Shown here: piece after piece, positions 1 through 64,000 of the stretch
Layout of the letters: each line of letters opens with the position of its first letter
Numbering within the stretch: the stretch's first letter is position 1
Assembly: GCA_041752595.1 (NCBI GenBank)
Contig: JBGSWE010000004.1
Coordinates: forward strand, 87,057 to 151,056
Source: Candidatus Saccharimonadales bacterium
GTDB lineage: Bacteria; Patescibacteriota; Saccharimonadia; Saccharimonadales; JACDBH01
Direction of reading: 5' to 3'
DNA: 64,000 nt
Position numbers and translations under genes: made by a program
The notes under the pieces: generated by a model
Told to the model about the DNA's origin: nothing
The model's input: only the letters and a program-made list of their open reading frames with translations
The model's database searches: none

Positions 1-812
1 TTTGCAAACAATTCTAATAATTGTGGGCTGGTAGAATACAAATTATGCGGTGCGTAGCGGTTAGAAACTCTACGAAAATAACCAGCCGTATTGTCCATAT
101 CTTGAATTCCAAGTGTTCTAATGTCTGATAATGCTTCGGCCGAGCCACCGGCATGTACTATTGGTGCACCGTAAGGCAGGAACCAATCAATATAGTAAGG
201 TCGCAATGACCTAATCGGGCCTATATTTGCCGCCAGATTATCATGAAAAATAGCGTTAAATCTAGTTATACCACCCTCAGCAACAGCCTCCGAAACAATA
301 TCAGCCTCTTTTAGTCCTGATTGAGGTCTTGCTTCTGGGCTGTTTTCTATTTGAACAGCATAAGTTGGTAGCTCTGGGTTAGCGATAGGTATCTGGCGAC
401 CAGACATTCTAGATGCAATAGTTGTGGGCTCTAAGGTGGGTTCAGTCACTACTACCGGCGGAATATATGGCGCTGGAGGTGGGCTAGTATCCCTAAAGAT
501 AAACCAATAGATCATTAGTCCGGTTAGTGCTAGCGCTATAATAATTGCGATAATTAACAATATCCAGTGGAGTTTAGTTTTGGGTTTGGGCAAACTAAAC
601 TTAATTTTTCGCTTTGGTTTTTTGTCTTTACTGGGCGAGGGCAAAAACGGATCTGGTTCTTGTTTTTGTGTTGGTTTTGGACGATCGGTAACTACGGGAG
701 CCGGCTCGGGTAAAATATCCGTGTTTGTACTCACCCGGTTAACCGTGAGATGGTTTTGCGAGATTACATCATTGAGTGAAGGCCTTTTTGGCCGTCGGAC
801 AAAGTCATCCAT
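1..812 (-). CDS. DUF3048-like membrane-anchored protein (N-terminal part; gene runs off the left window edge)
   Basis: Absent from the ORF track because it has no stop in the window. Manual minus-strand translation from the ATG at 812-810 gives MDDFVRRPKRPSLNDV...KFSLPKPKTKLHWILLIIAIIIALALTGLMIYWFIF (TM anchor)...YAVQIENSPEARPQSGLKEADIVSEAVAEGGITRFNAIFH...IRSLRPYYIDW. I recognise this as the DUF3048/YerB-type pattern. The listed 580..819 + ORF is its antisense shadow. Confidence 0.6.
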   Translation of the reverse strand, partial: MDDFVRRPKRPSLNDVISQNHLTVNRVSTNTDILPEPAPVVTDRPKPTQKQEPDPFLPSPSKDKKPKRKIKFSLPKPKTKLHWILLIIAIIIALALTGLMIYWFIFRDTSPPPAPYIPPVVVTEPTLEPTTIASRMSGRQIPIANPELPTYAVQIENSPEARPQSGLKEADIVSEAVAEGGITRFNAIFHDNLAANIGPIRSLRPYYIDWFLPYGAPIVHAGGSAEALSDIRTLGIQDMDNTAGYFRRVSNRYAPHNLYSTSPQLLELFA

Positions 813-933
813 AATATAGTTATATTTTAACATAGTGCTTATGGATTTGTGTTGATACCTTTCCACCTTATTAATTTCTAATAGTTGCTCATGAAACTGT
901 CAACTCACTATCCAATCTGTTACAATCTGAGTT

Positions 934-2604
934 ATGTATTCGTCAACGTTACTGGGAAGACTTACAGAACTTTTGGCTCCAGATGGTTATATTGAGCGTT
1001 CAGAAAGTGAGCTTCGCTACCCTTCCAGGGTTTTGACAGACGGCGCTGAGGTCATGCGCATTGCGCCCTCGCCAACTGGATTCGTGCACATTGGCACAAT
1101 TTACGCAGGATTTATTAACGAACGCATTGCTCATCAAACAAATGGCATTTTTATTCTAAGAATCGAAGACACTGACAAAAAACGTGAAGTAGAAGGCTCA
1201 AGTGAGATGATTATAAAGGCATTATCGGACTTTGGGTTAAATTACGACGAAGGGCCAAATACCACCGCCAAGTATGGTCCATATTTTCAAAGCCAACGAA
1301 GCAAAATTTATCTAGGATATGTACTTGACCTTCTCCGTTCCGGACGCGCTTATCCGTGCTTTGCTACACCAGAAGAACTCCAGACTGCCGTAAAAGATCA
1401 GCAAACAAAAAAACTTCGCCCAGGATACTATGGAGACTGGGCGCTTTGGCGTGACAAATCAGAGGCTGAAATTAATGCCGCCTTAGACAAATCTCTGCCC
1501 TTCGTTCTTAGGCTTAGATCAAACGGACTGCACAGTAAACGTATCGTTTACAATGATGTTTTTAAGGGCAAAATGGAAGTGCCCCAAAATGATTTGGATG
1601 TACCACTGCTCAAAAGTGACGAACAGAGGTTGCCAACCTATCACTTGGCACACGTTGTAGATGATTATTTGATGGGCACAACAAAAGTTTTTAGAAGTGA
1701 AGAATGGCTACCGTCAACCGCCCTACATATCGAGATTGCCGAAGCGCTTAATTTGCCAGACTTAACCTATGGTCATTTTGCGCCGATTTCTATTATTGAT
1801 TCGGCAGGCGGCGGCAAACGTAAGCTCAGTAAACGCAAAGACAAAGAAGCAGATATTCAGTTTTGGCTTGCAGCTGGATATCCAATCGAGGGAATAAAAG
1901 CTTATCTACTTGGCCTTGCAAACTCTAATTTTGAAGATTGGTGGCGCAATAATCCAAGTGAACCGTTAGATCACTACACTGTTAGCTTAGAAAAACTAGC
2001 TGCTTCCAGGGCTCCTTTATTAGATATGCAAAAACTAGAGGATTATTGCAAAGATTTTATTGCCAACCTGCCTCAAGACCAATTCGAAAAAAGATTATTA
2101 GAATTCTCAGAAAAGGCTGGTTGGACAAGGTTTGTAGACGAAGTTGCTAGTGACATTGTTTACAGCAACAACGTATTCGCAATCGAGCGTTCAGGCGACA
2201 AACCACGCAAAGATATTAGCCGCTGGGACCAAGCTTATGATCAATACGGCTACTTTTTTGATAGCTTATTCGAGGATAATTTTAGAAAGCAAGGCCGCAG
2301 CGAGTTCCTAAGCGACCTAGACGAGGCGACAATATTTGGTGCAGCCCAAGCGTTCTTGGCTACTTACGATCCCACCGATGACCAGGTAGCGTGGTTCGAC
2401 AAGGTTAAAGCGGCAGCCGAATCTGTAGGTTTTGCAATCGATAATAAGGCCTACAAAGCAGACCCTAGTTTGTTCCGTGGTAATGTAGCTGATTTTGCTC
2501 GTATTTTGCGTGTATTAACAACTGGCAAGAACCGCACCCCAGATCTATGGACAATCATGCAGGCTATGGGTGTGAGCAGAATACGTAGTCGTTTGTCGAA
2601 TTAA
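934..2604 (+). CDS. gltX: glutamate--tRNA ligase (class I aaRS)
   Basis: 556-aa ORF with a HIGH-type motif (PSPTGFVHIGTIYAG) and a KMSKS-type motif (KLSKRK). The overall GluRS pattern is present (RIEDTD, YDEGP). Confidence 0.9.
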   Translation: MYSSTLLGRLTELLAPDGYIERSESELRYPSRVLTDGAEVMRIAPSPTGFVHIGTIYAGFINERIAHQTNGIFILRIEDTDKKREVEGSSEMIIKALSDFGLNYDEGPNTTAKYGPYFQSQRSKIYLGYVLDLLRSGRAYPCFATPEELQTAVKDQQTKKLRPGYYGDWALWRDKSEAEINAALDKSLPFVLRLRSNGLHSKRIVYNDVFKGKMEVPQNDLDVPLLKSDEQRLPTYHLAHVVDDYLMGTTKVFRSEEWLPSTALHIEIAEALNLPDLTYGHFAPISIIDSAGGGKRKLSKRKDKEADIQFWLAAGYPIEGIKAYLLGLANSNFEDWWRNNPSEPLDHYTVSLEKLAASRAPLLDMQKLEDYCKDFIANLPQDQFEKRLLEFSEKAGWTRFVDEVASDIVYSNNVFAIERSGDKPRKDISRWDQAYDQYGYFFDSLFEDNFRKQGRSEFLSDLDEATIFGAAQAFLATYDPTDDQVAWFDKVKAAAESVGFAIDNKAYKADPSLFRGNVADFARILRVLTTGKNRTPDLWTIMQAMGVSRIRSRLSN

Positions 2605-2654
2605 GCTTACTTTTTCCTAGGGTTACGCTTATGTTTTAGTGTGCCTATTTGCGA

Positions 2655-2897
2655 TTAGACTTCGAATTTTTGGATGTGGTCGCTAAGTTTTTCTAAAAAG
2701 TCTTTTGCTTGCTTGGGTGACATAGCTACTCTGCTAACAATGTGTTGATGGTTACTGCCCGGAACTGCTTGTGCAAAACCCAGCACTACAAAATTATCAT
2801 TAGAACTAATTAAGTAACCGTCAACTGCTAAAACCGGGGCTTTTTCTGGGTTAACATTAAAATTAATTACTGGTTCTTCTTTGGGCGCAATAGCCAT
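2655..2897 (-). CDS. DUF3467-like small protein
   Basis: 80-aa ORF. The pattern ...VVLGFAQAVPG...VSRVAMSPKQAKDFLEKLSDHIQKFE resembles the DUF3467 family from memory. Confidence 0.45.
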   Translation of the reverse strand: MAIAPKEEPVINFNVNPEKAPVLAVDGYLISSNDNFVVLGFAQAVPGSNHQHIVSRVAMSPKQAKDFLEKLSDHIQKFEV

Positions 2898-2980
2898 AAT
2901 AACTCCTTAAATATTGACTTTTATTGATAAGTATGGTATAATTATAATATATACACTAATACAAACTTAATTATATTCTC

Positions 2981-4015
2981 TTAAAGAGAATTGGCGATAC
3001 GAATCAGTTGGTCTGAATTGAGCGACGAATCGCCCTTAATGTCGTACCATACACCACCATTTACCCATGTAGCGCTAGAGTCGCCGTATAAGTAAATCGT
3101 GCGACCATTATCTTCGTATGTTTGAATTTGCGAATCGGTTGCTGCTACGTAATTAGTCTTAAGTGCTTCGCTGTTCCAGTTTGATTCTTTTTGGGTAATT
3201 GTAAACTGTCTTTCGTCAGTGTTAGACGTAAAGCTCAAAGTAATTTGGCCTGGAAGATACTTGATTTGATTATTTAAGCTAAACCCTGACGGCTGATAGC
3301 CTGGTGATTTTGCAGTTAAGCCAGCACGCGATGAAGCGTAGCGCATAGAAATGTTAGGTACATTCTGATAGGCAATAAATCCGGCAAGTAAAAATACCGT
3401 CATTCCACTGAGGGCGAGTGTCGCTAGACGTCCTCGTTTTTTAGTTTTTACTGAATGGTGTTTGGGTTGTTTGTGGCTATCTGCATCATTAAGCGCTTTA
3501 GAAATTATTGATGATGCTGCAGACTTATGTACTGCGTGTGTTAGTAAGTTTTGGGTTGGTTCGGCTGCGACTGGAAGGTGTTCAACTTTGGTTGGTACTG
3601 CTTGTGCTCTGCTGTTTTGTGGTTGATTATTAAATTTAGAAACAAGAGCACTTCGTTTAACCTTAAGAGCACGTTGTTCACGGACTGGGTCAACTGACTT
3701 ATAAATTAGAGTAGGCTTAATAGGTACAGAAACTGGAGTAATTACATCCAGCATAGTTTTTGAGCTGCTAGGTTTGGCAGCAGCAAATACTGACGGTTTT
3801 TTAACTCCATGACGCATAAGCGTATTACTGCGCTGGGTAGTTGAATGTACTTGTTTTGAGGCAACGCGGTTTGTGACTTCTGAGATATGGCGAGTTGGTT
3901 GAGGGGCGCTTTTATGAGCCGGTGTCACTATATGTGCATCGGAAGCGAGAAGCTTGCCAGTACGCGCATCATAACGCTTACCGTTTATTTCTATATGTGT
4001 TTGCTGATTGCCCAC
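2981..4015 (-). CDS. hypothetical membrane-anchored protein (basic, low-complexity N-terminal half, one TM, extracytoplasmic C-terminal domain)
   Basis: 344-aa ORF with a central hydrophobic segment (LATLALSGMTVFLLAGFIAY). No family recognised. Confidence 0.5.
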   Translation of the reverse strand: MGNQQTHIEINGKRYDARTGKLLASDAHIVTPAHKSAPQPTRHISEVTNRVASKQVHSTTQRSNTLMRHGVKKPSVFAAAKPSSSKTMLDVITPVSVPIKPTLIYKSVDPVREQRALKVKRSALVSKFNNQPQNSRAQAVPTKVEHLPVAAEPTQNLLTHAVHKSAASSIISKALNDADSHKQPKHHSVKTKKRGRLATLALSGMTVFLLAGFIAYQNVPNISMRYASSRAGLTAKSPGYQPSGFSLNNQIKYLPGQITLSFTSNTDERQFTITQKESNWNSEALKTNYVAATDSQIQTYEDNGRTIYLYGDSSATWVNGGVWYDIKGDSSLNSDQLIRIANSL

Positions 4016-4230
4016 GCTAGCCTTTTGATAATTTTGGTGCTTTTAAATGTTGTTACCCTGCATCGAAATGCTGATAATAATAGTACCTATATTATCTCAA
4101 GAAAACAAGAGGTGAAAAATTATTAACTCAGTTGATTTTAAGTATAATATTAGATAATTTATGATATAACTTAAGTAGGAACAATAAAATAAAGTACTTA
4201 AAAATAACCCAGATACCGTAGTCCACAGAT

Positions 4231-5709
4231 ATGATAATGGATTTTCTTGACCCCAGTCGTAAAAAAGCCCATCGCCGAAGATTATTCTTGGGTTATTTTT
4301 TAATGGCAATTATGGTGGCTATTGGTACTTTAATTGTTCTATATCAAGCCAATGGTTGGGATGTTAACAGAGAGAATGGTGAGTTTATCCAAAATGGAAT
4401 AGTTTTTGTTGATTCTAAGCCCGGTGGCGCGACTGTATATGTTAACAATGTAGCCGAGCGCGAAAAAACCGATACCCGGCTTGTACTACCGGAGGGAATA
4501 TACACGATAAGAATAGAGGCAGAAGGTTACAGAACTTGGCAACGTAGTTTTGAGCTTGATGGTGGCCAGATAGAAAGATTGGTGTACCCATTTTTACTTC
4601 CAAATACTCTTACTATTACAGATGTTAAAACATATGATGCCAAGCCCTTGATTGCCTCACAAAGCCCGGATCGTCGCTGGGTACTTATACAAAGGCCTGG
4701 TGAGACATATCAGTTTGACGTTTTTGATCTTATTAACCCAGCCGAAAAGCCTGTGCAAGTTGCTGTGCCAATAACTACACTAACTAGCCCGTCAGTAGAT
4801 GCGAGTCTAGAGTTTGTTGAATGGTCTACCGATAATAAACACGTTTTAGTTAAGCGAAGTTATGAAAATAAATCGGAGTATATAATTTTTAACAGAGAAG
4901 CTAGTGCGGAAACTGTTAATCTAAATACAGCTTTTGGAATAACCCCAGCCGAAGTAAGTCTTAGAGATAAAAAACCTGACCAATTTTATTATCTCGATTC
5001 TTTGCCTGGAGTATTAAGAACCGCCAATACAAAATCTAAAACAATCTCTGCACCACTTTTATCGGCTGTAATTGATTACAAATCATACGGCGACAATATA
5101 ATACTGTATGTCACAAAAGAAGGCGCCCAAAATGATAAAACAAACTTTAAGATACTTGACGGCGAAACAGACTATTTACTTAAGTCTGTTAAACAATCTG
5201 AAGAATACGTTTTGGATGTTGCTAAATATAACGGTGATTGGTACTACGTAATCGGCGCCACAAACGAAAGTGCAGTTTTTGTTTATAAAAATCCAGTTAC
5301 TGTGCTTAAACAAGAAAATTCCAGCCTATCGGCTTATTCTATTTTGCGCTTAGGCAATCCAAAATTTGTGTCGTTTTCTGCAAATACTCAGTATATTAAA
5401 GCCCAAAGTGGGAAAACTATAACCACTCTAGATCTAGAACATGAAAAACAATACATATTTGAACTTGATCAAGACATACCACTTGATCAAGATGTAAAAT
5501 GGATGGACGGTCATAGGTTTGTTTATGTTGATAATCAGCAATCATATATTGTAGATTTTGATGGATCTAACAAGCAAACGCTAGTTACCTCAGCCCTACC
5601 AAATAGTCCGTTCTTTGACAGAGATTATGATAATGTATTTACGATTGAGAATTCTAAAACAGACAATTCAAAGATGGCTTTTACTCTGACGGTTATTGAT
5701 AACAGATAA
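4231..5709 (+). CDS. PEGA domain-containing membrane-anchored protein
   Basis: 492-aa ORF with an N-terminal TM (LFLGYFLMAIMVAIGTLIVLY). This is followed by a PEGA-type segment (GGATVYVNNVAE...LVLPEGIYTIRIEAEGYRTWQRSF). Confidence 0.65.
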   Translation: MIMDFLDPSRKKAHRRRLFLGYFLMAIMVAIGTLIVLYQANGWDVNRENGEFIQNGIVFVDSKPGGATVYVNNVAEREKTDTRLVLPEGIYTIRIEAEGYRTWQRSFELDGGQIERLVYPFLLPNTLTITDVKTYDAKPLIASQSPDRRWVLIQRPGETYQFDVFDLINPAEKPVQVAVPITTLTSPSVDASLEFVEWSTDNKHVLVKRSYENKSEYIIFNREASAETVNLNTAFGITPAEVSLRDKKPDQFYYLDSLPGVLRTANTKSKTISAPLLSAVIDYKSYGDNIILYVTKEGAQNDKTNFKILDGETDYLLKSVKQSEEYVLDVAKYNGDWYYVIGATNESAVFVYKNPVTVLKQENSSLSAYSILRLGNPKFVSFSANTQYIKAQSGKTITTLDLEHEKQYIFELDQDIPLDQDVKWMDGHRFVYVDNQQSYIVDFDGSNKQTLVTSALPNSPFFDRDYDNVFTIENSKTDNSKMAFTLTVIDNR

Positions 5710-5742
5710 TTCTTTTTAACTTCTTGTGCCATGAAGCAACCT

Positions 5743-5772
5743 CATACTTTTCTGTACCGACAGAAAAGTATG
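5743..5772. terminator. perfect 13-bp stem / 4-nt loop hairpin between convergent genes (no clear U-tract)
   Basis: catacttttctgt-accg-acagaaaagtatg, read directly. It lies 34 nt after the stop of the PEGA gene and marks the left edge of the GC-rich block. Confidence 0.35.
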
Positions 5773-5981
5773 CAAAAGAACCTATGGCCAAATCGTCTTT
5801 GCACAATTTGAGTTTTTAATAATAATTTCGCTTTTCGTCCTTTTAGACTCATCAGAACAAATAATGCATTTGTTGAAGCGGAAGTGACAAGCAGAAGATA
5901 GAAATAGGAATAGGAGTGTGGCTGAGAGCCAAACGCCTGGGTCCTCCCAAACTACTCTCTGCTCGCCACTTCCGTAGGTGC

Positions 5982-6401
5982 TCAACTGGTGCTGACCAAC
6001 TCAGTTCCGTCGTTGAAGATTTCCATATCTCCAGTTCTACAACGCACGTATTGGTTAGAGCCAGAGAGACCTCGAATTATCATCATCATTAACTGAGAAC
6101 TACCCTCAAATGTTTTTTCTACCAATTCATCGGTGAGAATCTCGGCGTCGATATAGTAAGTCTTGCTGTGGCTGAAAGGCCTACTAACGGTCTCAACGTT
6201 TTCGCCGTCGATGTCCACGATGCAAGAAGCGATGTAGTAATACCTAAACCCAAGGGCGTGGTATGGTGCATCTTTTGCTTCCTTCTGAGGGTTTCGTAAG
6301 TTGATCGGCTTTGCTAGCTCACGAAAAAGGAAATTGTCTGAATAGATGTAGACAACGTAGGTTGTGACATTGACCTTGGTGGTCATCACTTCAGTAGTCA
6401 T
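5982..6401 (-). CDS. hypothetical protein (139 aa), second gene of the GC-rich cassette
   Basis: ORF with an AGAAGG RBS-like sequence upstream of the ATG. No family recognised. Contains IVDIDGENVETV. Confidence 0.55.
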   Translation of the reverse strand: MTTEVMTTKVNVTTYVVYIYSDNFLFRELAKPINLRNPQKEAKDAPYHALGFRYYYIASCIVDIDGENVETVSRPFSHSKTYYIDAEILTDELVEKTFEGSSQLMMMIIRGLSGSNQYVRCRTGDMEIFNDGTELVSTS

Positions 6402-6425
6402 AATTGCCTTCTTTCTAGTCGGGGT

Positions 6426-6845
6426 TCAGAGTACGTTGCCGTCGCTGTCTGCGGTGGCAACGTTGTATTCAGGCTCTTTGAGGATGCGCACTGTCAGGTT
6501 GCGGCCGTCGATATCGACATCGGGGATGTCGATGTGGTCCGGGCCTTCTGTGGCTTTGGTGAGGTGTTGGCGGGTGAGACGGCCCTCGAGGTAGAATACC
6601 GTGGCCGAGCGTGGTGCGAGCAGCAACATGGCGATCTTGTCCGCATTGCCATTCTCGACATCTCCGTTGATGCAGTCATGAATGGCTGACATCATACTGT
6701 CTGGGTTGACCTCGACGTACAGATTGCCGCCGAAAGCGTTGATCGCCCATCGACCACCATCGAGCTTCATGCCTTTGGCGTCGAAGAAGGTGATCTCCTG
6801 GCCGTCGACTTCGTAGTTGACTCCGTTGAGCTGGCTGGTTGCCAT
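6426..6845 (-). CDS. hypothetical protein (139 aa), first gene of the GC-rich cassette
   Basis: ORF preceded by AGGAGA 11 nt upstream of the ATG. No family recognised. Contains DVDIDGRNLTV. Several overlapping alternative-frame ORFs are GC-driven shadows. Confidence 0.6.
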   Translation of the reverse strand: MATSQLNGVNYEVDGQEITFFDAKGMKLDGGRWAINAFGGNLYVEVNPDSMMSAIHDCINGDVENGNADKIAMLLLAPRSATVFYLEGRLTRQHLTKATEGPDHIDIPDVDIDGRNLTVRILKEPEYNVATADSDGNVL

Positions 6846-7224
6846 GACAATTACTTTCTCCTAATCTTTGGCGGGGTGCCACTAGCGAAGCTAGTTGTGT
6901 ATATTCCTGTAATACACAAGATGAGGAGCAAAGACATATTTATAAATATGCCCTTACTTCTCATCTTGTGTCTATTGCTTGTCAAAAAACAAGGGGAGCA
7001 AAATGCTCTGACCCTATCCTCTGATTATATCATATTTTATACAAGTTTGTCAAATATAACAGATTAAAAATATTAGTCAGCTTTAGCTGGCTACCGGTTT
7101 TTTGGAAAGAGCCGCCCGACAATCCGGCTATGCAGGTTGCCGGAGCGATGAGAAAACCTATCCAGAGGGCACCTATCCCCTGATTATCAGGCGGATGGGG
7201 CTGCGAATGGTTTTCTTACTGTAC

Positions 7225-8436
7225 TTAAAAAACACCACCCCAAATACGTGACCACAAAGACTCCGGATTACCAGCTAGTTGATCAACTCTAGCATCGGTT
7301 TGGATAGCTGTACTAGCAATGTTTTTGACTGGATCTGGGCTTATTTGTTCGCCCCAAACCACTAGGCGATTTATAGTTGTACCTGGCGGATCACAGGTAA
7401 TTAGAGCTATAGTGCTGGTTTTGCCAGGGACTGAATCTAGTACGCTAATATCGGTTGGAGATACTACTCTTTTTTCAAATATTTTATATACATATCGTAC
7501 GCCGTCTTTTTCTATATAGAATGTGTCATCTTTTTCTAGACGATTGAGTAAAACGAATGCAAATTTGTATTGACCGCGGTTAAGTAAGTTGTTACTAGAA
7601 TGTCCAAAAATCGCTCCACCACCCTGCTCGCCCGGATTTGAAGTAGTTGCATAGTGAACAACCCCACGCTCTAAACCTTCCTGTATTGCGGCTTCTTCAA
7701 TAGTTTTAACATCATAAACTACAGGCACTTCTACATTAATTTTTGGAATAATTATTTTAGATTCAGCCCCTACCGCTGTACCTGCATCAAGAATCAGAGG
7801 TGTAGAGCTGACATTGCGACTAGGTGTTATAAATGGAGCTAGAAACCTTTCGTTAAAGAATCCTAGCAATAAAACTAATACCATTAAGCCGCCCATCCCA
7901 AGTCCAAATGCCAAAGATTTGAAATGTTGCTTTTTGGAAAGCTTGGCTCTGCCTTGAACTCTTCCAGTAATTTGATTTTTTATATCAGCAACTGATTGTT
8001 CCTTTTTATTTTTTGACACTGGCTCTGGGTCAAAATTAGCACTAAAAATTTTTGTTGGGGTACTAGAACTAGGCTCTACTTTATCCTGAGATTTAAAGAC
8101 TGGCTTATGTTGTTGCAGGCTATAGAACTCATCCCAAACCTCATGTTTTTCTTTATCAGTGAGGCTGTTGTAGTAGTCGTGCCACTCCATTTGAATAACA
8201 GCAAAGGGTTTGCCAGAATTGTTGAGTTCTAACATGAACTTTTGGTGCTTGCTGCGTTTTTTGGACGGCGTTACAACGCTTTCTATAGTTTCCGAAATAG
8301 CGTCTGGCTCGTTTCCGTAGAGTTTGTCTAATTTTGTGCGCACCAAATTAACAGCATCATCGTTGCTGTTGGTGCTACTAGTTGGTTCGTCGGGCAACTG
8401 GAAAGTTGGTCCGGTTGGTGGATCTATTATTTTCAT
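7225..8436 (-). CDS. sortase family transpeptidase with a long N-terminal cytoplasmic extension
   Basis: 403-aa ORF with a TM (LAFGLGMGGLMVLVLLLGFF). Catalytic-type motifs are present: His IFGHSSN, Cys LITCDPPG (TLxTC-like) and Arg NRLVVWGE. Confidence 0.8.
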   Translation of the reverse strand: MKIIDPPTGPTFQLPDEPTSSTNSNDDAVNLVRTKLDKLYGNEPDAISETIESVVTPSKKRSKHQKFMLELNNSGKPFAVIQMEWHDYYNSLTDKEKHEVWDEFYSLQQHKPVFKSQDKVEPSSSTPTKIFSANFDPEPVSKNKKEQSVADIKNQITGRVQGRAKLSKKQHFKSLAFGLGMGGLMVLVLLLGFFNERFLAPFITPSRNVSSTPLILDAGTAVGAESKIIIPKINVEVPVVYDVKTIEEAAIQEGLERGVVHYATTSNPGEQGGGAIFGHSSNNLLNRGQYKFAFVLLNRLEKDDTFYIEKDGVRYVYKIFEKRVVSPTDISVLDSVPGKTSTIALITCDPPGTTINRLVVWGEQISPDPVKNIASTAIQTDARVDQLAGNPESLWSRIWGGVF

Positions 8437-8549
8437 TTGTTTAAAATTCGCTTATGCTGGAAATTACCTAGTAATTATACTATAATTGTCTCTGTTATTC
8501 GAACGTCTTAAATAATTTCGAGAGATGATTCTCAAAATTAAGACGAGAA

Positions 8550-8635
8550 GCCGCGGTGGTGGAATGGTAGACACGCCGGACTCAAAATCCTGTGAGCATT
8601 AGCTCGTGCCGGTTCAAGTCCGGCCCGCGGTACCA
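8550..8635 (+). tRNA. tRNA-Leu (anticodon CAA), type II with long variable arm, CCA encoded
   Basis: Folded by eye. Acceptor GCCGCGG/CCGCGGT (one G-U), D-arm GGTGGAATGGTAGACAC, anticodon loop CTCAAAA, long variable arm TGTGAGCATTAGCTCGTG, T-arm CCGGTTCAAGTCCGG, then ACCA. Confidence 0.9.
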
Positions 8636-8644
8636 AATAATACG

Positions 8645-8667
8645 GGTCAGCATGACTGGCCTTTTTT
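8645..8667 (+). terminator. rho-independent terminator after tRNA-Leu
   Basis: ggtcag-catga-ctggcc followed by tttttt. It overlaps the stop codon of the convergent 8666..9460 gene. Confidence 0.5.
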
Positions 8668-9460
8668 ATTTGGTACTAAAAATCGCAGTCGTCATAGCTT
8701 CAAATGTTTTGGATGGGTTTTGAATCCAGAATACACTTGCTAGGCTGGCTACTTGTACGCGCCAAATATCTAAGTCTTTGGTTAATTTAGTAGAACTAAC
8801 ATTACCGTTACTGGCTACAACTATTTGATCTAGCTCCTTAGTAATAATTGTTACTTGGTAGCGCAGGGTAAATTCATGGAGTGCCTGAACCAGTAATAGC
8901 ATGCCCATGCTTAATAAAAATGGTGTTTCAAATTTTACATTTGTACCGAGTTTTTGTAGTTGAGCCAAACTAAGCACCAGGCTTGTGTTGGGTCTTTTTA
9001 GAATCATTTCTGGTGTGTGGTTAAAATAATCAACCGCGTCTTTGGTGAGCGTAAGTAATCCTGAATATTTCTGAACAAAGGATTCTAAAAGCATACTGGT
9101 TTCGCTGTTGCGTCCTAAATCTCCTGCAATTAAAACACCATCGGCCCAAGCACTCTCAAGTAATAATTCGTCTAACGAGCTTGAGGCAAAGCTGCCACTA
9201 GGCGTGCTAGGCGCAAAAATTGTGGCTTCTAACACGGCGCCAACTGTTTTACGTAAACTATCTGGCAATAAGGCTCGTACTACCCCCGCCCCAGATTGCT
9301 GTGCAACTATGTATGCCTCTGCAACCGATGCAAAGCCGTGTGAATTGCCACCAACTAATAAAAGCTTGCCAGCGTTAGTTTTGTTTTCTGGACGACTCCA
9401 CAAAATATCATCGAAAAGTGGGGTTTCGGTTGATTGTTTAAGCCAATATTCCGGTGTCAT
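8666..9460 (-). CDS. YjeF C-terminal / carbohydrate-kinase-like protein (NAD(P)HX dehydratase family, possibly divergent)
   Basis: 264-aa ORF. AGKLLLVGGNSHGFASVAEAY...SGAGVVRALLP...DGVLIAGDLGRN matches the YjeF_C layout. I could not find the usual C-terminal GxGD motif. Confidence 0.5.
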   Translation of the reverse strand: MTPEYWLKQSTETPLFDDILWSRPENKTNAGKLLLVGGNSHGFASVAEAYIVAQQSGAGVVRALLPDSLRKTVGAVLEATIFAPSTPSGSFASSSLDELLLESAWADGVLIAGDLGRNSETSMLLESFVQKYSGLLTLTKDAVDYFNHTPEMILKRPNTSLVLSLAQLQKLGTNVKFETPFLLSMGMLLLVQALHEFTLRYQVTIITKELDQIVVASNGNVSSTKLTKDLDIWRVQVASLASVFWIQNPSKTFEAMTTAIFSTK

Positions 9461-9550
9461 TAACCTATTCTACATCTTGCAGTCGTTACTTAATAGAAAT
9501 GTGAAAAATCACTCAGCACCTTTTCAGTATATTCAGTTAAAATAGTTATT

Positions 9551-10222
9551 ATGCGCGCATTAATCGTAGAAGATGAACCCAAAATTGCAAACAGCCTTAA
9601 AAAAGGCCTTATAGCAGAAACTTTCAGCGTCGATATAGTTGAAGACGGTGATTCTGCACTTAGTTATGGGCGCAGCGAAGAATACGACATTATAATCTTG
9701 GACTGGATGATTCCAGGTAGTATGGATGGTCAGGCTGTATGTGAAGCACTACGAAAAGAAGGTGTTAAGACACCGATACTTATGCTTACAGCAAGAGATA
9801 GCACAGAACATAAGGTCAAAGGCCTTAATAGTGGTGCGGATGACTACCTTGCTAAACCATTTGCTTTTGACGAGTTGATTGCGCGGCTGTACGCCCTCCT
9901 ACGTCGGCCGCGCAACCTTCTTGGTAAAGACATCACAGCTGGTGATTTGAGCCTTGACCCAATTGCAAAAACTGTATTTTATAAAGAAGACCAAGTAGAA
10001 CTGACGGCTAAAGAATTTGCGCTACTCGAATATCTAATGCGCCGAGCTGGAACTGTTATTAGTAAGGACGATCTGATTTCTCATATTTGGAGCGACGACG
10101 ACGATGTTTTGCCAAATACAGTAGAGGTGTATATTGGTTACCTGAGAAACAAAATCGATAGACAATTTAATGCGGATGTTATTATTACAAAACGAGGCTT
10201 TGGATACACAATACAGTCTTAA
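9551..10222 (+). CDS. OmpR/PhoB-family response regulator
   Basis: Receiver domain (ALIVEDE, IIILDWMIPG, LTAR, KPF) plus a winged-helix trans_reg_C domain (LTAKEFALLEYL...VEVYIGYLRNKI...RGFGY). Confidence 0.9.
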   Translation: MRALIVEDEPKIANSLKKGLIAETFSVDIVEDGDSALSYGRSEEYDIIILDWMIPGSMDGQAVCEALRKEGVKTPILMLTARDSTEHKVKGLNSGADDYLAKPFAFDELIARLYALLRRPRNLLGKDITAGDLSLDPIAKTVFYKEDQVELTAKEFALLEYLMRRAGTVISKDDLISHIWSDDDDVLPNTVEVYIGYLRNKIDRQFNADVIITKRGFGYTIQS

Positions 10223-10253
10223 CTCAGTAATTTGCAGTACAATTTAATCACAT

Positions 10254-11273
10254 ATGAACTATTTAAAACTAAAATTTTCGACTGCCCGAATGCGGCTTAC
10301 CTTCACCTACCTTGCCATAATTATGGTGTTAACGCTTGGTTTTAGTGGTGTTTTGTATCAACAATCAATATCCGAAGCCCAGGGCAACTTAACCCGTCAA
10401 CAAAGTGGACTTAAAGATTATTTATATTTCACAAGTCCTGAACAAATAGCTCAAATAAACAACGAGCAAATGATGTTGTTCCGCAAAAATCTTATTAAGC
10501 GACTAATTGTATTGAATTTAGGTATGTTGGTGCTTGGTGGCGGTATTAGTTACATATTGGCAAGACGAAGTCTAAGGCCCCTAGAGGACACTATGGAAGC
10601 CCAGAGTAGGTTCACGTCTGATGCTGCTCATGAGTTACGCACTCCTCTTACTGCTATGAAAACAGAGATAGAGGTAGCAATGATGTCAAAAACTATCACC
10701 GACAAAGAAGCCCGAGAAATTCTAGTTAGTAACCTAGAAGAAATTGATAAACTAGAAGTCCTAACTGCCGCACTGCTTAGACTTGCACGTAGCGGCGACA
10801 GTGTCATAACGACTCATTGGCAAGATTATAAACTTCAAGACATTTTAGATGCATCAGTAAAGCGCCTACAAGACAAAGCTTTGGCACGTAAAACCACTAT
10901 AAAACTATCTAAAACTTCAGCACAAGTTCACGGCGACCCCGATCAGTTAATTGAACTATTTGTGCCGATTATTGGCAACGCAATAAAATATAGTCCAGAA
11001 GGATCTTTGGTTAGAATATCAACAACTATTTCAGATAAGAAAATTAAAACCAGCATAATTGATAACGGCATTGGTATTGCCGATATTGATGTGCCGCATA
11101 TTTTCGAACGTTTTTATAGAGCAGATCAATCACGAAACAAAACAAAAGCTGATGGTTATGGGCTGGGGTTGAGTCTTGCTGATTCTATTGCCAAAAATCA
11201 TAACGGCAAAATAACTGTAAAAAGTGAATATGGCAAGGGTTCTACATTTACTGTCGAGCTACCTACTGCCTAA
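10254..11273 (+). CDS. sensor histidine kinase
   Basis: Two N-terminal TMs, an H-box SDAAHELRTPLT, and HATPase motifs (IGNAIKYSP, IDNGIGI, GYGLGLS). Lies 31 nt downstream of the response regulator. Confidence 0.85.
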   Translation: MNYLKLKFSTARMRLTFTYLAIIMVLTLGFSGVLYQQSISEAQGNLTRQQSGLKDYLYFTSPEQIAQINNEQMMLFRKNLIKRLIVLNLGMLVLGGGISYILARRSLRPLEDTMEAQSRFTSDAAHELRTPLTAMKTEIEVAMMSKTITDKEAREILVSNLEEIDKLEVLTAALLRLARSGDSVITTHWQDYKLQDILDASVKRLQDKALARKTTIKLSKTSAQVHGDPDQLIELFVPIIGNAIKYSPEGSLVRISTTISDKKIKTSIIDNGIGIADIDVPHIFERFYRADQSRNKTKADGYGLGLSLADSIAKNHNGKITVKSEYGKGSTFTVELPTA

Positions 11274-11274
11274 A

Positions 11275-11952
11275 TTAATAGCTCTGGGCTTGTAATAAAT
11301 AAGCTTCTAGATTACTCATTTCTTCTGATGAACAAGCTGGCTCTCTGTATAAATACAAAGTTCGTCCGTCGTTAAGTTTAAAATTATTAACGTCCTTGTA
11401 ATCGCTAATTGGTTCAAATTGCAACGTAAACCCCCTGGCACAAGCCTGAGCTTCGGGGACATTATTAAATAATTCTTCCATGCTGTTGCCCGGAATTAAC
11501 TTTGATTTGCCATAATTTGTAATACTTTTTGAAGTTATTTGTAAACTTTCTGGGAATGGCATATATAGTTCATTGTTAGGGTCGGGACTAGGTTGCTGCT
11601 TTTCGTACGTGTATAAAATGTTTTTTACATTTTCGGTTGGTTCTGATAATTGTAGCCTTACTTCTGGTATTCGATTCGCTTCGTCGGGTGATGATTTGAT
11701 TTCAGTAAGCCCATCTATTGAATCTATAATTAAGCTGCTCATCCTATATATTGAGTTTCTACTAAGTTCGCTCCAGACGATTAAGTTATAAAAATACTGA
11801 ACAGAAATTGCAGCTGTTAAGACTAATAAGTAGCTACCAATTATTGTTAAAAATAGTATTTTTCTCCAGTGTAGTTTTCCGTGTCTTGTTGGGTGCGCAA
11901 AAGGCATCGTAGATTTAACTAGTTTTTTCTTTGAAGTTTGTTTTTTAGGCAC
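11275..11952 (-). CDS. hypothetical membrane-anchored protein
   Basis: 225-aa ORF with a basic N-terminus and one TM (ILFLTIIGSYLLVLTAAISV). No family recognised. Confidence 0.5.
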   Translation of the reverse strand: MPKKQTSKKKLVKSTMPFAHPTRHGKLHWRKILFLTIIGSYLLVLTAAISVQYFYNLIVWSELSRNSIYRMSSLIIDSIDGLTEIKSSPDEANRIPEVRLQLSEPTENVKNILYTYEKQQPSPDPNNELYMPFPESLQITSKSITNYGKSKLIPGNSMEELFNNVPEAQACARGFTLQFEPISDYKDVNNFKLNDGRTLYLYREPACSSEEMSNLEAYLLQAQSY

Positions 11953-11989
11953 TTTCGCCCTCCTTACCCAAGATTGTATACTGATAAGC

Positions 11990-12787
11990 TTATGCTTGCA
12001 ATTCTATGCTCACCGGGCAATGGTCTGAGCCCATTACATCGGCGTGGATCCTGGCGCTAATAATATTTGATTTAATACTTTCTGATACTAGGAAATAATC
12101 TATCCTCCAGCCGACGTTTCTGTCACGAGATTTTGCAAAATGACTCCACCAAGTGTAATTGCCATTGCCTTTTACGAACATGCGAAAAGTATCAACAAAA
12201 CCGGCTGCAAGCCATTTATCAAAACCGCTACGTTCTTCTGCTGTATAACCATGTTTTCCGATATTTTGTTTGGGGTTAGCGAGGTCATCCTCGTTATGGG
12301 CAACATTCATATCGCCACAATAAATGATAGGTTTTTTTATTTGTAGTGCTGCACAGTATAAAATCATTGCTTCGTCCCACTTTTGGCGTAGTGGTATTCG
12401 GGATAAATCATCTTTGGCATTTGGGGTGTAGGCTGTAACTACATAAAAATTGGTAAACTCGGCTGCAATTACCCTACCTTCATCATTGCTGTGTCCGTAA
12501 GAATCGGCACTCAAGCCAGATTCCTTAATATATTGGTCTGGAATATCATGAGTCACATTGAGTGGTTTGGTTTTACTAAAAATTGCCGTGCCAGAATAAC
12601 CCTTTTTGGTTTTTGAGGAGTTCCAGTATTCTTGGTAATCACTTAGATCAATTTCTGCTTGCCCTTGCTCTGCTTTGGTTTCTTGTAGACATAAAATATC
12701 AGGCTGGTGTTCTGACATAAAACTTTGGAATGAGCCCTTGCGCACAACTGCCCTAATTCCATTAACATTCCAAGAATATATATTCAT
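11990..12787 (-). CDS. xth: exodeoxyribonuclease III (AP endonuclease)
   Basis: ORF track gives 11990..12868. Homology-type sequence begins at the internal Met (MNIYSWNVNGIRA...LCLQETK...GDMNVAH...SDHCPV), so I place the start at 12787. Confidence 0.85.
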   Translation of the reverse strand: MNIYSWNVNGIRAVVRKGSFQSFMSEHQPDILCLQETKAEQGQAEIDLSDYQEYWNSSKTKKGYSGTAIFSKTKPLNVTHDIPDQYIKESGLSADSYGHSNDEGRVIAAEFTNFYVVTAYTPNAKDDLSRIPLRQKWDEAMILYCAALQIKKPIIYCGDMNVAHNEDDLANPKQNIGKHGYTAEERSGFDKWLAAGFVDTFRMFVKGNGNYTWWSHFAKSRDRNVGWRIDYFLVSESIKSNIISARIHADVMGSDHCPVSIELQA

Positions 12788-12892
12788 TACCCCAGTATAA
12801 GCTATTGCATAAAGGTATTCAAAATTGTATAGTTTCATTTGATAATGAAGTAGATATTCATCGTACATTCAAATTGTTAGGAGGTGAGAAGC

Positions 12893-12997
12893 GTGATAGT
12901 CGATTTTTTGCTGGCAATAATTATCAAGGTAATCTTCGCAGGAGCTGTAATGTTCTTGTTTGATAGATTTACCAGGTTCGCTAATGTCACGGCGTGA
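12893..12997 (+). CDS. possible 34-aa hydrophobic peptide (GTG start)
   Basis: Below the ORF-track cut-off. AGGAGG lies 8 nt upstream of the GTG. Translation is VIVDFLLAIIIKVIFAGAVMFLFDRFTRFANVTA. Confidence 0.25.
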   Translation: MIVDFLLAIIIKVIFAGAVMFLFDRFTRFANVTA

Positions 12998-13065
12998 GAT
13001 GTGTCTTTGTCAATTCGCTGTAGTAATGCAATAAACCAATCACCACTCAATCTCAAAGGAGAAAC

Positions 13066-13344
13066 GTGTTACTCAACATTATAGCTGCTCTGATTTTCAT
13101 GGTTGGCATCGCCTTCATCATCACTTTCGCAGGATCGTATTTCATGAATCCTACGAAGAAATTCAGTTGGCGATTCTTCGGACTACTTGCCGGTGGCTTG
13201 TCTGCTATTCGGGTGAATTACTTGCTTGAAGACGATGGTCGCTCAGGCGCGTTTTCTACTCTTGCAGGTCTTCTAGTGGGTATAACCGTGCTGATTTGCA
13301 TTCGTGCAATATCCCTCTCAAAGGTAAAGCCTGAGGCCCAGTAA
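13066..13344 (+). CDS. small integral membrane protein (92 aa, GTG start)
   Basis: AAGGAG lies 4 nt upstream of the GTG. Three hydrophobic segments. No family recognised. Confidence 0.45.
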   Translation: MLLNIIAALIFMVGIAFIITFAGSYFMNPTKKFSWRFFGLLAGGLSAIRVNYLLEDDGRSGAFSTLAGLLVGITVLICIRAISLSKVKPEAQ

Positions 13345-13579
13345 ATCAATAATTCATTTCAAATCCTTCTATCATCAATTTTGGGTTGAGATTGAAAACG
13401 ATTTCATGGCACTAGTCATGATTACTCTCGTTTTCTCTAACTCCCCACCCTTTTTCGTATCAAGAGATAATTAAGCTTGACTGACGAGGCTATATTAGTG
13501 GCCGAAACGAAAACTAAATTTATTAACGTAGAACAATCCAATAAATTTTTATTTTAAAAAACTTATCTAAGTGTTCTTG

Positions 13580-13631
13580 CCTGGGTGCGTGTCTCTATTT
13601 CTAGAGTTGAGGCACGCACCCAGGACTTTTT
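13580..13631. terminator. strong hairpin (12-bp GC-rich stem) with T-tract, between convergent genes
   Basis: cctgggtgcgtg...cacgcacccagg followed by acttttt. The loop contains an inner stem ctcta/tagag. Confidence 0.5.
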
Positions 13632-13648
13632 GATGCAAACTACATCTG

Positions 13649-14446
13649 TCAGATAATCAGCTCGTCAATCAAATCCCAACCCGAAAGGCTGCTACCGAGA
13701 GACTCGACGGCTACCATGTAGTCAGTGTTGCGACCGTCGCTACGATTGTCGTAGAAACCGGTGATGTCTGAGGGTGCCCAGAACGAGTGACTTGGGTTGG
13801 TTCTTTCTTGGTAAAGCACTCTGAACGGTTGTTCGGAGCCTTCGATTGCAAAGCCAACTCGCTGGTTTCGACGAATCGGCACGCCAATTTTGGGAAGTTC
13901 ACCGTCTGTGGCAGACAGGCCAGGAACGAAAAGTACGTCGTCGTTTTTAGGGACGTACTTGACGACAACCGGTGCCGGCATATACAGATGGCCTTTCCAG
14001 CACAGGATGACGAAACCATGGTTCATGAACTCGCCGGTCAGCCAAATCACTAGATTGACGAGTGTTCGATCGATTGCTGGCTGGAACTCACTTGGCAATG
14101 AACGAAATGTCTTCATGATTTCGTGAGCGTTTTCAGCAACAGCAACAACGTAGTTGTCCGTTTCGAATGCAAACGAGTCAAGAGTGCTCTTATCTCCGTT
14201 GTACTGCAGTGAAGGCAGCATTCCGGTCAAGCTTCGCATGAAGTTGCGGGTTTCAACTGGCTCGTCGCATTGAACGAGGTCGTTGCCGGGCACATGCATG
14301 AACAGACAGTTGACCTGGTCACCTACGCTAGTTGCATTGAGCTGGAAGCCTGTTACATGTTCTGTACGAGGATCTTCGCTCAATAACGTCGCGTAGCTGT
14401 AGGTCTGAATTTCTTCAACATTTGCGGGGTATACGGTGATTGTCAC
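13649..14446 (-). CDS. hypothetical protein (266 aa from GTG start)
   Basis: ORF track gives 13649..14524. AGGAGG followed by cgaa and an in-frame GTG at 14446 gives a better start (MTITVYPANVEE...). No family recognised. GC-rich. Confidence 0.6.
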   Translation of the reverse strand: MTITVYPANVEEIQTYSYATLLSEDPRTEHVTGFQLNATSVGDQVNCLFMHVPGNDLVQCDEPVETRNFMRSLTGMLPSLQYNGDKSTLDSFAFETDNYVVAVAENAHEIMKTFRSLPSEFQPAIDRTLVNLVIWLTGEFMNHGFVILCWKGHLYMPAPVVVKYVPKNDDVLFVPGLSATDGELPKIGVPIRRNQRVGFAIEGSEQPFRVLYQERTNPSHSFWAPSDITGFYDNRSDGRNTDYMVAVESLGSSLSGWDLIDELII

Positions 14447-14890
14447 TTCGCCTCCTGGCGTTTTGTTTGGTTTTGTTGAGCTAAAAAATGAGGAAACAGA
14501 TAGAAAGTACAGTAATACGCTCAATCCGCTTCCTCATATCTGACATTATTAAAGTGCAAACACTAGGTTTACTAGCGTTCACGAGTATATAATTATACAA
14601 CTTTATTCAATTAATTACAATAAACTTTTTAAGTTCTAGTTTCGCCGATTACGGCTCATCAGTACAACTATTAATTTGTAGACTAGGACAAGAGAGAGGT
14701 GTGGGTGGTTTTGTTAGATCACTAAGGCGATCAACCATTCAAACGTCATCTTGTCAGGAGTTTTGGACTCCTTGCCAGCATGATACGAAACTTTTTTATG
14801 GGTTCCATAGTAACTACTCATGCGGTAGTGTTGTTCATCACTTCAGCTTACGAGCCAAAGTGGAAGGTTTTACTAGGGTGAACTAGTAAT

Positions 14891-15085
14891 TCAGGGGTAC
14901 TGGACAGGCCAGCATTCAGTGTTATTCACGAAGACGCGACACTCAACTTGTACACCCAAAGGTGTAACGAAATTGAAGTAGCTACCTTCATTTGGTTCAA
15001 CAACCTCCCTGTTGATCATGTCTTCATCGCTTCCACAAGCTGCAAAAAGCAACATGAGCGCTGCAACGGATGCGATTCGTTTCAT
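14891..15085 (-). CDS. small putative lipoprotein (64 aa)
   Basis: Signal peptide plus lipobox (MKRIASVAALMLLFAAC-GSD). Lies 18 nt downstream of the 349-aa lipoprotein gene. Confidence 0.5.
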   Translation of the reverse strand: MKRIASVAALMLLFAACGSDEDMINREVVEPNEGSYFNFVTPLGVQVECRVFVNNTECWPVQYP

Positions 15086-15103
15086 AGTTGCCTATGTCTC
15101 TAG

Positions 15104-16153
15104 TCAGCCGTCGGAGTCTGGGCTCGGGGGTTGTGGAGCGTTGTTTGCAGCCGGCTCCTCAGGAGTCGGAGTGGGGTCAAGGTTTACAACCGTCGGACTA
15201 CCTCCTATTGGGGGTTCGCCAATGGTGACAACACAGGTTGTGGTTGGTCCACACTGCTTCAGGGTGTCTTGGAGTCCGAGCCAATAGCTGGCATCGTCAC
15301 CGTAGATTTCCTTTGCAGTATTCAGACGCTCAGCGTTGGCCGAACGAGCTTGATCTGCTTGCCGAGTTTCTTCGGCTTGCTCATTGGCGGTGGCGTCTGT
15401 ACTGAACACATCAGTGACGACGATTCGTACAGTTGTACAGCTGAACTCGCCTTCTCCAGGTTTGTCTGGATTGGGCCAGCCGGAGTTGCCAGAGCCGCAG
15501 AACAGATCGAGGTTATACCCCGTCCTGAGGGCAACTTTTGAAGAGAACAACTCTGATGCCGCTGTACCAAGCTGTTCGTACAACACTGTATCTTTGTTTT
15601 CCCAGATGTCGTCGTCGAACTGCTTGAGCGCGAATGCAATTGCTTCGTCAGCTGCAGGACCGAAATTTTCGCCAAGCATACCGTTCCACCCAGGAGTAGA
15701 AAAGTTTGCCGCACCGGTCGAGGCATCTTTGCTGTAGCACTCGTACTTGTAGCAGAGGTCGTAGAAGCGGCGCATGGCTACTTCTTCTTGGTTGAGAGTC
15801 CAGAAGACGTCATAGTACACGCCAACTGGTGTGTTTGTCTGAGTCGTGCCATTTGCGGCTGTGAATCTGTCACCCACCTGGACATTGTTGGCATTCAAAC
15901 GTTTGCCGTTGTTGACCAGGTAGTTGCGTGACTGACACGGAACGTAAACGACGTTTTCGGTATCTTCGTTGTGGTCGATGTTCTGGTTGGGATAGACCAC
16001 TCGTTTGATAGTGGAATCCCGACCTTCTTGTCCGTCACCAACCACGTAGCTGCACATGGCAACTGGGTTGGCGGTAGTGTCGCCGGGCATGCAGGCAGTT
16101 GCCAGCGTGATCAGCGACAGTGCTCCGAGGAGCATTATCCATCTCGATTTCAT
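15104..16153 (-). CDS. putative lipoprotein (349 aa) with Pro-rich C-terminal tail; weak SPFH/band-7-like impression
   Basis: Signal peptide plus lipobox (LITLATAC-MPG) and an AAGAGGAAAA RBS. C-terminal tail is PPIGGSPTVVNLDPTPTPEEPAANNAPQPPSPDSDG. The family assignment is not secure. Confidence 0.7.
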   Translation of the reverse strand: MKSRWIMLLGALSLITLATACMPGDTTANPVAMCSYVVGDGQEGRDSTIKRVVYPNQNIDHNEDTENVVYVPCQSRNYLVNNGKRLNANNVQVGDRFTAANGTTQTNTPVGVYYDVFWTLNQEEVAMRRFYDLCYKYECYSKDASTGAANFSTPGWNGMLGENFGPAADEAIAFALKQFDDDIWENKDTVLYEQLGTAASELFSSKVALRTGYNLDLFCGSGNSGWPNPDKPGEGEFSCTTVRIVVTDVFSTDATANEQAEETRQADQARSANAERLNTAKEIYGDDASYWLGLQDTLKQCGPTTTCVVTIGEPPIGGSPTVVNLDPTPTPEEPAANNAPQPPSPDSDG

Positions 16154-16226
16154 TTTTCCTCTTTCCTAGTTGGTCTTCAGGGGTAGTCGTTTTGGTATGG
16201 ACGTCTAAAGATTCAGTTGAGGTTGG

Positions 16227-17510
16227 TTACTTGACCGAAGTGGAAACCTCCAGTTCAAGCGGTCTTGTGGCGGTTGCAACAACGCTGTTGATGACGGTGT
16301 CTGTGATGAGCTGAGACGAATCGTCCAGCACCTTCTTGGCCATCATCATGGCATGTTGCATGTCAGCTCGACGCTGGGTACCTTCCTTCATCGCCTGAAC
16401 GATTCCGTTTGCCTGGGTGGCAATCGAGTCGGCCATGGCGGCGATGGTTTCGGGTGTCAGTGTCGGTGTTTCGATGGTCTGGGCGATCATCGGAACTGCT
16501 TCGGCGCCTGCACGAGCATAGGCTTGAAGCCACTCGTTGGAAGCGTCGGCTACGGCCTGTGCCAGTTTGGCTGCGTCCTGGGTTTGGATCATCAGCTGCC
16601 ACTGTGCTGCCGTGAGCTTCATGGTTGGTACCGTGACGCAGATCAATTCATTGATGCGCATGGCCAGACCCACGTTCAGTTCACGCATCATGCGTACCTG
16701 AGGTGAGGTTGCCCAAGCGACGAAGAGTCGACCCTTGTACTCGGCGATCTTGATGTCCATGTTGTGAGCTAGCTGAACGACTTTCGCCTGCTGTTCACTT
16801 CCACGGTCACCAAGTGTTGAATCTCCGACATCGATTGCCTTGGCCTGTTCGACTGCGAGGTCGCGGATCAGCTCCATCACGCCAATGACGTAGATGAGCT
16901 TGACGATCTCGGCCTCGTTTTCGTCATACAATTCGTCGTAGAACGCAACGTTACGCAGAAGCGTGTATTGCTGTCCACGAAGTTGGCCACTGATCTTTTC
17001 CAGCTGCTTTTGCACACTCGAAATGTCCTCGCGGAACATGTCGATCATGGTCTTGGCGTTTCGGAAGAATCGCTTGACGCCGCTGGACCACTTCTCATAG
17101 CGCTCACGTACCTTGGGGTCCGACATGTCGTACTTGCCGCGCACGCTTCGCATCTCGTCGTTGAGGTCCTTCATCAGGCCTTCCAACTCGGGGATTCGAA
17201 CCGGCTCGAGCTCGTTCAAAATACGGTCCACAAGGGCGTTGACACCTTCGAGGGCGGACATGCCGTAGGTCATGAAGACTTGGGTGTTGTCCAGCATCTC
17301 TTCGAGAAGCTTGGCAGCTTCAGCCTCTGCTTCGGCGCGAGTCTGTCCTTGCAACAGGTAGCTGCAGTTGAGGGTACGCCTGGTCTCGGGCTTGGCTGCG
17401 ACGGACGAAAGGCCAGTGGCAACAGGTAGGTTGTGAGCCTCCGGGATGGCGAGGGCGGTTGAGCCTTCGTCGACCTTCGGAAAGGCGATTTCGATGGTTT
17501 GGGTGGACAT
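16227..17510 (-). CDS. telA: TelA-family (toxic anion resistance) protein
   Basis: 427-aa ORF. Its long helical pattern is typical of TelA (pfam05816): ...RGKYDMSDPKVRERYEKWSSGVKRFFRNAKTMIDMFREDISSVQKQLEKISGQLRGQQYTLLRNVAFYDELYDENEAEIVKLIYVIGVMEL... Confidence 0.8.
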   Translation of the reverse strand: MSTQTIEIAFPKVDEGSTALAIPEAHNLPVATGLSSVAAKPETRRTLNCSYLLQGQTRAEAEAEAAKLLEEMLDNTQVFMTYGMSALEGVNALVDRILNELEPVRIPELEGLMKDLNDEMRSVRGKYDMSDPKVRERYEKWSSGVKRFFRNAKTMIDMFREDISSVQKQLEKISGQLRGQQYTLLRNVAFYDELYDENEAEIVKLIYVIGVMELIRDLAVEQAKAIDVGDSTLGDRGSEQQAKVVQLAHNMDIKIAEYKGRLFVAWATSPQVRMMRELNVGLAMRINELICVTVPTMKLTAAQWQLMIQTQDAAKLAQAVADASNEWLQAYARAGAEAVPMIAQTIETPTLTPETIAAMADSIATQANGIVQAMKEGTQRRADMQHAMMMAKKVLDDSSQLITDTVINSVVATATRPLELEVSTSVK

Positions 17511-17557
17511 GTGGGGATACCATTCTCTCTACTCGTTGTGTGGGTGGAATTCTTGGA

Positions 17558-18571
17558 CTATCGGTAACGCTGTGCCGCGAGGATGTCTGTATCGACGCGG
17601 TAGTTGGTCAGTGCCTCCCTGCTTCCCCTGCGAACATTTGTGAGAACGAACTCTGAGAAACCAGTAACGGCTTCAGCTCCTTGTTCCATCAGTTCTGGGG
17701 GGTTGTGGAAGAACCTGGGATTGTCTTGCACATCAACATAGCGTTCAAGAACGCTCTGCATACTGCGCAAGTGCATTTCGAATTCATCGGCATCATTTCG
17801 ACGCGTGTCTCCCTTGCGGGTGATGTTGCGTTTGAAATAAGCCTCTGTGTCACTGCACATCTGGGTAACCAAGTCCCTAAGGGCCGGGTCATTGATCCTA
17901 CTGCGCAGTTTGAGGATTGGCTCCAGAACATCCTTGACGGGGTCTGGGGCAGCTTTGATTTTCACATGGTCAGAACTTTGCTTGTATCGAGCGCGGTAGC
18001 GTACGAGAAGCGCTGTAATGATTGATACTGCTAGCAGTAAGCCACTTGACCCGAACAAAAGCGGCATAGAAATGTCGGAATCCGACTGCTTTACAGGCTG
18101 TGAAGCAACTGCTTTAGGGTTGGCGGCTTGCCAGCTATGGACATTGCGAATGAACGTGCTGAGCGCTTCTGGCGTGTTGGCCGAGACGTTGATTGCACGT
18201 TCCATCAAATCTGTAGCTTCACCAGGAGGCAGCGATGCCGAGTAGGCAATAATCTGATCTCCTACAGAGAGGCCGATTATACGGTCACCTTCCAGTGATG
18301 TATCGATTTTACGAGCGAGAGACAGAAGTTCACCACTAGACAATACCGACTCTCCTGCTGGCAACATAACAATGACGAGGTTATCGTCGTTGTATAGCTG
18401 ATTCAACAGGATGCCAGCAGTGTCGTTGTCGGTGTCTTCCGTCCCCGGTGCGACATAAACGGGACTGTCTCGTATGACTGTCACCGCCTCGTCGATCGGT
18501 TGGCTAGCTGTAGCCACAAAAGCCTGAGGGGCAAATGCAGGATGAGCCAGTCCAGACGGAGTTGGGATCAC
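17558..18571 (-). CDS. membrane protein: N-terminal Rv1476/DUF6676-like domain + TM + C-terminal XpaC-like (5-bromo-4-chloroindolyl phosphate hydrolysis family) domain
   Basis: ORF track starts at a TTG (18628). AGGAG plus a 9-nt spacer plus an in-frame GTG at 18571 is a better start. C-terminal ...LRSMQSVLERYVDVQDNPRFFHNPPELMEQGAEAVTGFSEFVLTNVRR matches my memory of pfam10112. N-terminal SPVYVAPG...LVIVMLPAGES...IIGLSVGDQIIAYSASLPPGEA resembles actinobacterial Rv1476-type proteins. xpaC-telA(yaaN) adjacency is known from Bacillus. Confidence 0.65.
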   Translation of the reverse strand: MIPTPSGLAHPAFAPQAFVATASQPIDEAVTVIRDSPVYVAPGTEDTDNDTAGILLNQLYNDDNLVIVMLPAGESVLSSGELLSLARKIDTSLEGDRIIGLSVGDQIIAYSASLPPGEATDLMERAINVSANTPEALSTFIRNVHSWQAANPKAVASQPVKQSDSDISMPLLFGSSGLLLAVSIITALLVRYRARYKQSSDHVKIKAAPDPVKDVLEPILKLRSRINDPALRDLVTQMCSDTEAYFKRNITRKGDTRRNDADEFEMHLRSMQSVLERYVDVQDNPRFFHNPPELMEQGAEAVTGFSEFVLTNVRRGSREALTNYRVDTDILAAQRYR

Positions 18572-18855
18572 GTCTTGGTATCTCCTTAATCTATTGGGAT
18601 GGATTGAATTATTAACACGGGTTGTCAAAGAACGACTAAAACTAACAAATTATACCAGAAAAATGTACATAATACAATACTATTTTCTGGTAGTGAAAGG
18701 TGTTTATTCATCAACTTATCGTAATTAATAGGTGTAATCATTTTAAATAATAAGCAATAGTATTTTGTAATTTGTTAATAACAAAGTAAATGATCGTATC
18801 GATGAGCTGTAATATTAGCGAAATGTCTAAATATCTAGTGATCAATTTATGTTAT

Positions 18856-19317
18856 TTAAGAGTTTTTTAGTTCGCGCTTGGAGTTTCGGTCTTCTTCTCG
18901 TTTTTTGATTGCGTGGCGTTTGTCGTATTGGCGCTTGCCCTTACCGACAGCAATTTCGATTTTGATAAACCTGCCTTTGGTTAGGATCCTAAGCGGTACG
19001 ATTGTATTTCCCTGTTGTTTGGCTTCAATTAACTGAGCTAGCTCACGTTTTTTGAGTAATAGTTTGCGGTTTCGGATTTGGATTTCACTAGGCAAATGGG
19101 CGGCATTGGTTTTGAGAGGTGTGACAAGAGAGTTCATAAGCCATGCTTCACCGTCTTTGATCTGAACAAAAGCACCCTGCAGACTGCCATGATGTTCTCG
19201 CAAACTGCGTGTTTCTGGCCCATTTAAGACAATACCAGCAGTGTACGAGTCTTTGATATCGTAATCAAAGCGAGCTCGCTTATTGGAGATAACGCCGGGG
19301 TTAGCTTTTTTCTTCAT
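18856..19317 (-). CDS. smpB: SsrA-binding protein
   Basis: 153-aa ORF with KRARFDYDI..., GIVLNGPE and LLLKKRE. Confidence 0.9.
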   Translation of the reverse strand: MKKKANPGVISNKRARFDYDIKDSYTAGIVLNGPETRSLREHHGSLQGAFVQIKDGEAWLMNSLVTPLKTNAAHLPSEIQIRNRKLLLKKRELAQLIEAKQQGNTIVPLRILTKGRFIKIEIAVGKGKRQYDKRHAIKKREEDRNSKRELKNS

Positions 19318-19396
19318 TTATACAGTATATCTTATCTGTTACCTATTGACAAATATTGACAGGTGTGATATAATTAAATGATAAGGTACTTTTGAA

Positions 19397-20584
19397 CTAA
19401 TTCTCTAGTTTTTGGTTTTCAAGGTCTATTTTATTAATCTCTGTTTTGGCTGTATTCCAGATTGCTGGTTCGTTTTGAGTACTCTTGAGCCAATACCACC
19501 ACTCTACTCCCCATACATAGTAACTACGCATACCAGTGGCTTTGCCGTATTCGAGACGGTCTACTAGCATCTCGGCGTTCATTGATTTGTATTGCTCCTC
19601 AATGGGTGATTTTTTGTTGCCGCCAAAGTTTTCAGGAGTCCAGGCTTCGGTTTGTAGCTCGTGCACAAAAACAGGTCGGCCACGGGTAAGCTCGGTAAAC
19701 CCTGCACGAAAAGCATAGTACCAAGCCGGTATTGGGTATTCGAAGTAACGGCGAGTAATGGTTTTGTCCCAGACGCGCTTATAGACAGAAATAGCCCACT
19801 TGTCTGGGGTTGGCTCGCCAATTGGTGTGCCAATCGCATTATTGCTCATGGTAACAACAATAGGCGTATTTGAATCTAATGATTTTACCAAGTTGTATTC
19901 TGATACCAAACGATCACGGTTAAAGTCATAGCAAATTCCAAAGGCTTTTAAGAAAAATTCGTTTTCTAATTGATAGCTATCTAGTGCGGGACTGTCTTTG
20001 TATCTGTTAACTGTTGCTGCAATAAAATCCTCCAGTGGTCCATACCAAGTATTATCGCGCAATTCTTGTGCCCAAGTTGGCATATGGCACTCTGGCCACC
20101 TAGGTTGGCGTAAGCCCAGGGCTAGGCTAACTTTGACTCCCTTTTCTTCGGCTAGTTTCATTTGCCAGTCTAGATCACCAAAATCATAAACTCCCCTATC
20201 TTTTTCTATATCTGACCAATAACTAACAAGACGCAGATTTTTGATACCTAGATCATCGACGATTTCGGTCATTGTTTCTTCAGCATCTAGTTCAAAGTAA
20301 CGGGCGTAGTTAGGGATAAATGTAGCACCAACTTGTAGTGGTTCGTTTTGGTATTTGTTGATATACCATTGTGCAAGGCCGTACATACTTCCAACTGCGA
20401 GTAACACAATAGCCGTTAAGCCTAAAGCTAAACGTTGCCAGAATTTATGCTGAACTGTCCAATAGCTTAGCTTGTACCAAAATACTTGCCAGAACCCTGC
20501 TGATTGAGCGGGTTTTTTAAGTGTTGATTTGGGTCGTCTCTCAGCTGTTTTTTTCTTTGTCATGTTAGTATGATTATAATACAA
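19397..20584 (-). CDS. membrane-anchored glycoside-hydrolase-like TIM-barrel protein (GH5/GH42-like)
   Basis: 395-aa ORF with an N-terminal TM. Contains LRLVSYWSDIEKDRGVYDFGDLDWQMKLAEEKGVKVSLALG...QLENEF (candidate acid/base NE). The family call is approximate. Confidence 0.5.
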   Translation of the reverse strand: MYYNHTNMTKKKTAERRPKSTLKKPAQSAGFWQVFWYKLSYWTVQHKFWQRLALGLTAIVLLAVGSMYGLAQWYINKYQNEPLQVGATFIPNYARYFELDAEETMTEIVDDLGIKNLRLVSYWSDIEKDRGVYDFGDLDWQMKLAEEKGVKVSLALGLRQPRWPECHMPTWAQELRDNTWYGPLEDFIAATVNRYKDSPALDSYQLENEFFLKAFGICYDFNRDRLVSEYNLVKSLDSNTPIVVTMSNNAIGTPIGEPTPDKWAISVYKRVWDKTITRRYFEYPIPAWYYAFRAGFTELTRGRPVFVHELQTEAWTPENFGGNKKSPIEEQYKSMNAEMLVDRLEYGKATGMRSYYVWGVEWWYWLKSTQNEPAIWNTAKTEINKIDLENQKLEN

Positions 20585-21421
20585 ATGAAGAAGCTTATGC
20601 TAACTATAGTTATACCAGTTTATAACGAAGAAGGACATCTAGAAAATTGCCTTAAGAGTATCGCAGCACAAACGGTGATGCCTGATGAAGTGATTGTGGT
20701 TGATAATAATTCTAGTGATCACTCGGCCTTATTTGCTTCAAAGTATGCATTTGTTAAAGTTGTAAAAGAACCAAAACAAGGTATTGCACACGCCAGAAAT
20801 AAGGGGTTTAATACTGCAAATTCTGATTTAATAGGCCGGATAGACGCGGACACTATATTGCCAGTCGATTGGGTAGAGAATATTTTAAGCCTCTATGATG
20901 GCAAGGCTGATTTTGCCTATACGGGTGGCGGCTATTTTTATAATGTGTCTTTGCGTGGTTTTAATTCTTGGATGTTGAGCCAAATTGCATTTAGAGCAAA
21001 CCGGTTTATTATGGGTCATTACATTTTATGGGGATCTAATATGGTTATACCAAAATCCTATTGGGAAGAAGTTAAAAGCCAGGTTTGTACTTACAATAAT
21101 CTGATTCATGAAGATTTAGATCTAGCAATTCATTTACATAAAAATGGGCGTCGCATTACATTCAAAGAAAATATAAAAGTTGGCGTAGAAATGAAACGGG
21201 CTTTTGATTCTGATAATTCTAAACTCAAAGCAAATCTAGCAATGTGGCCAAATACACTACAAGTGCATGGTATTAAGAGTGCTTGGTTGGGTCAGCTAGG
21301 AGCTGATTTTTTGTATTACAGCACGCTATTTATTATGAGGCCAGTAGAAAAAATTATAAGTACATTTAAGGCAGGTCGTAAGCAAGTACGATCTATATTA
21401 AGTACATCTTCAGAAGCTTAA
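20585..21421 (+). CDS. family 2 glycosyltransferase
   Basis: MKKLMLTIVIPVYNEE...VVDNNSSD...GRIDADT. I chose the start at the second Met (track start is 20570). Confidence 0.8.
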   Translation: MKKLMLTIVIPVYNEEGHLENCLKSIAAQTVMPDEVIVVDNNSSDHSALFASKYAFVKVVKEPKQGIAHARNKGFNTANSDLIGRIDADTILPVDWVENILSLYDGKADFAYTGGGYFYNVSLRGFNSWMLSQIAFRANRFIMGHYILWGSNMVIPKSYWEEVKSQVCTYNNLIHEDLDLAIHLHKNGRRITFKENIKVGVEMKRAFDSDNSKLKANLAMWPNTLQVHGIKSAWLGQLGADFLYYSTLFIMRPVEKIISTFKAGRKQVRSILSTSSEA

Positions 21422-22005
21422 ATAGGGTCGGTAGTTTTTTTACCATCTTTTTCGTTGATTTTACAAGTGTTCCAGAGTCCTAGATTTTGGTCACGGGCTT
21501 GTCTTTCGTATTCTCGGAATTCTTCTAGTTTTTGAAATGGAAACAAAGTGTATACAAATCCATAACCAGACTTTATTATTTCTGCGTTGACCAGCCTGTT
21601 ATCTGGCAGATAGACATAGCGCAGTAACCTGTTATAACGATCACGATTGGTATTGGTTGGGTCGGCTTCTAACCTTACGGCATTTGTGCCAATCAAATTT
21701 TTAGTAAAATCACTGGCTGCTTTACCGTAACATTGCACGGGTACGCGTGGATCCTGAGTTTCTGGAGTATCAACGCCAATCATACGAATGCGTTCTTTTG
21801 TTCCATTCATATCAACTGTAATTGTGTCGCCGTCTACAAAGTTTGTAATCGCGTAAGTGCCAAGTTGAAGTTGTTGAACTTGCTGGGCTGATTGGCTGAT
21901 CCACCCCTGTTGTTGGGCAACCCAAATAACACTAGCAAAAATAAGTGTTAGCAAAACAGAAAGTAATTGTCTCTTCTGACGCTTAGTGAAGTATTTTGCC
22001 ATCAC
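21418..22005 (-). CDS. membrane-anchored thermonuclease (SNase/micrococcal nuclease family)
   Basis: N-terminal TM, then GDTITVDMNG..ERIRMIGVDTPE...RYNRLLRYVYL. Its stop overlaps the stop of the convergent GT2 gene. Confidence 0.8.
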   Translation of the reverse strand: MMAKYFTKRQKRQLLSVLLTLIFASVIWVAQQQGWISQSAQQVQQLQLGTYAITNFVDGDTITVDMNGTKERIRMIGVDTPETQDPRVPVQCYGKAASDFTKNLIGTNAVRLEADPTNTNRDRYNRLLRYVYLPDNRLVNAEIIKSGYGFVYTLFPFQKLEEFREYERQARDQNLGLWNTCKINEKDGKKTTDPI

Positions 22006-22993
22006 CTGGTCTTTTGAATATTAGAGATCCTAGTACTCCGCCCAGTAGTAAAAATGTAATAATGGCAAGACTAATTGGTGTTGGGATATGAATATCAAAC
22101 CAAGAAATGCCAAAAACTTCAGTTGGAGCTAAAAGCATCTTGATACCCACAAATAGTAGAAGGAATGCTAAGGCATAGTTGAGTAACCAAAAACGGTCTT
22201 TAATAATATCAAACACAAAATAAAGCGCACGCATACCCAATATTGCTGCGGCGTTGCTGGCAATAATAACAAAAGGCTCCCTAGAAACAGCCAAAATAGC
22301 AGGCACGGAATCAACTGCAAATACAACATCAGTAAATTCGACTATTAGTAGTGCCATAAATAAAGTTGTTGCTACTCTTTTACCATTTACTTTTGTGAAC
22401 AGTTTATGTCCGTCAATTTTGTCTGTAACAGGGATTATTTTGCTGACAAGTAGATAAAATTTACTTTTACTTGGGTCATAAACATGTTCTTTGTCTGTTT
22501 TTAGTATTTTTATACCACTCCAAACTAGAATAGCGCCAAATACTAATAGTATAGGCTGGAATCTATCTATAACTGCAATACCAGCAAATACAAATACAGT
22601 TCTAAGGGTGATTGCACCTATGACTCCCCAAAACAATACCCGGTGCTGGTATTTTTTGGGTATTTTGAAGTAGCCAAGTATCAGCGCCCAGGCAAAAACG
22701 TTATCTATAGATAGTGATTTTTCAACAAGATAACCTGCGAAATATTGACCGCCTGCTTCTGATCCAAAATTTTGCCAAATAACTGCGCCAAGACCGATAC
22801 CTAAAGCCACCCACGCAGCACTTTGCCAGGCTGCACTTTTGAAAGATGCAACATGATCTTTGCGGTGAAAAACTAAAATGTCGATCATAATAAGAGAAAT
22901 AAACCATGCTGCCAATGCCACCCAATGCCACCATAAGATTGTTAAGTTGAGTTCGAGTGCTTGCTGGGAAGCTGATTTTGCAAAGTATTGCAT
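21983..22993 (-). CDS. TerC-family integral membrane protein
   Basis: 336-aa polytopic ORF with the TerC signature YLVEKSLSIDNVFAWALI and a second repeat (EFTDVVFAVDSVPAI). Confidence 0.85.
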   Translation of the reverse strand: MQYFAKSASQQALELNLTILWWHWVALAAWFISLIMIDILVFHRKDHVASFKSAAWQSAAWVALGIGLGAVIWQNFGSEAGGQYFAGYLVEKSLSIDNVFAWALILGYFKIPKKYQHRVLFWGVIGAITLRTVFVFAGIAVIDRFQPILLVFGAILVWSGIKILKTDKEHVYDPSKSKFYLLVSKIIPVTDKIDGHKLFTKVNGKRVATTLFMALLIVEFTDVVFAVDSVPAILAVSREPFVIIASNAAAILGMRALYFVFDIIKDRFWLLNYALAFLLLFVGIKMLLAPTEVFGISWFDIHIPTPISLAIITFLLLGGVLGSLIFKRPGDGKILH

Positions 22994-22998
22994 TTAAC

Positions 22999-23568
22999 TT
23001 AGTAGTCGATTCCTTTGTTAGCAAGAAATTTATCATCGAAGTGGTGTTTCATTTTGGTCATATGGGTTGCAATATCTACAAGTTCTAATAACTCTTCGGG
23101 AAAATGGCGGCCTGTAAGGCACAGGCTGGTATTTTCGGAGCGGTCTGCAATAAGCTTTTTGAGCTGAGCCACACTTAGCAGCCCATCATGAACGGCATTG
23201 TTAATCTCATCACAAATAACAAGGTCGTAGTCTCCGCTTGTGGCAGATTTATAGGCTACTTTGTAAGTGTCTTCTGCGGCTTGTTTGTGTTCTGAGTCGG
23301 TTACGCCCTTTTCGGATAATCCACCTGCGTTATAAAAACCTTTACCACCCTTGTAAAATAACAATTTTTTATCATACAAAGGAGTTATTTTTTCTATAAA
23401 ATCATGTTCAGATACTTGCCAGTACTTGATGAATTGCACAAACGCAACTCGCCAGTCGTTGCCAAGCGAACGCGCAAGCAACCCGACTCCAGCAGAGGTT
23501 TTACCCTTGCCTTCACCAGTGTAAACAATAACTACAGATTTTTTTGTCTGATAATCTTCAAAAGCCAT
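22999..23568 (-). CDS. cobO: cob(I)yrinic acid a,c-diamide / cob(I)alamin adenosyltransferase (CobA/CobO/BtuR family)
   Basis: VYTGEGKGKTSAGVGLLARSLG..W.VAFVQFIK...VICDEIN. Confidence 0.8.
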   Translation of the reverse strand: MAFEDYQTKKSVVIVYTGEGKGKTSAGVGLLARSLGNDWRVAFVQFIKYWQVSEHDFIEKITPLYDKKLLFYKGGKGFYNAGGLSEKGVTDSEHKQAAEDTYKVAYKSATSGDYDLVICDEINNAVHDGLLSVAQLKKLIADRSENTSLCLTGRHFPEELLELVDIATHMTKMKHHFDDKFLANKGIDY

Positions 23569-23601
23569 TTATGTAGAGTAGTATATATGCAAACTGATTG
23601 T

Positions 23602-24252
23602 TTAGCCTATGTTTTTTGCTCTAATAGCTTCTAGTAGTAGTAAACGAGCACTTATTTCTATTATTAAACCTTCTTTTCGCATACCTCTATTTATAGCAAG
23701 ATCATGTATATCTACAGCATTCTGAATAAAAGGACTCGAAGCTTCATAAGCATCGGTTTCATCATATATGGCTGGCAAGGTGTTACGATGCTCTATAAGT
23801 TGGTCAATAAATTCGGCATTTGCTTTAAACCATTTTTCTAGGTCTTCGGGCACAAATCTAACAAGTTCTATTGGAATTGATGGATCTGTTGTGCCGGTTG
23901 TATTCCAAGCATAAATGAGAAGTGCAGTCAGTTTGTCTTGATATTTTAGTTCCGCTTCGTTTCTTAGTATCTCTTTTGCTTTTTCTGGTTCAAAAGCTAT
24001 AGCCTCTTCAGATTGGTTATCGGTTGGTTCTATAATTACTAAATCTACAGTTTCGGCGCTTGCTGTTGTAGCAAGCTTTAGCATTGTTGGAGAAGTAGTT
24101 GTTGCCTCTCCAGTTACATAATATGGGTAGTATGCTTCATCCGGCAGAGAATCATCAGGTACAAGATGTAATAACCGGCCGCCCAGTCGTTGTTCGCTGA
24201 CTTCTAATGCTGAAGTTGTTGGTTGGTATTCAAATATTGCTCCATCACTCAT
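23602..24252 (-). CDS. hypothetical protein (216 aa, acidic)
   Basis: Clean ORF at backbone composition. No family recognised. Confidence 0.5.
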   Translation of the reverse strand: MSDGAIFEYQPTTSALEVSEQRLGGRLLHLVPDDSLPDEAYYPYYVTGEATTTSPTMLKLATTASAETVDLVIIEPTDNQSEEAIAFEPEKAKEILRNEAELKYQDKLTALLIYAWNTTGTTDPSIPIELVRFVPEDLEKWFKANAEFIDQLIEHRNTLPAIYDETDAYEASSPFIQNAVDIHDLAINRGMRKEGLIIEISARLLLLEAIRAKNIG

Positions 24253-24323
24253 ACATTTAGACTAAAGTGAATTGGATAAAAAAACTGTGATAAATCTTAC
24301 GAATTCCTGTGTGATAAATATCA

Positions 24324-24566
24324 CTAAGGCATTAATTTGTTGTCGCGTAGTGCGTTGTCTATTTTGGGACGATCAAAACCGATAATTATTTCATCGTTAA
24401 TATCTATAACCGGTATTCCCATTTGACCGGATTTAGCTACTACTTCTTCGGCATATTCACGGTTTTCTTCTATATCTTTTTCTGTGTATTCAATACCTAA
24501 TTTATCTAAATATTGTTTTGCCGCATGACAAAAAGCACACCAGCTGGCGCTATAAACTGTAACCAT
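24324..24566 (-). CDS. glutaredoxin-like protein (YruB/NrdH-like)
   Basis: 80 aa with a CxxC active site (SASWCAFCHAAKQYL) and GIPVI. Confidence 0.75.
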   Translation of the reverse strand: MVTVYSASWCAFCHAAKQYLDKLGIEYTEKDIEENREYAEEVVAKSGQMGIPVIDINDEIIIGFDRPKIDNALRDNKLMP

Positions 24567-24568
24567 AA

Positions 24569-24772
24569 TTATCTCTCATCCTTTTGATTAAATGGAACCG
24601 CTATTAGTGAAAAGCGGTTTAATAAATAAACTGTCCCAAACAAAAATAACAAAACCACTAGGCTCACCGATACAACAATAAAGAATATTTGTGGCAAAGA
24701 ATGAGCTACTGCATTTGAGCTAGTGCTATGAACAATACCGCCGTGAGCAAATGAAGTGACAATATTTTCCAT
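24569..24772 (-). CDS. small membrane protein (67 aa from internal Met), co-oriented with the glutaredoxin gene
   Basis: Track ORF is 24569..24832. Starting at MENIVTSFAHGGIVHS... avoids overlap with the divergent 24811 gene. One TM. Its stop lies 2 nt from the glutaredoxin start. Confidence 0.4.
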   Translation of the reverse strand: MENIVTSFAHGGIVHSTSSNAVAHSLPQIFFIVVSVSLVVLLFLFGTVYLLNRFSLIAVPFNQKDER

Positions 24773-24810
24773 GTACCTTATTATAGCATCTTTGCTATAA
24801 TAAAACAGAT

Positions 24811-25491
24811 ATGGGAGCCAAAAAACAACCAACCCCTACGGATAATCAGGCCATTAATTTAGACGCGTCAAAGCAGTTATTTAAACGTTTTTATCCTGTT
24901 ATGCTTCTACTTGCTATTGGCTTTATAGGTGGATTGCTCTGGCTAATTGGTCTACGGTATTTTCTAGTAGATTCGTCTGAAACTCATTATCATGCCAATT
25001 TCGCAGTTTACATAAATGGTGAGCGCGAAATGTTTGATGATTTTACATATTTTGAAGAAGTAGCTGCTTGTACGAGTGCTTATTCGGATAGCCCTAAAGG
25101 TCGTGTGCACATGCACGATAAAGTAAATGATGTCATACACGTTCACGATAAGCGCGTAAGTTATGGTAATTTCTTTCAAAACATCGGTTGGAGCGTAGGC
25201 AAAACATTTATTGCATCGAGAGATCAAGTATATCAAACTAACGAATCAGATAAAGTTGTTTATGTATTAAACGGCGAAGTGGTTAGTGACATTGCCACCC
25301 GCATTATCGGCAACGAGGATAAGTTGTTGGTTTCGTTTGGCTCGATTGAATCAAATTTTGTAGAACAATTTGAATCCGTTCCAAGCAACGCTGGAGAAGT
25401 TAATACTCGTCCCGATCCTGCAAGCTGTGCTGGCGCAGGTAATACAGACGGATTTGTTGCCCGTCTAAAACGCGCAACCTTCGGAAACTAA
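24811..25491 (+). CDS. hypothetical membrane-anchored protein with His-rich motifs
   Basis: 226 aa with an N-terminal TM. Contains HYHANFAVYINGE...RVHMHDKVNDVIHVHDK. No family recognised. Confidence 0.5.
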   Translation: MGAKKQPTPTDNQAINLDASKQLFKRFYPVMLLLAIGFIGGLLWLIGLRYFLVDSSETHYHANFAVYINGEREMFDDFTYFEEVAACTSAYSDSPKGRVHMHDKVNDVIHVHDKRVSYGNFFQNIGWSVGKTFIASRDQVYQTNESDKVVYVLNGEVVSDIATRIIGNEDKLLVSFGSIESNFVEQFESVPSNAGEVNTRPDPASCAGAGNTDGFVARLKRATFGN

Positions 25492-25559
25492 AACTGTAAA
25501 AAATTTTACTGGTAATGTCTTGTTGGTGGTAATCATATCTGTTATAGTTTTAGATATAA

Positions 25560-25901
25560 ATGGGTAAAGCCGCAAGCTCCAAGCAAACGACTACTAAAAA
25601 CAGTGATCCCGCACTGGACGCTTTAGCAATGTTTAATGCCCGAAATATGATGGTGTCAGAAATTGTGACAATGGGTTGGAAGCTCGCCATTATGATTTTA
25701 ATTCCTATTTTTATTGGTACTCAGCTAGATAATAGATTCGACACTAAGCCGTCATTCACCTTGGCGGCATTTTTTATAGCAATTTTTGGCGCTAGCCTGT
25801 TAATTTATAAGACTTATAACGAGCTAAATGCCCAAGCTGCTCTAGAAGAAGCAAACAATTCAAAACAAAAAAAATCAGTAAAGAAAGGTAAAAATGCTTA
25901 A
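25560..25901 (+). CDS. AtpZ/AtpI-like small membrane protein (putative F0F1-ATPase gene-1 family)
   Basis: 113 aa with two TMs, positioned directly upstream of and overlapping atpB. The pattern MGWKLAIMILIPIFIGTQLD resembles pfam09527. Confidence 0.5.
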   Translation: MGKAASSKQTTTKNSDPALDALAMFNARNMMVSEIVTMGWKLAIMILIPIFIGTQLDNRFDTKPSFTLAAFFIAIFGASLLIYKTYNELNAQAALEEANNSKQKKSVKKGKNA

Positions 25902-26730
25902 TTTGCTTACAAATTTTGCTGAATCTTCTGGAGAAAGTGGTCCGTCCATTCATATTACTCCTGGTGAGTTGTTTACTATTGGTGATTTAAGCATCAGTAA
26001 CTCGATGTTTTATGGTGCAATTAGCTCAATAGTGATTATTATTTTGTTTAAGATAATTGCCCGTCGCATGACAATTAGACCTAAGCGCGGGATTACTCAA
26101 TTTGTAGAAATTGGTACTGAATTTATTATCAGCACAATTGAAAATTCAATGGGTTCACGCAAAAAAGCAATTCAGTATGCACCATTTTTTACGACTGCCT
26201 TTTTCTTTGTGATGTTTAGTAACTGGTTTGGGTTATTGCCTGGCGTTGGCGAAGCCATAACTTTTGGTGAAACACCAGTCTTAAGACCATTTACAGCTGA
26301 TCTAAACGGTACACTAGCTGCATCTACGGTTATGATTTTTATGGTGCAATATTTTTCTATTCGTGAGAGTGGGTTCAGAAAGCACATACGCCATTATTTT
26401 GCGGGTAGTCTGAAGAATCCAGGAACGTATTTGCTAGGTCTGTTTGAAATTTTCACCGAATTTACTCGTATATTCAGCTTGGCACTACGACTTTTCCTAA
26501 ACGTGGTAATTGGCGAAACGATCATTGCAATATTTACTTACCTTGGTAGCATTGCTGCACCTATTACTGCCCTACCGTTTATTATCCTCGAGCTTTTTGT
26601 TGGTGCTTTGCAGGCTTATATCTTTACCATGCTCACAATTATGTATCTGTCTTCGGCAATAAAGCACGATCATGAGGCAGAAGATATGTACGAGCACGAA
26701 TTAGCTAAACTAGAAACGGCTAAAGTGTGA
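25894..26730 (+). CDS. atpB: F0F1 ATP synthase subunit a
   Basis: Polytopic, with the essential-Arg motif LALRLFLNVVIGE (compare E. coli LSLRLFGNMYAGE). Confidence 0.85.
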   Translation: MLNLLTNFAESSGESGPSIHITPGELFTIGDLSISNSMFYGAISSIVIIILFKIIARRMTIRPKRGITQFVEIGTEFIISTIENSMGSRKKAIQYAPFFTTAFFFVMFSNWFGLLPGVGEAITFGETPVLRPFTADLNGTLAASTVMIFMVQYFSIRESGFRKHIRHYFAGSLKNPGTYLLGLFEIFTEFTRIFSLALRLFLNVVIGETIIAIFTYLGSIAAPITALPFIILELFVGALQAYIFTMLTIMYLSSAIKHDHEAEDMYEHELAKLETAKV

Positions 26731-26764
26731 GTAATAATTTAAGTAAACTAAGTAAGGAGTTAAA

Positions 26765-26998
26765 TTGATGGAATTATTTGCACAGGTAACTGGCGATATA
26801 GAAATATTAGGTAAAGGAATCATGATGGGCTTTGGTATGCTCGGTCCAGCTATTGGTATTGGCTTGATTGGTGCTGCATTTATGAATGCTGTTGGCCGAA
26901 ACCCAGAAGCAGCCAAGTATTTTGGCCAGGTTTTTGTGGTTATTGCTATCGTTGAGCTTATGGCGTTGCTCGTCTTTGCTTCCCTCTTCATCATTTAA
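26765..26998 (+). CDS. atpE: F0F1 ATP synthase subunit c
   Basis: 77-aa hairpin protein with a Gly-rich helix 1 (GPAIGIGLIGAA), loop RNPE, and a carboxylate in helix 2 (AIVELMAL). Confidence 0.85.
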   Translation: MMELFAQVTGDIEILGKGIMMGFGMLGPAIGIGLIGAAFMNAVGRNPEAAKYFGQVFVVIAIVELMALLVFASLFII

Positions 26999-27158
26999 AT
27001 AGGAAATTATGCACATGGCACATCTGAGCGAAAAAATTGCGTTACACACTCACCGTACTTTAGATACGGATCGTTTACGTTTCTCGCTTTTTCATCCCAG
27101 CTGCACTCATATACAAAATTCTCAAGCACTCAACGTAGAAAAAGGAAAAGATTAAAAC

Positions 27159-27689
27159 ATGTTACCAACTTATTTTGCAGCAACAGAAGAGGCTTCAGGC
27201 GGTATTTTGGGCCTAAGTTTGCAGGCATTTGTAATTCAGATAGTTACTTTTATTTTAGTTTTTATTTTGCTTAAGAAGTTTGCTTTTAACCGAATAGTTA
27301 AGATACTAGATAAGCGTCATGAAGTTATTGATAAAGGAGTTAGGCACGGGCTCGAAATGGAAAAAGAGCGCGAAAGACTAGAAAAAGAAACCGCCAAAGT
27401 TGTCCGAGAAGCTAGACACAGCGCAGACGAGATAATTAGCGATGCCCAAAAAGAAGCGCGCGAAGCAATCCGCGACGCAGAAAAATCTGCAAACAAGAAG
27501 ACCGAAGTAATGCTCGCTGATGCAGAAGTACGTATTAATGAAGAGTTAGACCAAGCGCGTCGCAAGCTCGAGAAAGAAATAGTAGGACTAGTATCAGAAG
27601 CCACAGAAGCGGTTGTGCAGGAAAAGGTTGACGCCAAAAAAGATGCAGAACTGATTGACCGAGCTATTAAAGGAAAAAGTAAAAAATAG
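27159..27689 (+). CDS. atpF: F0F1 ATP synthase subunit b
   Basis: A single N-terminal TM followed by a long charged coiled-coil. Operon position also supports the call. Confidence 0.8.
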   Translation: MLPTYFAATEEASGGILGLSLQAFVIQIVTFILVFILLKKFAFNRIVKILDKRHEVIDKGVRHGLEMEKERERLEKETAKVVREARHSADEIISDAQKEAREAIRDAEKSANKKTEVMLADAEVRINEELDQARRKLEKEIVGLVSEATEAVVQEKVDAKKDAELIDRAIKGKSKK

Positions 27690-27691
27690 TA

Positions 27692-28102
27692 ATGACTAAA
27701 GTTACGCGTAAAGATCTAGTAGAAGTCATTGGTGAGCGCACTCTCCATGTGGCTGATAAGCAACAGCTGGTTAACGCCGTAGCAGCCTATTTAGCTACTG
27801 AACATGACCATATTGATCTTGCATCTTTGATTCGTGACGTAATGCAGTACAGACTCGAAAGAGGTTATATAGAGGCGGTTGCGGTTAGTGCTCATGAATT
27901 ACCCAAAAACGTTATAGACGACATTGTTGAGTTGCTTTATGAGCATTACCCTACTGCCAAGAACATTCGAGTCGATACAAAAATTGACGAGAGTGTTGTA
28001 GGCGGAATTCGTATCGAACTACCTAGAGAAGTATTGGATTTATCTGTTAAATCAAAACTAAATTTGTTTAAGCGGCTGGCGAGCCAAGAGGGAGCTATTT
28101 GA
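27692..28102 (+). CDS. atpH: F0F1 ATP synthase subunit delta (OSCP), unusually short (136 aa)
   Basis: C-terminal OSCP pattern ...[30 protein letters not shown], plus operon position. Confidence 0.7.
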
Positions 28103-29661
28103 TGAGTACAATTAAAGACAACATATCAATTGCTGATTTATCTGCAGATATACGCGCGGCAATTGAACAGTTAAAAAAGCGCCCTGATATTGAAGAAACA
28201 GGCATTGTTACGAGAGTTGGTGACGGTGTGGTCTGGATCTATGGGCTTACTAGCGTTGGCTATAATGAGATGGTTGAGTTAGAAGCTAATGATGGGGGCA
28301 AAATTACAGCGTTTGCCTTTAACTTAGGTGTCGAAGAAATTGGCGCGGTACTTTTGGGTGAAGATACAGAAGTAAAAGCCGGGGCAAAAGCACATCGAAC
28401 CGGCAAGATTATTGAAGTTCCAGTAGGCCCCGAACTAGTTGGTCGCGTAGTTGACCCACTTGGTAGACCCTTAGACGGAAAAGGTGCAATTAAAGCCAAA
28501 CAAACTTCGCCTGCAGAGCGTATTGCGCCTGGAGTTTTAGCCCGCAAATCAGTACACGAACCAATGATGACCGGTATTATCGCCATTGATGCAATGGTGC
28601 CAATTGGTCGCGGTCAGCGCGAACTCATTATTGGCGATCGCCAAACTGGCAAAACAGCCGTAGCCCTAGACACTATGATTAACCAGCACAGACAAAATAC
28701 AGGTGTAATCAATATTTATGTAGCTATCGGTCAAAAAATGAGTAAAATTGCACGCCTTGTTGATAGATTAAAGCGCGAAGGCGTAATGGATCAGACTATT
28801 ATTGTTGCAACTAGCGCTGCCGACCCTGCCTCATTGCAGTACCTTGCACCCTACGCAGGCGCTACGATGGGTGAATATTTCCGCGATAATTCCCAGCATG
28901 CACTGATAATTTACGACGACCTCACCAAACACGCTGCAGCGTATCGCCAAATGTCATTGCTACTTCGCCGTCCACCAGGACGCGAGGCATACCCAGGCGA
29001 CGTGTTTTATTTGCACTCTCGTCTTCTAGAGCGTGCCGCCAAGATGAGCGACGAACTCGGTGCTGGTAGCTTAACCGCCCTGCCAATCATCGAAACCCAA
29101 GCTGGTGATATCTCGGCCTATATTCCTACGAACGTTATTTCTATTACTGATGGCCAGATTTTTATGGAAACTAACTTGTTTTATCAAGGTATACGCCCCG
29201 CTGTATCAGTTGGACTTAGTGTTTCGCGCGTCGGTGGTTCTGCCCAAACTAAGGCAGTAAAATCTGTTGCCAAATCACTTCGCGTAGACTTGGCGCAGTT
29301 CCGCGAGCTCGCTAGTTTTAGCCAGTTTTCTACAGATTTAGATGCTGACACCAAGGCTCGTATTGAACGCGGTCAACGGCTTACCGAACTCTTAAAACAG
29401 CCACAATATAGTCCCTACAGCACTTGGCAGATGTATGTAATGTTAGCGGCCGCTACAGAAGGTGCTTTTGACAAAGTTGAGGTATCCAAGATTAAGAATG
29501 CTGAATCTGCCTTACTACGCGAACTAAAAAGCAAACATACAAAACTAATTGAGCATATTGACGCTGGCAACGAACCAGAAGACGCTGACAAGAAGACCAT
29601 TATTGACCTAGCAAATCATGTAGCGGAAAGCTATAAGCCTGCAGAAAAGGATGCAAAATAA
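28099..29661 (+). CDS. atpA: F0F1 ATP synthase subunit alpha
   Basis: Walker A GDRQTGKT, plus [11 protein letters not shown] and [22 protein letters not shown]. Confidence 0.95.
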
Positions 29662-29922
29662 ATGAGTGAGATCCTTGAAGATGCACAAAGTTCTATAGTT
29701 GATACCGCATATCTGGATAGGATCGAAGCTGTTGACGATGCTGTATTCACTGCAATCGGTATTGCAGGAATAGAATCAGGAAGAATTAGATTCAAAAGAA
29801 TTTTTGGAGATGTTCGCGCACAAAGAGTTTTTAACAAAGTACTTGCAAAAACACTGGTTGATTTAATGGCTGATATACCCAGCGATGTTCAATACTATAG
29901 AGTTGAGGAGCAGGATGATTAA
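29662..29922 (+). CDS. hypothetical acidic protein (86 aa) inserted between atpA and atpG
   Basis: Its ATG directly abuts the atpA stop (TAAATG). Backbone-like composition. No family recognised. Confidence 0.55.
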   Translation: MSEILEDAQSSIVDTAYLDRIEAVDDAVFTAIGIAGIESGRIRFKRIFGDVRAQRVFNKVLAKTLVDLMADIPSDVQYYRVEEQDD

Positions 29923-29975
29923 GCTACTTTTTGAAATAAACTATCACGTTTCAAATATCGTGGCCGGAGTAAATC

Positions 29976-30845
29976 ATGGCTAGCACGATTGCCTTAAAGC
30001 GCCGAATTGGTAGTGTCAAAAATACTAAGCAAATTACAAAAGCTATGGAGTTGGTTGCTGCTAGTAAAATGCGTAAAGCTACAGAGTCTGCGCATCGTGG
30101 TCGTGCTTACCGCCTAGCGGCGCACAGTATGTTATCGCGACTCACAACAGTAACAGAAATCAGCGAACATCCTCTTTATAAAGTCCGTCCAATCAAGAAC
30201 CGCATGTATGTAGCAATCACTTCAGACCGTGGTCTTGCAGGTGCTTACAACGCCAACATTATCAAAATGCTTACTAGACTTATCAAAGAAGACCGTGAAA
30301 AGTCCGTAAAAAGTCAGATTATTATAGTTGGTAAACGAGGTGCGCAGTTTCTAAAACGAATTGAAAATATTGACATTATTGCGGCCTATTCAGACTTTGG
30401 CGATCACCCGACCGCCAATGACATTCGACCGATCTTAGACACAGTAGTCGAAAAGTATCGAAGTGCCGAAACTGATGAAGTCCGTCTACTTTACACCGAA
30501 CATAAAAGTAATATTGTTCAGCTTGCCCAAAGCCTTGCAATTTTGCCAGCTACGTTTGACGCAGAAGCCACTGAGGAGCAAACTTTGACAGACGTAACTT
30601 TTGAGCCGTCAGTTACCGAAGTACTAGAAAACGTAACCGAGCGTTTGTTAGAGGTCCAGATATGGCAAGCCCTGCTAGAATCTATTGCCAGCGAACACAG
30701 CATGAGAATGTTAAGCATGAAAAACGCCACCGATAACGCAACTGATATCATTGCCGATTTGACCCTAGAGTTTAACACCGCTCGTCAATCTAAAATTACC
30801 CAAGAACTAGCCGAAATTACTGGTGGCGCGGAGGCAATGAAATGA
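29976..30845 (+). CDS. atpG: F0F1 ATP synthase subunit gamma
   Basis: IKRRIGSVKNTKQITKAMELVAASKMRKA...ITQELAEITGGAEA. Confidence 0.9.
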   Translation: MASTIALKRRIGSVKNTKQITKAMELVAASKMRKATESAHRGRAYRLAAHSMLSRLTTVTEISEHPLYKVRPIKNRMYVAITSDRGLAGAYNANIIKMLTRLIKEDREKSVKSQIIIVGKRGAQFLKRIENIDIIAAYSDFGDHPTANDIRPILDTVVEKYRSAETDEVRLLYTEHKSNIVQLAQSLAILPATFDAEATEEQTLTDVTFEPSVTEVLENVTERLLEVQIWQALLESIASEHSMRMLSMKNATDNATDIIADLTLEFNTARQSKITQELAEITGGAEAMK

Positions 30846-31435
30846 GTACAGTAAAAGTTTATGATTTTGAGATGGAAACTCAGCAAGAAGATCCCAGAAG
30901 AATTGCCTTTGTTGCAGAAACTTACGAACAATATATACGTGATTATCCTGTTCAAAGATATATTGCTAACTTAGCATCCAATCAGCGCTTGCGAGACGGA
31001 ATGATGACAGATGTAAATCATAAATTCAGAAACTTTGAATGGTGGCAAAACCCAGGTAGTGAGGTTGAGATAAGTGATATTGAGAGAGTGCGTAAATATA
31101 TCGCCACTATTATATCCTGCGCCATGTATTCTCCAGCTCATAAATACTGGGGTGATTTCCCTGTTATAGATAGAAAGATCCCGGTCGTAAGTGGCGGTAA
31201 TGTTTGTACAAAAATGATTGTAGATGATTACAATACTATGTGGGCTCAAAAAGGTGTAGATCAATACGTTATTCCGGTACTAGAAGTAAATGAAACCGAA
31301 ATTACCACTGAAATACCAACAAGTTTTAATGGCTTTCCACCTCCTAGCTTATCACCAGAAGTAGATTTAATAGATATAAAATCAGTGCTGGATTATGACG
31401 ACCAGCAGTTGAGGGAACTTTTGGGTATTGCATAA
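30842..31435 (+). CDS. hypothetical protein (197 aa) inserted between atpG and atpD
   Basis: Its start overlaps the atpG stop (ATGA). Backbone composition (22/60 GC at 31021-31080). No family recognised. Confidence 0.6.
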   Translation: MSTVKVYDFEMETQQEDPRRIAFVAETYEQYIRDYPVQRYIANLASNQRLRDGMMTDVNHKFRNFEWWQNPGSEVEISDIERVRKYIATIISCAMYSPAHKYWGDFPVIDRKIPVVSGGNVCTKMIVDDYNTMWAQKGVDQYVIPVLEVNETEITTEIPTSFNGFPPPSLSPEVDLIDIKSVLDYDDQQLRELLGIA

Positions 31436-31468
31436 TGAACAGAACGACCAGAACGAAAGATACTTTGA

Positions 31469-32886
<1,418 letters not shown>

Positions 32887-32887
<1 letters not shown>

Positions 32888-33090
32888 TGTCGGGCTTTTC
32901 TAAAGATAAATCCATAGAACATGCATTAGCAACAGAAATGTTTGTGACTAATGCTGAGCGTGCAAGAAGACTAGCCGAACTAACAGGCTTACAACAAGAT
33001 TTACTTGATGAAGAAGCCCAAACTGATTTTAATAATAGTTCCATGGACGACGCCGACGATTTGAGTCATGGAGATGACCCAGTTTTATGA
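32887..33090 (+). CDS. hypothetical acidic protein (67 aa) inserted between atpD and atpC
   Basis: Its start overlaps the atpD stop (TAATG) and its stop overlaps the atpC start (ATGA). No family recognised. Confidence 0.5.
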
Positions 33091-33521
33091 TCCGATTTGA
33101 ACTGATAAGTCTAGACGGTGTAAAATTTTCTGGTGATGTATATGAAGTTACGCTCCATACTATGGACGGTGAAATCGGTGTTTTACCAAAGCACATGCCG
33201 CTAATTAGTGTTGCTAAAGCTGGTGTAATAACTGTTCGCCATAATCAAATCGACCGCGATGATATGCGCGAAGTCTTTGCAATTTCTGGTGGTGCTATTG
33301 AAGTGACCGGAGACTCGCTTAGGGTTCTAGTAGACGAAGCTGATAATTCGGATGATATTAGCGAAGAGGAAGCCAAAGCTGCCATGGAACGAGCTAAGAA
33401 GCTCAAGGCTGATGCTAAAGACCAGGTTAGTTTAGACCAGGCACAAAGCCTTATTGACCGTTCGGCTGTACGCTTGCAAGTCGCTGGCATGAAACGCCGT
33501 TCTGGATCTCAAAGAAGCTAA
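33087..33521 (+). CDS. atpC: F0F1 ATP synthase subunit epsilon
   Basis: N-terminal beta-sandwich pattern (LELISLDGVKFSGDVYEVTLHTMDGEIGVLPKHMPLI) plus a helical C-terminus. Confidence 0.85.
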   Translation: MIRFELISLDGVKFSGDVYEVTLHTMDGEIGVLPKHMPLISVAKAGVITVRHNQIDRDDMREVFAISGGAIEVTGDSLRVLVDEADNSDDISEEEAKAAMERAKKLKADAKDQVSLDQAQSLIDRSAVRLQVAGMKRRSGSQRS

Positions 33522-33604
33522 TTTAGTGTTGATTAATCCACACTTTAAATATGTTTAGATTAGACTTATTATTAGATTAAATAAATTAAACAAAAGGCGT
33601 TTTT

Positions 33605-35002
33605 ATGTTTAAACGATTCGCTATGCTAAGCGGTGCATTTATCAGTGTTTATTTAATATTGAGTCCGAGTTTAGTTTTGGCTGCAACAGAGTCAAGCAAT
33701 AGCAACACTGAACATAGCACATCTCATTTTGGTTTAGTGTTTGCGATGATGGCTCTTGTTTTGTTTGCAGGAAAAATCGGCAATTTTGTTGAAAGATACA
33801 ACCAGCCCGCAGTAATAGGTGAGCTATTGGCTGGTATTTTTTTGTCGGCTCTAGGATATTTTGGTTGGGGATTTATAAGCGAAGTAACTAACAGCACAAT
33901 AATTGCTTTTATGGCAAGCTTCGGGGCTCTTTTATTGCTGTTTTCGATAGGTCTAGAATCTAATCTTAAAGAAATGAAAAAAGTCGGCATTAATGCATTG
34001 ATTGTTGCATTAATAGGTGTGACGGTTCCCTTTGTTCTAGGTACTTATGTGTTAGCGCCAATATTTTTTTCGGATGAGTCTACGTCTGCAAAATTATTTG
34101 TTGGAGCGGCGTTGGTTGCAACAAGTGTTGGCATAACTGCATCTGTATTTAAGTCACTTAAGATAATACGGACTAGGGCTGCTCAGACAGTGCTTGGCGC
34201 TGCAGTTATAGATGATGTTCTTGGTTTAATTGTCCTTGCAGTTGTTTCTGCTCTAGCTACCGGTGGCAGTGTTTCTTTGATTTCAGTTTTAGCAATAGCG
34301 TTAAAGGCATTTGGATTCTTAGCAGGTGCTTTGTTGATAGGTACATTACTAGCAAAACAACTATCAAATTTATTCAGTAAACTTCATAGTGGCATTGCTA
34401 TGAAGCTTACCTTTGCTCTTTTATTTGCTCTAATTTTTGGATATCTAGCGGAACTGTTTGGACTTGAACCTATTATTGGTGCATTTGCAGCCGGTCTCTT
34501 GTTGGATCAGGTACATTTTAATTCCTTTGCTGATCCAGAGGTAGTCACCGATCTTAAAGAAATCAATTTTAATAACAATAAAGACAGAAGTTCAGTGTTG
34601 TCTGTAATTAATAAGCATAAAGAAACGCATGTCGAGGATCTTATAGGGACACTAAGTCTAGTCTTTGTACCGGTCTTTTTTGTATATACGGGTTTACAGA
34701 TTGAATTTGGATCTTTATTGAACCCTAGGCTTTACATTATCGCAGCCGTAATATCAGTATTTGCAATCGCAGGTAAAATTGTTGCGGGCTTTGCTGCTAA
34801 AGGTGATATTAAAGAAAAGCTTTTGGTTGGAGTTTCAATGGTCCCTAGAGGCGAGGTAGGTCTAATATTTGCTGCAACAGGTAAATCAATTGGAGTACTT
34901 AACGATGAGATATTTTCCGTAATAGTCTTGGTTATTATTATTACGACATTTGTTGCTCCTACTATGATAAATAGATTAGCAAGTAAGCAAACAACAATTT
35001 AG
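33605..35002 (+). CDS. cation:proton antiporter (CPA2 / Na+/H+ exchanger family)
   Basis: 465-aa polytopic ORF with PAVIGELLAGIFLS, LLLFSIGLES, DDVLGLIVLAV and PRGEVGLIFA. Confidence 0.8.
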   Translation: MFKRFAMLSGAFISVYLILSPSLVLAATESSNSNTEHSTSHFGLVFAMMALVLFAGKIGNFVERYNQPAVIGELLAGIFLSALGYFGWGFISEVTNSTIIAFMASFGALLLLFSIGLESNLKEMKKVGINALIVALIGVTVPFVLGTYVLAPIFFSDESTSAKLFVGAALVATSVGITASVFKSLKIIRTRAAQTVLGAAVIDDVLGLIVLAVVSALATGGSVSLISVLAIALKAFGFLAGALLIGTLLAKQLSNLFSKLHSGIAMKLTFALLFALIFGYLAELFGLEPIIGAFAAGLLLDQVHFNSFADPEVVTDLKEINFNNNKDRSSVLSVINKHKETHVEDLIGTLSLVFVPVFFVYTGLQIEFGSLLNPRLYIIAAVISVFAIAGKIVAGFAAKGDIKEKLLVGVSMVPRGEVGLIFAATGKSIGVLNDEIFSVIVLVIIITTFVAPTMINRLASKQTTI

Positions 35003-35073
35003 TATGAGTAATGTTTGCATTTTAGACAATTACAAGTTATTGTTATTGCATAATTAACGGAGGGTTTCCCTGT

Positions 35074-35829
35074 ATGACAATGCGATCAAAAGTCGCGGTT
35101 CTTGCAGCAGAGTTTTTGGGTACAGCAATACTCGCTACTGTTGCTATTAATATATCGCGTTCACAAATTGGAATAGGTTATTTTGTAGCCATCGGCGTTG
35201 GTATCGCTCTTGGTATGTTGGTTTTGGCGTTTGGATCAATTAGTGGTGGCCATTTCAACCCAGCAATTACAATAGGTCTTTGGACCGTAAGACAAGTAAA
35301 GACAGTTACCGCAATAAGTTATTTAGCAGTGCAGATGCTTGGTGGTTTAGCTGCATGGCAACTTGCTAATTATTTCATCGGCTCAGAACTTCAAAGTGTT
35401 GCAAATGCTGAGTTTGATTGGAAGATTCTAGTAGCAGAAGCAGTAGGCGCAATGGTATTTGCGCTATTTGTAGCTACTGCAGTTTTCAAAAAGCATGAGG
35501 GTGGAAAGCAAGCCGCTTTAATTGGCGGTGGTTTAACAGTTGGTGTAATTGTTGCTTCACTTGCATCTAACGCAATCATAAACCCAGCAATCGCATTAGC
35601 CAATCAGAGTTGGTCATGGGCATATGTAGCGGGACCAATCCTCGGTGCCTTAATCGGTATGAACTTGTATGTTCTATTATTTGCACCAATTAGTTCACTT
35701 GGTCTTCCAAAAAGACTCACACAACCAAAGGCTGCACCCGTAGTAGTATCCAAAAAATCAACTACTACAACAAAACCTGCAACTAAAAAAGCTCCAGCAA
35801 AAAAGACTACTACTAGAAAAAAGAAGTAA
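35074..35829 (+). CDS. MIP-family channel (aquaporin/glycerol facilitator-like) with Lys/Thr-rich C-terminal tail
   Basis: Two NPA motifs (GGHFNPAIT, INPAIA). The tail is KKSTTTTKPATKKAPAKKTTTRKKK. Confidence 0.85.
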   Translation: MTMRSKVAVLAAEFLGTAILATVAINISRSQIGIGYFVAIGVGIALGMLVLAFGSISGGHFNPAITIGLWTVRQVKTVTAISYLAVQMLGGLAAWQLANYFIGSELQSVANAEFDWKILVAEAVGAMVFALFVATAVFKKHEGGKQAALIGGGLTVGVIVASLASNAIINPAIALANQSWSWAYVAGPILGALIGMNLYVLLFAPISSLGLPKRLTQPKAAPVVVSKKSTTTTKPATKKAPAKKTTTRKKK

Positions 35830-35850
35830 ATAACTACTAGAACTGAAAAA

Positions 35851-35876
35851 AATAAACCCCAGAAATGGGGTTTATT
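35851..35876 (+). terminator. rho-independent terminator after the aquaporin gene
   Basis: Perfect 10-bp stem aataaacccc / ggggtttatt with loop agaaat. Confidence 0.55.
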
Positions 35877-35929
35877 CAATAAGAAACAAATTTTACAAAT
35901 TGAGTATATTATGTTAAATTAATATGGCA

Positions 35930-36850
35930 TGTGTCAATCCTGGCCATCGCACCTTCAAAAGAAGAATGGAGAATACGTATATGAAACACCGTATCCCAAA
36001 GTTGGCTTTAGCAGTTCTGCTGCTGATGACAGCAGTCTTTGCGACTTCACTCACTTCAACGTCTCCAGCATCCGCAACTTGCGCCAGTCCTACTCAACAA
36101 TCAACTCAGTTCATCCCCCTCAACAAGGTTGTTTCTGCCAACAAGGCGAACTCCGGCCAGATCTATTCGGGACCAATCAACTACTCCGAAACAAGCTGGC
36201 CGATTGTTCGTGCTGGTGGAGGTTCATTGTCGGCGTATTCCTACGCAGGACTACCGAACAACCTTCCGTACTTCAGTGTTGGACAGGCGTATGATTACGA
36301 TCCGTACGATCTCGGCGACATCTATCAGGTGTGGCAAACCAACCTTGAGTTTGATACCAGTCAGATTCCTTCGTGGCGCACGATTACTTCGGTTTACATC
36401 GAACTTGATTATGCCTACGACTGGTCGCCAAATGCTTTCTTCATCGAAGCTCGGCCTACGAATTATCTAACTCATGGACCTGGTGCCTGGGTGCCTGGTG
36501 CTTCGATTACTTCGTCAGCGCCTTCGGCTTTCAGTAAGTTTGGCCAGACAACCGGTTGCACCGTGACGATGATTGGGGATTTGACCGATTTCATCAACCG
36601 CGGTGGTGTGAGCAAATTCAACTTGACGCCGTCTGGCTTTGCAGCCAATGTTCCACCCCGTAACGGTGATGGAGTTGTTGGGTTTACCGATGCCAGATTG
36701 GTGGTCAATTACTCAGTCTCCGACTTCTTCCCATGATGAGGGCCTATTAACAAGGTTCTCGTTTAAACCCGTATGATGTAGTCATACGAAAGCCTCGCCC
36801 CGGAGAGTACTGTTCTAGCACATTTCTACAACTTTACTCTCCGGGGCTTT
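35930..36850. other. GC-rich island 3 (single secreted-protein gene)
   Basis: Spot count is 33/60 GC at 36481-36540. Flanked by AT-rich backbone genes and terminator hairpins. Confidence 0.45.
35981..36736 (+). CDS. hypothetical secreted protein (251 aa)
   Basis: Track ORF starts at 35924. The GGAGAA RBS favours the Met at 35981: MKHRIPKLALAVLLLMTAVFATSLTSTSPASA (signal peptide). No family recognised. Confidence 0.6.
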   Translation: MKHRIPKLALAVLLLMTAVFATSLTSTSPASATCASPTQQSTQFIPLNKVVSANKANSGQIYSGPINYSETSWPIVRAGGGSLSAYSYAGLPNNLPYFSVGQAYDYDPYDLGDIYQVWQTNLEFDTSQIPSWRTITSVYIELDYAYDWSPNAFFIEARPTNYLTHGPGAWVPGASITSSAPSAFSKFGQTTGCTVTMIGDLTDFINRGGVSKFNLTPSGFAANVPPRNGDGVVGFTDARLVVNYSVSDFFP

Positions 36851-36851
36851 T
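36797..36851. terminator. hairpin terminator between convergent genes
   Basis: gccccggagagta ...25 nt... tactctccggggc followed by tttt. Confidence 0.5.
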
Positions 36852-36853
36852 AA

Positions 36854-37249
36854 TCATTTGTTGTTTGAGGAATTAATATTTAGAGTCTTTTTGAATAGCA
36901 ATAGCGGCAGTACTAAGTTGGCAATAATTGAAAATACCCAGATGATCAGCGTCGCCAATATCCATGTACTTAGACCAGATATTGAAATACCATCACTAAG
37001 TAGGTTTGTAACAACCAGACCTACAAGTGTTGTAACTAAGGCAATACCACCAACCAGGAAAGTTGCGCTAGTAAGCGCAATTTTTAAGACTAGTGGACCA
37101 AGAATTAGTGTAGCAAGTGTAAAAATAACTGTTGCAACAACAAACGAAACCCCATCTAGCGAAAAACCATCAAGCAAAACAGAAGCAGCAATTAATCCAA
37201 CCGCATTAGCCATTAATGATATAGATACTTGTGCAAGCAGTCTTAACAT
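36854..37249 (-). CDS. four-TM membrane protein, phage holin family IV / DUF360-like
   Basis: 131 aa. The pattern ...ANAVGLIAASVLLDGFSLDGVSFVVATVIF...LVVTNLLSDGISISGLSTWILATLI resembles pfam04020. Confidence 0.5.
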   Translation of the reverse strand: MLRLLAQVSISLMANAVGLIAASVLLDGFSLDGVSFVVATVIFTLATLILGPLVLKIALTSATFLVGGIALVTTLVGLVVTNLLSDGISISGLSTWILATLIIWVFSIIANLVLPLLLFKKTLNINSSNNK

Positions 37250-37277
37250 ACTTCCCTTTCGTTAATTTATACTTAAA

Positions 37278-40200
37278 CTATACGCCTAATCTATTATTTA
37301 TTAAATCAGATATAAAATCTTTCATTCCTTTGGCTGAAATTGCATAGCTAGAAATATCGGGTAATTCTAGTTTCATAATTAGATCCCATACTTTTTCAAT
37401 TAATTTCTTAAATTCCTCATATTCATTTTCGTTAAAAACTAGTTCTAATGGTGGTGCAGCAAAACCGTTTGGCAACGGTTCTAAAAATTCAAGTGCGGCA
37501 GATTCTACCGAATAGTTCTTATAGGTTGACGATTCTTTTATTAGTAGAATATAAAAATATAATTGTTGTTTATAGTTTAAGTATTTTGAGGTAGTCCCCC
37601 ATTTTGTACTAGGTGTACCACTCTTAAAATCAATTATTCGGACTGTTTTGCTATTTTTATTTATCTCTAGCCTATCTAATTTACCAGTTAATCGTGCACC
37701 ATTTAAAGTTACACCTTCTTTTCTAAAATCAGCTTCTATTTCTGCTGGTTCTTTTAGCCTATCGCCATTTATTCTTAAGTATGTTTCTATTGCTATTTTT
37801 CCACGTTCTTTATAAATTATTACGTCATTCTTACCTAAATTTGCCCTACTTAAGTGCATGTTAAAGCTATTTACCGCGTCTGATATTTTCGGATTAAGAT
37901 TATTTTGCCCATCTTTTTGATACTTTTCTAAACTTTTATGTAGTGCATTTCCGTATGAGCTATCTGGTGTAGGTGCTTTTGGAAAACGAAGTAGTGTGTT
38001 TAGTAAAAAGTCTTGTGGGCCGCCATATTCTACATTGGTAAAGTTATTTAGATGTGTTGGGCTCATAATATACGAATTTAGTCTTAGTCTTAGTAGGTCA
38101 CCTAACTCAGGACTAAGTAATTGGTGTCTTGTGTGCCAGTACATTTCTATATCAATATTTAATTGTTCTTTTGGTCTTTCTGTTTGTATGACTTTGTTTA
38201 ATTGGGCTGGAAAAATCTCGGATTGTCTAGTTTCACCTTCTTTTATTTCTTGCAAGAACTTCGTAGGTAGTGTTTTTTTACCAGTATCTTTATTTGCATG
38301 GCTTGTTACAACTAATCCAATCTTTGCTCTTGTAATTGCAACAAACAAAAGTCTACGTAAATTATCGTCACCTGAGCTATCACTACGAATATGACGCAAG
38401 TTGTATGGCAACGTAATCTTATTAGCCGAACCCCTAGAGCTACTCCCCCACACATCATCATGCATGAATGGTAGGTATACATATTCATATTCAAGGCCCT
38501 TAGCTTTATATACAGTCTGAAGTTGAACAGCTGATTCGGCTTGAGATATAGGGTGGGTGTTTATTAGTGGCTGTTCAGCTTCTTCATATGCAACATATAG
38601 ATTTATAAAATCCTCGATAATTAGCTGGCGGTCTTCCTTTAGCTGCATGTCTCTTAGATTAGATCTAATTACACTAAGGTGTGAAACTGATTCGTAAAAT
38701 TTTAAGGCCGATGAATCAGCATTAGATTCAGAAAAGTAATATTCTTTTAATGGCGATGTATAGCTGAAATTATCTAGTTCAAGAGTAGAGCTACCAGTAA
38801 TATAATCAAGTAAATCTTCTAGGCCTAGTGTTTGGGCCTTTGCAGCAATACTAAGAAGAAACTTAACTTGATCTTTGGTTGATTCGTTATCAAGAGCAAT
38901 TTTTGCCCATGGCTTCAGTATTTCTTCGTTACTGGTTCTTCTTTCCCAATTAATTTGCCAAATAATTTCTACTGGAATGTTCCAAAATTCCAGAGACAGA
39001 ACCTTTGGCAAAAGTTCGTCCATAAGCGGCTGGTTATTGTCTTTTGCTGCAATAATGAACCTAATAATCAATAAGTAGGATTGAATAATAGGAGTATCAA
39101 AAACATTCTCTCGCCTCTCATAACTAACAGGAATACCTTTAGAATTTAGAAAAGGAACTAATTTTTCTAATATTGAGTGCTTAGGAGCTAGCACGGCAAT
39201 TTGACTTGGGTTAGTACCTTTTTTGATTTGTTTTGCAATATTGTCTGCAATCCAGCCGAACTCTGCGGCTTGATTGTTAAATTCATGCCTAGCAATATAT
39301 GCATTTTTAGGTAGTGAATCGCTTGCGGCAACTATGTCTTTACTTACATTCTCTAAATTGTTGTGTAGGCGTGATCCTATCTGCTTGGCAATATTATGAG
39401 CTGTGTGTAGGATGTCGTGGTGTGAACGATAATTTTTAATTAAGTTAATAATTTTTACGTCTTTATAAGAATTAATAAATTCAACCATGTTTCCGATATC
39501 AGCACCCTGAAAGGCATAAATCCCCTGGTCATCGTCGCCAACAGCCATGATATTTGGCTTACCCTCGTGCACTGGATGATCTGAGAGTAACTTCATTAAT
39601 TCGAATTGAGATGCGTTTGTATCCTGAAACTCATCAAGCAAAATATATTGATACCTTTCTTGTAAATTAAATCTAAGTTTAGGCTTAGATTTTAAAGCTT
39701 CAATGGTTGTCAGAATCATGTCATTAAAATCATATAAATTATTATTCTTAAGTTGTGATTGATAACTTTCATATATTCGAGAAACAGATAATAATTTTTC
39801 ATAATTTGCAGGATCACCAAATATCCAGTTGTCTTCTTGGTTTTTTTGTAGCCATGCATTTTTCCACTTAGTTATTGGTTTTGTAGAGTTTTCTGTTTCT
39901 GAATCAAGCAAAGCAACAGCCAACATATCTGATGCGTTTTTGGCGATATCGCTAGAATCATGGCTAATTATTTCTAATAATGACCCAAATATGTTCTGTG
40001 CATCAAATGGTTTACGTGGCATTCTGGTAAAACTGGACATCGCGTCATTTATCTTAGGCGACAAATTTTTACTGCAGGCTATATTTTGTTTAGACAAATT
40101 TTCTATATCTTTTGGATAAAGCTTGGCTTTTTTAAAGTCCGAAATAGTGCCAAGCACGCTTTTTAGATAATGTTTGGCAGTACGCATAGGATCTGTAAAA

Positions 40201-40616
40201 GGCAGGCTATTTATAATCTGTGAAATTATTTGTATTTGCCCAAGTTCATTAATTGGAGTCTCTAGACTAGTATCTTGGTTTGTTGTTACATTTATAGATT
40301 CGAAATATTCAGGATAGGTGCGAATTATCTCACTACTAAAGCTGTGGTAAGTGTCGATATTTACATCATAAGAAGCCTCCCCTATCATGTCACCTAGTCG
40401 TTCACGCATATTTATTGATGCTGAGTCAGTAAAAGTAAGGCATAAAATGTTTTGAGGTAAGGTGTCTGTTTTGTTTAGGATGTTTGCAACTCTGGCAGCT
40501 AAAATTTCTGTTTTACCTGTTCCTGGCCCGGCTAAAACTAGTAGTGGACCATCAATTGTATCGACAGCATTTTTTTGTTCTTGATTTAGCTTTGTGTAAT
40601 TACTTTTAAAACCCAT
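37278..40616 (-). CDS. UvrD/PcrA-type SF1 helicase fused to a C-terminal PD-(D/E)XK (RecB/AddB-like) nuclease domain
   Basis: 1112 aa with Walker A LAGPGTGKTE, motif II LLDEFQDT and later helicase motifs (VYKAKGLEYEYV, LLFVAITRAK). The C-terminal nuclease pattern is LTGKLDRLE...RIIDFKSG...YKQQLYFY. Confidence 0.85.
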   Translation of the reverse strand: MGFKSNYTKLNQEQKNAVDTIDGPLLVLAGPGTGKTEILAARVANILNKTDTLPQNILCLTFTDSASINMRERLGDMIGEASYDVNIDTYHSFSSEIIRTYPEYFESINVTTNQDTSLETPINELGQIQIISQIINSLPFTDPMRTAKHYLKSVLGTISDFKKAKLYPKDIENLSKQNIACSKNLSPKINDAMSSFTRMPRKPFDAQNIFGSLLEIISHDSSDIAKNASDMLAVALLDSETENSTKPITKWKNAWLQKNQEDNWIFGDPANYEKLLSVSRIYESYQSQLKNNNLYDFNDMILTTIEALKSKPKLRFNLQERYQYILLDEFQDTNASQFELMKLLSDHPVHEGKPNIMAVGDDDQGIYAFQGADIGNMVEFINSYKDVKIINLIKNYRSHHDILHTAHNIAKQIGSRLHNNLENVSKDIVAASDSLPKNAYIARHEFNNQAAEFGWIADNIAKQIKKGTNPSQIAVLAPKHSILEKLVPFLNSKGIPVSYERRENVFDTPIIQSYLLIIRFIIAAKDNNQPLMDELLPKVLSLEFWNIPVEIIWQINWERRTSNEEILKPWAKIALDNESTKDQVKFLLSIAAKAQTLGLEDLLDYITGSSTLELDNFSYTSPLKEYYFSESNADSSALKFYESVSHLSVIRSNLRDMQLKEDRQLIIEDFINLYVAYEEAEQPLINTHPISQAESAVQLQTVYKAKGLEYEYVYLPFMHDDVWGSSSRGSANKITLPYNLRHIRSDSSGDDNLRRLLFVAITRAKIGLVVTSHANKDTGKKTLPTKFLQEIKEGETRQSEIFPAQLNKVIQTERPKEQLNIDIEMYWHTRHQLLSPELGDLLRLRLNSYIMSPTHLNNFTNVEYGGPQDFLLNTLLRFPKAPTPDSSYGNALHKSLEKYQKDGQNNLNPKISDAVNSFNMHLSRANLGKNDVIIYKERGKIAIETYLRINGDRLKEPAEIEADFRKEGVTLNGARLTGKLDRLEINKNSKTVRIIDFKSGTPSTKWGTTSKYLNYKQQLYFYILLIKESSTYKNYSVESAALEFLEPLPNGFAAPPLELVFNENEYEEFKKLIEKVWDLIMKLELPDISSYAISAKGMKDFISDLINNRLGV

Positions 40617-40656
40617 TGTTACATCTATTGTACCCTTGGATACAGCTGTAAAACAA

Positions 40657-41988
40657 TTAATTATTTAGAGGTGCAAACTGAACTACTGTCATTTGTGATA
40701 AAGGTATAATAATCGATTTACCATTCGTAAATCTATTTGGTTTAGATACTAAAAATATGTCAAATATTGAACTTTCTCCTTCTATTTCGTACGTCATACG
40801 AAATTCTTCTAAATGACTGTATTCTACTGTAACCGATTTCGTATCGTCGACATCTATTTGACTATAGGTTCCAGACTCTTCGTTAATGAATAATACCGGT
40901 GTTTTTACAATTAGCATGTTTCTATTAGTAAAAATTTCACCAAGAATTAATCTTGGTAAGTTTGGTACGTTTACTTGAGAAGATGATGGTTCGTTTTCAC
41001 CCGGGCCTATCAAATGATATCGAGATTCAAAATCTCTTCGAAGTAACTCCATTGCTCTATCATATATATTCGCAAAATTTTGTTTTTCTTCATCTTGAGC
41101 TGTTTGGTGTTTTGTATAAGCTTTTATTGCTACTTGAACTAAATCTAAGTAAGGTATGTCTTCTACTTTTAGCGCAGGTGTATTACATGAAACACCTCTC
41201 TGGCTAAGCTCTTTAACGATTGCGGCTTTAAGCTTCTTTATATGATAAGTTTCAGGAACCAATTCTTCATCTATACCTAGCTCATATAAATCGTTTTCTA
41301 CTACAACGAAAGTACCGTCAGGTTTTTGAATTAAACTAATTTGATAATCTGTAGTTTGATCATCTAGTATAATTTGCATTTTGGGTTCTGTGCTATTGCG
41401 TCTAGGATTGCTCTGACTAATCGTAGCGATTGAAATTTCGTACTCATCTATATCATTTTCATTATTGTAGCTTCTGATTCCTACGAAATCTTTGTTTCTA
41501 ACATTTACCTGGTCGCTAATAAGGTCTAAATAATTAATTCTATCTTCTTCTTTATGCGCGTATCCTTCTATTTCTGCAGCAAAATGACGAATGCAGAATA
41601 ATGCTATCGCTGTTTCAGTTTTATCTAATTTTCCTTCCATTATTAACGATATCAGAACTTCCCTGGCGCGTTCTATTTTATCCATATAAATACTAATGAC
41701 CGGAAAATCCGTGCTCTCAATAAAATAAAACTCCGCTAGTTGATCATTTTCATCAGTGACAATAATAGTTGAGCTTTGATAGTTGTTATCTCCCGATTCG
41801 ACGACAGCAGTTTGAAGTATTAAGCTGCCATTTACATTTCTCCTAACAGATTCACTGGCATAATTAGTACTACCATGTTCAAGTAATAATTCTGCCAAAG
41901 AAGTTAATCGTTCCAAATCTTCTTGAGTGGCAATTTCGGTCGAATTACCACGCTCTGGCCCTGGCTCTTCGTTAGGGGTAAACTCCAT
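40657..41988 (-). CDS. hypothetical protein (443 aa), immediately upstream of and co-oriented with the helicase-nuclease
   Basis: Clean backbone-composition ORF with a 40-nt gap to the helicase start. No family recognised. Confidence 0.55.
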   Translation of the reverse strand: MEFTPNEEPGPERGNSTEIATQEDLERLTSLAELLLEHGSTNYASESVRRNVNGSLILQTAVVESGDNNYQSSTIIVTDENDQLAEFYFIESTDFPVISIYMDKIERAREVLISLIMEGKLDKTETAIALFCIRHFAAEIEGYAHKEEDRINYLDLISDQVNVRNKDFVGIRSYNNENDIDEYEISIATISQSNPRRNSTEPKMQIILDDQTTDYQISLIQKPDGTFVVVENDLYELGIDEELVPETYHIKKLKAAIVKELSQRGVSCNTPALKVEDIPYLDLVQVAIKAYTKHQTAQDEEKQNFANIYDRAMELLRRDFESRYHLIGPGENEPSSSQVNVPNLPRLILGEIFTNRNMLIVKTPVLFINEESGTYSQIDVDDTKSVTVEYSHLEEFRMTYEIEGESSIFDIFLVSKPNRFTNGKSIIIPLSQMTVVQFAPLNN

Positions 41989-42052
41989 AATTAAGCCAAT
42001 TTTAGCATTTTATGATGCTATTACACTAATTTAATCTGTTAATATTGTTAGG

Positions 42053-43060
42053 ATGTATAATTTTAAACTACCAGAAGAACTAATTGCTCAATCTCCCGCT
42101 AGTCCGCGTGACCATGCCCGTATGCTGGTATATTCATTAAAAGATAAGTCAATAACAGATAGCTATTTTTATAATATCGACAAAGTTTTGCCCCCTAATA
42201 GCACAATAGTTGTGAATAATAGTAAGGTAGAAAATTGCCGATGGTTGTTTGATAATAATATTGAAGTGTTTGTAATTGAAAAACTAGATTCCAATACTGT
42301 TCGTGCGATGGTGCGTCCAGGAAAAAGATTTAAAACTGGTAGCATCGTGCAGTTAACCGACTTTTTAGAGATAAAAGTAATGCAAATCGATAAAGAAGGT
42401 ATTCGTACGCTCAAGCTAAATGTTTCTCATGACGATGTAAGACTTAAACCATACGAACACATTCCACTGCCACCCTATATTGCTCAGAACGACAAACTTT
42501 CTAACGAGTATCAAACTGTTTATGCAAAACCACTCGGATCATTGGCTGCTCCTACTGCGGGTCTACATTTTACTCCGGAATTAATTACGAAACTAAAAAC
42601 AAAACATAGTTTTACAGAAATCACTCTACACGTTGGACTAGGAACATTTGCTAAATTAACAGACGAAAATCTATTAACTAATAAACTTCATTCTGAAAAA
42701 TACATAATAAACCAAGAGGCTGCTACTAGTTTGAATAAATCAAGTAATATAGTTTCGGTTGGCACTACTACGCTTAGAACCCTAGAATCAGTCAGGCGGA
42801 ATACCGAAATGTTCGAACAGGGATCTTACGAAACAGACATTTTTATAAGACCTGGTTTTAAGTTCAATGCCGTTGATTCACTCATTACAAATTTTCATCT
42901 TCCTAGTACAAGTTTACTAATGTTGGTGGCTGCACTTATAGCTGATAAACAGAATTTGACTGAGGCTGATGCTGCCAAAGAATTAATAAGAATATATAAA
43001 CACGCAATTAGTAATAAATACAGATTTTATAGTTTTGGTGATGTGATGATTTTAGTGTAA
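42053..43060 (+). CDS. queA: S-adenosylmethionine:tRNA ribosyltransferase-isomerase
   Basis: FKLPEELIAQSPASPRDHARMLVY...PLPPYI...YQTVYA...GSLAAPTAGLHFT...VGTTTLRTLES. Confidence 0.9.
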   Translation: MYNFKLPEELIAQSPASPRDHARMLVYSLKDKSITDSYFYNIDKVLPPNSTIVVNNSKVENCRWLFDNNIEVFVIEKLDSNTVRAMVRPGKRFKTGSIVQLTDFLEIKVMQIDKEGIRTLKLNVSHDDVRLKPYEHIPLPPYIAQNDKLSNEYQTVYAKPLGSLAAPTAGLHFTPELITKLKTKHSFTEITLHVGLGTFAKLTDENLLTNKLHSEKYIINQEAATSLNKSSNIVSVGTTTLRTLESVRRNTEMFEQGSYETDIFIRPGFKFNAVDSLITNFHLPSTSLLMLVAALIADKQNLTEADAAKELIRIYKHAISNKYRFYSFGDVMILV

Positions 43061-43067
43061 TAAAAAA

Positions 43068-43093
43068 GCCCTGGTTTAAGCCGGGGCTTTTTT
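43068..43093. terminator. rho-independent terminator between convergent queA and ndh
   Basis: gccctgg-tttaag-ccggggc followed by tttttt and preceded by aaaaaa (bidirectional). Confidence 0.6.
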
Positions 43094-43175
43094 ATAACTA
43101 GAGTAGCCATTCCTACCCTATGGTTTAATTATAGCAAAACCTTATAAAAAGTCAATGTAACATCCGTTAATAGAA

Positions 43176-44378
43176 CTATTCTGTCATATTTATCTTTGTT
43201 GCACAAACAAGACAATTATCTTCTCTGTCATCTTCCTTTAGGAAGCGATCGGTAGCCTTCCACCATGGTTCAACGTCTCTATAGCCAATCAGGTCAGCAA
43301 CCCTACGAATTATCCACCCCAGTCTTCCGTAGAGATGAATATTGCCCCATACAACCACAGCCCATTTTGGTCCAATGGGAGTTACGTAGACTGGTTTGCG
43401 TGGTTTGTAGGCATAGGGTGGTTTGCCTTCAGCATATCGTTTCAGATTTTCGGTTACGTAAACTGCATCAGTAAGTGCAGTTTGGGCCATCCCTGTATAC
43501 GGTGTGTCGGCATTATCTCCAATTACAAAAACTCCTGGCCATGCCTGCATAAGCTGATCTACTTGTACTCGGCCGTTATGGCTCATCTGAAAATTATTAG
43601 TCTTATAAAAAGGATTATTTGCAACCCCTGCCGTCCATATAACTGTATGGGATGTGATTGGTTTACCGTCAATCAGTAAACTATCTGCCGTTTCTCCTTG
43701 TACTGGTTTTTGGAAGTATATTTTTACACCTAGTTTTCTTAATCGCTTTGTAAGTGTTCGATTGACGCTTTTAGGCATGCGCGGCATTAGTCTTGGGGCA
43801 GCTTCTACTAAGTCAATATGCAGTTTTGGTTTTCCTTTGATTCCATGTAGTTTCATTAAATACCTTAGATAGCCTGGCATTGCGCCGGCCAACTCAACGC
43901 CAGTAGGTCCACCGCCAATAATTATGTAGTGCTGATCTGGTTTTTTAGCACTAGTTAACTGTTCGTGAAAATGAGCTTTTAATTTTTCCGCATCATGGAG
44001 TGATTTTATGCCAAAGGAAAATTCTTTGAGGCCTGGAATATTGAAATAATCAGTAACGTTACCTAGTGCTAGAATTATTATGTCGTAATCTAACTTTTCT
44101 CCACTTTTTAGTGTAAGTTGCTTTGCTTTCCTATTTAGCTTAGATGCACTATCGATAATAATTGATATTCTTTTGTCTTTAAAGATGTCGCCTAGTGGAA
44201 TCGATGACGTAAACTTGCTACCACCTGTAGCGGTTCGATACATCATAGGATAATATTCGAAAAAGGGTTTATTGGAAACTAGGGTTACGTTGAAATCAGG
44301 ATGTCCAGCAAGTTCTAATGCTGATTTTACTCCACCAAATCCACCACCCACGACTAGTACATTCTGTTTTTTCATCAA
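43176..44378 (-). CDS. ndh: type II NADH dehydrogenase (NDH-2)
   Basis: Two dinucleotide-binding motifs (VLVVGGGFGGV, IIIGGGPTGVELAG) and VFVIGDNA. Confidence 0.85.
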   Translation of the reverse strand: MMKKQNVLVVGGGFGGVKSALELAGHPDFNVTLVSNKPFFEYYPMMYRTATGGSKFTSSIPLGDIFKDKRISIIIDSASKLNRKAKQLTLKSGEKLDYDIIILALGNVTDYFNIPGLKEFSFGIKSLHDAEKLKAHFHEQLTSAKKPDQHYIIIGGGPTGVELAGAMPGYLRYLMKLHGIKGKPKLHIDLVEAAPRLMPRMPKSVNRTLTKRLRKLGVKIYFQKPVQGETADSLLIDGKPITSHTVIWTAGVANNPFYKTNNFQMSHNGRVQVDQLMQAWPGVFVIGDNADTPYTGMAQTALTDAVYVTENLKRYAEGKPPYAYKPRKPVYVTPIGPKWAVVVWGNIHLYGRLGWIIRRVADLIGYRDVEPWWKATDRFLKEDDREDNCLVCATKINMTE

Positions 44379-44477
44379 TTATTCTTGTTTAAATATGTAT
44401 TACTTATGAATAAATTATACATTAAACATAAGTATATTGCACAAGTAAGCGTAAACGGTTAAGATTATTGTAATAAT

Positions 44478-46133
44478 ATGCAAACATTCATAGACCAACT
44501 CAAGGCCGCTGGTTTTAAAGGTGAAGTCGACATGTCGGCAGAATCTAAAGAATTCTATAGCCACGACGCCTCATTATTTGAGGTTAAGCCGGAACTAGTG
44601 GTATTTCCTAAAGACAGTAATGATGTGCAAAAGCTAATTAAAGCAATCAATAAAGGTCGCGGTGAAAATCCTAAATTAAGTGTTACAGCTAGAAGTGCTG
44701 GAACGTGCATGTCTGGTGGCTCTATAAACGATTCTATAATTGCAGATTTTACAAAGTATTTTGACAAAGTCATCTCTATGACTAAAAACGCTGCCGTATC
44801 ACAACCTGGAGTTTATTACCGAGATTTTGAAAAAGAAAGCTTGAAATATGACGCCCTACTACCACCCTTTCCAGCTTCTCGAGATCTGTGCACAATAGGT
44901 GGGATGGTTAATAACAACTCTGGAGGTGAAAAATCCTTACAGTACGGTAAAGTAGATAATTTCGTCACAGAACTAAATGTAATTTTATCTGACGGCAATG
45001 AATATATTGTTAAGCCTCTTAACCGAAAAGAACTTGATGCAAAAATGAAACTGAAGACTTTTGAAGGTAAGCTATATAAAGATACATTTAAGCTATGTGA
45101 AGATAATTACGAAGTACTTCAAGGTGCACGCCCCAAAGTTTCTAAAGATTCAACTGGTTATCACTTGTGGAACATATGGAACCGGGAAACTGAAATTTTT
45201 GACCTAACTAAATTGTTTGTTGGCGGCCAAGGTACATTAGGCCTAACTACAGAAATGAAATTCCGTTTAGAGCCAGCACCGAAGTTTTCAGGTACGCTGG
45301 TAATTTTCTTGCGTGACCTTAATAAACTTGGTTCAATGATTAATAAGGTACTTACTCATAAACCCGCTACCTTTGAAAGTTTTGATAACTACACATTAAT
45401 GCTTAGCATTAAATTGTTCTTTTCTTTCCATAAGCTTATAAGCTGGCCCGAAACTATTAAACTTGCTATTAAACTTATACCAAATGCCTTAATGCTCATG
45501 CGCGGCGTTCCTAAAATGGTTTTATTGGTTGAATTTAACGGCGAAACCACGGAAGAAGTAGCCAAAAAAGTGCACGCAATGCGTGAAGATTTGAGTGAGT
45601 TTAATCAAAACTCTTTGTTCGAAGAGGATGAAAACGAAGCAAAAGCGCGGAAATTTTGGATTATGCGTAGAGCAAGTTTTAAATTACTAAGAGAAAAAGT
45701 TAAGGATAAACACACCGCGCCATTTATAGACGATTTAGTTGTAAACCCGGAGCATTTGCCGGAATTCTTGCCAAAACTTAGAAAAATACTAAAAAAATAC
45801 AAATTACTCGCTACCATTGCTGGCCATATGGGTGATGGGAATTTTCATATAATCCCACTCATGAAATTAGAAGATCAAACCGAACGAGCAAAGTTAGAGC
45901 CCTGTATGCGTGAAGTAAATGAACTAATACTAAAGTTCGGTGGTTCATTGAGTGGTGAACATAACGATGGCTTGGTTCGCGGTCCATGGCTCGAAGAGAT
46001 GTATGGCAAAAGAGTTCTTGGTTTATTTAAAAATGTTAAAAAACTATACGATCCTGATAATATATTTAATCCACATAAAAAGTCTGATGCTACCTGGGAG
46101 TATTCATTCTCCCATGTGCGCGATCATTTCTAA
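44478..46133 (+). CDS. FAD-linked oxidase (GlcD / D-lactate dehydrogenase-like)
   Basis: FAD_binding_4-type N-terminus (VVFPKDSNDVQKLI...RSAGTCMSGGS...IGGMVNNNSGG) and a C-terminal FAD-oxidase_C pattern (GSLSGEHNDGL..., LYDPDNIFNPHK). Confidence 0.8.
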   Translation: MQTFIDQLKAAGFKGEVDMSAESKEFYSHDASLFEVKPELVVFPKDSNDVQKLIKAINKGRGENPKLSVTARSAGTCMSGGSINDSIIADFTKYFDKVISMTKNAAVSQPGVYYRDFEKESLKYDALLPPFPASRDLCTIGGMVNNNSGGEKSLQYGKVDNFVTELNVILSDGNEYIVKPLNRKELDAKMKLKTFEGKLYKDTFKLCEDNYEVLQGARPKVSKDSTGYHLWNIWNRETEIFDLTKLFVGGQGTLGLTTEMKFRLEPAPKFSGTLVIFLRDLNKLGSMINKVLTHKPATFESFDNYTLMLSIKLFFSFHKLISWPETIKLAIKLIPNALMLMRGVPKMVLLVEFNGETTEEVAKKVHAMREDLSEFNQNSLFEEDENEAKARKFWIMRRASFKLLREKVKDKHTAPFIDDLVVNPEHLPEFLPKLRKILKKYKLLATIAGHMGDGNFHIIPLMKLEDQTERAKLEPCMREVNELILKFGGSLSGEHNDGLVRGPWLEEMYGKRVLGLFKNVKKLYDPDNIFNPHKKSDATWEYSFSHVRDHF

Positions 46134-46152
46134 GGTAGAATTGGTTTAAATT

Positions 46153-46551
46153 ATGGAACTCCCAATAACCACCCCAGCATTACTTTTCCCGGCAATAGCA
46201 ATTTTGATGCTTGGTTATATTAACAGATATGTAAGTACTGCAAGTGTAATCAGGAACTATAAAAGAGATCATGATTCAGGTTTGGTAAGAAAAGATATCC
46301 TAATGCAATTAAATGTTCTGAGGAAAAGAATTGAACTTTCGCGCTATATGATTATGACAGCTGCTGGTGCGCTTATATTCGCATGTTTATCAATGTTTTT
46401 GATTTTTATTGAGTACAAAGATGGGGGTAGTATTGCATTTGGTTTTGCCTTAGCAGGTATGATTATTAGTATAGGTATATCAATTTACGAAACTAGTCTA
46501 TCTAATAGGTCTCTACTTATGGAGATTGATAAGATGATAGAAAAGGAATAA
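46153..46551 (+). CDS. DUF2721-like membrane protein
   Basis: 132 aa with three TMs. The pattern ALLFPAIAILMLGYINRY...LRKRIELSRYMIM resembles DUF2721. Confidence 0.5.
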   Translation: MELPITTPALLFPAIAILMLGYINRYVSTASVIRNYKRDHDSGLVRKDILMQLNVLRKRIELSRYMIMTAAGALIFACLSMFLIFIEYKDGGSIAFGFALAGMIISIGISIYETSLSNRSLLMEIDKMIEKE

Positions 46552-46559
46552 AGATAAAT

Positions 46560-47027
46560 CTATTTTTTGCTTATGCGCAACAATTTTGAACTCAACAAGT
46601 CGTCAACGTTTTTTGTGATTTCGCAGTATACATCTTCTGCATAAGAATCAAGATCCGCTTCTGTATTAGCTATTCTCCCATTCTCGCCTATATCTGTAAC
46701 GTCCCAAGTAATAATCTCCTGTGGAAGACTAAAAGAACTAATTGCTTCATCGAAAACTATACGGTTAAGACATATGGCTAAATCGGTTTTATCTAAAGAG
46801 TCCTGACTTATATTGTCGGCATAATGGCTCTTAGCATATTGGCTTATGCCATGTTTTTTAAGTAGAGCCAGTGTTTTTTGAAAAACTAGACTATTCCTCT
46901 CTTTATAATTGCTTGCAACTGTTCCGCTAGAAAATACTATTAAACCCTCAATCTTAAGTGAGTTAGTATAGGCTTCTGCAATAATGCTTCTGAATGCATT
47001 TCCACGACATATGAATTGAATAGTCAT
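46560..47027 (-). CDS. low-molecular-weight phosphotyrosine phosphatase / ArsC-like protein
   Basis: N-terminal CX5R(S/T) P-loop: IQFICRGNAFRSIIAEA. Confidence 0.6.
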   Translation of the reverse strand: MTIQFICRGNAFRSIIAEAYTNSLKIEGLIVFSSGTVASNYKERNSLVFQKTLALLKKHGISQYAKSHYADNISQDSLDKTDLAICLNRIVFDEAISSFSLPQEIITWDVTDIGENGRIANTEADLDSYAEDVYCEITKNVDDLLSSKLLRISKK

Positions 47028-47087
47028 TTTGTTATATCAGCTAAACAGTTATATTATTACAAACTTTCTAGTCAAATAATTAAAAAA

Positions 47088-47342
47088 CTAAATTTCTACT
47101 TTGGCTAGTTTTTTGCGGGCTAGTTCGTTCATGACTGTGATGACTGCAAAAAACACTAGACCCGTGATACAGGTTCTTAGAACACTTGCGCTATTTACAA
47201 ATATGAGCGTAACGCCACTGGCTAGCGTGCCACCAGCTAAGCTGTAGCTTATAGTTTGTAATTTTCGAGAAGGACTAATTACATTAATAGTGCTAAGAAC
47301 TAAACTCGCTACTGCCAAAATTACGTGTAATAAAGTTATCAT
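47088..47342 (-). CDS. small membrane protein downstream of heme O synthase
   Basis: Track ORF is 47088..47378. The internal Met (MITLLHVILAV...) avoids overlap with cyoE. Hydrophobic. No family recognised. Confidence 0.4.
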   Translation of the reverse strand: MITLLHVILAVASLVLSTINVISPSRKLQTISYSLAGGTLASGVTLIFVNSASVLRTCITGLVFFAVITVMNELARKKLAKVEI

Positions 47343-47358
47343 AAAATAAGTATAGCGC

Positions 47359-48213
47359 TTATGATATCCAAGAGTCAATCGAAATGAGTACGCAAAATAA
47401 CAATAAAATAACCAGTGAAAAACTAAAGGCTTTACGTGCCCACTTGGTAGTTTCTATAACTTTATAGCCATTTAGCGAGCTATATAACCAATACATGCCG
47501 GCGCCAAACATTAACACGTAGTACCAGATACTTAATGACTCAAACAGAGCAAGCATCATTGTACTAATACTAAATGCAAGAATACCTAGCATTATTCGTC
47601 TTTGGGTAGCTTCTATTCCGATACGGTGCGGAAGTACAGAAACTTTTGCTGCCGCATACTCGTCTGCCCTAAAGATAGAAATTGCCAAAAAATGTGGTAA
47701 TTGCCAGCAAACTAGAACAAGAAATAATAGCCAGCCAGTAATTGTTAAACTACCAGTAACTGCTGTGTAGCCTGCAAGAATAGAAGCAGCACCAGGTAGT
47801 GTTCCAACTTCAGTGGCGTAGCGAGTATTTCGTTTGGCATAGCCGTATGCGTATACATATAAGAGCACCGCAGCGATACCTATTAGTGCTGTTAATAGAT
47901 TTGTAAAAATTGCCAATACTAAACTACCCGATACCAACAGTGCCCAGCCAAATTTTATTGCTTGTTCTGGCTTGATTACCCCTGTAACGAGCGCCCGGTT
48001 TTTGGTGCGTTTCATGTGTTTGTCTAGTTTTCTATCTAGAAAATTATTGAAAACACAGCCACTTGCAACAACCAATGTTGTACCAATTAGAGTAGCAATA
48101 AATTTTGCTATATCAATAGTACCTTGCGAAGCAAGTAAAAACCCTGCAGCCGCTGTAATAACATTGGCCCGGATAATACCTGGCTTGGTTAGCTGATAGT
48201 ACTTTTTTATCAT
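47359..48213 (-). CDS. cyoE: protoheme IX farnesyltransferase (heme O synthase)
   Basis: UbiA-family polytopic protein with NNFLDRKLDKHMKRTKNRALV. Confidence 0.85.
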   Translation of the reverse strand: MIKKYYQLTKPGIIRANVITAAAGFLLASQGTIDIAKFIATLIGTTLVVASGCVFNNFLDRKLDKHMKRTKNRALVTGVIKPEQAIKFGWALLVSGSLVLAIFTNLLTALIGIAAVLLYVYAYGYAKRNTRYATEVGTLPGAASILAGYTAVTGSLTITGWLLFLVLVCWQLPHFLAISIFRADEYAAAKVSVLPHRIGIEATQRRIMLGILAFSISTMMLALFESLSIWYYVLMFGAGMYWLYSSLNGYKVIETTKWARKAFSFSLVILLLFCVLISIDSWIS

Positions 48214-48293
48214 TACTTTAATCTTACATTAGGACTTCAAATGTCCAAAGTCTCCATGCTATACTGTTTATGATTACTAAATAATTAGGAATT

Positions 48294-49238
48294 ATGACAA
48301 AAAGCAAAAATAATCGAGGTAAGTTACTACCTTTAGCCTTTGTAGGTCTTATTCTTGTTGTTGGATTATTTGCGCTACTGTTACGGGGCAATAACGTTGT
48401 ACTGCTAAATCCACAAGGTTTTATAGCCGAAGAGCAATACAAGCTAATGCTTACGTCTACTGCCATAATGGTAGCTTTTGCTATTCCAATTTTGTTTTTC
48501 TTATACTACTTTGCCTGGAAATATCGAGAGTCTAATCAAAATGCCAAATATAGCTCCAACAATAAACATAGCAAGTTTTTTACCTTTGCAATATGGGGTG
48601 CTCCAACTTTAATTGCTATAATTTTATCCTCAATTATGATTCCAGCTACACACAAACTTGAGCCACGAAAACTTATTGAATCTGATAAGGAAACAATGAC
48701 TATTCAGGTAGTTGCATTACGTTGGAAATGGCTATTTATTTACCCCGAACATGATATTGCTACAGTTAATTTTGTTCAAATACCCAAAGACACTCCAGTT
48801 CAGTTTGAATTAACTGCAGATGAAACACCTATGAGCTCATTTTGGATACCATCACTCGGGGGTATGTTATATGCAATGACAGAACACGTTAATAGGTTGA
48901 ATTTGATGGGTGATACAGTTGGTGACTTTGAGGGTAGTGCAGCAGAAATTAATGGCTCTGGTTTTTCGGGTATGAGATTCACGACTAGAGTAAGCAGTGA
49001 GGCTGACTTTAACAAATGGGTAGAAATGACAAGACAAAATTCTGATGATCTAACACAATTCGCTTATGAAAGTCTCTTAAAGCCAAGCGAAGACCATCCT
49101 GCTTCATTTTATTCAAGGCCTGATCCAATGCTATTTTCTAATATTTTGAGTAAATATTCAGGTTCGCACAGTGGATCTCATGGGGAATCAAAAGACCACG
49201 GTTCTGATAATAAGCACATGGAGAAAATGGAACACTAA
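48294..49238 (+). CDS. cyoA: cytochrome o/aa3-type quinol oxidase subunit II
   Basis: Two N-terminal TMs. Cupredoxin domain has SFWIPSLGGMLYAMTEH...SAAEINGSGFSGMRF. No Cys in the CuA region, so quinol-oxidase type. C-terminal tail is GSHSGSHGESKDHGSDNKHMEKMEH. Confidence 0.85.
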   Translation: MTKSKNNRGKLLPLAFVGLILVVGLFALLLRGNNVVLLNPQGFIAEEQYKLMLTSTAIMVAFAIPILFFLYYFAWKYRESNQNAKYSSNNKHSKFFTFAIWGAPTLIAIILSSIMIPATHKLEPRKLIESDKETMTIQVVALRWKWLFIYPEHDIATVNFVQIPKDTPVQFELTADETPMSSFWIPSLGGMLYAMTEHVNRLNLMGDTVGDFEGSAAEINGSGFSGMRFTTRVSSEADFNKWVEMTRQNSDDLTQFAYESLLKPSEDHPASFYSRPDPMLFSNILSKYSGSHSGSHGESKDHGSDNKHMEKMEH

Positions 49239-51310
49239 TGAGAGAATTTTTAATTGGTAAAATTAACTCCGATGCCTTACCGCATGAGTACCACACTATT
49301 CTTGGTACCTTAAGTTTTATAGTAGGCTTGATTGCTATAGTTGCGTTCCTAACCTACACAAAACGTTGGAAGTGGCTTTGGAATGACTGGCTTACCTCGG
49401 TTGATCCTAAAAAGATCGGAATTATGTACTTTTTTGTTGCTGGATTTATGTTGGTTCGTGGCGGAATAGATGTGATTATGATGTGGCTCCAGCAAGCATT
49501 AGCATCAGGAAATGATGGTTACTTATCAGCTCAGCATTACCAAGAAATATTCACAGCTCACGGCAATATAATGGTGTTCTTTGTGGCCATGGCTTTAATA
49601 TTTGGTCTTATTAATTACATTGTACCTCTGCAGATCGGTGCTCGAGATCTAGCTTCTCCCTTTTTAAACACCCTTGGTTTCTGGCTATACGTAGCTGGAG
49701 TCGTTATGGTAAATATGTTCTTCATACTTGGAGGTGAATACGCGGCAACTGGCTGGTTGGCGGTCGCTCCTTTGAGTGGTTTAGAGTTTAGTCCTGGAGT
49801 TGGCGTTGACTACTGGATATGGAGTTTACAAATTTCTGGAATTGGTACAACGCTTGGTGCAATTAACTTCATTATGACTATTCTTAAAATGCGAGCACCT
49901 GGAATGAGCCTACTTAAAATGCCACTCTTCACATGGGGATCTTTATGTAGCATGGTTATGGCTGTAACTGTATTTCCACTGCTTACAGCTACACTTTTCT
50001 TGTTATTCTTCGATAGATATTTTGGCACAAACTTCTTCACTACAACACTAGGTGGTAACCCGATGATGTATACCAATTTGATATGGATGTGGGGACACCC
50101 TGAGGTGTATATTCTTATGCTACCTTCATTTGGCGTATTTTCAGAAATTGTCTCTACCTATAGCCGTAAGCCGCTGGCATTTTATAAGTCAAATGTGGCT
50201 GGTATGATTGGCGTTTCGGCAGTTGCCCTACTTGTATGGTTACACCATTTTTTTACAATGGGTGCGAGCGCAGAGGTTAATTCAGCTTTTGGTGTAGCAA
50301 CAATGATTATTGCGATACCTACAACCGTATTATTGTTTACCTGGATAGCTACGATGTATAGGGGTAAAATTCAATATAAAACCCCAATGCTGTGGTTCCT
50401 AGGATTTATAGCTATTTTTACATTAGGTGGTATATCTGGTGTATTACTGGCAATTCCTCCGGTAGACTTCCAATTGCACAATAGTTTGTTCTTGGTTGCA
50501 CACTTCCACTCTACGGTTATTGGTGGAGTTTTGTTTGGTATTTTTGCAGGACTCAATTATTGGTTCCCAAAAATTGCCGGCTTTAGGCTCAATGAACGGA
50601 TTGGTCGTTATGCTGTTGTGACGTGGATAATTGGATTCTTTGTAGCCTTTGTTCCTCTATATATTTTAGGGCTGATGGGGGCAACCAGGAGGATGGACCG
50701 TTATGACGCCGATACTGGTTGGCAGCCTTTCTTTATTGTGGCGCTGATTGGTGGCTTAATAATAGCTGTAGCAGTTGGATTGCAAATAATACAAATTATC
50801 GCGAGTTATATGCAAAAGCGTCGTCTTATAGACGTAACTGGAGACCCTTGGGATGGCCGTACGTTAGAGTGGTCGGTTCCTTCACCAGCACCTATATATA
50901 ACTTTGCTGTTATTCCTAAAGTTTCAACTATTGATGCATTTTATGAAATGAAGAGCCAGGGCATCGCAAAAATTCATTATCAAGACATACATATGCCCAA
51001 GAATACTCCTTATGGCATTTATCTATCTATTTTCGCATTTCTTATAGGTTTTGGTTTTGTCTGGGACATTGTTTGGCTAGTTGTAGTATCGGTTATCGCA
51101 ATTGTAATTTTTATGATTACTAAGACCTTCAATGATGATTCTGAGTACACAATACCCGCAGAAGTAGTTGAAAAAATGGCAGAGGTCCAAGAAGAAAAAA
51201 TCAAGAATTTTGTAAAAACTCCAGATGATAGTAAAGAAGACATGGGTCTTGTTGAGTTTGTAAAAACGGTACTTTCTTGGGCTCTTAGTCTAGTGAGATT
51301 TAAAAAATGA
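49238..51310 (+). CDS. cyoB: quinol oxidase subunit I (heme-copper oxidase)
   Basis: 690 aa with WMWGHPEVYILMLP, WLHHFFTMG and VAHFHSTVIGG. Its start overlaps the cyoA stop (TAATG). Confidence 0.95.
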   Translation: MREFLIGKINSDALPHEYHTILGTLSFIVGLIAIVAFLTYTKRWKWLWNDWLTSVDPKKIGIMYFFVAGFMLVRGGIDVIMMWLQQALASGNDGYLSAQHYQEIFTAHGNIMVFFVAMALIFGLINYIVPLQIGARDLASPFLNTLGFWLYVAGVVMVNMFFILGGEYAATGWLAVAPLSGLEFSPGVGVDYWIWSLQISGIGTTLGAINFIMTILKMRAPGMSLLKMPLFTWGSLCSMVMAVTVFPLLTATLFLLFFDRYFGTNFFTTTLGGNPMMYTNLIWMWGHPEVYILMLPSFGVFSEIVSTYSRKPLAFYKSNVAGMIGVSAVALLVWLHHFFTMGASAEVNSAFGVATMIIAIPTTVLLFTWIATMYRGKIQYKTPMLWFLGFIAIFTLGGISGVLLAIPPVDFQLHNSLFLVAHFHSTVIGGVLFGIFAGLNYWFPKIAGFRLNERIGRYAVVTWIIGFFVAFVPLYILGLMGATRRMDRYDADTGWQPFFIVALIGGLIIAVAVGLQIIQIIASYMQKRRLIDVTGDPWDGRTLEWSVPSPAPIYNFAVIPKVSTIDAFYEMKSQGIAKIHYQDIHMPKNTPYGIYLSIFAFLIGFGFVWDIVWLVVVSVIAIVIFMITKTFNDDSEYTIPAEVVEKMAEVQEEKIKNFVKTPDDSKEDMGLVEFVKTVLSWALSLVRFKK

Positions 51311-51906
51311 GTCACCACGAATTAGCAGCCGAACAAGAACACGAAGAAGCGGCTAACGACCGTTCTTTGTTTGGTTTTTGGGTTTACCTTATGACCGATC
51401 TATTGATGTTTGCAGTGTTATTCGCAGTTTATGCCGTACTTCGAAATAATACAGCAGGAGGTCCTTCTGGACGTGATTTATTTAACCCTACCCTTGTATT
51501 AGTAAGCACAATTTTACTACTTGTTAGTAGTTTTACGGTAGGTGTTGGTATGATTGCGGCCCGCGACGGTTTAAAGAATAAAGCTCTTAAGTGGTTAGGC
51601 ATAACTTTCTTGCTAGGATTAGCCTTTACAGCTGTTACAACCTTTGAGTTTTATGAATTTATTCACGAAGGTTATACCTGGAGAACAAGCGCCTTTTTAT
51701 CTGCTTTCTTTATTCTTGTTGGTACTCATGCCTTACATATTGTATGCGGATTAATTTGGCTCGGCACAACCATGATTTATACAGTAAAACGAGGACTTAC
51801 AAAGCCTATATTACGTAAGTTGACCATGCTTAGCTTGTTCTGGCATTTCTTAGATATAGTCTGGATATTTATTTTTAGCGTAGTGTATTTAATGGCATTT
51901 GTATGA
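51307..51906 (+). CDS. cyoC: quinol oxidase subunit III
   Basis: 199 aa with five TMs and LFWHFLDIVWIFIF. ATGA overlap with cyoB. Confidence 0.9.
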   Translation: MSHHELAAEQEHEEAANDRSLFGFWVYLMTDLLMFAVLFAVYAVLRNNTAGGPSGRDLFNPTLVLVSTILLLVSSFTVGVGMIAARDGLKNKALKWLGITFLLGLAFTAVTTFEFYEFIHEGYTWRTSAFLSAFFILVGTHALHIVCGLIWLGTTMIYTVKRGLTKPILRKLTMLSLFWHFLDIVWIFIFSVVYLMAFV

Positions 51907-52592
51907 GTAAAGAATTACATAATACTAAATCAAATAAAAATGAACACGGATCAATGGCATCATATGTCAATGGCCTTATTTTGTCGCTTAATCTAACGAT
52001 CATCCCCTACTTACTTGTTGTAAACGAACTTTTAACTGGAGCTGCCCTGCGTAATACAATTCTAGTGATTGCTGTCTTGCAGATGTTTATTCAGATATTC
52101 TTCTTTTTGCATCTTGGTCGTGGCCCAAAACCTCTATACAATGTGGTATTTTTCTTCTCAACAGTTGCCATAATTGTTTTAACTGTTGGAGCATCGGTAT
52201 TTATTATGGATAACCTCTACCGCAATATGTTACCAAATGAAGTAACACTGAAGTTGGCTCAAAAAGAAGCTATTTCACAGGTTGGTGGCGTGCCAACAGG
52301 TGCTTGTAATGGGAATAAGGATAACTATATTGTAACCATTGTCGACGGTAAAATAGTCCCAGCATCTACTCGCGCTAAACAATGCGACACCATAACGTTT
52401 ATCAACAAAGACAAGGATAACCGTGAAATTGTTTTTGGAAATGAAAAAGAAAGTGTAAGTTATGGTGGAGAAGACAAGGTACTTCTAGATGATGGTCGTC
52501 CAGAAACAATTACTCTTAATGAAACAGGATACTTTGTTTTTTACGATAGTATAGACCGTAGTATATTTGGCAATTTTTATGTTGAACCTTAG
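51903..52592 (+). CDS. cyoD: quinol oxidase subunit IV fused to a C-terminal cupredoxin-like soluble domain
   Basis: The N-terminal roughly 110 aa is CyoD-like (three TMs; HGSMASYVNGLILSL...). An extra roughly 115 aa, ...YIVTIVDGKIVPASTRAKQCDTITFINKDKDNREIVFG...GYFVFYDSIDRSIFGNFYVEP, has a cupredoxin_1-like strand pattern without His or Met. Confidence 0.7.
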   Translation: MSKELHNTKSNKNEHGSMASYVNGLILSLNLTIIPYLLVVNELLTGAALRNTILVIAVLQMFIQIFFFLHLGRGPKPLYNVVFFFSTVAIIVLTVGASVFIMDNLYRNMLPNEVTLKLAQKEAISQVGGVPTGACNGNKDNYIVTIVDGKIVPASTRAKQCDTITFINKDKDNREIVFGNEKESVSYGGEDKVLLDDGRPETITLNETGYFVFYDSIDRSIFGNFYVEP

Positions 52593-52662
52593 CAATTGCC
52601 TCTACCAATCTGTTCACATTGGCATAAATCAACTATACTAAAATTCTAATCTAGGGATAAAT

Positions 52663-53619
52663 ATGGCAAAAAATTCGATAGTTGTTAATAATTTACACAA
52701 AAGTTATAAAACATTAAAAGTGCTTGAAGGCGTTAGTTTTAGTGTTGAAAAAGGCAAAATTTTAGCCTTATTAGGGCCAAATGGTGCCGGTAAAACCACC
52801 ACTGTTCGGATTTTAAGTACTTTACTCAATGCTGATAGTGGTAATGCTACTATTGAAGGCTACGACGTAGTTAAACAAGCTGATAAAGTGAGGACTGTGA
52901 TTGGCCTCACCGGACAAGCAGCTGCCGTAGATGAGCTTTTGACTGGTCGAGAAAACTTAATTATGATGGGCCGTCTTTATAGACTTACAAAAGATAGTGC
53001 AAAATTACGTGCAGCTGAACTGCTCAAAGAGTTCGACCTAGTAAAAGCTGCAGATAGAACCGCAAAAACCTATTCAGGCGGTATGCGTAGACGGCTTGAT
53101 CTTGCAGTTAGTCTCATCGCCGTACCTCCAGTTATTTTTCTCGACGAACCAACTACTGGACTTGACCCTAGGTCTAGGCAGAGTATGTGGTCAATTATTG
53201 AGGATTTAGCTAAAAGTGGCACAACTATATTATTGACAACTCAGTATCTTGAAGAAGCAGATCAGTTAGCTGACCAGGTTGTAGTAATAGACGGCGGTAA
53301 GGTGATTGCTGAAGGAACACCCCAGGAACTAAAAAGTAAAATTGGAAAAGACAAACTTGAAATAACTTTTGCAACTATCAAACTTTTTGAAGATGGTAAA
53401 AAAGTCCTAAATGATAAATTACTAGACACTAACCCTGTCGAGCGTTCGATAACAGTTCTCATTAATGACAGCAATGTAGATGTTAAGAGGACGCTAGAAC
53501 AGCTTTCGAAAGCAAAGGTGCCAATTAACTCAATTTCTGTTCATAAACCTACGCTTGACGATGTATTTATGAACATTACTGGAAAACAAAAAGATAATTT
53601 AGATGAAAAGGAGGCGTAA
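52663..53619 (+). CDS. ABC transporter ATP-binding protein (DrrA/ABC-2 type)
   Basis: Walker A GPNGAGKTT, signature YSGGMRRRL and Walker B VIFLDEPTTGLD. Confidence 0.9.
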   Translation: MAKNSIVVNNLHKSYKTLKVLEGVSFSVEKGKILALLGPNGAGKTTTVRILSTLLNADSGNATIEGYDVVKQADKVRTVIGLTGQAAAVDELLTGRENLIMMGRLYRLTKDSAKLRAAELLKEFDLVKAADRTAKTYSGGMRRRLDLAVSLIAVPPVIFLDEPTTGLDPRSRQSMWSIIEDLAKSGTTILLTTQYLEEADQLADQVVVIDGGKVIAEGTPQELKSKIGKDKLEITFATIKLFEDGKKVLNDKLLDTNPVERSITVLINDSNVDVKRTLEQLSKAKVPINSISVHKPTLDDVFMNITGKQKDNLDEKEA

Positions 53620-53622
53620 ACG

Positions 53623-54432
53623 ATGGCTACAAAACTAGAGTTTGAACAAAAATCACGAATCATGCTGACATTTCAAGATTCTCTGATCATGATAGGACGT
53701 AGTAGTCGACATATTATCAGGAATATTGATCAACTGCTCGGCGCTTTCTTTCAGCCAATTATGTTTTTGGTGCTATTTTCAGCAGTTTTTGGTGGTGCTA
53801 TTGCCCTTGCATTGCCGCCGGGAGTAGATTACCTAGATTACTTGATGGCCGGAATTATCGTACAAACGGTTGCCTTTGGTTCAACAACTACAGCTATTGC
53901 GATCTGTAACGACTTAAAAAAAGGAATTGTTGATAGGTTTAGATCACTACCCATGAGTAATTCTGCAGTCTTAAACGGTCATGTAGTTTCTGATTTGTTT
54001 CGAAATACCATCTCAACAACTGTAATGTTGGTTGTTGGGTTCATTATTGGCTTTCGTTCTCAAGCAAATTTTGTTGAATGGTTAACGATTATTGGGATAT
54101 TGTTGCTTTTCACTTTTTCATTCTCTTGGCTCATGGCTATATTAGGAGTGCTCGCAAAAAGTGTTGAAGCTGTACAGTGGTTAACGTTCATAATTATATT
54201 TCCTCTTACATTTGCAAGCACGGCATTCGTGCCCGCCGAAGGTATGAATACTTATCTTAGGGCTTTTGCAGAAAATCAGCCAATCACACAAGTTATTGAA
54301 GCTATTCGTGCACTGTTTCTCGGTACACCAATCGGAAACTATGGTTGGCTCTCGGTTATGTGGAGTCTTATTATTCTAGCTTTTGCCGTCCCTGTATCGC
54401 TGTGGTTATTCAAAAGAAAAACAACAGGATAG
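53623..54432 (+). CDS. ABC-2 type transporter permease
   Basis: 269-aa six-TM protein, 3 nt after the ATPase gene. Confidence 0.8.
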   Translation: MATKLEFEQKSRIMLTFQDSLIMIGRSSRHIIRNIDQLLGAFFQPIMFLVLFSAVFGGAIALALPPGVDYLDYLMAGIIVQTVAFGSTTTAIAICNDLKKGIVDRFRSLPMSNSAVLNGHVVSDLFRNTISTTVMLVVGFIIGFRSQANFVEWLTIIGILLLFTFSFSWLMAILGVLAKSVEAVQWLTFIIIFPLTFASTAFVPAEGMNTYLRAFAENQPITQVIEAIRALFLGTPIGNYGWLSVMWSLIILAFAVPVSLWLFKRKTTG

Positions 54433-54475
54433 AAAATTATAACGTATAATACAAACTAATAATCTAGGAGTAATT

Positions 54476-54955
54476 ATGGAAAAATCAGAACAAATTGAAA
54501 AGGTAAAAATACCAGGATATTTAAAAATCGGAAAAGTCGTTGCTTATTTATTGTACGCATGGGTAATTATAGGGGTAGTTAGTCTTACACTTAGAGTATT
54601 TTTATTATTGTTTTCCGCTAATACAACAACGCCATTTGTTGAATTTGTATTTAAAGTTTCCGCAGATTATTTGAATCCTTTTAGGGGTATATTCCCTTCA
54701 AAACCAGTTGGAGAAACTGGCTATTTAGATGTATCTGCTCTTTTTGCAATCATTGTATATCTATTTATTATGTGGGGCTTCTCTGCTCTCATACAATACG
54801 TTCAGAATAAAATAGATATTACGCGTCGTAAGCAAGAAAAAGAGCTAGCAGAACTTAAGCGAGAAGAAGAGTTGACCTTAATTAAAGAAACTACAACAGT
54901 GCAAAAAAGTAAATCAACCCCTGTTAGTGCTCGCTCAAACACCCGAAACTTGTAG
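54476..54955 (+). CDS. YggT-like membrane protein with charged C-terminal tail
   Basis: LNPFRGIFPS...GYLDVSALFAIIVYLFI resembles the YggT repeat. Weak call. Confidence 0.4.
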   Translation: MEKSEQIEKVKIPGYLKIGKVVAYLLYAWVIIGVVSLTLRVFLLLFSANTTTPFVEFVFKVSADYLNPFRGIFPSKPVGETGYLDVSALFAIIVYLFIMWGFSALIQYVQNKIDITRRKQEKELAELKREEELTLIKETTTVQKSKSTPVSARSNTRNL

Positions 54956-54986
54956 AAAGTACTATTTTAGTTTATTATTTCTCTCA

Positions 54987-55766
54987 ATGAGAAGACCAAA
55001 AGTAAGTATAGAAAACCGTCGGGAAGTGTATGACTTTTACCGTCAGTATGATCCACACCCTCTATCATCAAAGTTAGGCCACGCATTGATGGCAGCTGCG
55101 TATAGGCCAGTAGTTTCTTATACCGATGGTGCGGAAGATCAAATTGGTAAAATGCTTGACGAGGGCAAGCAGTTTATCTTGGTTTCTAACCATCGTAATG
55201 CACATGATCAGTGTAATGTAGCGGCAATTGCCCACCGCGAAACACAACTCCGTCGTTTGCGTGGTAACACAAGCATTCCTGCGAAAGCTGGTTTGTTCGG
55301 AATGCCTTTATTAAGACGTTCTGTTGAAATAATGGGTTCTATGCCAGTATTTCGTGCCAAAGATATTCGCGCAGACTACAGAGACGTACCGTTTAATGAC
55401 GAAGAATCAGATGCTCTTAGAGATTCAGGTAAGTTACTTATAGATGCAAGTATAAATAAACTTTCCAAAGGGCGGCATTTATATATGTTTCCAGAAGGAA
55501 CAAGGGGAGAAAGAGATACCGAACTTGGTACATTAAGAAGAGGTATCGGAGAAATTGCTTGTGGCGCTTCTGATGATGCTGATTTAGCTATTATTCCAAT
55601 TGGGCTTTATTACAATGGAAACAATTTTAGACCAAATATGCATATTACTAACCCTATTGATGGTCCTTTTAGAGAGCCCGTGGCGTTAGTTAATCATCTT
55701 TCGGTTGTTATGCAAGACGCTCTCACTACGGCTGCTTCATTTAGAAGTAATCCATTAACAGCCTAA
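54987..55766 (+). CDS. plsC: 1-acyl-sn-glycerol-3-phosphate acyltransferase family protein
   Basis: HX4D motif (SNHRNAHD) and FPEGTRG. I chose the start at the internal Met (track start is 54927). Confidence 0.8.
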   Translation: MRRPKVSIENRREVYDFYRQYDPHPLSSKLGHALMAAAYRPVVSYTDGAEDQIGKMLDEGKQFILVSNHRNAHDQCNVAAIAHRETQLRRLRGNTSIPAKAGLFGMPLLRRSVEIMGSMPVFRAKDIRADYRDVPFNDEESDALRDSGKLLIDASINKLSKGRHLYMFPEGTRGERDTELGTLRRGIGEIACGASDDADLAIIPIGLYYNGNNFRPNMHITNPIDGPFREPVALVNHLSVVMQDALTTAASFRSNPLTA

Positions 55767-55769
55767 TAC

Positions 55770-56510
55770 TTACTTTGTCTTGGCCTTTGCTTTGGGATAC
55801 ATTTTTATAGGCTTTTCGGTAGAAACTGGTTCTTCGAATTCCATTGAAGCCACCGAGAATTCATTACTCATTGCAAGTGGAGCAATTTTAAATACTTCAG
55901 GCAAGATGTTTGTGTGATCAAGCCTGCACCAGTGTAGCTTTCCGTATCTTGTTTCTAGTCCCTCTAGTCTTGACTTTGGTCCTTCATACTTCATTCTATA
56001 AATAAAGGCTATCGCATGCACAAAGGTGTCTTTAGATTCTGCCTCAAGATAGCGAAAATCTAGTACTGATGTTAACTGAAGATGGTCAATTGTTTCGATT
56101 GTTGTTTTTTCGAACAATTCCCTTTGAGCAGCTTCTTGCAGGGTTTCGTTTTGGTGAATCAGTCCAGAAGGTAATCCGTAAAGATTTTTGAAAGGCTGAT
56201 TATGACGTTTAACAAGCAATACCTGATCATTCTTATTTGTAATATAAATCATTGATATAGTACGAGGACCAACTTTCCTAGCGCCTTGTGCCTGTTCGAA
56301 GTGTATTGTTTTTAATGCTTTTCTAGTGGCGTGATATCCGTCTGACTCTAGACGAACATATTCCTTCTCTAATAATTTTTTGAGGTGATAAGAAAAGGTA
56401 TTGTTTGGCATTCCTGGTGGCAAAAGTTGAGAGAATCTTAATGGGGCATTCTTAGCTAGGCTTGTAATAATGCGTCTTTGTATAAAATGCATGTTCGAAT
56501 TATCTTGCAT
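55770..56510 (-). CDS. winged-helix (N-terminal) + Nudix-fold (C-terminal) protein with degenerate Nudix box; probable regulator
   Basis: N-terminal IITSLAKNAPLRFSQLL...NTFSYHLKKLLEKEYV (wHTH-like). The Nudix box GLIHQNETLQEAAQRELFEKTTI fits Gx5Ex7REUxE but has K and T where the consensus has the second E and G. Confidence 0.65.
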   Translation of the reverse strand: MQDNSNMHFIQRRIITSLAKNAPLRFSQLLPPGMPNNTFSYHLKKLLEKEYVRLESDGYHATRKALKTIHFEQAQGARKVGPRTISMIYITNKNDQVLLVKRHNQPFKNLYGLPSGLIHQNETLQEAAQRELFEKTTIETIDHLQLTSVLDFRYLEAESKDTFVHAIAFIYRMKYEGPKSRLEGLETRYGKLHWCRLDHTNILPEVFKIAPLAMSNEFSVASMEFEEPVSTEKPIKMYPKAKAKTK

Positions 56511-56598
56511 AATTCGGCAGCCATAACTCGTGGTTCAGGGTGTTCACCTTCATATAATTAACTATATTCTATCACTCTTAGAAAATGCTGTATATATA

Positions 56599-56680
56599 AG
56601 TCAAATTAAACTGACTCATTGTTGTTTGACTCTATATATCATGACTCATTTAATTTTGTGTCAACGAGACTAGAGTCAAT
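56599..56680. promoter_or_regulatory. divergent-promoter region with phased TGACTC repeats (candidate operator array)
   Basis: TGACTC occurs at 56612-56617, 56627-56632 and 56642-56647, an exact 15-bp spacing. The outer two extend to TGACTCATT. An inverted copy (AGAGTCA) lies at 56672-56678 and AAGTCA at 56599-56603. A TATATAT element lies between copies. Confidence 0.4.
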
Positions 56681-56774
56681 ATTTAACGACTGCAATCAAT
56701 GTCGAGCTAAGTTAATAATATTCCATGAACGGGAAAGCATATTCAAAAATTAACAAGTTTAGAATGAGGTATAA

Positions 56775-59621
56775 ATGTCTTATAACCCAGAACTAATCGA
56801 ACAAACAAACAGCCAAGTAGAAGTTGATATATTGGTTACTATATCCCCTGCCGAGTTTGAGTTGGACGTTGTAGATATTCTTGAATCAGAAGAACTTTCA
56901 CAAGTTGAAAAAGCAGTCGAAGTATTAACTCTTTTTGGTTTTGTCAGCAAAGAGGATGAACGAGATTATGATGATATTCAGACAAAAGTACGACAGGAGG
57001 TTTTACCCGAATTATTAGGAGCGACAAGCTATAGAACTTTTGGTAGAGAAATTTCTAAAGCCCTTAGAAAAGGTTCTATAGACGTTGAAACTCTAGGAGA
57101 GCCAACAGTATCTCCGAACCTCGCTGATCTTCCTGCGATAGTACGTGATGAAGTGGTTAAAAGGTTTGCGGATGGAAAGTTAGTAAAATTAAAAGGTAAT
57201 AAAGACGAGACTACAACCCTTTCAATTGGCGCTTCTAAACAAGCAGTACGCAGCCTAGAAATGGGCGAGCTCGACACAGCCAGATATGTGAGACGCATAT
57301 TCTCTCAAGAGACAACAGAAGTTGAAACGCTAGATGATGTAAAAAAACTATACGAAGAACACAACACAGAGCGTCGTATTCAGCAGATCAGAATAAAAAC
57401 CGACAAACCTTCTGCGAGTATTCTACCTATTAACGAAATGCGCGTTGGGCACCAAGATGGTTTACCTGGTATAAAATTAGTAGAATCATGGGCTGAAGGG
57501 CTCAAAACAGCACCAGAAGCCGATAAGCCTAGTGCGATATTGGTAGCTAACTTAGTTCAAGGCGATTTTGCTCATTCTCAATCAAAGAAACGGGCATCAC
57601 TTGTCACCGGTCTTGAAACTATGACAAATCAGTTCAAGACAGCAAAAATCATCCTTGATAAACTAAAAGAGACTGGAATACCAGTGATTTTATCACTTGG
57701 TGCAGATGATCATCGGATGGCACACGACTATACGCTCGACGTTGTTGCTGAACTTAGAAAATTTGCAACAGGCGGCGACAATCTAATAACTTATTACAAC
57801 CAAAACAAACTACTTCAATCAGAAACTTTCCAGCATCACAAAAAGTTCCAGATTCAATATATGTTGCCGCTTTGCTATACGCTTGGAAGGAGACTCAGAA
57901 CAGCAGATGAAATGTCTGATGCCACTGACGGTGAAATATCCCGAAGTGAATATTTGATGCTTTATGACCATATCGTAATGAGAGAGCCTTTGCACCCAGG
58001 GGTTGGCGTAGACGAAGAAGCCTTAAAAGGCTTGGGTGAATGGTACAAAGATATTGTAGTCGTTGACGACGCGGATATTGTAATTGAAACAGAAGGTCAA
58101 GAACGACTTTACCGCTATCGACATACTGAGTCTTTTTCGCCTGAAACACTAACTTCAAATCATTCTGACGTTGTTATGAAAATGCTTGGTAATTTGGGTG
58201 CAAATGGATTTGATTTGCCCGACGCCTCAATTACAGGCCGTGGCCAAGAAGCAATATATGTAACTGCAAGTGGAGTACCTGTTGTTACCCTACCCGGTCT
58301 TACCGATCCTACCGAGTCACTTAATTCAAGCCAATACTACAGAATGATTCCTGGTGATCCTTCCCTGCGTGCCAATGCCCTACGTAAAAGGCCTTGGACT
58401 CCTCTAATAGACCAATTTTCAATTGAAGATAATGGTGATGTTGTTCATAGATACATAAACAAAGAGTTTCTTGATAAGGCAGACAGTTTGCCGCGCACAG
58501 CTATTTTTGAGTTATGCGATATTCAAAAGGGCTCACCCACTGCTCGCTCAGATTATTTCGTACAGTACTTATCCTACATTTTAGAGACTGCAGAGAGAAT
58601 GCCGGTTGCTTTGCAGTGGGCGGGTGACATCATTCATGGACATATATACTCTAACTTTTCAGATGAATCACAAGCTGTAGGGCTAATACGAATTTCTTCG
58701 CAAAAACTTGTTATTGAAGAATATATGATGAAAGCATTTGGGCATGCTAATGTGCCACGCGAGCTTCTAGATGCAGTAATTGATGTGTTGGTTCAACAAG
58801 GTAACCACGACGAAATTCAAAGAAAGAATGTACCAAACAACAATGACTCAAATATTGACTATCTAATCAACACATCTAAGAGGATATTTGATCGAGATGG
58901 TGAGCAATCTAGAGTTCGCCATAATGCAATTTTCCACACTCCTGGTGGAACTCCAGTACCTACTTGGATGGGTACAACACATCTTGGTGCTTACACTCTT
59001 AAGACAGCACACTATCACATAGAGCGCGGCATGAAGGGTAATTCAGGCGGACTTCCCCTCTACCATCCTTATCAACGAATTCAGGGGCTTGGAAATGAAG
59101 AACAGGCTGATGTTTACTTAGGCGCTCACTGGCATAACGAACAGGCTGGTGTAATCGGCAAGAAACTTGTAGTGATCGGTGGGGCTTGGGCAGAAAGGTC
59201 TGAATTCGAAGATAGACGTGGTTATGATGCAAAGCTTGCGGGAACAGTTATATTCCTAGGAGGCGGCGAACCGCCAGAAGTTAGATTTGTTCATACACAA
59301 AATCTTGATAATAGACCTGTAAAATATGGATACTTCACTCCGGAAAGTTTAGAAGCAGAAGGCTACCGAGACGACCCAGGCTTTGATCCTACGAAACACG
59401 CGCAGTATTCAAATGACGCCTGGCCAAAAAGTGCTATCCAAAAAGCTCTAAACGACATTGAACGAAGAGCCAGTCAGCTAGTGGAATACGAAGCAGTAAT
59501 GGACAATCCTAATATGTATGATTTGGAAGGAAGACCAACTCAACTTAACGACGCAACCAGGCGCGCTTTCTTGTTTGGCCAAACAGCAGTCAAAGCTAGT
59601 AAACGAACTAAAAAAGGTTAG
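56775..59621 (+). CDS. large unknown protein (948 aa) with C-terminal calcineurin-like metallophosphoesterase motif set
   Basis: GAGG RBS. The C-terminal third carries ordered MPE-type motifs: LCDIQKG (D-x-[H/Q]), AGDIIHGH (GDxxH), QGNHDE (GNHD/E), TAHYH and GAHWH (GHxH-like). The N-terminal roughly 570 aa is unassigned; it contains only a weak GDFAH...GADDH echo. Confidence 0.6.
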   Translation: MSYNPELIEQTNSQVEVDILVTISPAEFELDVVDILESEELSQVEKAVEVLTLFGFVSKEDERDYDDIQTKVRQEVLPELLGATSYRTFGREISKALRKGSIDVETLGEPTVSPNLADLPAIVRDEVVKRFADGKLVKLKGNKDETTTLSIGASKQAVRSLEMGELDTARYVRRIFSQETTEVETLDDVKKLYEEHNTERRIQQIRIKTDKPSASILPINEMRVGHQDGLPGIKLVESWAEGLKTAPEADKPSAILVANLVQGDFAHSQSKKRASLVTGLETMTNQFKTAKIILDKLKETGIPVILSLGADDHRMAHDYTLDVVAELRKFATGGDNLITYYNQNKLLQSETFQHHKKFQIQYMLPLCYTLGRRLRTADEMSDATDGEISRSEYLMLYDHIVMREPLHPGVGVDEEALKGLGEWYKDIVVVDDADIVIETEGQERLYRYRHTESFSPETLTSNHSDVVMKMLGNLGANGFDLPDASITGRGQEAIYVTASGVPVVTLPGLTDPTESLNSSQYYRMIPGDPSLRANALRKRPWTPLIDQFSIEDNGDVVHRYINKEFLDKADSLPRTAIFELCDIQKGSPTARSDYFVQYLSYILETAERMPVALQWAGDIIHGHIYSNFSDESQAVGLIRISSQKLVIEEYMMKAFGHANVPRELLDAVIDVLVQQGNHDEIQRKNVPNNNDSNIDYLINTSKRIFDRDGEQSRVRHNAIFHTPGGTPVPTWMGTTHLGAYTLKTAHYHIERGMKGNSGGLPLYHPYQRIQGLGNEEQADVYLGAHWHNEQAGVIGKKLVVIGGAWAERSEFEDRRGYDAKLAGTVIFLGGGEPPEVRFVHTQNLDNRPVKYGYFTPESLEAEGYRDDPGFDPTKHAQYSNDAWPKSAIQKALNDIERRASQLVEYEAVMDNPNMYDLEGRPTQLNDATRRAFLFGQTAVKASKRTKKG

Positions 59622-59625
59622 TTAT

Positions 59626-60576
59626 ATGAGAATAGGCATACTGTCTGCATCTCCAAAAGGCGAACATTTCGAAAGTAATGCTCGCCTCATTGAGGAAGCT
59701 CATAAGGCTGGTGCCGAAGCAACAATAATAAACTACAAAAGAACTGTTGCTGCGATTACTGGGTATGGTAGACAATTATTGCAAGTCACTAAGGATGGTT
59801 CGCTTGAGCCAGTAGAAGTAGATGTAATAATCCCAAGAATTGGTAATGATGTTGAGCCAGGAGTTCGTGCCATTGATGTACTGACTTCTAACGGTATTCC
59901 CACTACTGCCCCATCAAGTGCAGTAATAATGGCTAAAGACAAATTTGCTTCACTAGTTCAACTAGATAGAGGAGGAATTCCAGTTCCCTTTACTGTTGCA
60001 CCAACTGGAAAAACTCCAAATAATTCATCAAAAATGATCGAACTAATACAACCCGATAGAACAAAGCCAATGATAGTAAAATCACTCCGCGGCTCGAAAG
60101 GTCGTGGAGTGTTTATCTCCGAGTCTCGTCGTTCGGTTAAATCACAAGTAGAAGGTCTGGCAAGTAATGGTGTTGACTATCTTTTGCAAGAATACATAGA
60201 GCCACCCTCAACCGATAAACGCGCTTCCGATGTACGCATTATCGTGATTAATGGAGAAGTTGTAGCTGCAATGGAAAGGACTGCATCAAATGATGATGAG
60301 TTTAGGTCAAACCTAGATTTAGGCGGTGAAGCACATGCATATGATCCTACTCTTCGCGAGAGAGAAATCGCACTGCGCTCTGCAGAAATTATTGGTGCCC
60401 GTGTCGTTGGTTTTGATGGAATGCATTCGTATAGAGGTATGCTTGCAACAGAAGTTAATGTTAATCCAGGATTAGGAATTGAACAAGTTACAGGAGTTAA
60501 TGTCGCGGGTGCGATTATAGAGCATGCAATATTTTTAGCCGAACAAAAACACGCATGGGGAGTTGATGGTGTTTAA
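59626..60576 (+). CDS. RimK-family ATP-grasp ligase (alpha-L-glutamate ligase-like)
   Basis: Track ORF is 59518..60576. The likely start is MRIGILSAS at 59626, 4 nt after the upstream stop. ATP-grasp pattern: MIVKSLRGSKGRGVFI, LLQEYIE, DVRIIVINGEVVAAMER...EFRSNLDLGGEA, EVNVNPG. Confidence 0.8.
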   Translation: MRIGILSASPKGEHFESNARLIEEAHKAGAEATIINYKRTVAAITGYGRQLLQVTKDGSLEPVEVDVIIPRIGNDVEPGVRAIDVLTSNGIPTTAPSSAVIMAKDKFASLVQLDRGGIPVPFTVAPTGKTPNNSSKMIELIQPDRTKPMIVKSLRGSKGRGVFISESRRSVKSQVEGLASNGVDYLLQEYIEPPSTDKRASDVRIIVINGEVVAAMERTASNDDEFRSNLDLGGEAHAYDPTLREREIALRSAEIIGARVVGFDGMHSYRGMLATEVNVNPGLGIEQVTGVNVAGAIIEHAIFLAEQKHAWGVDGV

Positions 60577-61417
60577 CGTTGTTAGTCAAACTGCTGATAG
60601 ACATGTTGTAATTCCGGATTTACACGGCGAGCACGTTATTGCAGAACAAGCAGTTGATAGGTATATAGACCAAGAAGATATAGGTTTTGTATTTTTGGGC
60701 GATGTGTTAGATAAAAAAGGCCTCGAACAAGATCATGATCAAGGAGTTCGCAGAACGCTAGAGTTAATCCGTTCTTTGGGAAACCGCGCGGTCCTTACAA
60801 TCGCTAACCACGAAATCTATGCTCTAGCTGCGATGTTTTCTAAACACAAAGCTGCTAAACAGGCGGCAACTGAACTATGGCTTGGAAACGCAGACTACTT
60901 AAGAATGGAGCGCAATACAGTATCTGCATACGACATTACTGAAAGAAGTGAAGAAACCCCTGAATTGTTCCGTTCAGCACTTGAAGAACATGGCCATCTA
61001 GATGTACTAATTAGTGCTACGCCCTACTTTGAAACCGATACATTTGTTGCACTTCACGCAGGAGTAATGCCACATGTTGATTGGCAAGAACAAAGAGATA
61101 CTTTAATTGATACAGCAAGAGATATGGCACATGGAATATACTTCGATACGCCACCGCAATGGTTTAGTCTGCCTCTTGCAGTAGATATAACACCTATTGA
61201 ATCAACCGATAAAATAGTTGTTACTGGGCATGCCCATTATTTGTCAGATTCAAGGAAAAGCTTCCTACATAAGAATACCAATTCGGAACGTTCTATTAAT
61301 GGTGGTAAAAGAATAAGGCTAGCCAGTATGCTCAATAATCCACAGAACGAAAACCTGTTCGTCTGGCAAGATTGGGACGGAGAAATTATTGAAATACCAA
61401 GAGACCAAGCATCATGA
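60566..61417 (+). CDS. PPP/ApaH-PrpE-like metallophosphoesterase
   Basis: Complete motif set: VIPDLHGEH (DxHG), FLGDVLDKKG (GDxxDxG), IANHEI (GNHE), LHAGV and VTGHAH (GHxH). It overlaps the end of the ATP-grasp gene. The exact start (TTG 60563, ATG 60566 or GTG 60569) is uncertain. Confidence 0.75.
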   Translation: MVFNVVSQTADRHVVIPDLHGEHVIAEQAVDRYIDQEDIGFVFLGDVLDKKGLEQDHDQGVRRTLELIRSLGNRAVLTIANHEIYALAAMFSKHKAAKQAATELWLGNADYLRMERNTVSAYDITERSEETPELFRSALEEHGHLDVLISATPYFETDTFVALHAGVMPHVDWQEQRDTLIDTARDMAHGIYFDTPPQWFSLPLAVDITPIESTDKIVVTGHAHYLSDSRKSFLHKNTNSERSINGGKRIRLASMLNNPQNENLFVWQDWDGEIIEIPRDQAS

Positions 61418-62247
61418 AAGAACGCATAGAGGCTCCTAGGTCTCAGTTTATGCAAACCGGCGAAACACCATCACTTAACTTAGAGTATTGTTTAACGGGC
61501 GAAGCTTATCATGGAGATGTTAAGTACGTAGACGAGGGAATAATCGGCGTCGGTGAAGATACGTTAATGTTCCTGCCTGAACACGGTTTGTTTGGGGTAT
61601 TTGATGGTGCAGGCGTAGCTTCTGACGTAGGAAGAGCTGACATAGCTAGTCAAACAGCTGCTAAAGCGGTTGCAGAATATTTTATCAACAATTTAGATAT
61701 AGAAAAAAGTAAACAATTTATGCAAGAAGCACTAACACATGCCCGCAAGGTAGTATCTGTTACCGAAGGAGCAGGTATTACAACAGGACTGTTTGTTCAC
61801 TTATCTGAATCCACAAACAAGAATCTAAGAGTGCTTTTTGGTTCCGCTGGAGACTGTGCTGCAGCCCTATATCCAGATCCAGTATTTGATGACCGTAGGT
61901 ATGAGGACGCATTATGGTTCGCCGGAGAACAAGATGATACACGCGGTACCCCAACAAACTTTATTGGTACAGAAAATTCTCGAGTAAAACGAGGAACATC
62001 TGATCAGGCTGGAGAGCTTAAATTGATTAGTAGGGATAAAAAACGGTGGTTGATAATTGCTACCGACGGTATTACGGGAAGTATAGGGCTATCTAATGGT
62101 ATTGATGAAGCGGATATAGAGTATGCATTTACCTACAAACACAATATTAAAAGTATCGCAGATTCATTAATTAATCCACCCCTTCAAAGAGACGAGTATC
62201 AACGAAAAGTTGACGACAAGACGCTCATAGTAATCGGTATAAATTAA
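61414..62247 (+). CDS. PP2C/PPM-family phosphatase-like protein
   Basis: LFGVFDGAGVASDVGRADIAS (compare DGMGGH..G..AS), IIATDGITG (compare SDGL) and VDDKTLIVIGI (compare DN-T-vvv). ATGA overlap with the upstream gene. Confidence 0.65.
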   Translation: MKERIEAPRSQFMQTGETPSLNLEYCLTGEAYHGDVKYVDEGIIGVGEDTLMFLPEHGLFGVFDGAGVASDVGRADIASQTAAKAVAEYFINNLDIEKSKQFMQEALTHARKVVSVTEGAGITTGLFVHLSESTNKNLRVLFGSAGDCAAALYPDPVFDDRRYEDALWFAGEQDDTRGTPTNFIGTENSRVKRGTSDQAGELKLISRDKKRWLIIATDGITGSIGLSNGIDEADIEYAFTYKHNIKSIADSLINPPLQRDEYQRKVDDKTLIVIGIN

Positions 62248-62274
62248 AAAGACCTGGATAAACCAGGTCTTTTT
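62246..62274. terminator. bidirectional rho-independent terminator
   Basis: aaaaagacctgg-ataaa-ccaggtcttttt between convergent genes. Confidence 0.65.
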
Positions 62275-62294
62275 AAGTAAATTATTACTGAAAT

Positions 62295-62615
62295 TTACTT
62301 TTCGTCTTCTAGGCGGAAAACAATACCTTCAGAGTTTTCGGCTACTACATTAAAGACAAATGCTTGAATATATCCGATAACCCAACCAAATGCAAAGTAT
62401 ACAATTGGTAGAACAATGATGCTTATGATACCAATTGCAGTACCAAATGCTAGTCCAGCAAGTAGGCTTTCTGTATCTTGGCTAAACTCAACTGTTGATC
62501 GAAGGCTGTGTAGGATTGCTACACCAAGACCGATGATAGACCAAAATACGCCCACAAAGTTAGCCCATGATGATGCTTTAACTCCAACTACTCTTTTATT
62601 AGCTTTTTGTGCCAT
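62295..62615 (-). CDS. small membrane protein (106 aa)
   Basis: Two or three TMs. No secure family. Confidence 0.5.
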   Translation of the reverse strand: MAQKANKRVVGVKASSWANFVGVFWSIIGLGVAILHSLRSTVEFSQDTESLLAGLAFGTAIGIISIIVLPIVYFAFGWVIGYIQAFVFNVVAENSEGIVFRLEDEK

Positions 62616-62647
62616 TTTAATTTAATCTCCTTTATTTATTTATTTAC

Positions 62648-63289
62648 TTACTTAGTTGATGGTTTGTATGAATAATTGTCAGTAATCATCATATCAGGGG
62701 TGCTCTTTTGGACGTTGATAGCAACAATGCTACCACCGAGCCAAGCGATTAACCAGAATAGTTCTTGGTCCACTACCCCAACAACGGTTCTTACGATACC
62801 ATCATTAAGTTGTTCTAGTGTTACAGAACCAACTAGTAGCATCACTCCAGCTAGCACAAATGATACTCCTACAAACGAAGTAACAATTATTACCAAATTG
62901 CTTGAAAGTGATTGCCCGGCAGATATTACAAAACCTAGGATAGCACCTGCAAGTGTCATCATGAATAAGATAAATCCGTTTTCACCAAGACCAATTGCTA
63001 CTGTTAAATATGACATTGCTGACATACCAACTATTACTGATAGTACTACTATGGCAATTTCGAAAAACAAAAATGACAATACAGCCATTAATGCACCCGT
63101 AATTACAGCCATAACGATTGCAATGGTTGTGCTGACAGCACCATTACCAAATACAGCTTGTGTTCCACCGAATCCCACCATAAGACCGCTAACAAAACCT
63201 ATGATTGGAAGTAGCAAACGGAACAGGCCAAGACCTGCAGTCGCTGTAACTATTCCTATTATAATTAAACCTATGGACAACAATATCAT
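62648..63289 (-). CDS. polytopic membrane protein (213 aa, Gly/Ala/Val-rich TMs)
   Basis: About six hydrophobic segments. The overlapping 62676..63305 + ORF is a shadow. Confidence 0.55.
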   Translation of the reverse strand: MILLSIGLIIIGIVTATAGLGLFRLLLPIIGFVSGLMVGFGGTQAVFGNGAVSTTIAIVMAVITGALMAVLSFLFFEIAIVVLSVIVGMSAMSYLTVAIGLGENGFILFMMTLAGAILGFVISAGQSLSSNLVIIVTSFVGVSFVLAGVMLLVGSVTLEQLNDGIVRTVVGVVDQELFWLIAWLGGSIVAINVQKSTPDMMITDNYSYKPSTK

Positions 63290-63569
63290 CTCTGACTCCT
63301 ATTAATATTAAGCTAACAATACTACTTATTGACAGTTCTGTAAACAATAATATTGAAACATTCAAAGATTTGTTGCCTTGAGATATTTTATAAACTTAAT
63401 GCAGGTTAATAATTTAGGGTTAATGGCTACTGTTGCCTTAGGCATACTAACTTTTATTTCATTTATAGATATATTAGTTAATTCCTGTAAAGGCACTTTA
63501 AAAACACAAAGTTATGTGAGTATTAACGATTTACTAAAAGTAATATACTGTTACCATGGATTCAAAATA

Positions 63570-64000
63570 ATGTTAGGCGATATACTTAAGATTGCTTTTC
63601 TTTGTATAACCATAGGCAGTGCATCTATTCCAATTAGTTTTACAATTACTAGCTCCCCATTAATTGTGTGGATTGGTAATACCATTGGTTCATTATTATC
63701 AGCTTTTATCGTTATATTTATTGGCGATAGGATAACAAACAAGAAGTTTATGAATAAATTAAAAAAAAGACGAGGAGGTAAGAAGATTGCCAATGTGTTT
63801 ATTGAAGGTGACGATAACAAGAAAGTCCAAAAAGCCCAATCTTTAATCAATAAACACGGTCTAAAAATTTTTGCTTTATTATGCCCAATATTTCCGGGAG
63901 TACTGATCTCTACATCTGCTGTATATATTTTAGGATTAGACAAGAAAGTCTATAAGAGATGGATGTTTAGCGGTGTTCTAATTGTGAGCGGTGTTTATGT
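63570..64000 (+). CDS. membrane protein, N-terminal part (runs off the right window edge); small multidrug export (pfam06695)-like impression
   Basis: Absent from the track because it has no stop in the window. Manual translation gives MLGDILKIAFLCITIGSASIPISFTITSSPLIVWIGNTIGSLLSAFIVIFIGDRITNKKFMNKLKKRRGGKKIANVFIEGDDNKKVQKAQSLINKHGLKIFALLCPIFPGVLISTSAVYILGL... This is more protein-like than the listed antisense 63551..63943 ORF. Confidence 0.5.
   Translation, partial: MLGDILKIAFLCITIGSASIPISFTITSSPLIVWIGNTIGSLLSAFIVIFIGDRITNKKFMNKLKKRRGGKKIANVFIEGDDNKKVQKAQSLINKHGLKIFALLCPIFPGVLISTSAVYILGLDKKVYKRWMFSGVLIVSGVY

Follow-up and report, generated by a model that had tools for sequence, protein, structure and literature searches.

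A phased array of TGASTCA cores between two divergent promoters as a probable operator region of a wHTH-Nudix regulator

The window, which is the whole 64-kb stretch of DNA that was analysed, contains two divergent transcription units separated by a gap of 264 bp. On one side of this gap lies the gene of a regulator in which a wHTH is combined with a Nudix domain, on the other side a four-gene operon (56775-62247, forward strand), behind which the genes are encoded on the opposite strand. The genes concerned are the following:

55770..56510, reverse strand, wHTH-Nudix regulator, 246 aa (Pfam, AF2 model, alignments)
56775..59621, forward strand, first gene of the operon, 948-aa protein with a predicted calcineurin-like metallophosphoesterase fold
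59626..60576, forward strand, RimK-family ATP-grasp ligase (ORF listed from 59518)
60563..61417, forward strand, ApaH-like metallophosphatase, 284 aa (weak match)
61414..62247, forward strand, PP2C-like protein, 277 aa, last gene of the operon (weak match)

For the 948-aa protein no Pfam, NCBIfam or PDB sequence match was found, and it was placed by its predicted fold alone. The ORF of the RimK-family protein likely starts at the ATG at 59626. Homologs of the ApaH-like protein are present in several of the related loci described below (L016, L017, L020), and a further one (L024) carries the PF00149 profile. PADLOC did not assign the operon to a defence system. Judging by the names of homologs, the organism belongs to Candidatus Saccharibacteria.

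Within the gap lies an array whose repeat unit is a 7-bp palindrome, TGA[C/G]TCA. Six of these cores stand in an exact 15-bp register between 56597 and 56678, as becomes visible when the sequence is read in 15-nt blocks, and a seventh element follows in phase on the operon side:

56597..56603, core 1, TAAGTCA (reverse complement TGACTTA), terminal core on the regulator side, keeps the TTGAC half only
56612..56618, core 2, TGACTCA, exact
56627..56633, core 3, TGACTCT, one mismatch
56642..56648, core 4, TGACTCA, exact
56657..56663, core 5, TGTGTCA, one mismatch
56672..56678, core 6, AGAGTCA, one mismatch
56686..56693, forward strand, terminal box ACGACTGC, half-site on the operon side

With exact cores at two of the six positions, a single mismatch at the other four and a flanking T/A that is frequently lacking, the array of the window is fairly degenerate. 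Core 5, which had been overlooked in the preliminary description, is TGACTCA or TGAGTCA at this position in close relatives, and the terminal box reads GTGGCTGN in most relatives. This box appears to be an outward-facing half-site that runs into the weak -35 of the operon promoter, whose first bases it includes.

The preliminary description had presented this region as phased direct repeats of TGACTC together with an inverted copy. We could reproduce exactly the three forward-strand hexamers at 56612, 56627 and 56642 with their distance of 15 bp, the extension of the outer two to the 9-mer TGACTCATT (56612 and 56642) and the AGAGTCA at 56672-56678, which is core 6 of the palindromic register. 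The half-site AAGTCA is also present; it occupies 56598-56603, while the range originally given for it, 56599-56603, holds only AGTCA. The direct-repeat reading itself had to be given up. The cores are palindromic and best understood as parts of overlapping STCAA-N6-TTGAS elements, and the supposed direct and inverted copies differ in their centre base and in nothing else. A TATATAT sequence, described as interleaved with the array, does occur at 56633-56639, and we regard it as incidental because the spacers are not conserved. An additional TGACTCTAG at 56343, within the coding sequence of the regulator, is out of phase and its codons are not conserved; it was treated as a chance occurrence.

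A genome-wide count of the hexamer, which had been proposed as a check for enrichment, would be uninformative here. TGACTC has 20 matches in the window where 21.5 +/- 4.5 are expected and is therefore not enriched, and TGACTCATT likewise occurs at chance frequency across the 64 kb, so the signal consists of the phased clustering only. The local phasing exceeds chance by far: in 2000 simulated sequences of 64 kb each (third-order Markov) three copies at 15-bp spacing never occurred and one pair occurred in 15 of them, and the analytic expectation for such a triple is 2e-6. A recent tandem duplication does not account for the array either, because the spacers differ from unit to unit and Tandem Repeats Finder reported nothing for 56400-56900. 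Plasmid iterons and a partition centromere were considered too and ruled out, as neither the window nor the related loci contain a Rep or Par gene; the flanks are made up of housekeeping genes of the chromosome (ABC transporter, YggT, acyltransferase, COX genes).

Two promoters were assigned to the gap, the one of the regulator by a consensus scan and the putative one of the operon by an anchored alignment of relatives together with a block conserved in close relatives:

56566..56594, reverse strand, regulator promoter, -35 TATACA (56594-56589), 17-nt spacer, extended -10 TGaTAGAAT ending at 56566
56690..56718, forward strand, putative operon promoter, -35-like CTGCAA (56690-56695), 17-nt spacer, -10 TAATAA (56713-56718)

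The GACAA and TGnTA blocks of the regulator promoter are kept in close relatives, and core 1 lies 2 bp from its -35. A strict consensus scan does not call the operon promoter, for which AATAAT one base downstream is an alternative -10. On the operon strand about 35 non-redundant loci show the same order at fixed distances, namely a core, 7 nt, the box GTGGCTG, 17 nt and a (T/C)ATAAT-like hexamer, and therefore the box overlaps a weak -35 (CTGnnn). Conservation of the box extends over more positions (CAG[C/T]CA) than would be expected for a simple half-site; we attribute this to its overlap with the -35, but a second factor may be involved. The geometry on the regulator side depends on the clade: in several clades the -35 is supplied by the terminal half-site or by a full core, and in one clade a 10-bp gap lies in between, so that there is no single geometry of repression for autoregulation. 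The space between the two assigned -35 regions is thus taken up by the array, whose ends overlap or abut both.

In order to follow the array through other genomes we used 58 loci with relatives of the regulator, 20 of them from species-representative genomes, 5 from close relatives and 33 from metagenomes. Together with the window they comprise 503 kb, and 42 of the loci are non-redundant. In 41 of these 42 at least one exact core is located 60-300 bp upstream of the regulator gene, usually as part of a chain with 15-bp spacing. The alignment of orthologous regions, which the preliminary description had named as a check, thus found the phased cores conserved; only for the regulator homolog of L032/L033 was no clear site seen within 218 bp of upstream sequence. 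Among the exact TGASTCA pairs in the 503 kb, distances of 15, 30, 45 and 60 bp were counted 52, 33, 15 and 7 times, respectively, and no other spacing up to 60 bp was counted more than 4 times. All chains lie 93-232 bp upstream of a regulator start, and none was found elsewhere in the 64-kb window or in about 440 kb of related loci. The logo of 132 in-phase sites from 41 non-redundant loci reads T-TGA-S-TCA-A with a centre C:G ratio of 72:60 and a 6-nt spacer of low information. A locus harbours between one and eight cores, most commonly three or four, compared with six in the window. When the five closest intergenic regions are aligned, the cores turn out to be kept, the spacers have diverged and the centre base switches between C and G.

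The 948-aa protein or a homolog is the divergent partner in 33 of the 58 loci, a shorter metallophosphoesterase takes its place elsewhere, and the array is present with either type. Five distant homologs of the regulator (25-40% identity), one of which is annotated as Candidatus Paceibacterota, all have the motif in front of the regulator gene or of the operon it belongs to (TGAGTCAattactgtTGACC, TGACTCAaattgattTGAGT, TTAGTCAaataatttTGACG, TGAGGCA-N8-TGAGTCA-N8-TGACT and TTACTCAaatcatttTGAGA). Their neighbours are unrelated (dUTPase/Tmk/dCTP deaminase/ThyX, a PRK-family kinase, an AAA_28 protein), with a G+C content of 44-67%, and in L093-L098 the operon genes differ or are missing. Conversely, in three independent contexts in which a 948-aa homolog is encoded without the regulator (L089, L090/L091, L092) there is no array. 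The regulator gene is the sole element common to all array-bearing loci. Because the array persists when the neighbours change and is absent without the regulator, it follows the regulator gene. No other operator in the 64-kb window rises above its chance count, and therefore the regulon looks local.

The domain organization of the regulator would fit a DNA-binding protein with an effector domain. Pfam assigns residues 84-200 to NUDIX (PF00293, E = 1.5e-15), and HTH-type matches of the ArsR/MarR-like kind cover residues 14-67, all of them below threshold (DUF7347 with 23.7 bits against a cutoff of 27.6, HTH_20 with 16.3 against 27 bits); several homologs have precomputed PF24038 or PF12840 matches. 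The AF2 model (pLDDT 88.8) predicts a winged helix at residues 9-61, built from helices 9-21, 26-29 and 36-48 and a hairpin of strands 52-55 and 58-61, followed by a linker helix (63-76) and a Nudix fold (83-226). With Foldseek many Nudix structures were matched with probability 1.00, the structural matches in the PDB being confined to the Nudix part, and neither PDB nor NCBIfam gave a match over the wHTH. The recognition helix NNTFSYHLKKL (PNNTFSYHLKKL) is invariant in 31 family members, and N37, Y41, H42 and L46 are invariant also in a wider superfamily alignment. An unchanged recognition helix is thus accompanied in the family by an unchanged core motif.

In the Nudix domain the corresponding box reads G116-x5-E122-x7-R130-E131-L-F-E134-K135-T-T-I (RELFEKTTI). 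The alignment of 19 superfamily members shows R130 to be invariant and E131, E134 and K135 to be nearly invariant (at least 90%). When compared with the complete Nudix box GX5EX7REUXEEXGU, the second Glu of the EE pair is replaced by Lys and the Gly is lost, so that hydrolysis is probably impaired. The REUxEK box with the loss of one catalytic Glu is family-wide and suggests, by analogy with NrtR, that the domain probably binds a nucleotide-derived effector rather than hydrolysing it, by which the affinity for DNA would be altered. In sequence the Nudix domain is nearest to the group of ADPR-pyrophosphatase, NadM and NrtR; this proximity and the genes of nucleotide metabolism which neighbour the regulators throughout the superfamily make a nucleotide-derived effector probable.

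A profile search found 34 clusters at E <= 1e-30 and 765 at E <= 1e-10 (the latter counted as clusters of 50% identity), mostly of 215-235 aa and with both domains covered. In the sources the members of the family are annotated merely as generic Nudix hydrolases. Our literature search on DUF7347, on Nudix proteins with an N-terminal winged helix and on Nudix proteins in Saccharibacteria/Patescibacteria returned nothing relevant apart from one statement on the NrtR of S. sobrinus, which is discussed below, and the wHTH-Nudix family, which occurs in Saccharibacteria and other ultra-small bacteria related to them, is apparently undescribed.

Which part of the array constitutes the basic operator can be deduced from its ends and from the most reduced loci. 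At the terminal site on the regulator side positions -1 to 4, the TTGAC half, are conserved in the 41 loci, and the information at positions 5-7 is about zero; on the operon side the terminal box keeps its outward-facing half. The most distant loci have single palindromes (CTCAAatcattTTGAG, ACTCAAattgatTTGAGT, GTCAAttactgTTGAC) in which the outer halves of the cores have decayed, as for instance in CTCAAatcattTTGAG of L098. Because of these terminal half-sites on both sides and the loci with a single palindrome, we take STCAA-N6-TTGAS and not the core as the basic operator. It would be a 16-bp inverted repeat whose half-site centres are 10 bp apart, each copy presumably bound by one dimer; the two half-sites within one core, which are 5 bp apart, should be unable to hold a dimer. 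Successive operators would overlap by their central base, so that each core (TTGA-S-TCAA) combines the right half of an operator with the left half of its successor, and this one-base overlap would dictate the strict 15-bp period. As 15 bp correspond to 1.4 helical turns, each dimer should lie on nearly the opposite side of the DNA from its neighbours. The six cores and the terminal box of the window would then offer about six dimer positions. An FNR/CRP-type box (TTGA-N6-TCAA) was ruled out for this motif, its half-sites being oriented oppositely to those found here (TCAA-N6-TTGA).

Considering all this, we regard it as quite probable that the adjacent wHTH-Nudix protein has its operators in the array and that the array controls both promoters. 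The preliminary description had already suggested operators of the neighbouring regulator, and its suggestion gains strong support from the comparison of loci: the array precedes the regulator gene in all but one of the 42 non-redundant loci, is confined to this region within 503 kb and survives at low protein identity next to other genes and at other G+C contents. Most likely the regulator coats the array and regulates its own gene together with the four-gene phosphoesterase/RimK operon. As the array reaches from the -35 region of the regulator to that of the operon, its occupancy would control both promoters at once. That the dimers bind cooperatively, as was claimed as well, is plausible. 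In this way the regulator probably switches the phosphoesterase operon in response to a nucleotide-like signal.

Regarding the sign of this regulation, we consider repression that is relieved by the ligand more likely, because the sites coincide with -35 hexamers and because NrtR offers a precedent (PMC2330246). Rather unlikely, but the most serious competitor, is that the same protein on the same sites activates the operon. Its box overlaps the weak -35 in a class II-like manner, the upstream cores could be cooperative loading sites, and the ligand could promote or relieve the activation. The operon promoter with its good -10 and poor -35 (CTGnnn) indeed looks typical of activator-dependent promoters, the in-phase box is found at about -40 to -33 with a strictly fixed distance in about 35 loci, and in the group of L003, L008, L015 and L036 the last core has its centre about 20 bp upstream of the regulator -35, a position which suits activation better than occlusion. 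However, the -35 of the regulator promoter is in many loci formed by a core or half-site, which favours occlusion there, and up to eight sites filling the gap between two -35 elements resemble the coating by a repressor. Furthermore, the sole characterised regulators with a Nudix domain, NrtR and AraR, are repressors released by their ligands (PMC2330246).

It is improbable that another protein occupies the array, be it a global regulator, an alternative sigma factor on a TTGAC-like -35 or a protein encoded in the operon, with the regulator being a bystander. Such a binder could be suspected since TTGAC(T) matches the sigma-70 -35 consensus, the terminal sites coincide with -35 positions and the operon-side box carries its extra conservation. 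Against such a binder speaks that the regulator is the only gene shared by all loci with an array, the operon genes being different or absent in L093-L098, and that the array is missing where the 948-aa gene occurs without the regulator. A global factor would be expected to have sites elsewhere, yet the window and the about 440 kb of related loci contain no other chain, and the strict 15-bp register with the palindromic TCAA extension is no property of -35 clusters.

Even less probable is a nucleic-acid structure, either hairpins in a leader RNA or a cruciform or bent DNA, in place of a protein-binding array. The region 56590-56700 does fold somewhat better than shuffled sequences on both strands (z = -2.45 and -2.63), but this surplus stability is what the repeated palindromic cores lead one to expect, and the array lies upstream of both promoters and is thus probably untranscribed. 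Arrays in which all cores have the same centre base (e.g. TGACTCA three times, as in L003 and L036) cannot make the same hairpins, the number of cores ranges from one to eight, and it is the sequence itself which is conserved and not compensatory pairs. As a search of Rfam with 56300-57000 at E <= 1 gave no match either and the fold scores of about -2.5 are explained by the palindromic cores, an RNA element was rejected.

Finally, a chance cluster or a functionless, decayed remnant of a 15-bp tandem duplication has next to no probability left, for although the hexamer is at chance frequency over the whole window and perfect 15-mer tandem repeats with TGASTCA exist in unrelated viral contigs as coding repeats, no triple appeared in the 2000 simulations, the unrelated spacers argue against duplication and the phased cores persist in over 40 loci, at protein identities as low as 25%, so that the comparative data effectively refute it. 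The viral contigs with three phased cores (30 matches, all perfect 15-mer tandem repeats and mostly coding) contain neither the regulator nor a homolog of the 948-aa protein, and we consider them irrelevant.

The transcriptional regulation of Saccharibacteria/Patescibacteria is almost unexplored, and most of these organisms are uncultivable. A regulator and its probable operator could here be paired from comparative genomics alone, with a proposed grammar of STCAA-N6-TTGAS on a 15-bp lattice across two divergent -35 regions. Proteins which are annotated generically as NUDIX hydrolases thereby turn into probable transcription factors, tied to genes of phosphoesterases and nucleotide metabolism. 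An overlapping-operator lattice of one to eight units would be an unusual and tractable model for the cooperative coating of a divergent promoter. Reading all observations jointly, one may go further and propose a family of nucleotide-sensing transcription factors, found largely in Patescibacteria (CPR) and marked by the REUxEK box and the recognition helix SNxFxYHLKxL, whose dimers would assemble as a helical file over overlapping operators on the 15-bp lattice. This family would be a main switch of nucleotide scavenging and turnover in obligate epibionts unable to make nucleotides de novo, and the genes switched would be those for phosphoesterases, dUTPase/Tmk/ThyX and nucleoside kinases. 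We offer this proposal tentatively and would stop short of calling it probable. If it is true, the motif would be the first transferable regulon rule for the Patescibacteria (CPR), a poorly understood radiation.

Among known systems the closest in logic is NrtR. This regulator has an N-terminal Nudix domain followed by a C-terminal wHTH and was described together with further members such as the Bacteroides AraR; its operator is a 21-bp palindrome with a conserved GT-N7-AC core (PMC2330246). Both NrtR and the wHTH-Nudix protein are one-component proteins that join a winged helix to an effector domain of Nudix fold whose catalytic box is degenerate, and both are encoded beside their target genes (here the putative ones). 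A similar logic, in which a ligand in the Nudix pocket alters the affinity for DNA, is likely; for NrtR this ligand is ADP-ribose, by which the binding is weakened. The differences are nevertheless substantial. The order of the domains is reversed, with the wHTH at the N-terminus and the Nudix domain at the C-terminus of the window protein, and the wHTH is of another type (sub-threshold DUF7347/HTH_20). The operator would be STCAA-N6-TTGAS in arrays with a 15-bp phase instead of the 21-bp GT-N7-AC palindrome, and the probable targets are genes of phosphoesterases and nucleotide metabolism instead of NAD synthesis. The NCBIfam model NF050029 ("ADPR responsive transcriptional repressor NtrR") reaches 31.9 bits against a cutoff of 400, in the Nudix part only, and the NrtR and AraR chains of the PDB align over the Nudix core only. 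Due to the domain order, the model score and the operator, membership in NrtR was ruled out, and the wHTH-Nudix protein is best read as an independent fusion. It would be the second independent case, after NrtR, of a Nudix domain serving as ligand sensor for a DNA-binding domain. The NrtR of S. sobrinus is stated to have an N-terminal wHTH (PMC12735969) and may thus be a characterised relative.

With respect to the proposed operator, similarities to other groups of DNA-binding proteins can be found. The operator of phage 434, ACAA-N6-TTGT, is bound by an HTH dimer and has half-sites 10 bp apart, which is the usual geometry of HTH dimers. Operators of this type share with the present one a 14-16-bp inverted repeat, half-sites of 4-5 bp and a non-specific, AT-rich spacer of 6 bp, and several of them are located between divergent promoters. 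They are separate sites with variable gaps, in contrast to the one-base overlap, the strict 15-bp lattice and the up to eight cores seen here. Variable numbers of short palindromic units in strict register are known from MetJ, whose met-boxes are abutting 8-bp palindromes, and from Fur, whose boxes are overlapping repeats with dimers on opposite faces of the DNA. In both cases, as is implied here, dimers lie side by side, and adjacent ones occupy different sides of the DNA. The period (15 bp compared with 8 bp for MetJ and 6 bp for Fur) is not the same, nor are the DNA-binding fold, which is a winged helix instead of a ribbon-helix-helix or Fur fold, and the effector domain. TGA(C/G)TCA is also the AP-1/GCN4 site of eukaryotic bZIP factors. 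The 7-bp sequence is identical by coincidence only; bZIP proteins are absent here, and the core is best regarded as two abutting half-sites of neighbouring operators. The regulator thus seems to belong to a known kind, the one-component regulators with a Nudix domain, and to have an unusual lattice of overlapping operators.

Core-like sequences were also found outside the array, the putative operators formed by six TGASTCA cores in 15-bp register upstream of the regulator gene, which encodes a wHTH-Nudix protein. Within the regulator coding sequence itself, window positions 56343-56351 read TGACTCTAG, which matches 56670-56678 exactly over 9 nt in inverted orientation. This sequence does not keep the phase of the array (the core at 56612 is 269 bp away), and the codons holding it (LESD) are not conserved in orthologs. 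This copy probably occurs by chance. At least three TGASTCA cores at 15-bp spacing are found in 30 viral or giant-virus contigs (L059-L088), too. These are in all 30 cases perfect 15-mer tandem repeats, mostly coding for pentapeptide repeats, and have no relation to the regulator system.

Seven of the comparison loci (L004, L006, L009, L010, L012, L014, L048) form a subgroup in which the divergent gene, back-to-back with the regulator gene, encodes a short metallophosphoesterase. Viewed on the operon strand, the leader of this gene contains a conserved AAAGGGAGCG directly past the -10 element, followed about 35-45 nt downstream by a GGGTGGCCACC(AC) palindrome or hairpin. Together they may represent a second regulatory element of this subgroup, which is absent from the window.

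In the window the divergent operon starts with the gene for a 948-aa protein, followed by the RimK-like ORF, whose listed start at 59518 results in a 104-nt overlap with the end of the 948-aa gene. Because its relatives are 313-316 aa long, translation probably begins at the ATG at 59626 (MRIGIL...), 5 nt past the upstream stop codon. In the closest relatives (L021-L024) heme-copper oxidase genes (COX1-COX4) adjoin the regulator locus, and L024 also shares the ABC transporter and YggT genes of the window. The presence of genes for aerobic respiration in Saccharibacteria may merit a separate study.

A 700-aa homolog of the 948-aa protein (31% identity) is encoded in L089:1-8103 within a phage-like block that also contains genes for a GH25 lysozyme and a PLD-family protein, as well as numerous small ORFs; neither the regulator nor the array is present in this sequence. 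For one regulator homolog (50% identity), no core can be recognised in the short stretch of upstream sequence available (L032:1-218, L033:1-189), where the degenerate ATAGTCA and TAGACTA are the sole core-like sequences, and the operator may have decayed or been relocated. A further homolog (28% identity) is carried by a Candidatus Paceibacterota sequence of 67% G+C (L093:1-5681), with TGAGTCA-N8-TGACC about 50 bp upstream. It is located among genes for dUTPase, thymidylate kinase, dCTP deaminase and ThyX, and this setting hints that control of (deoxy)nucleotide metabolism is a more general role of the regulator superfamily.
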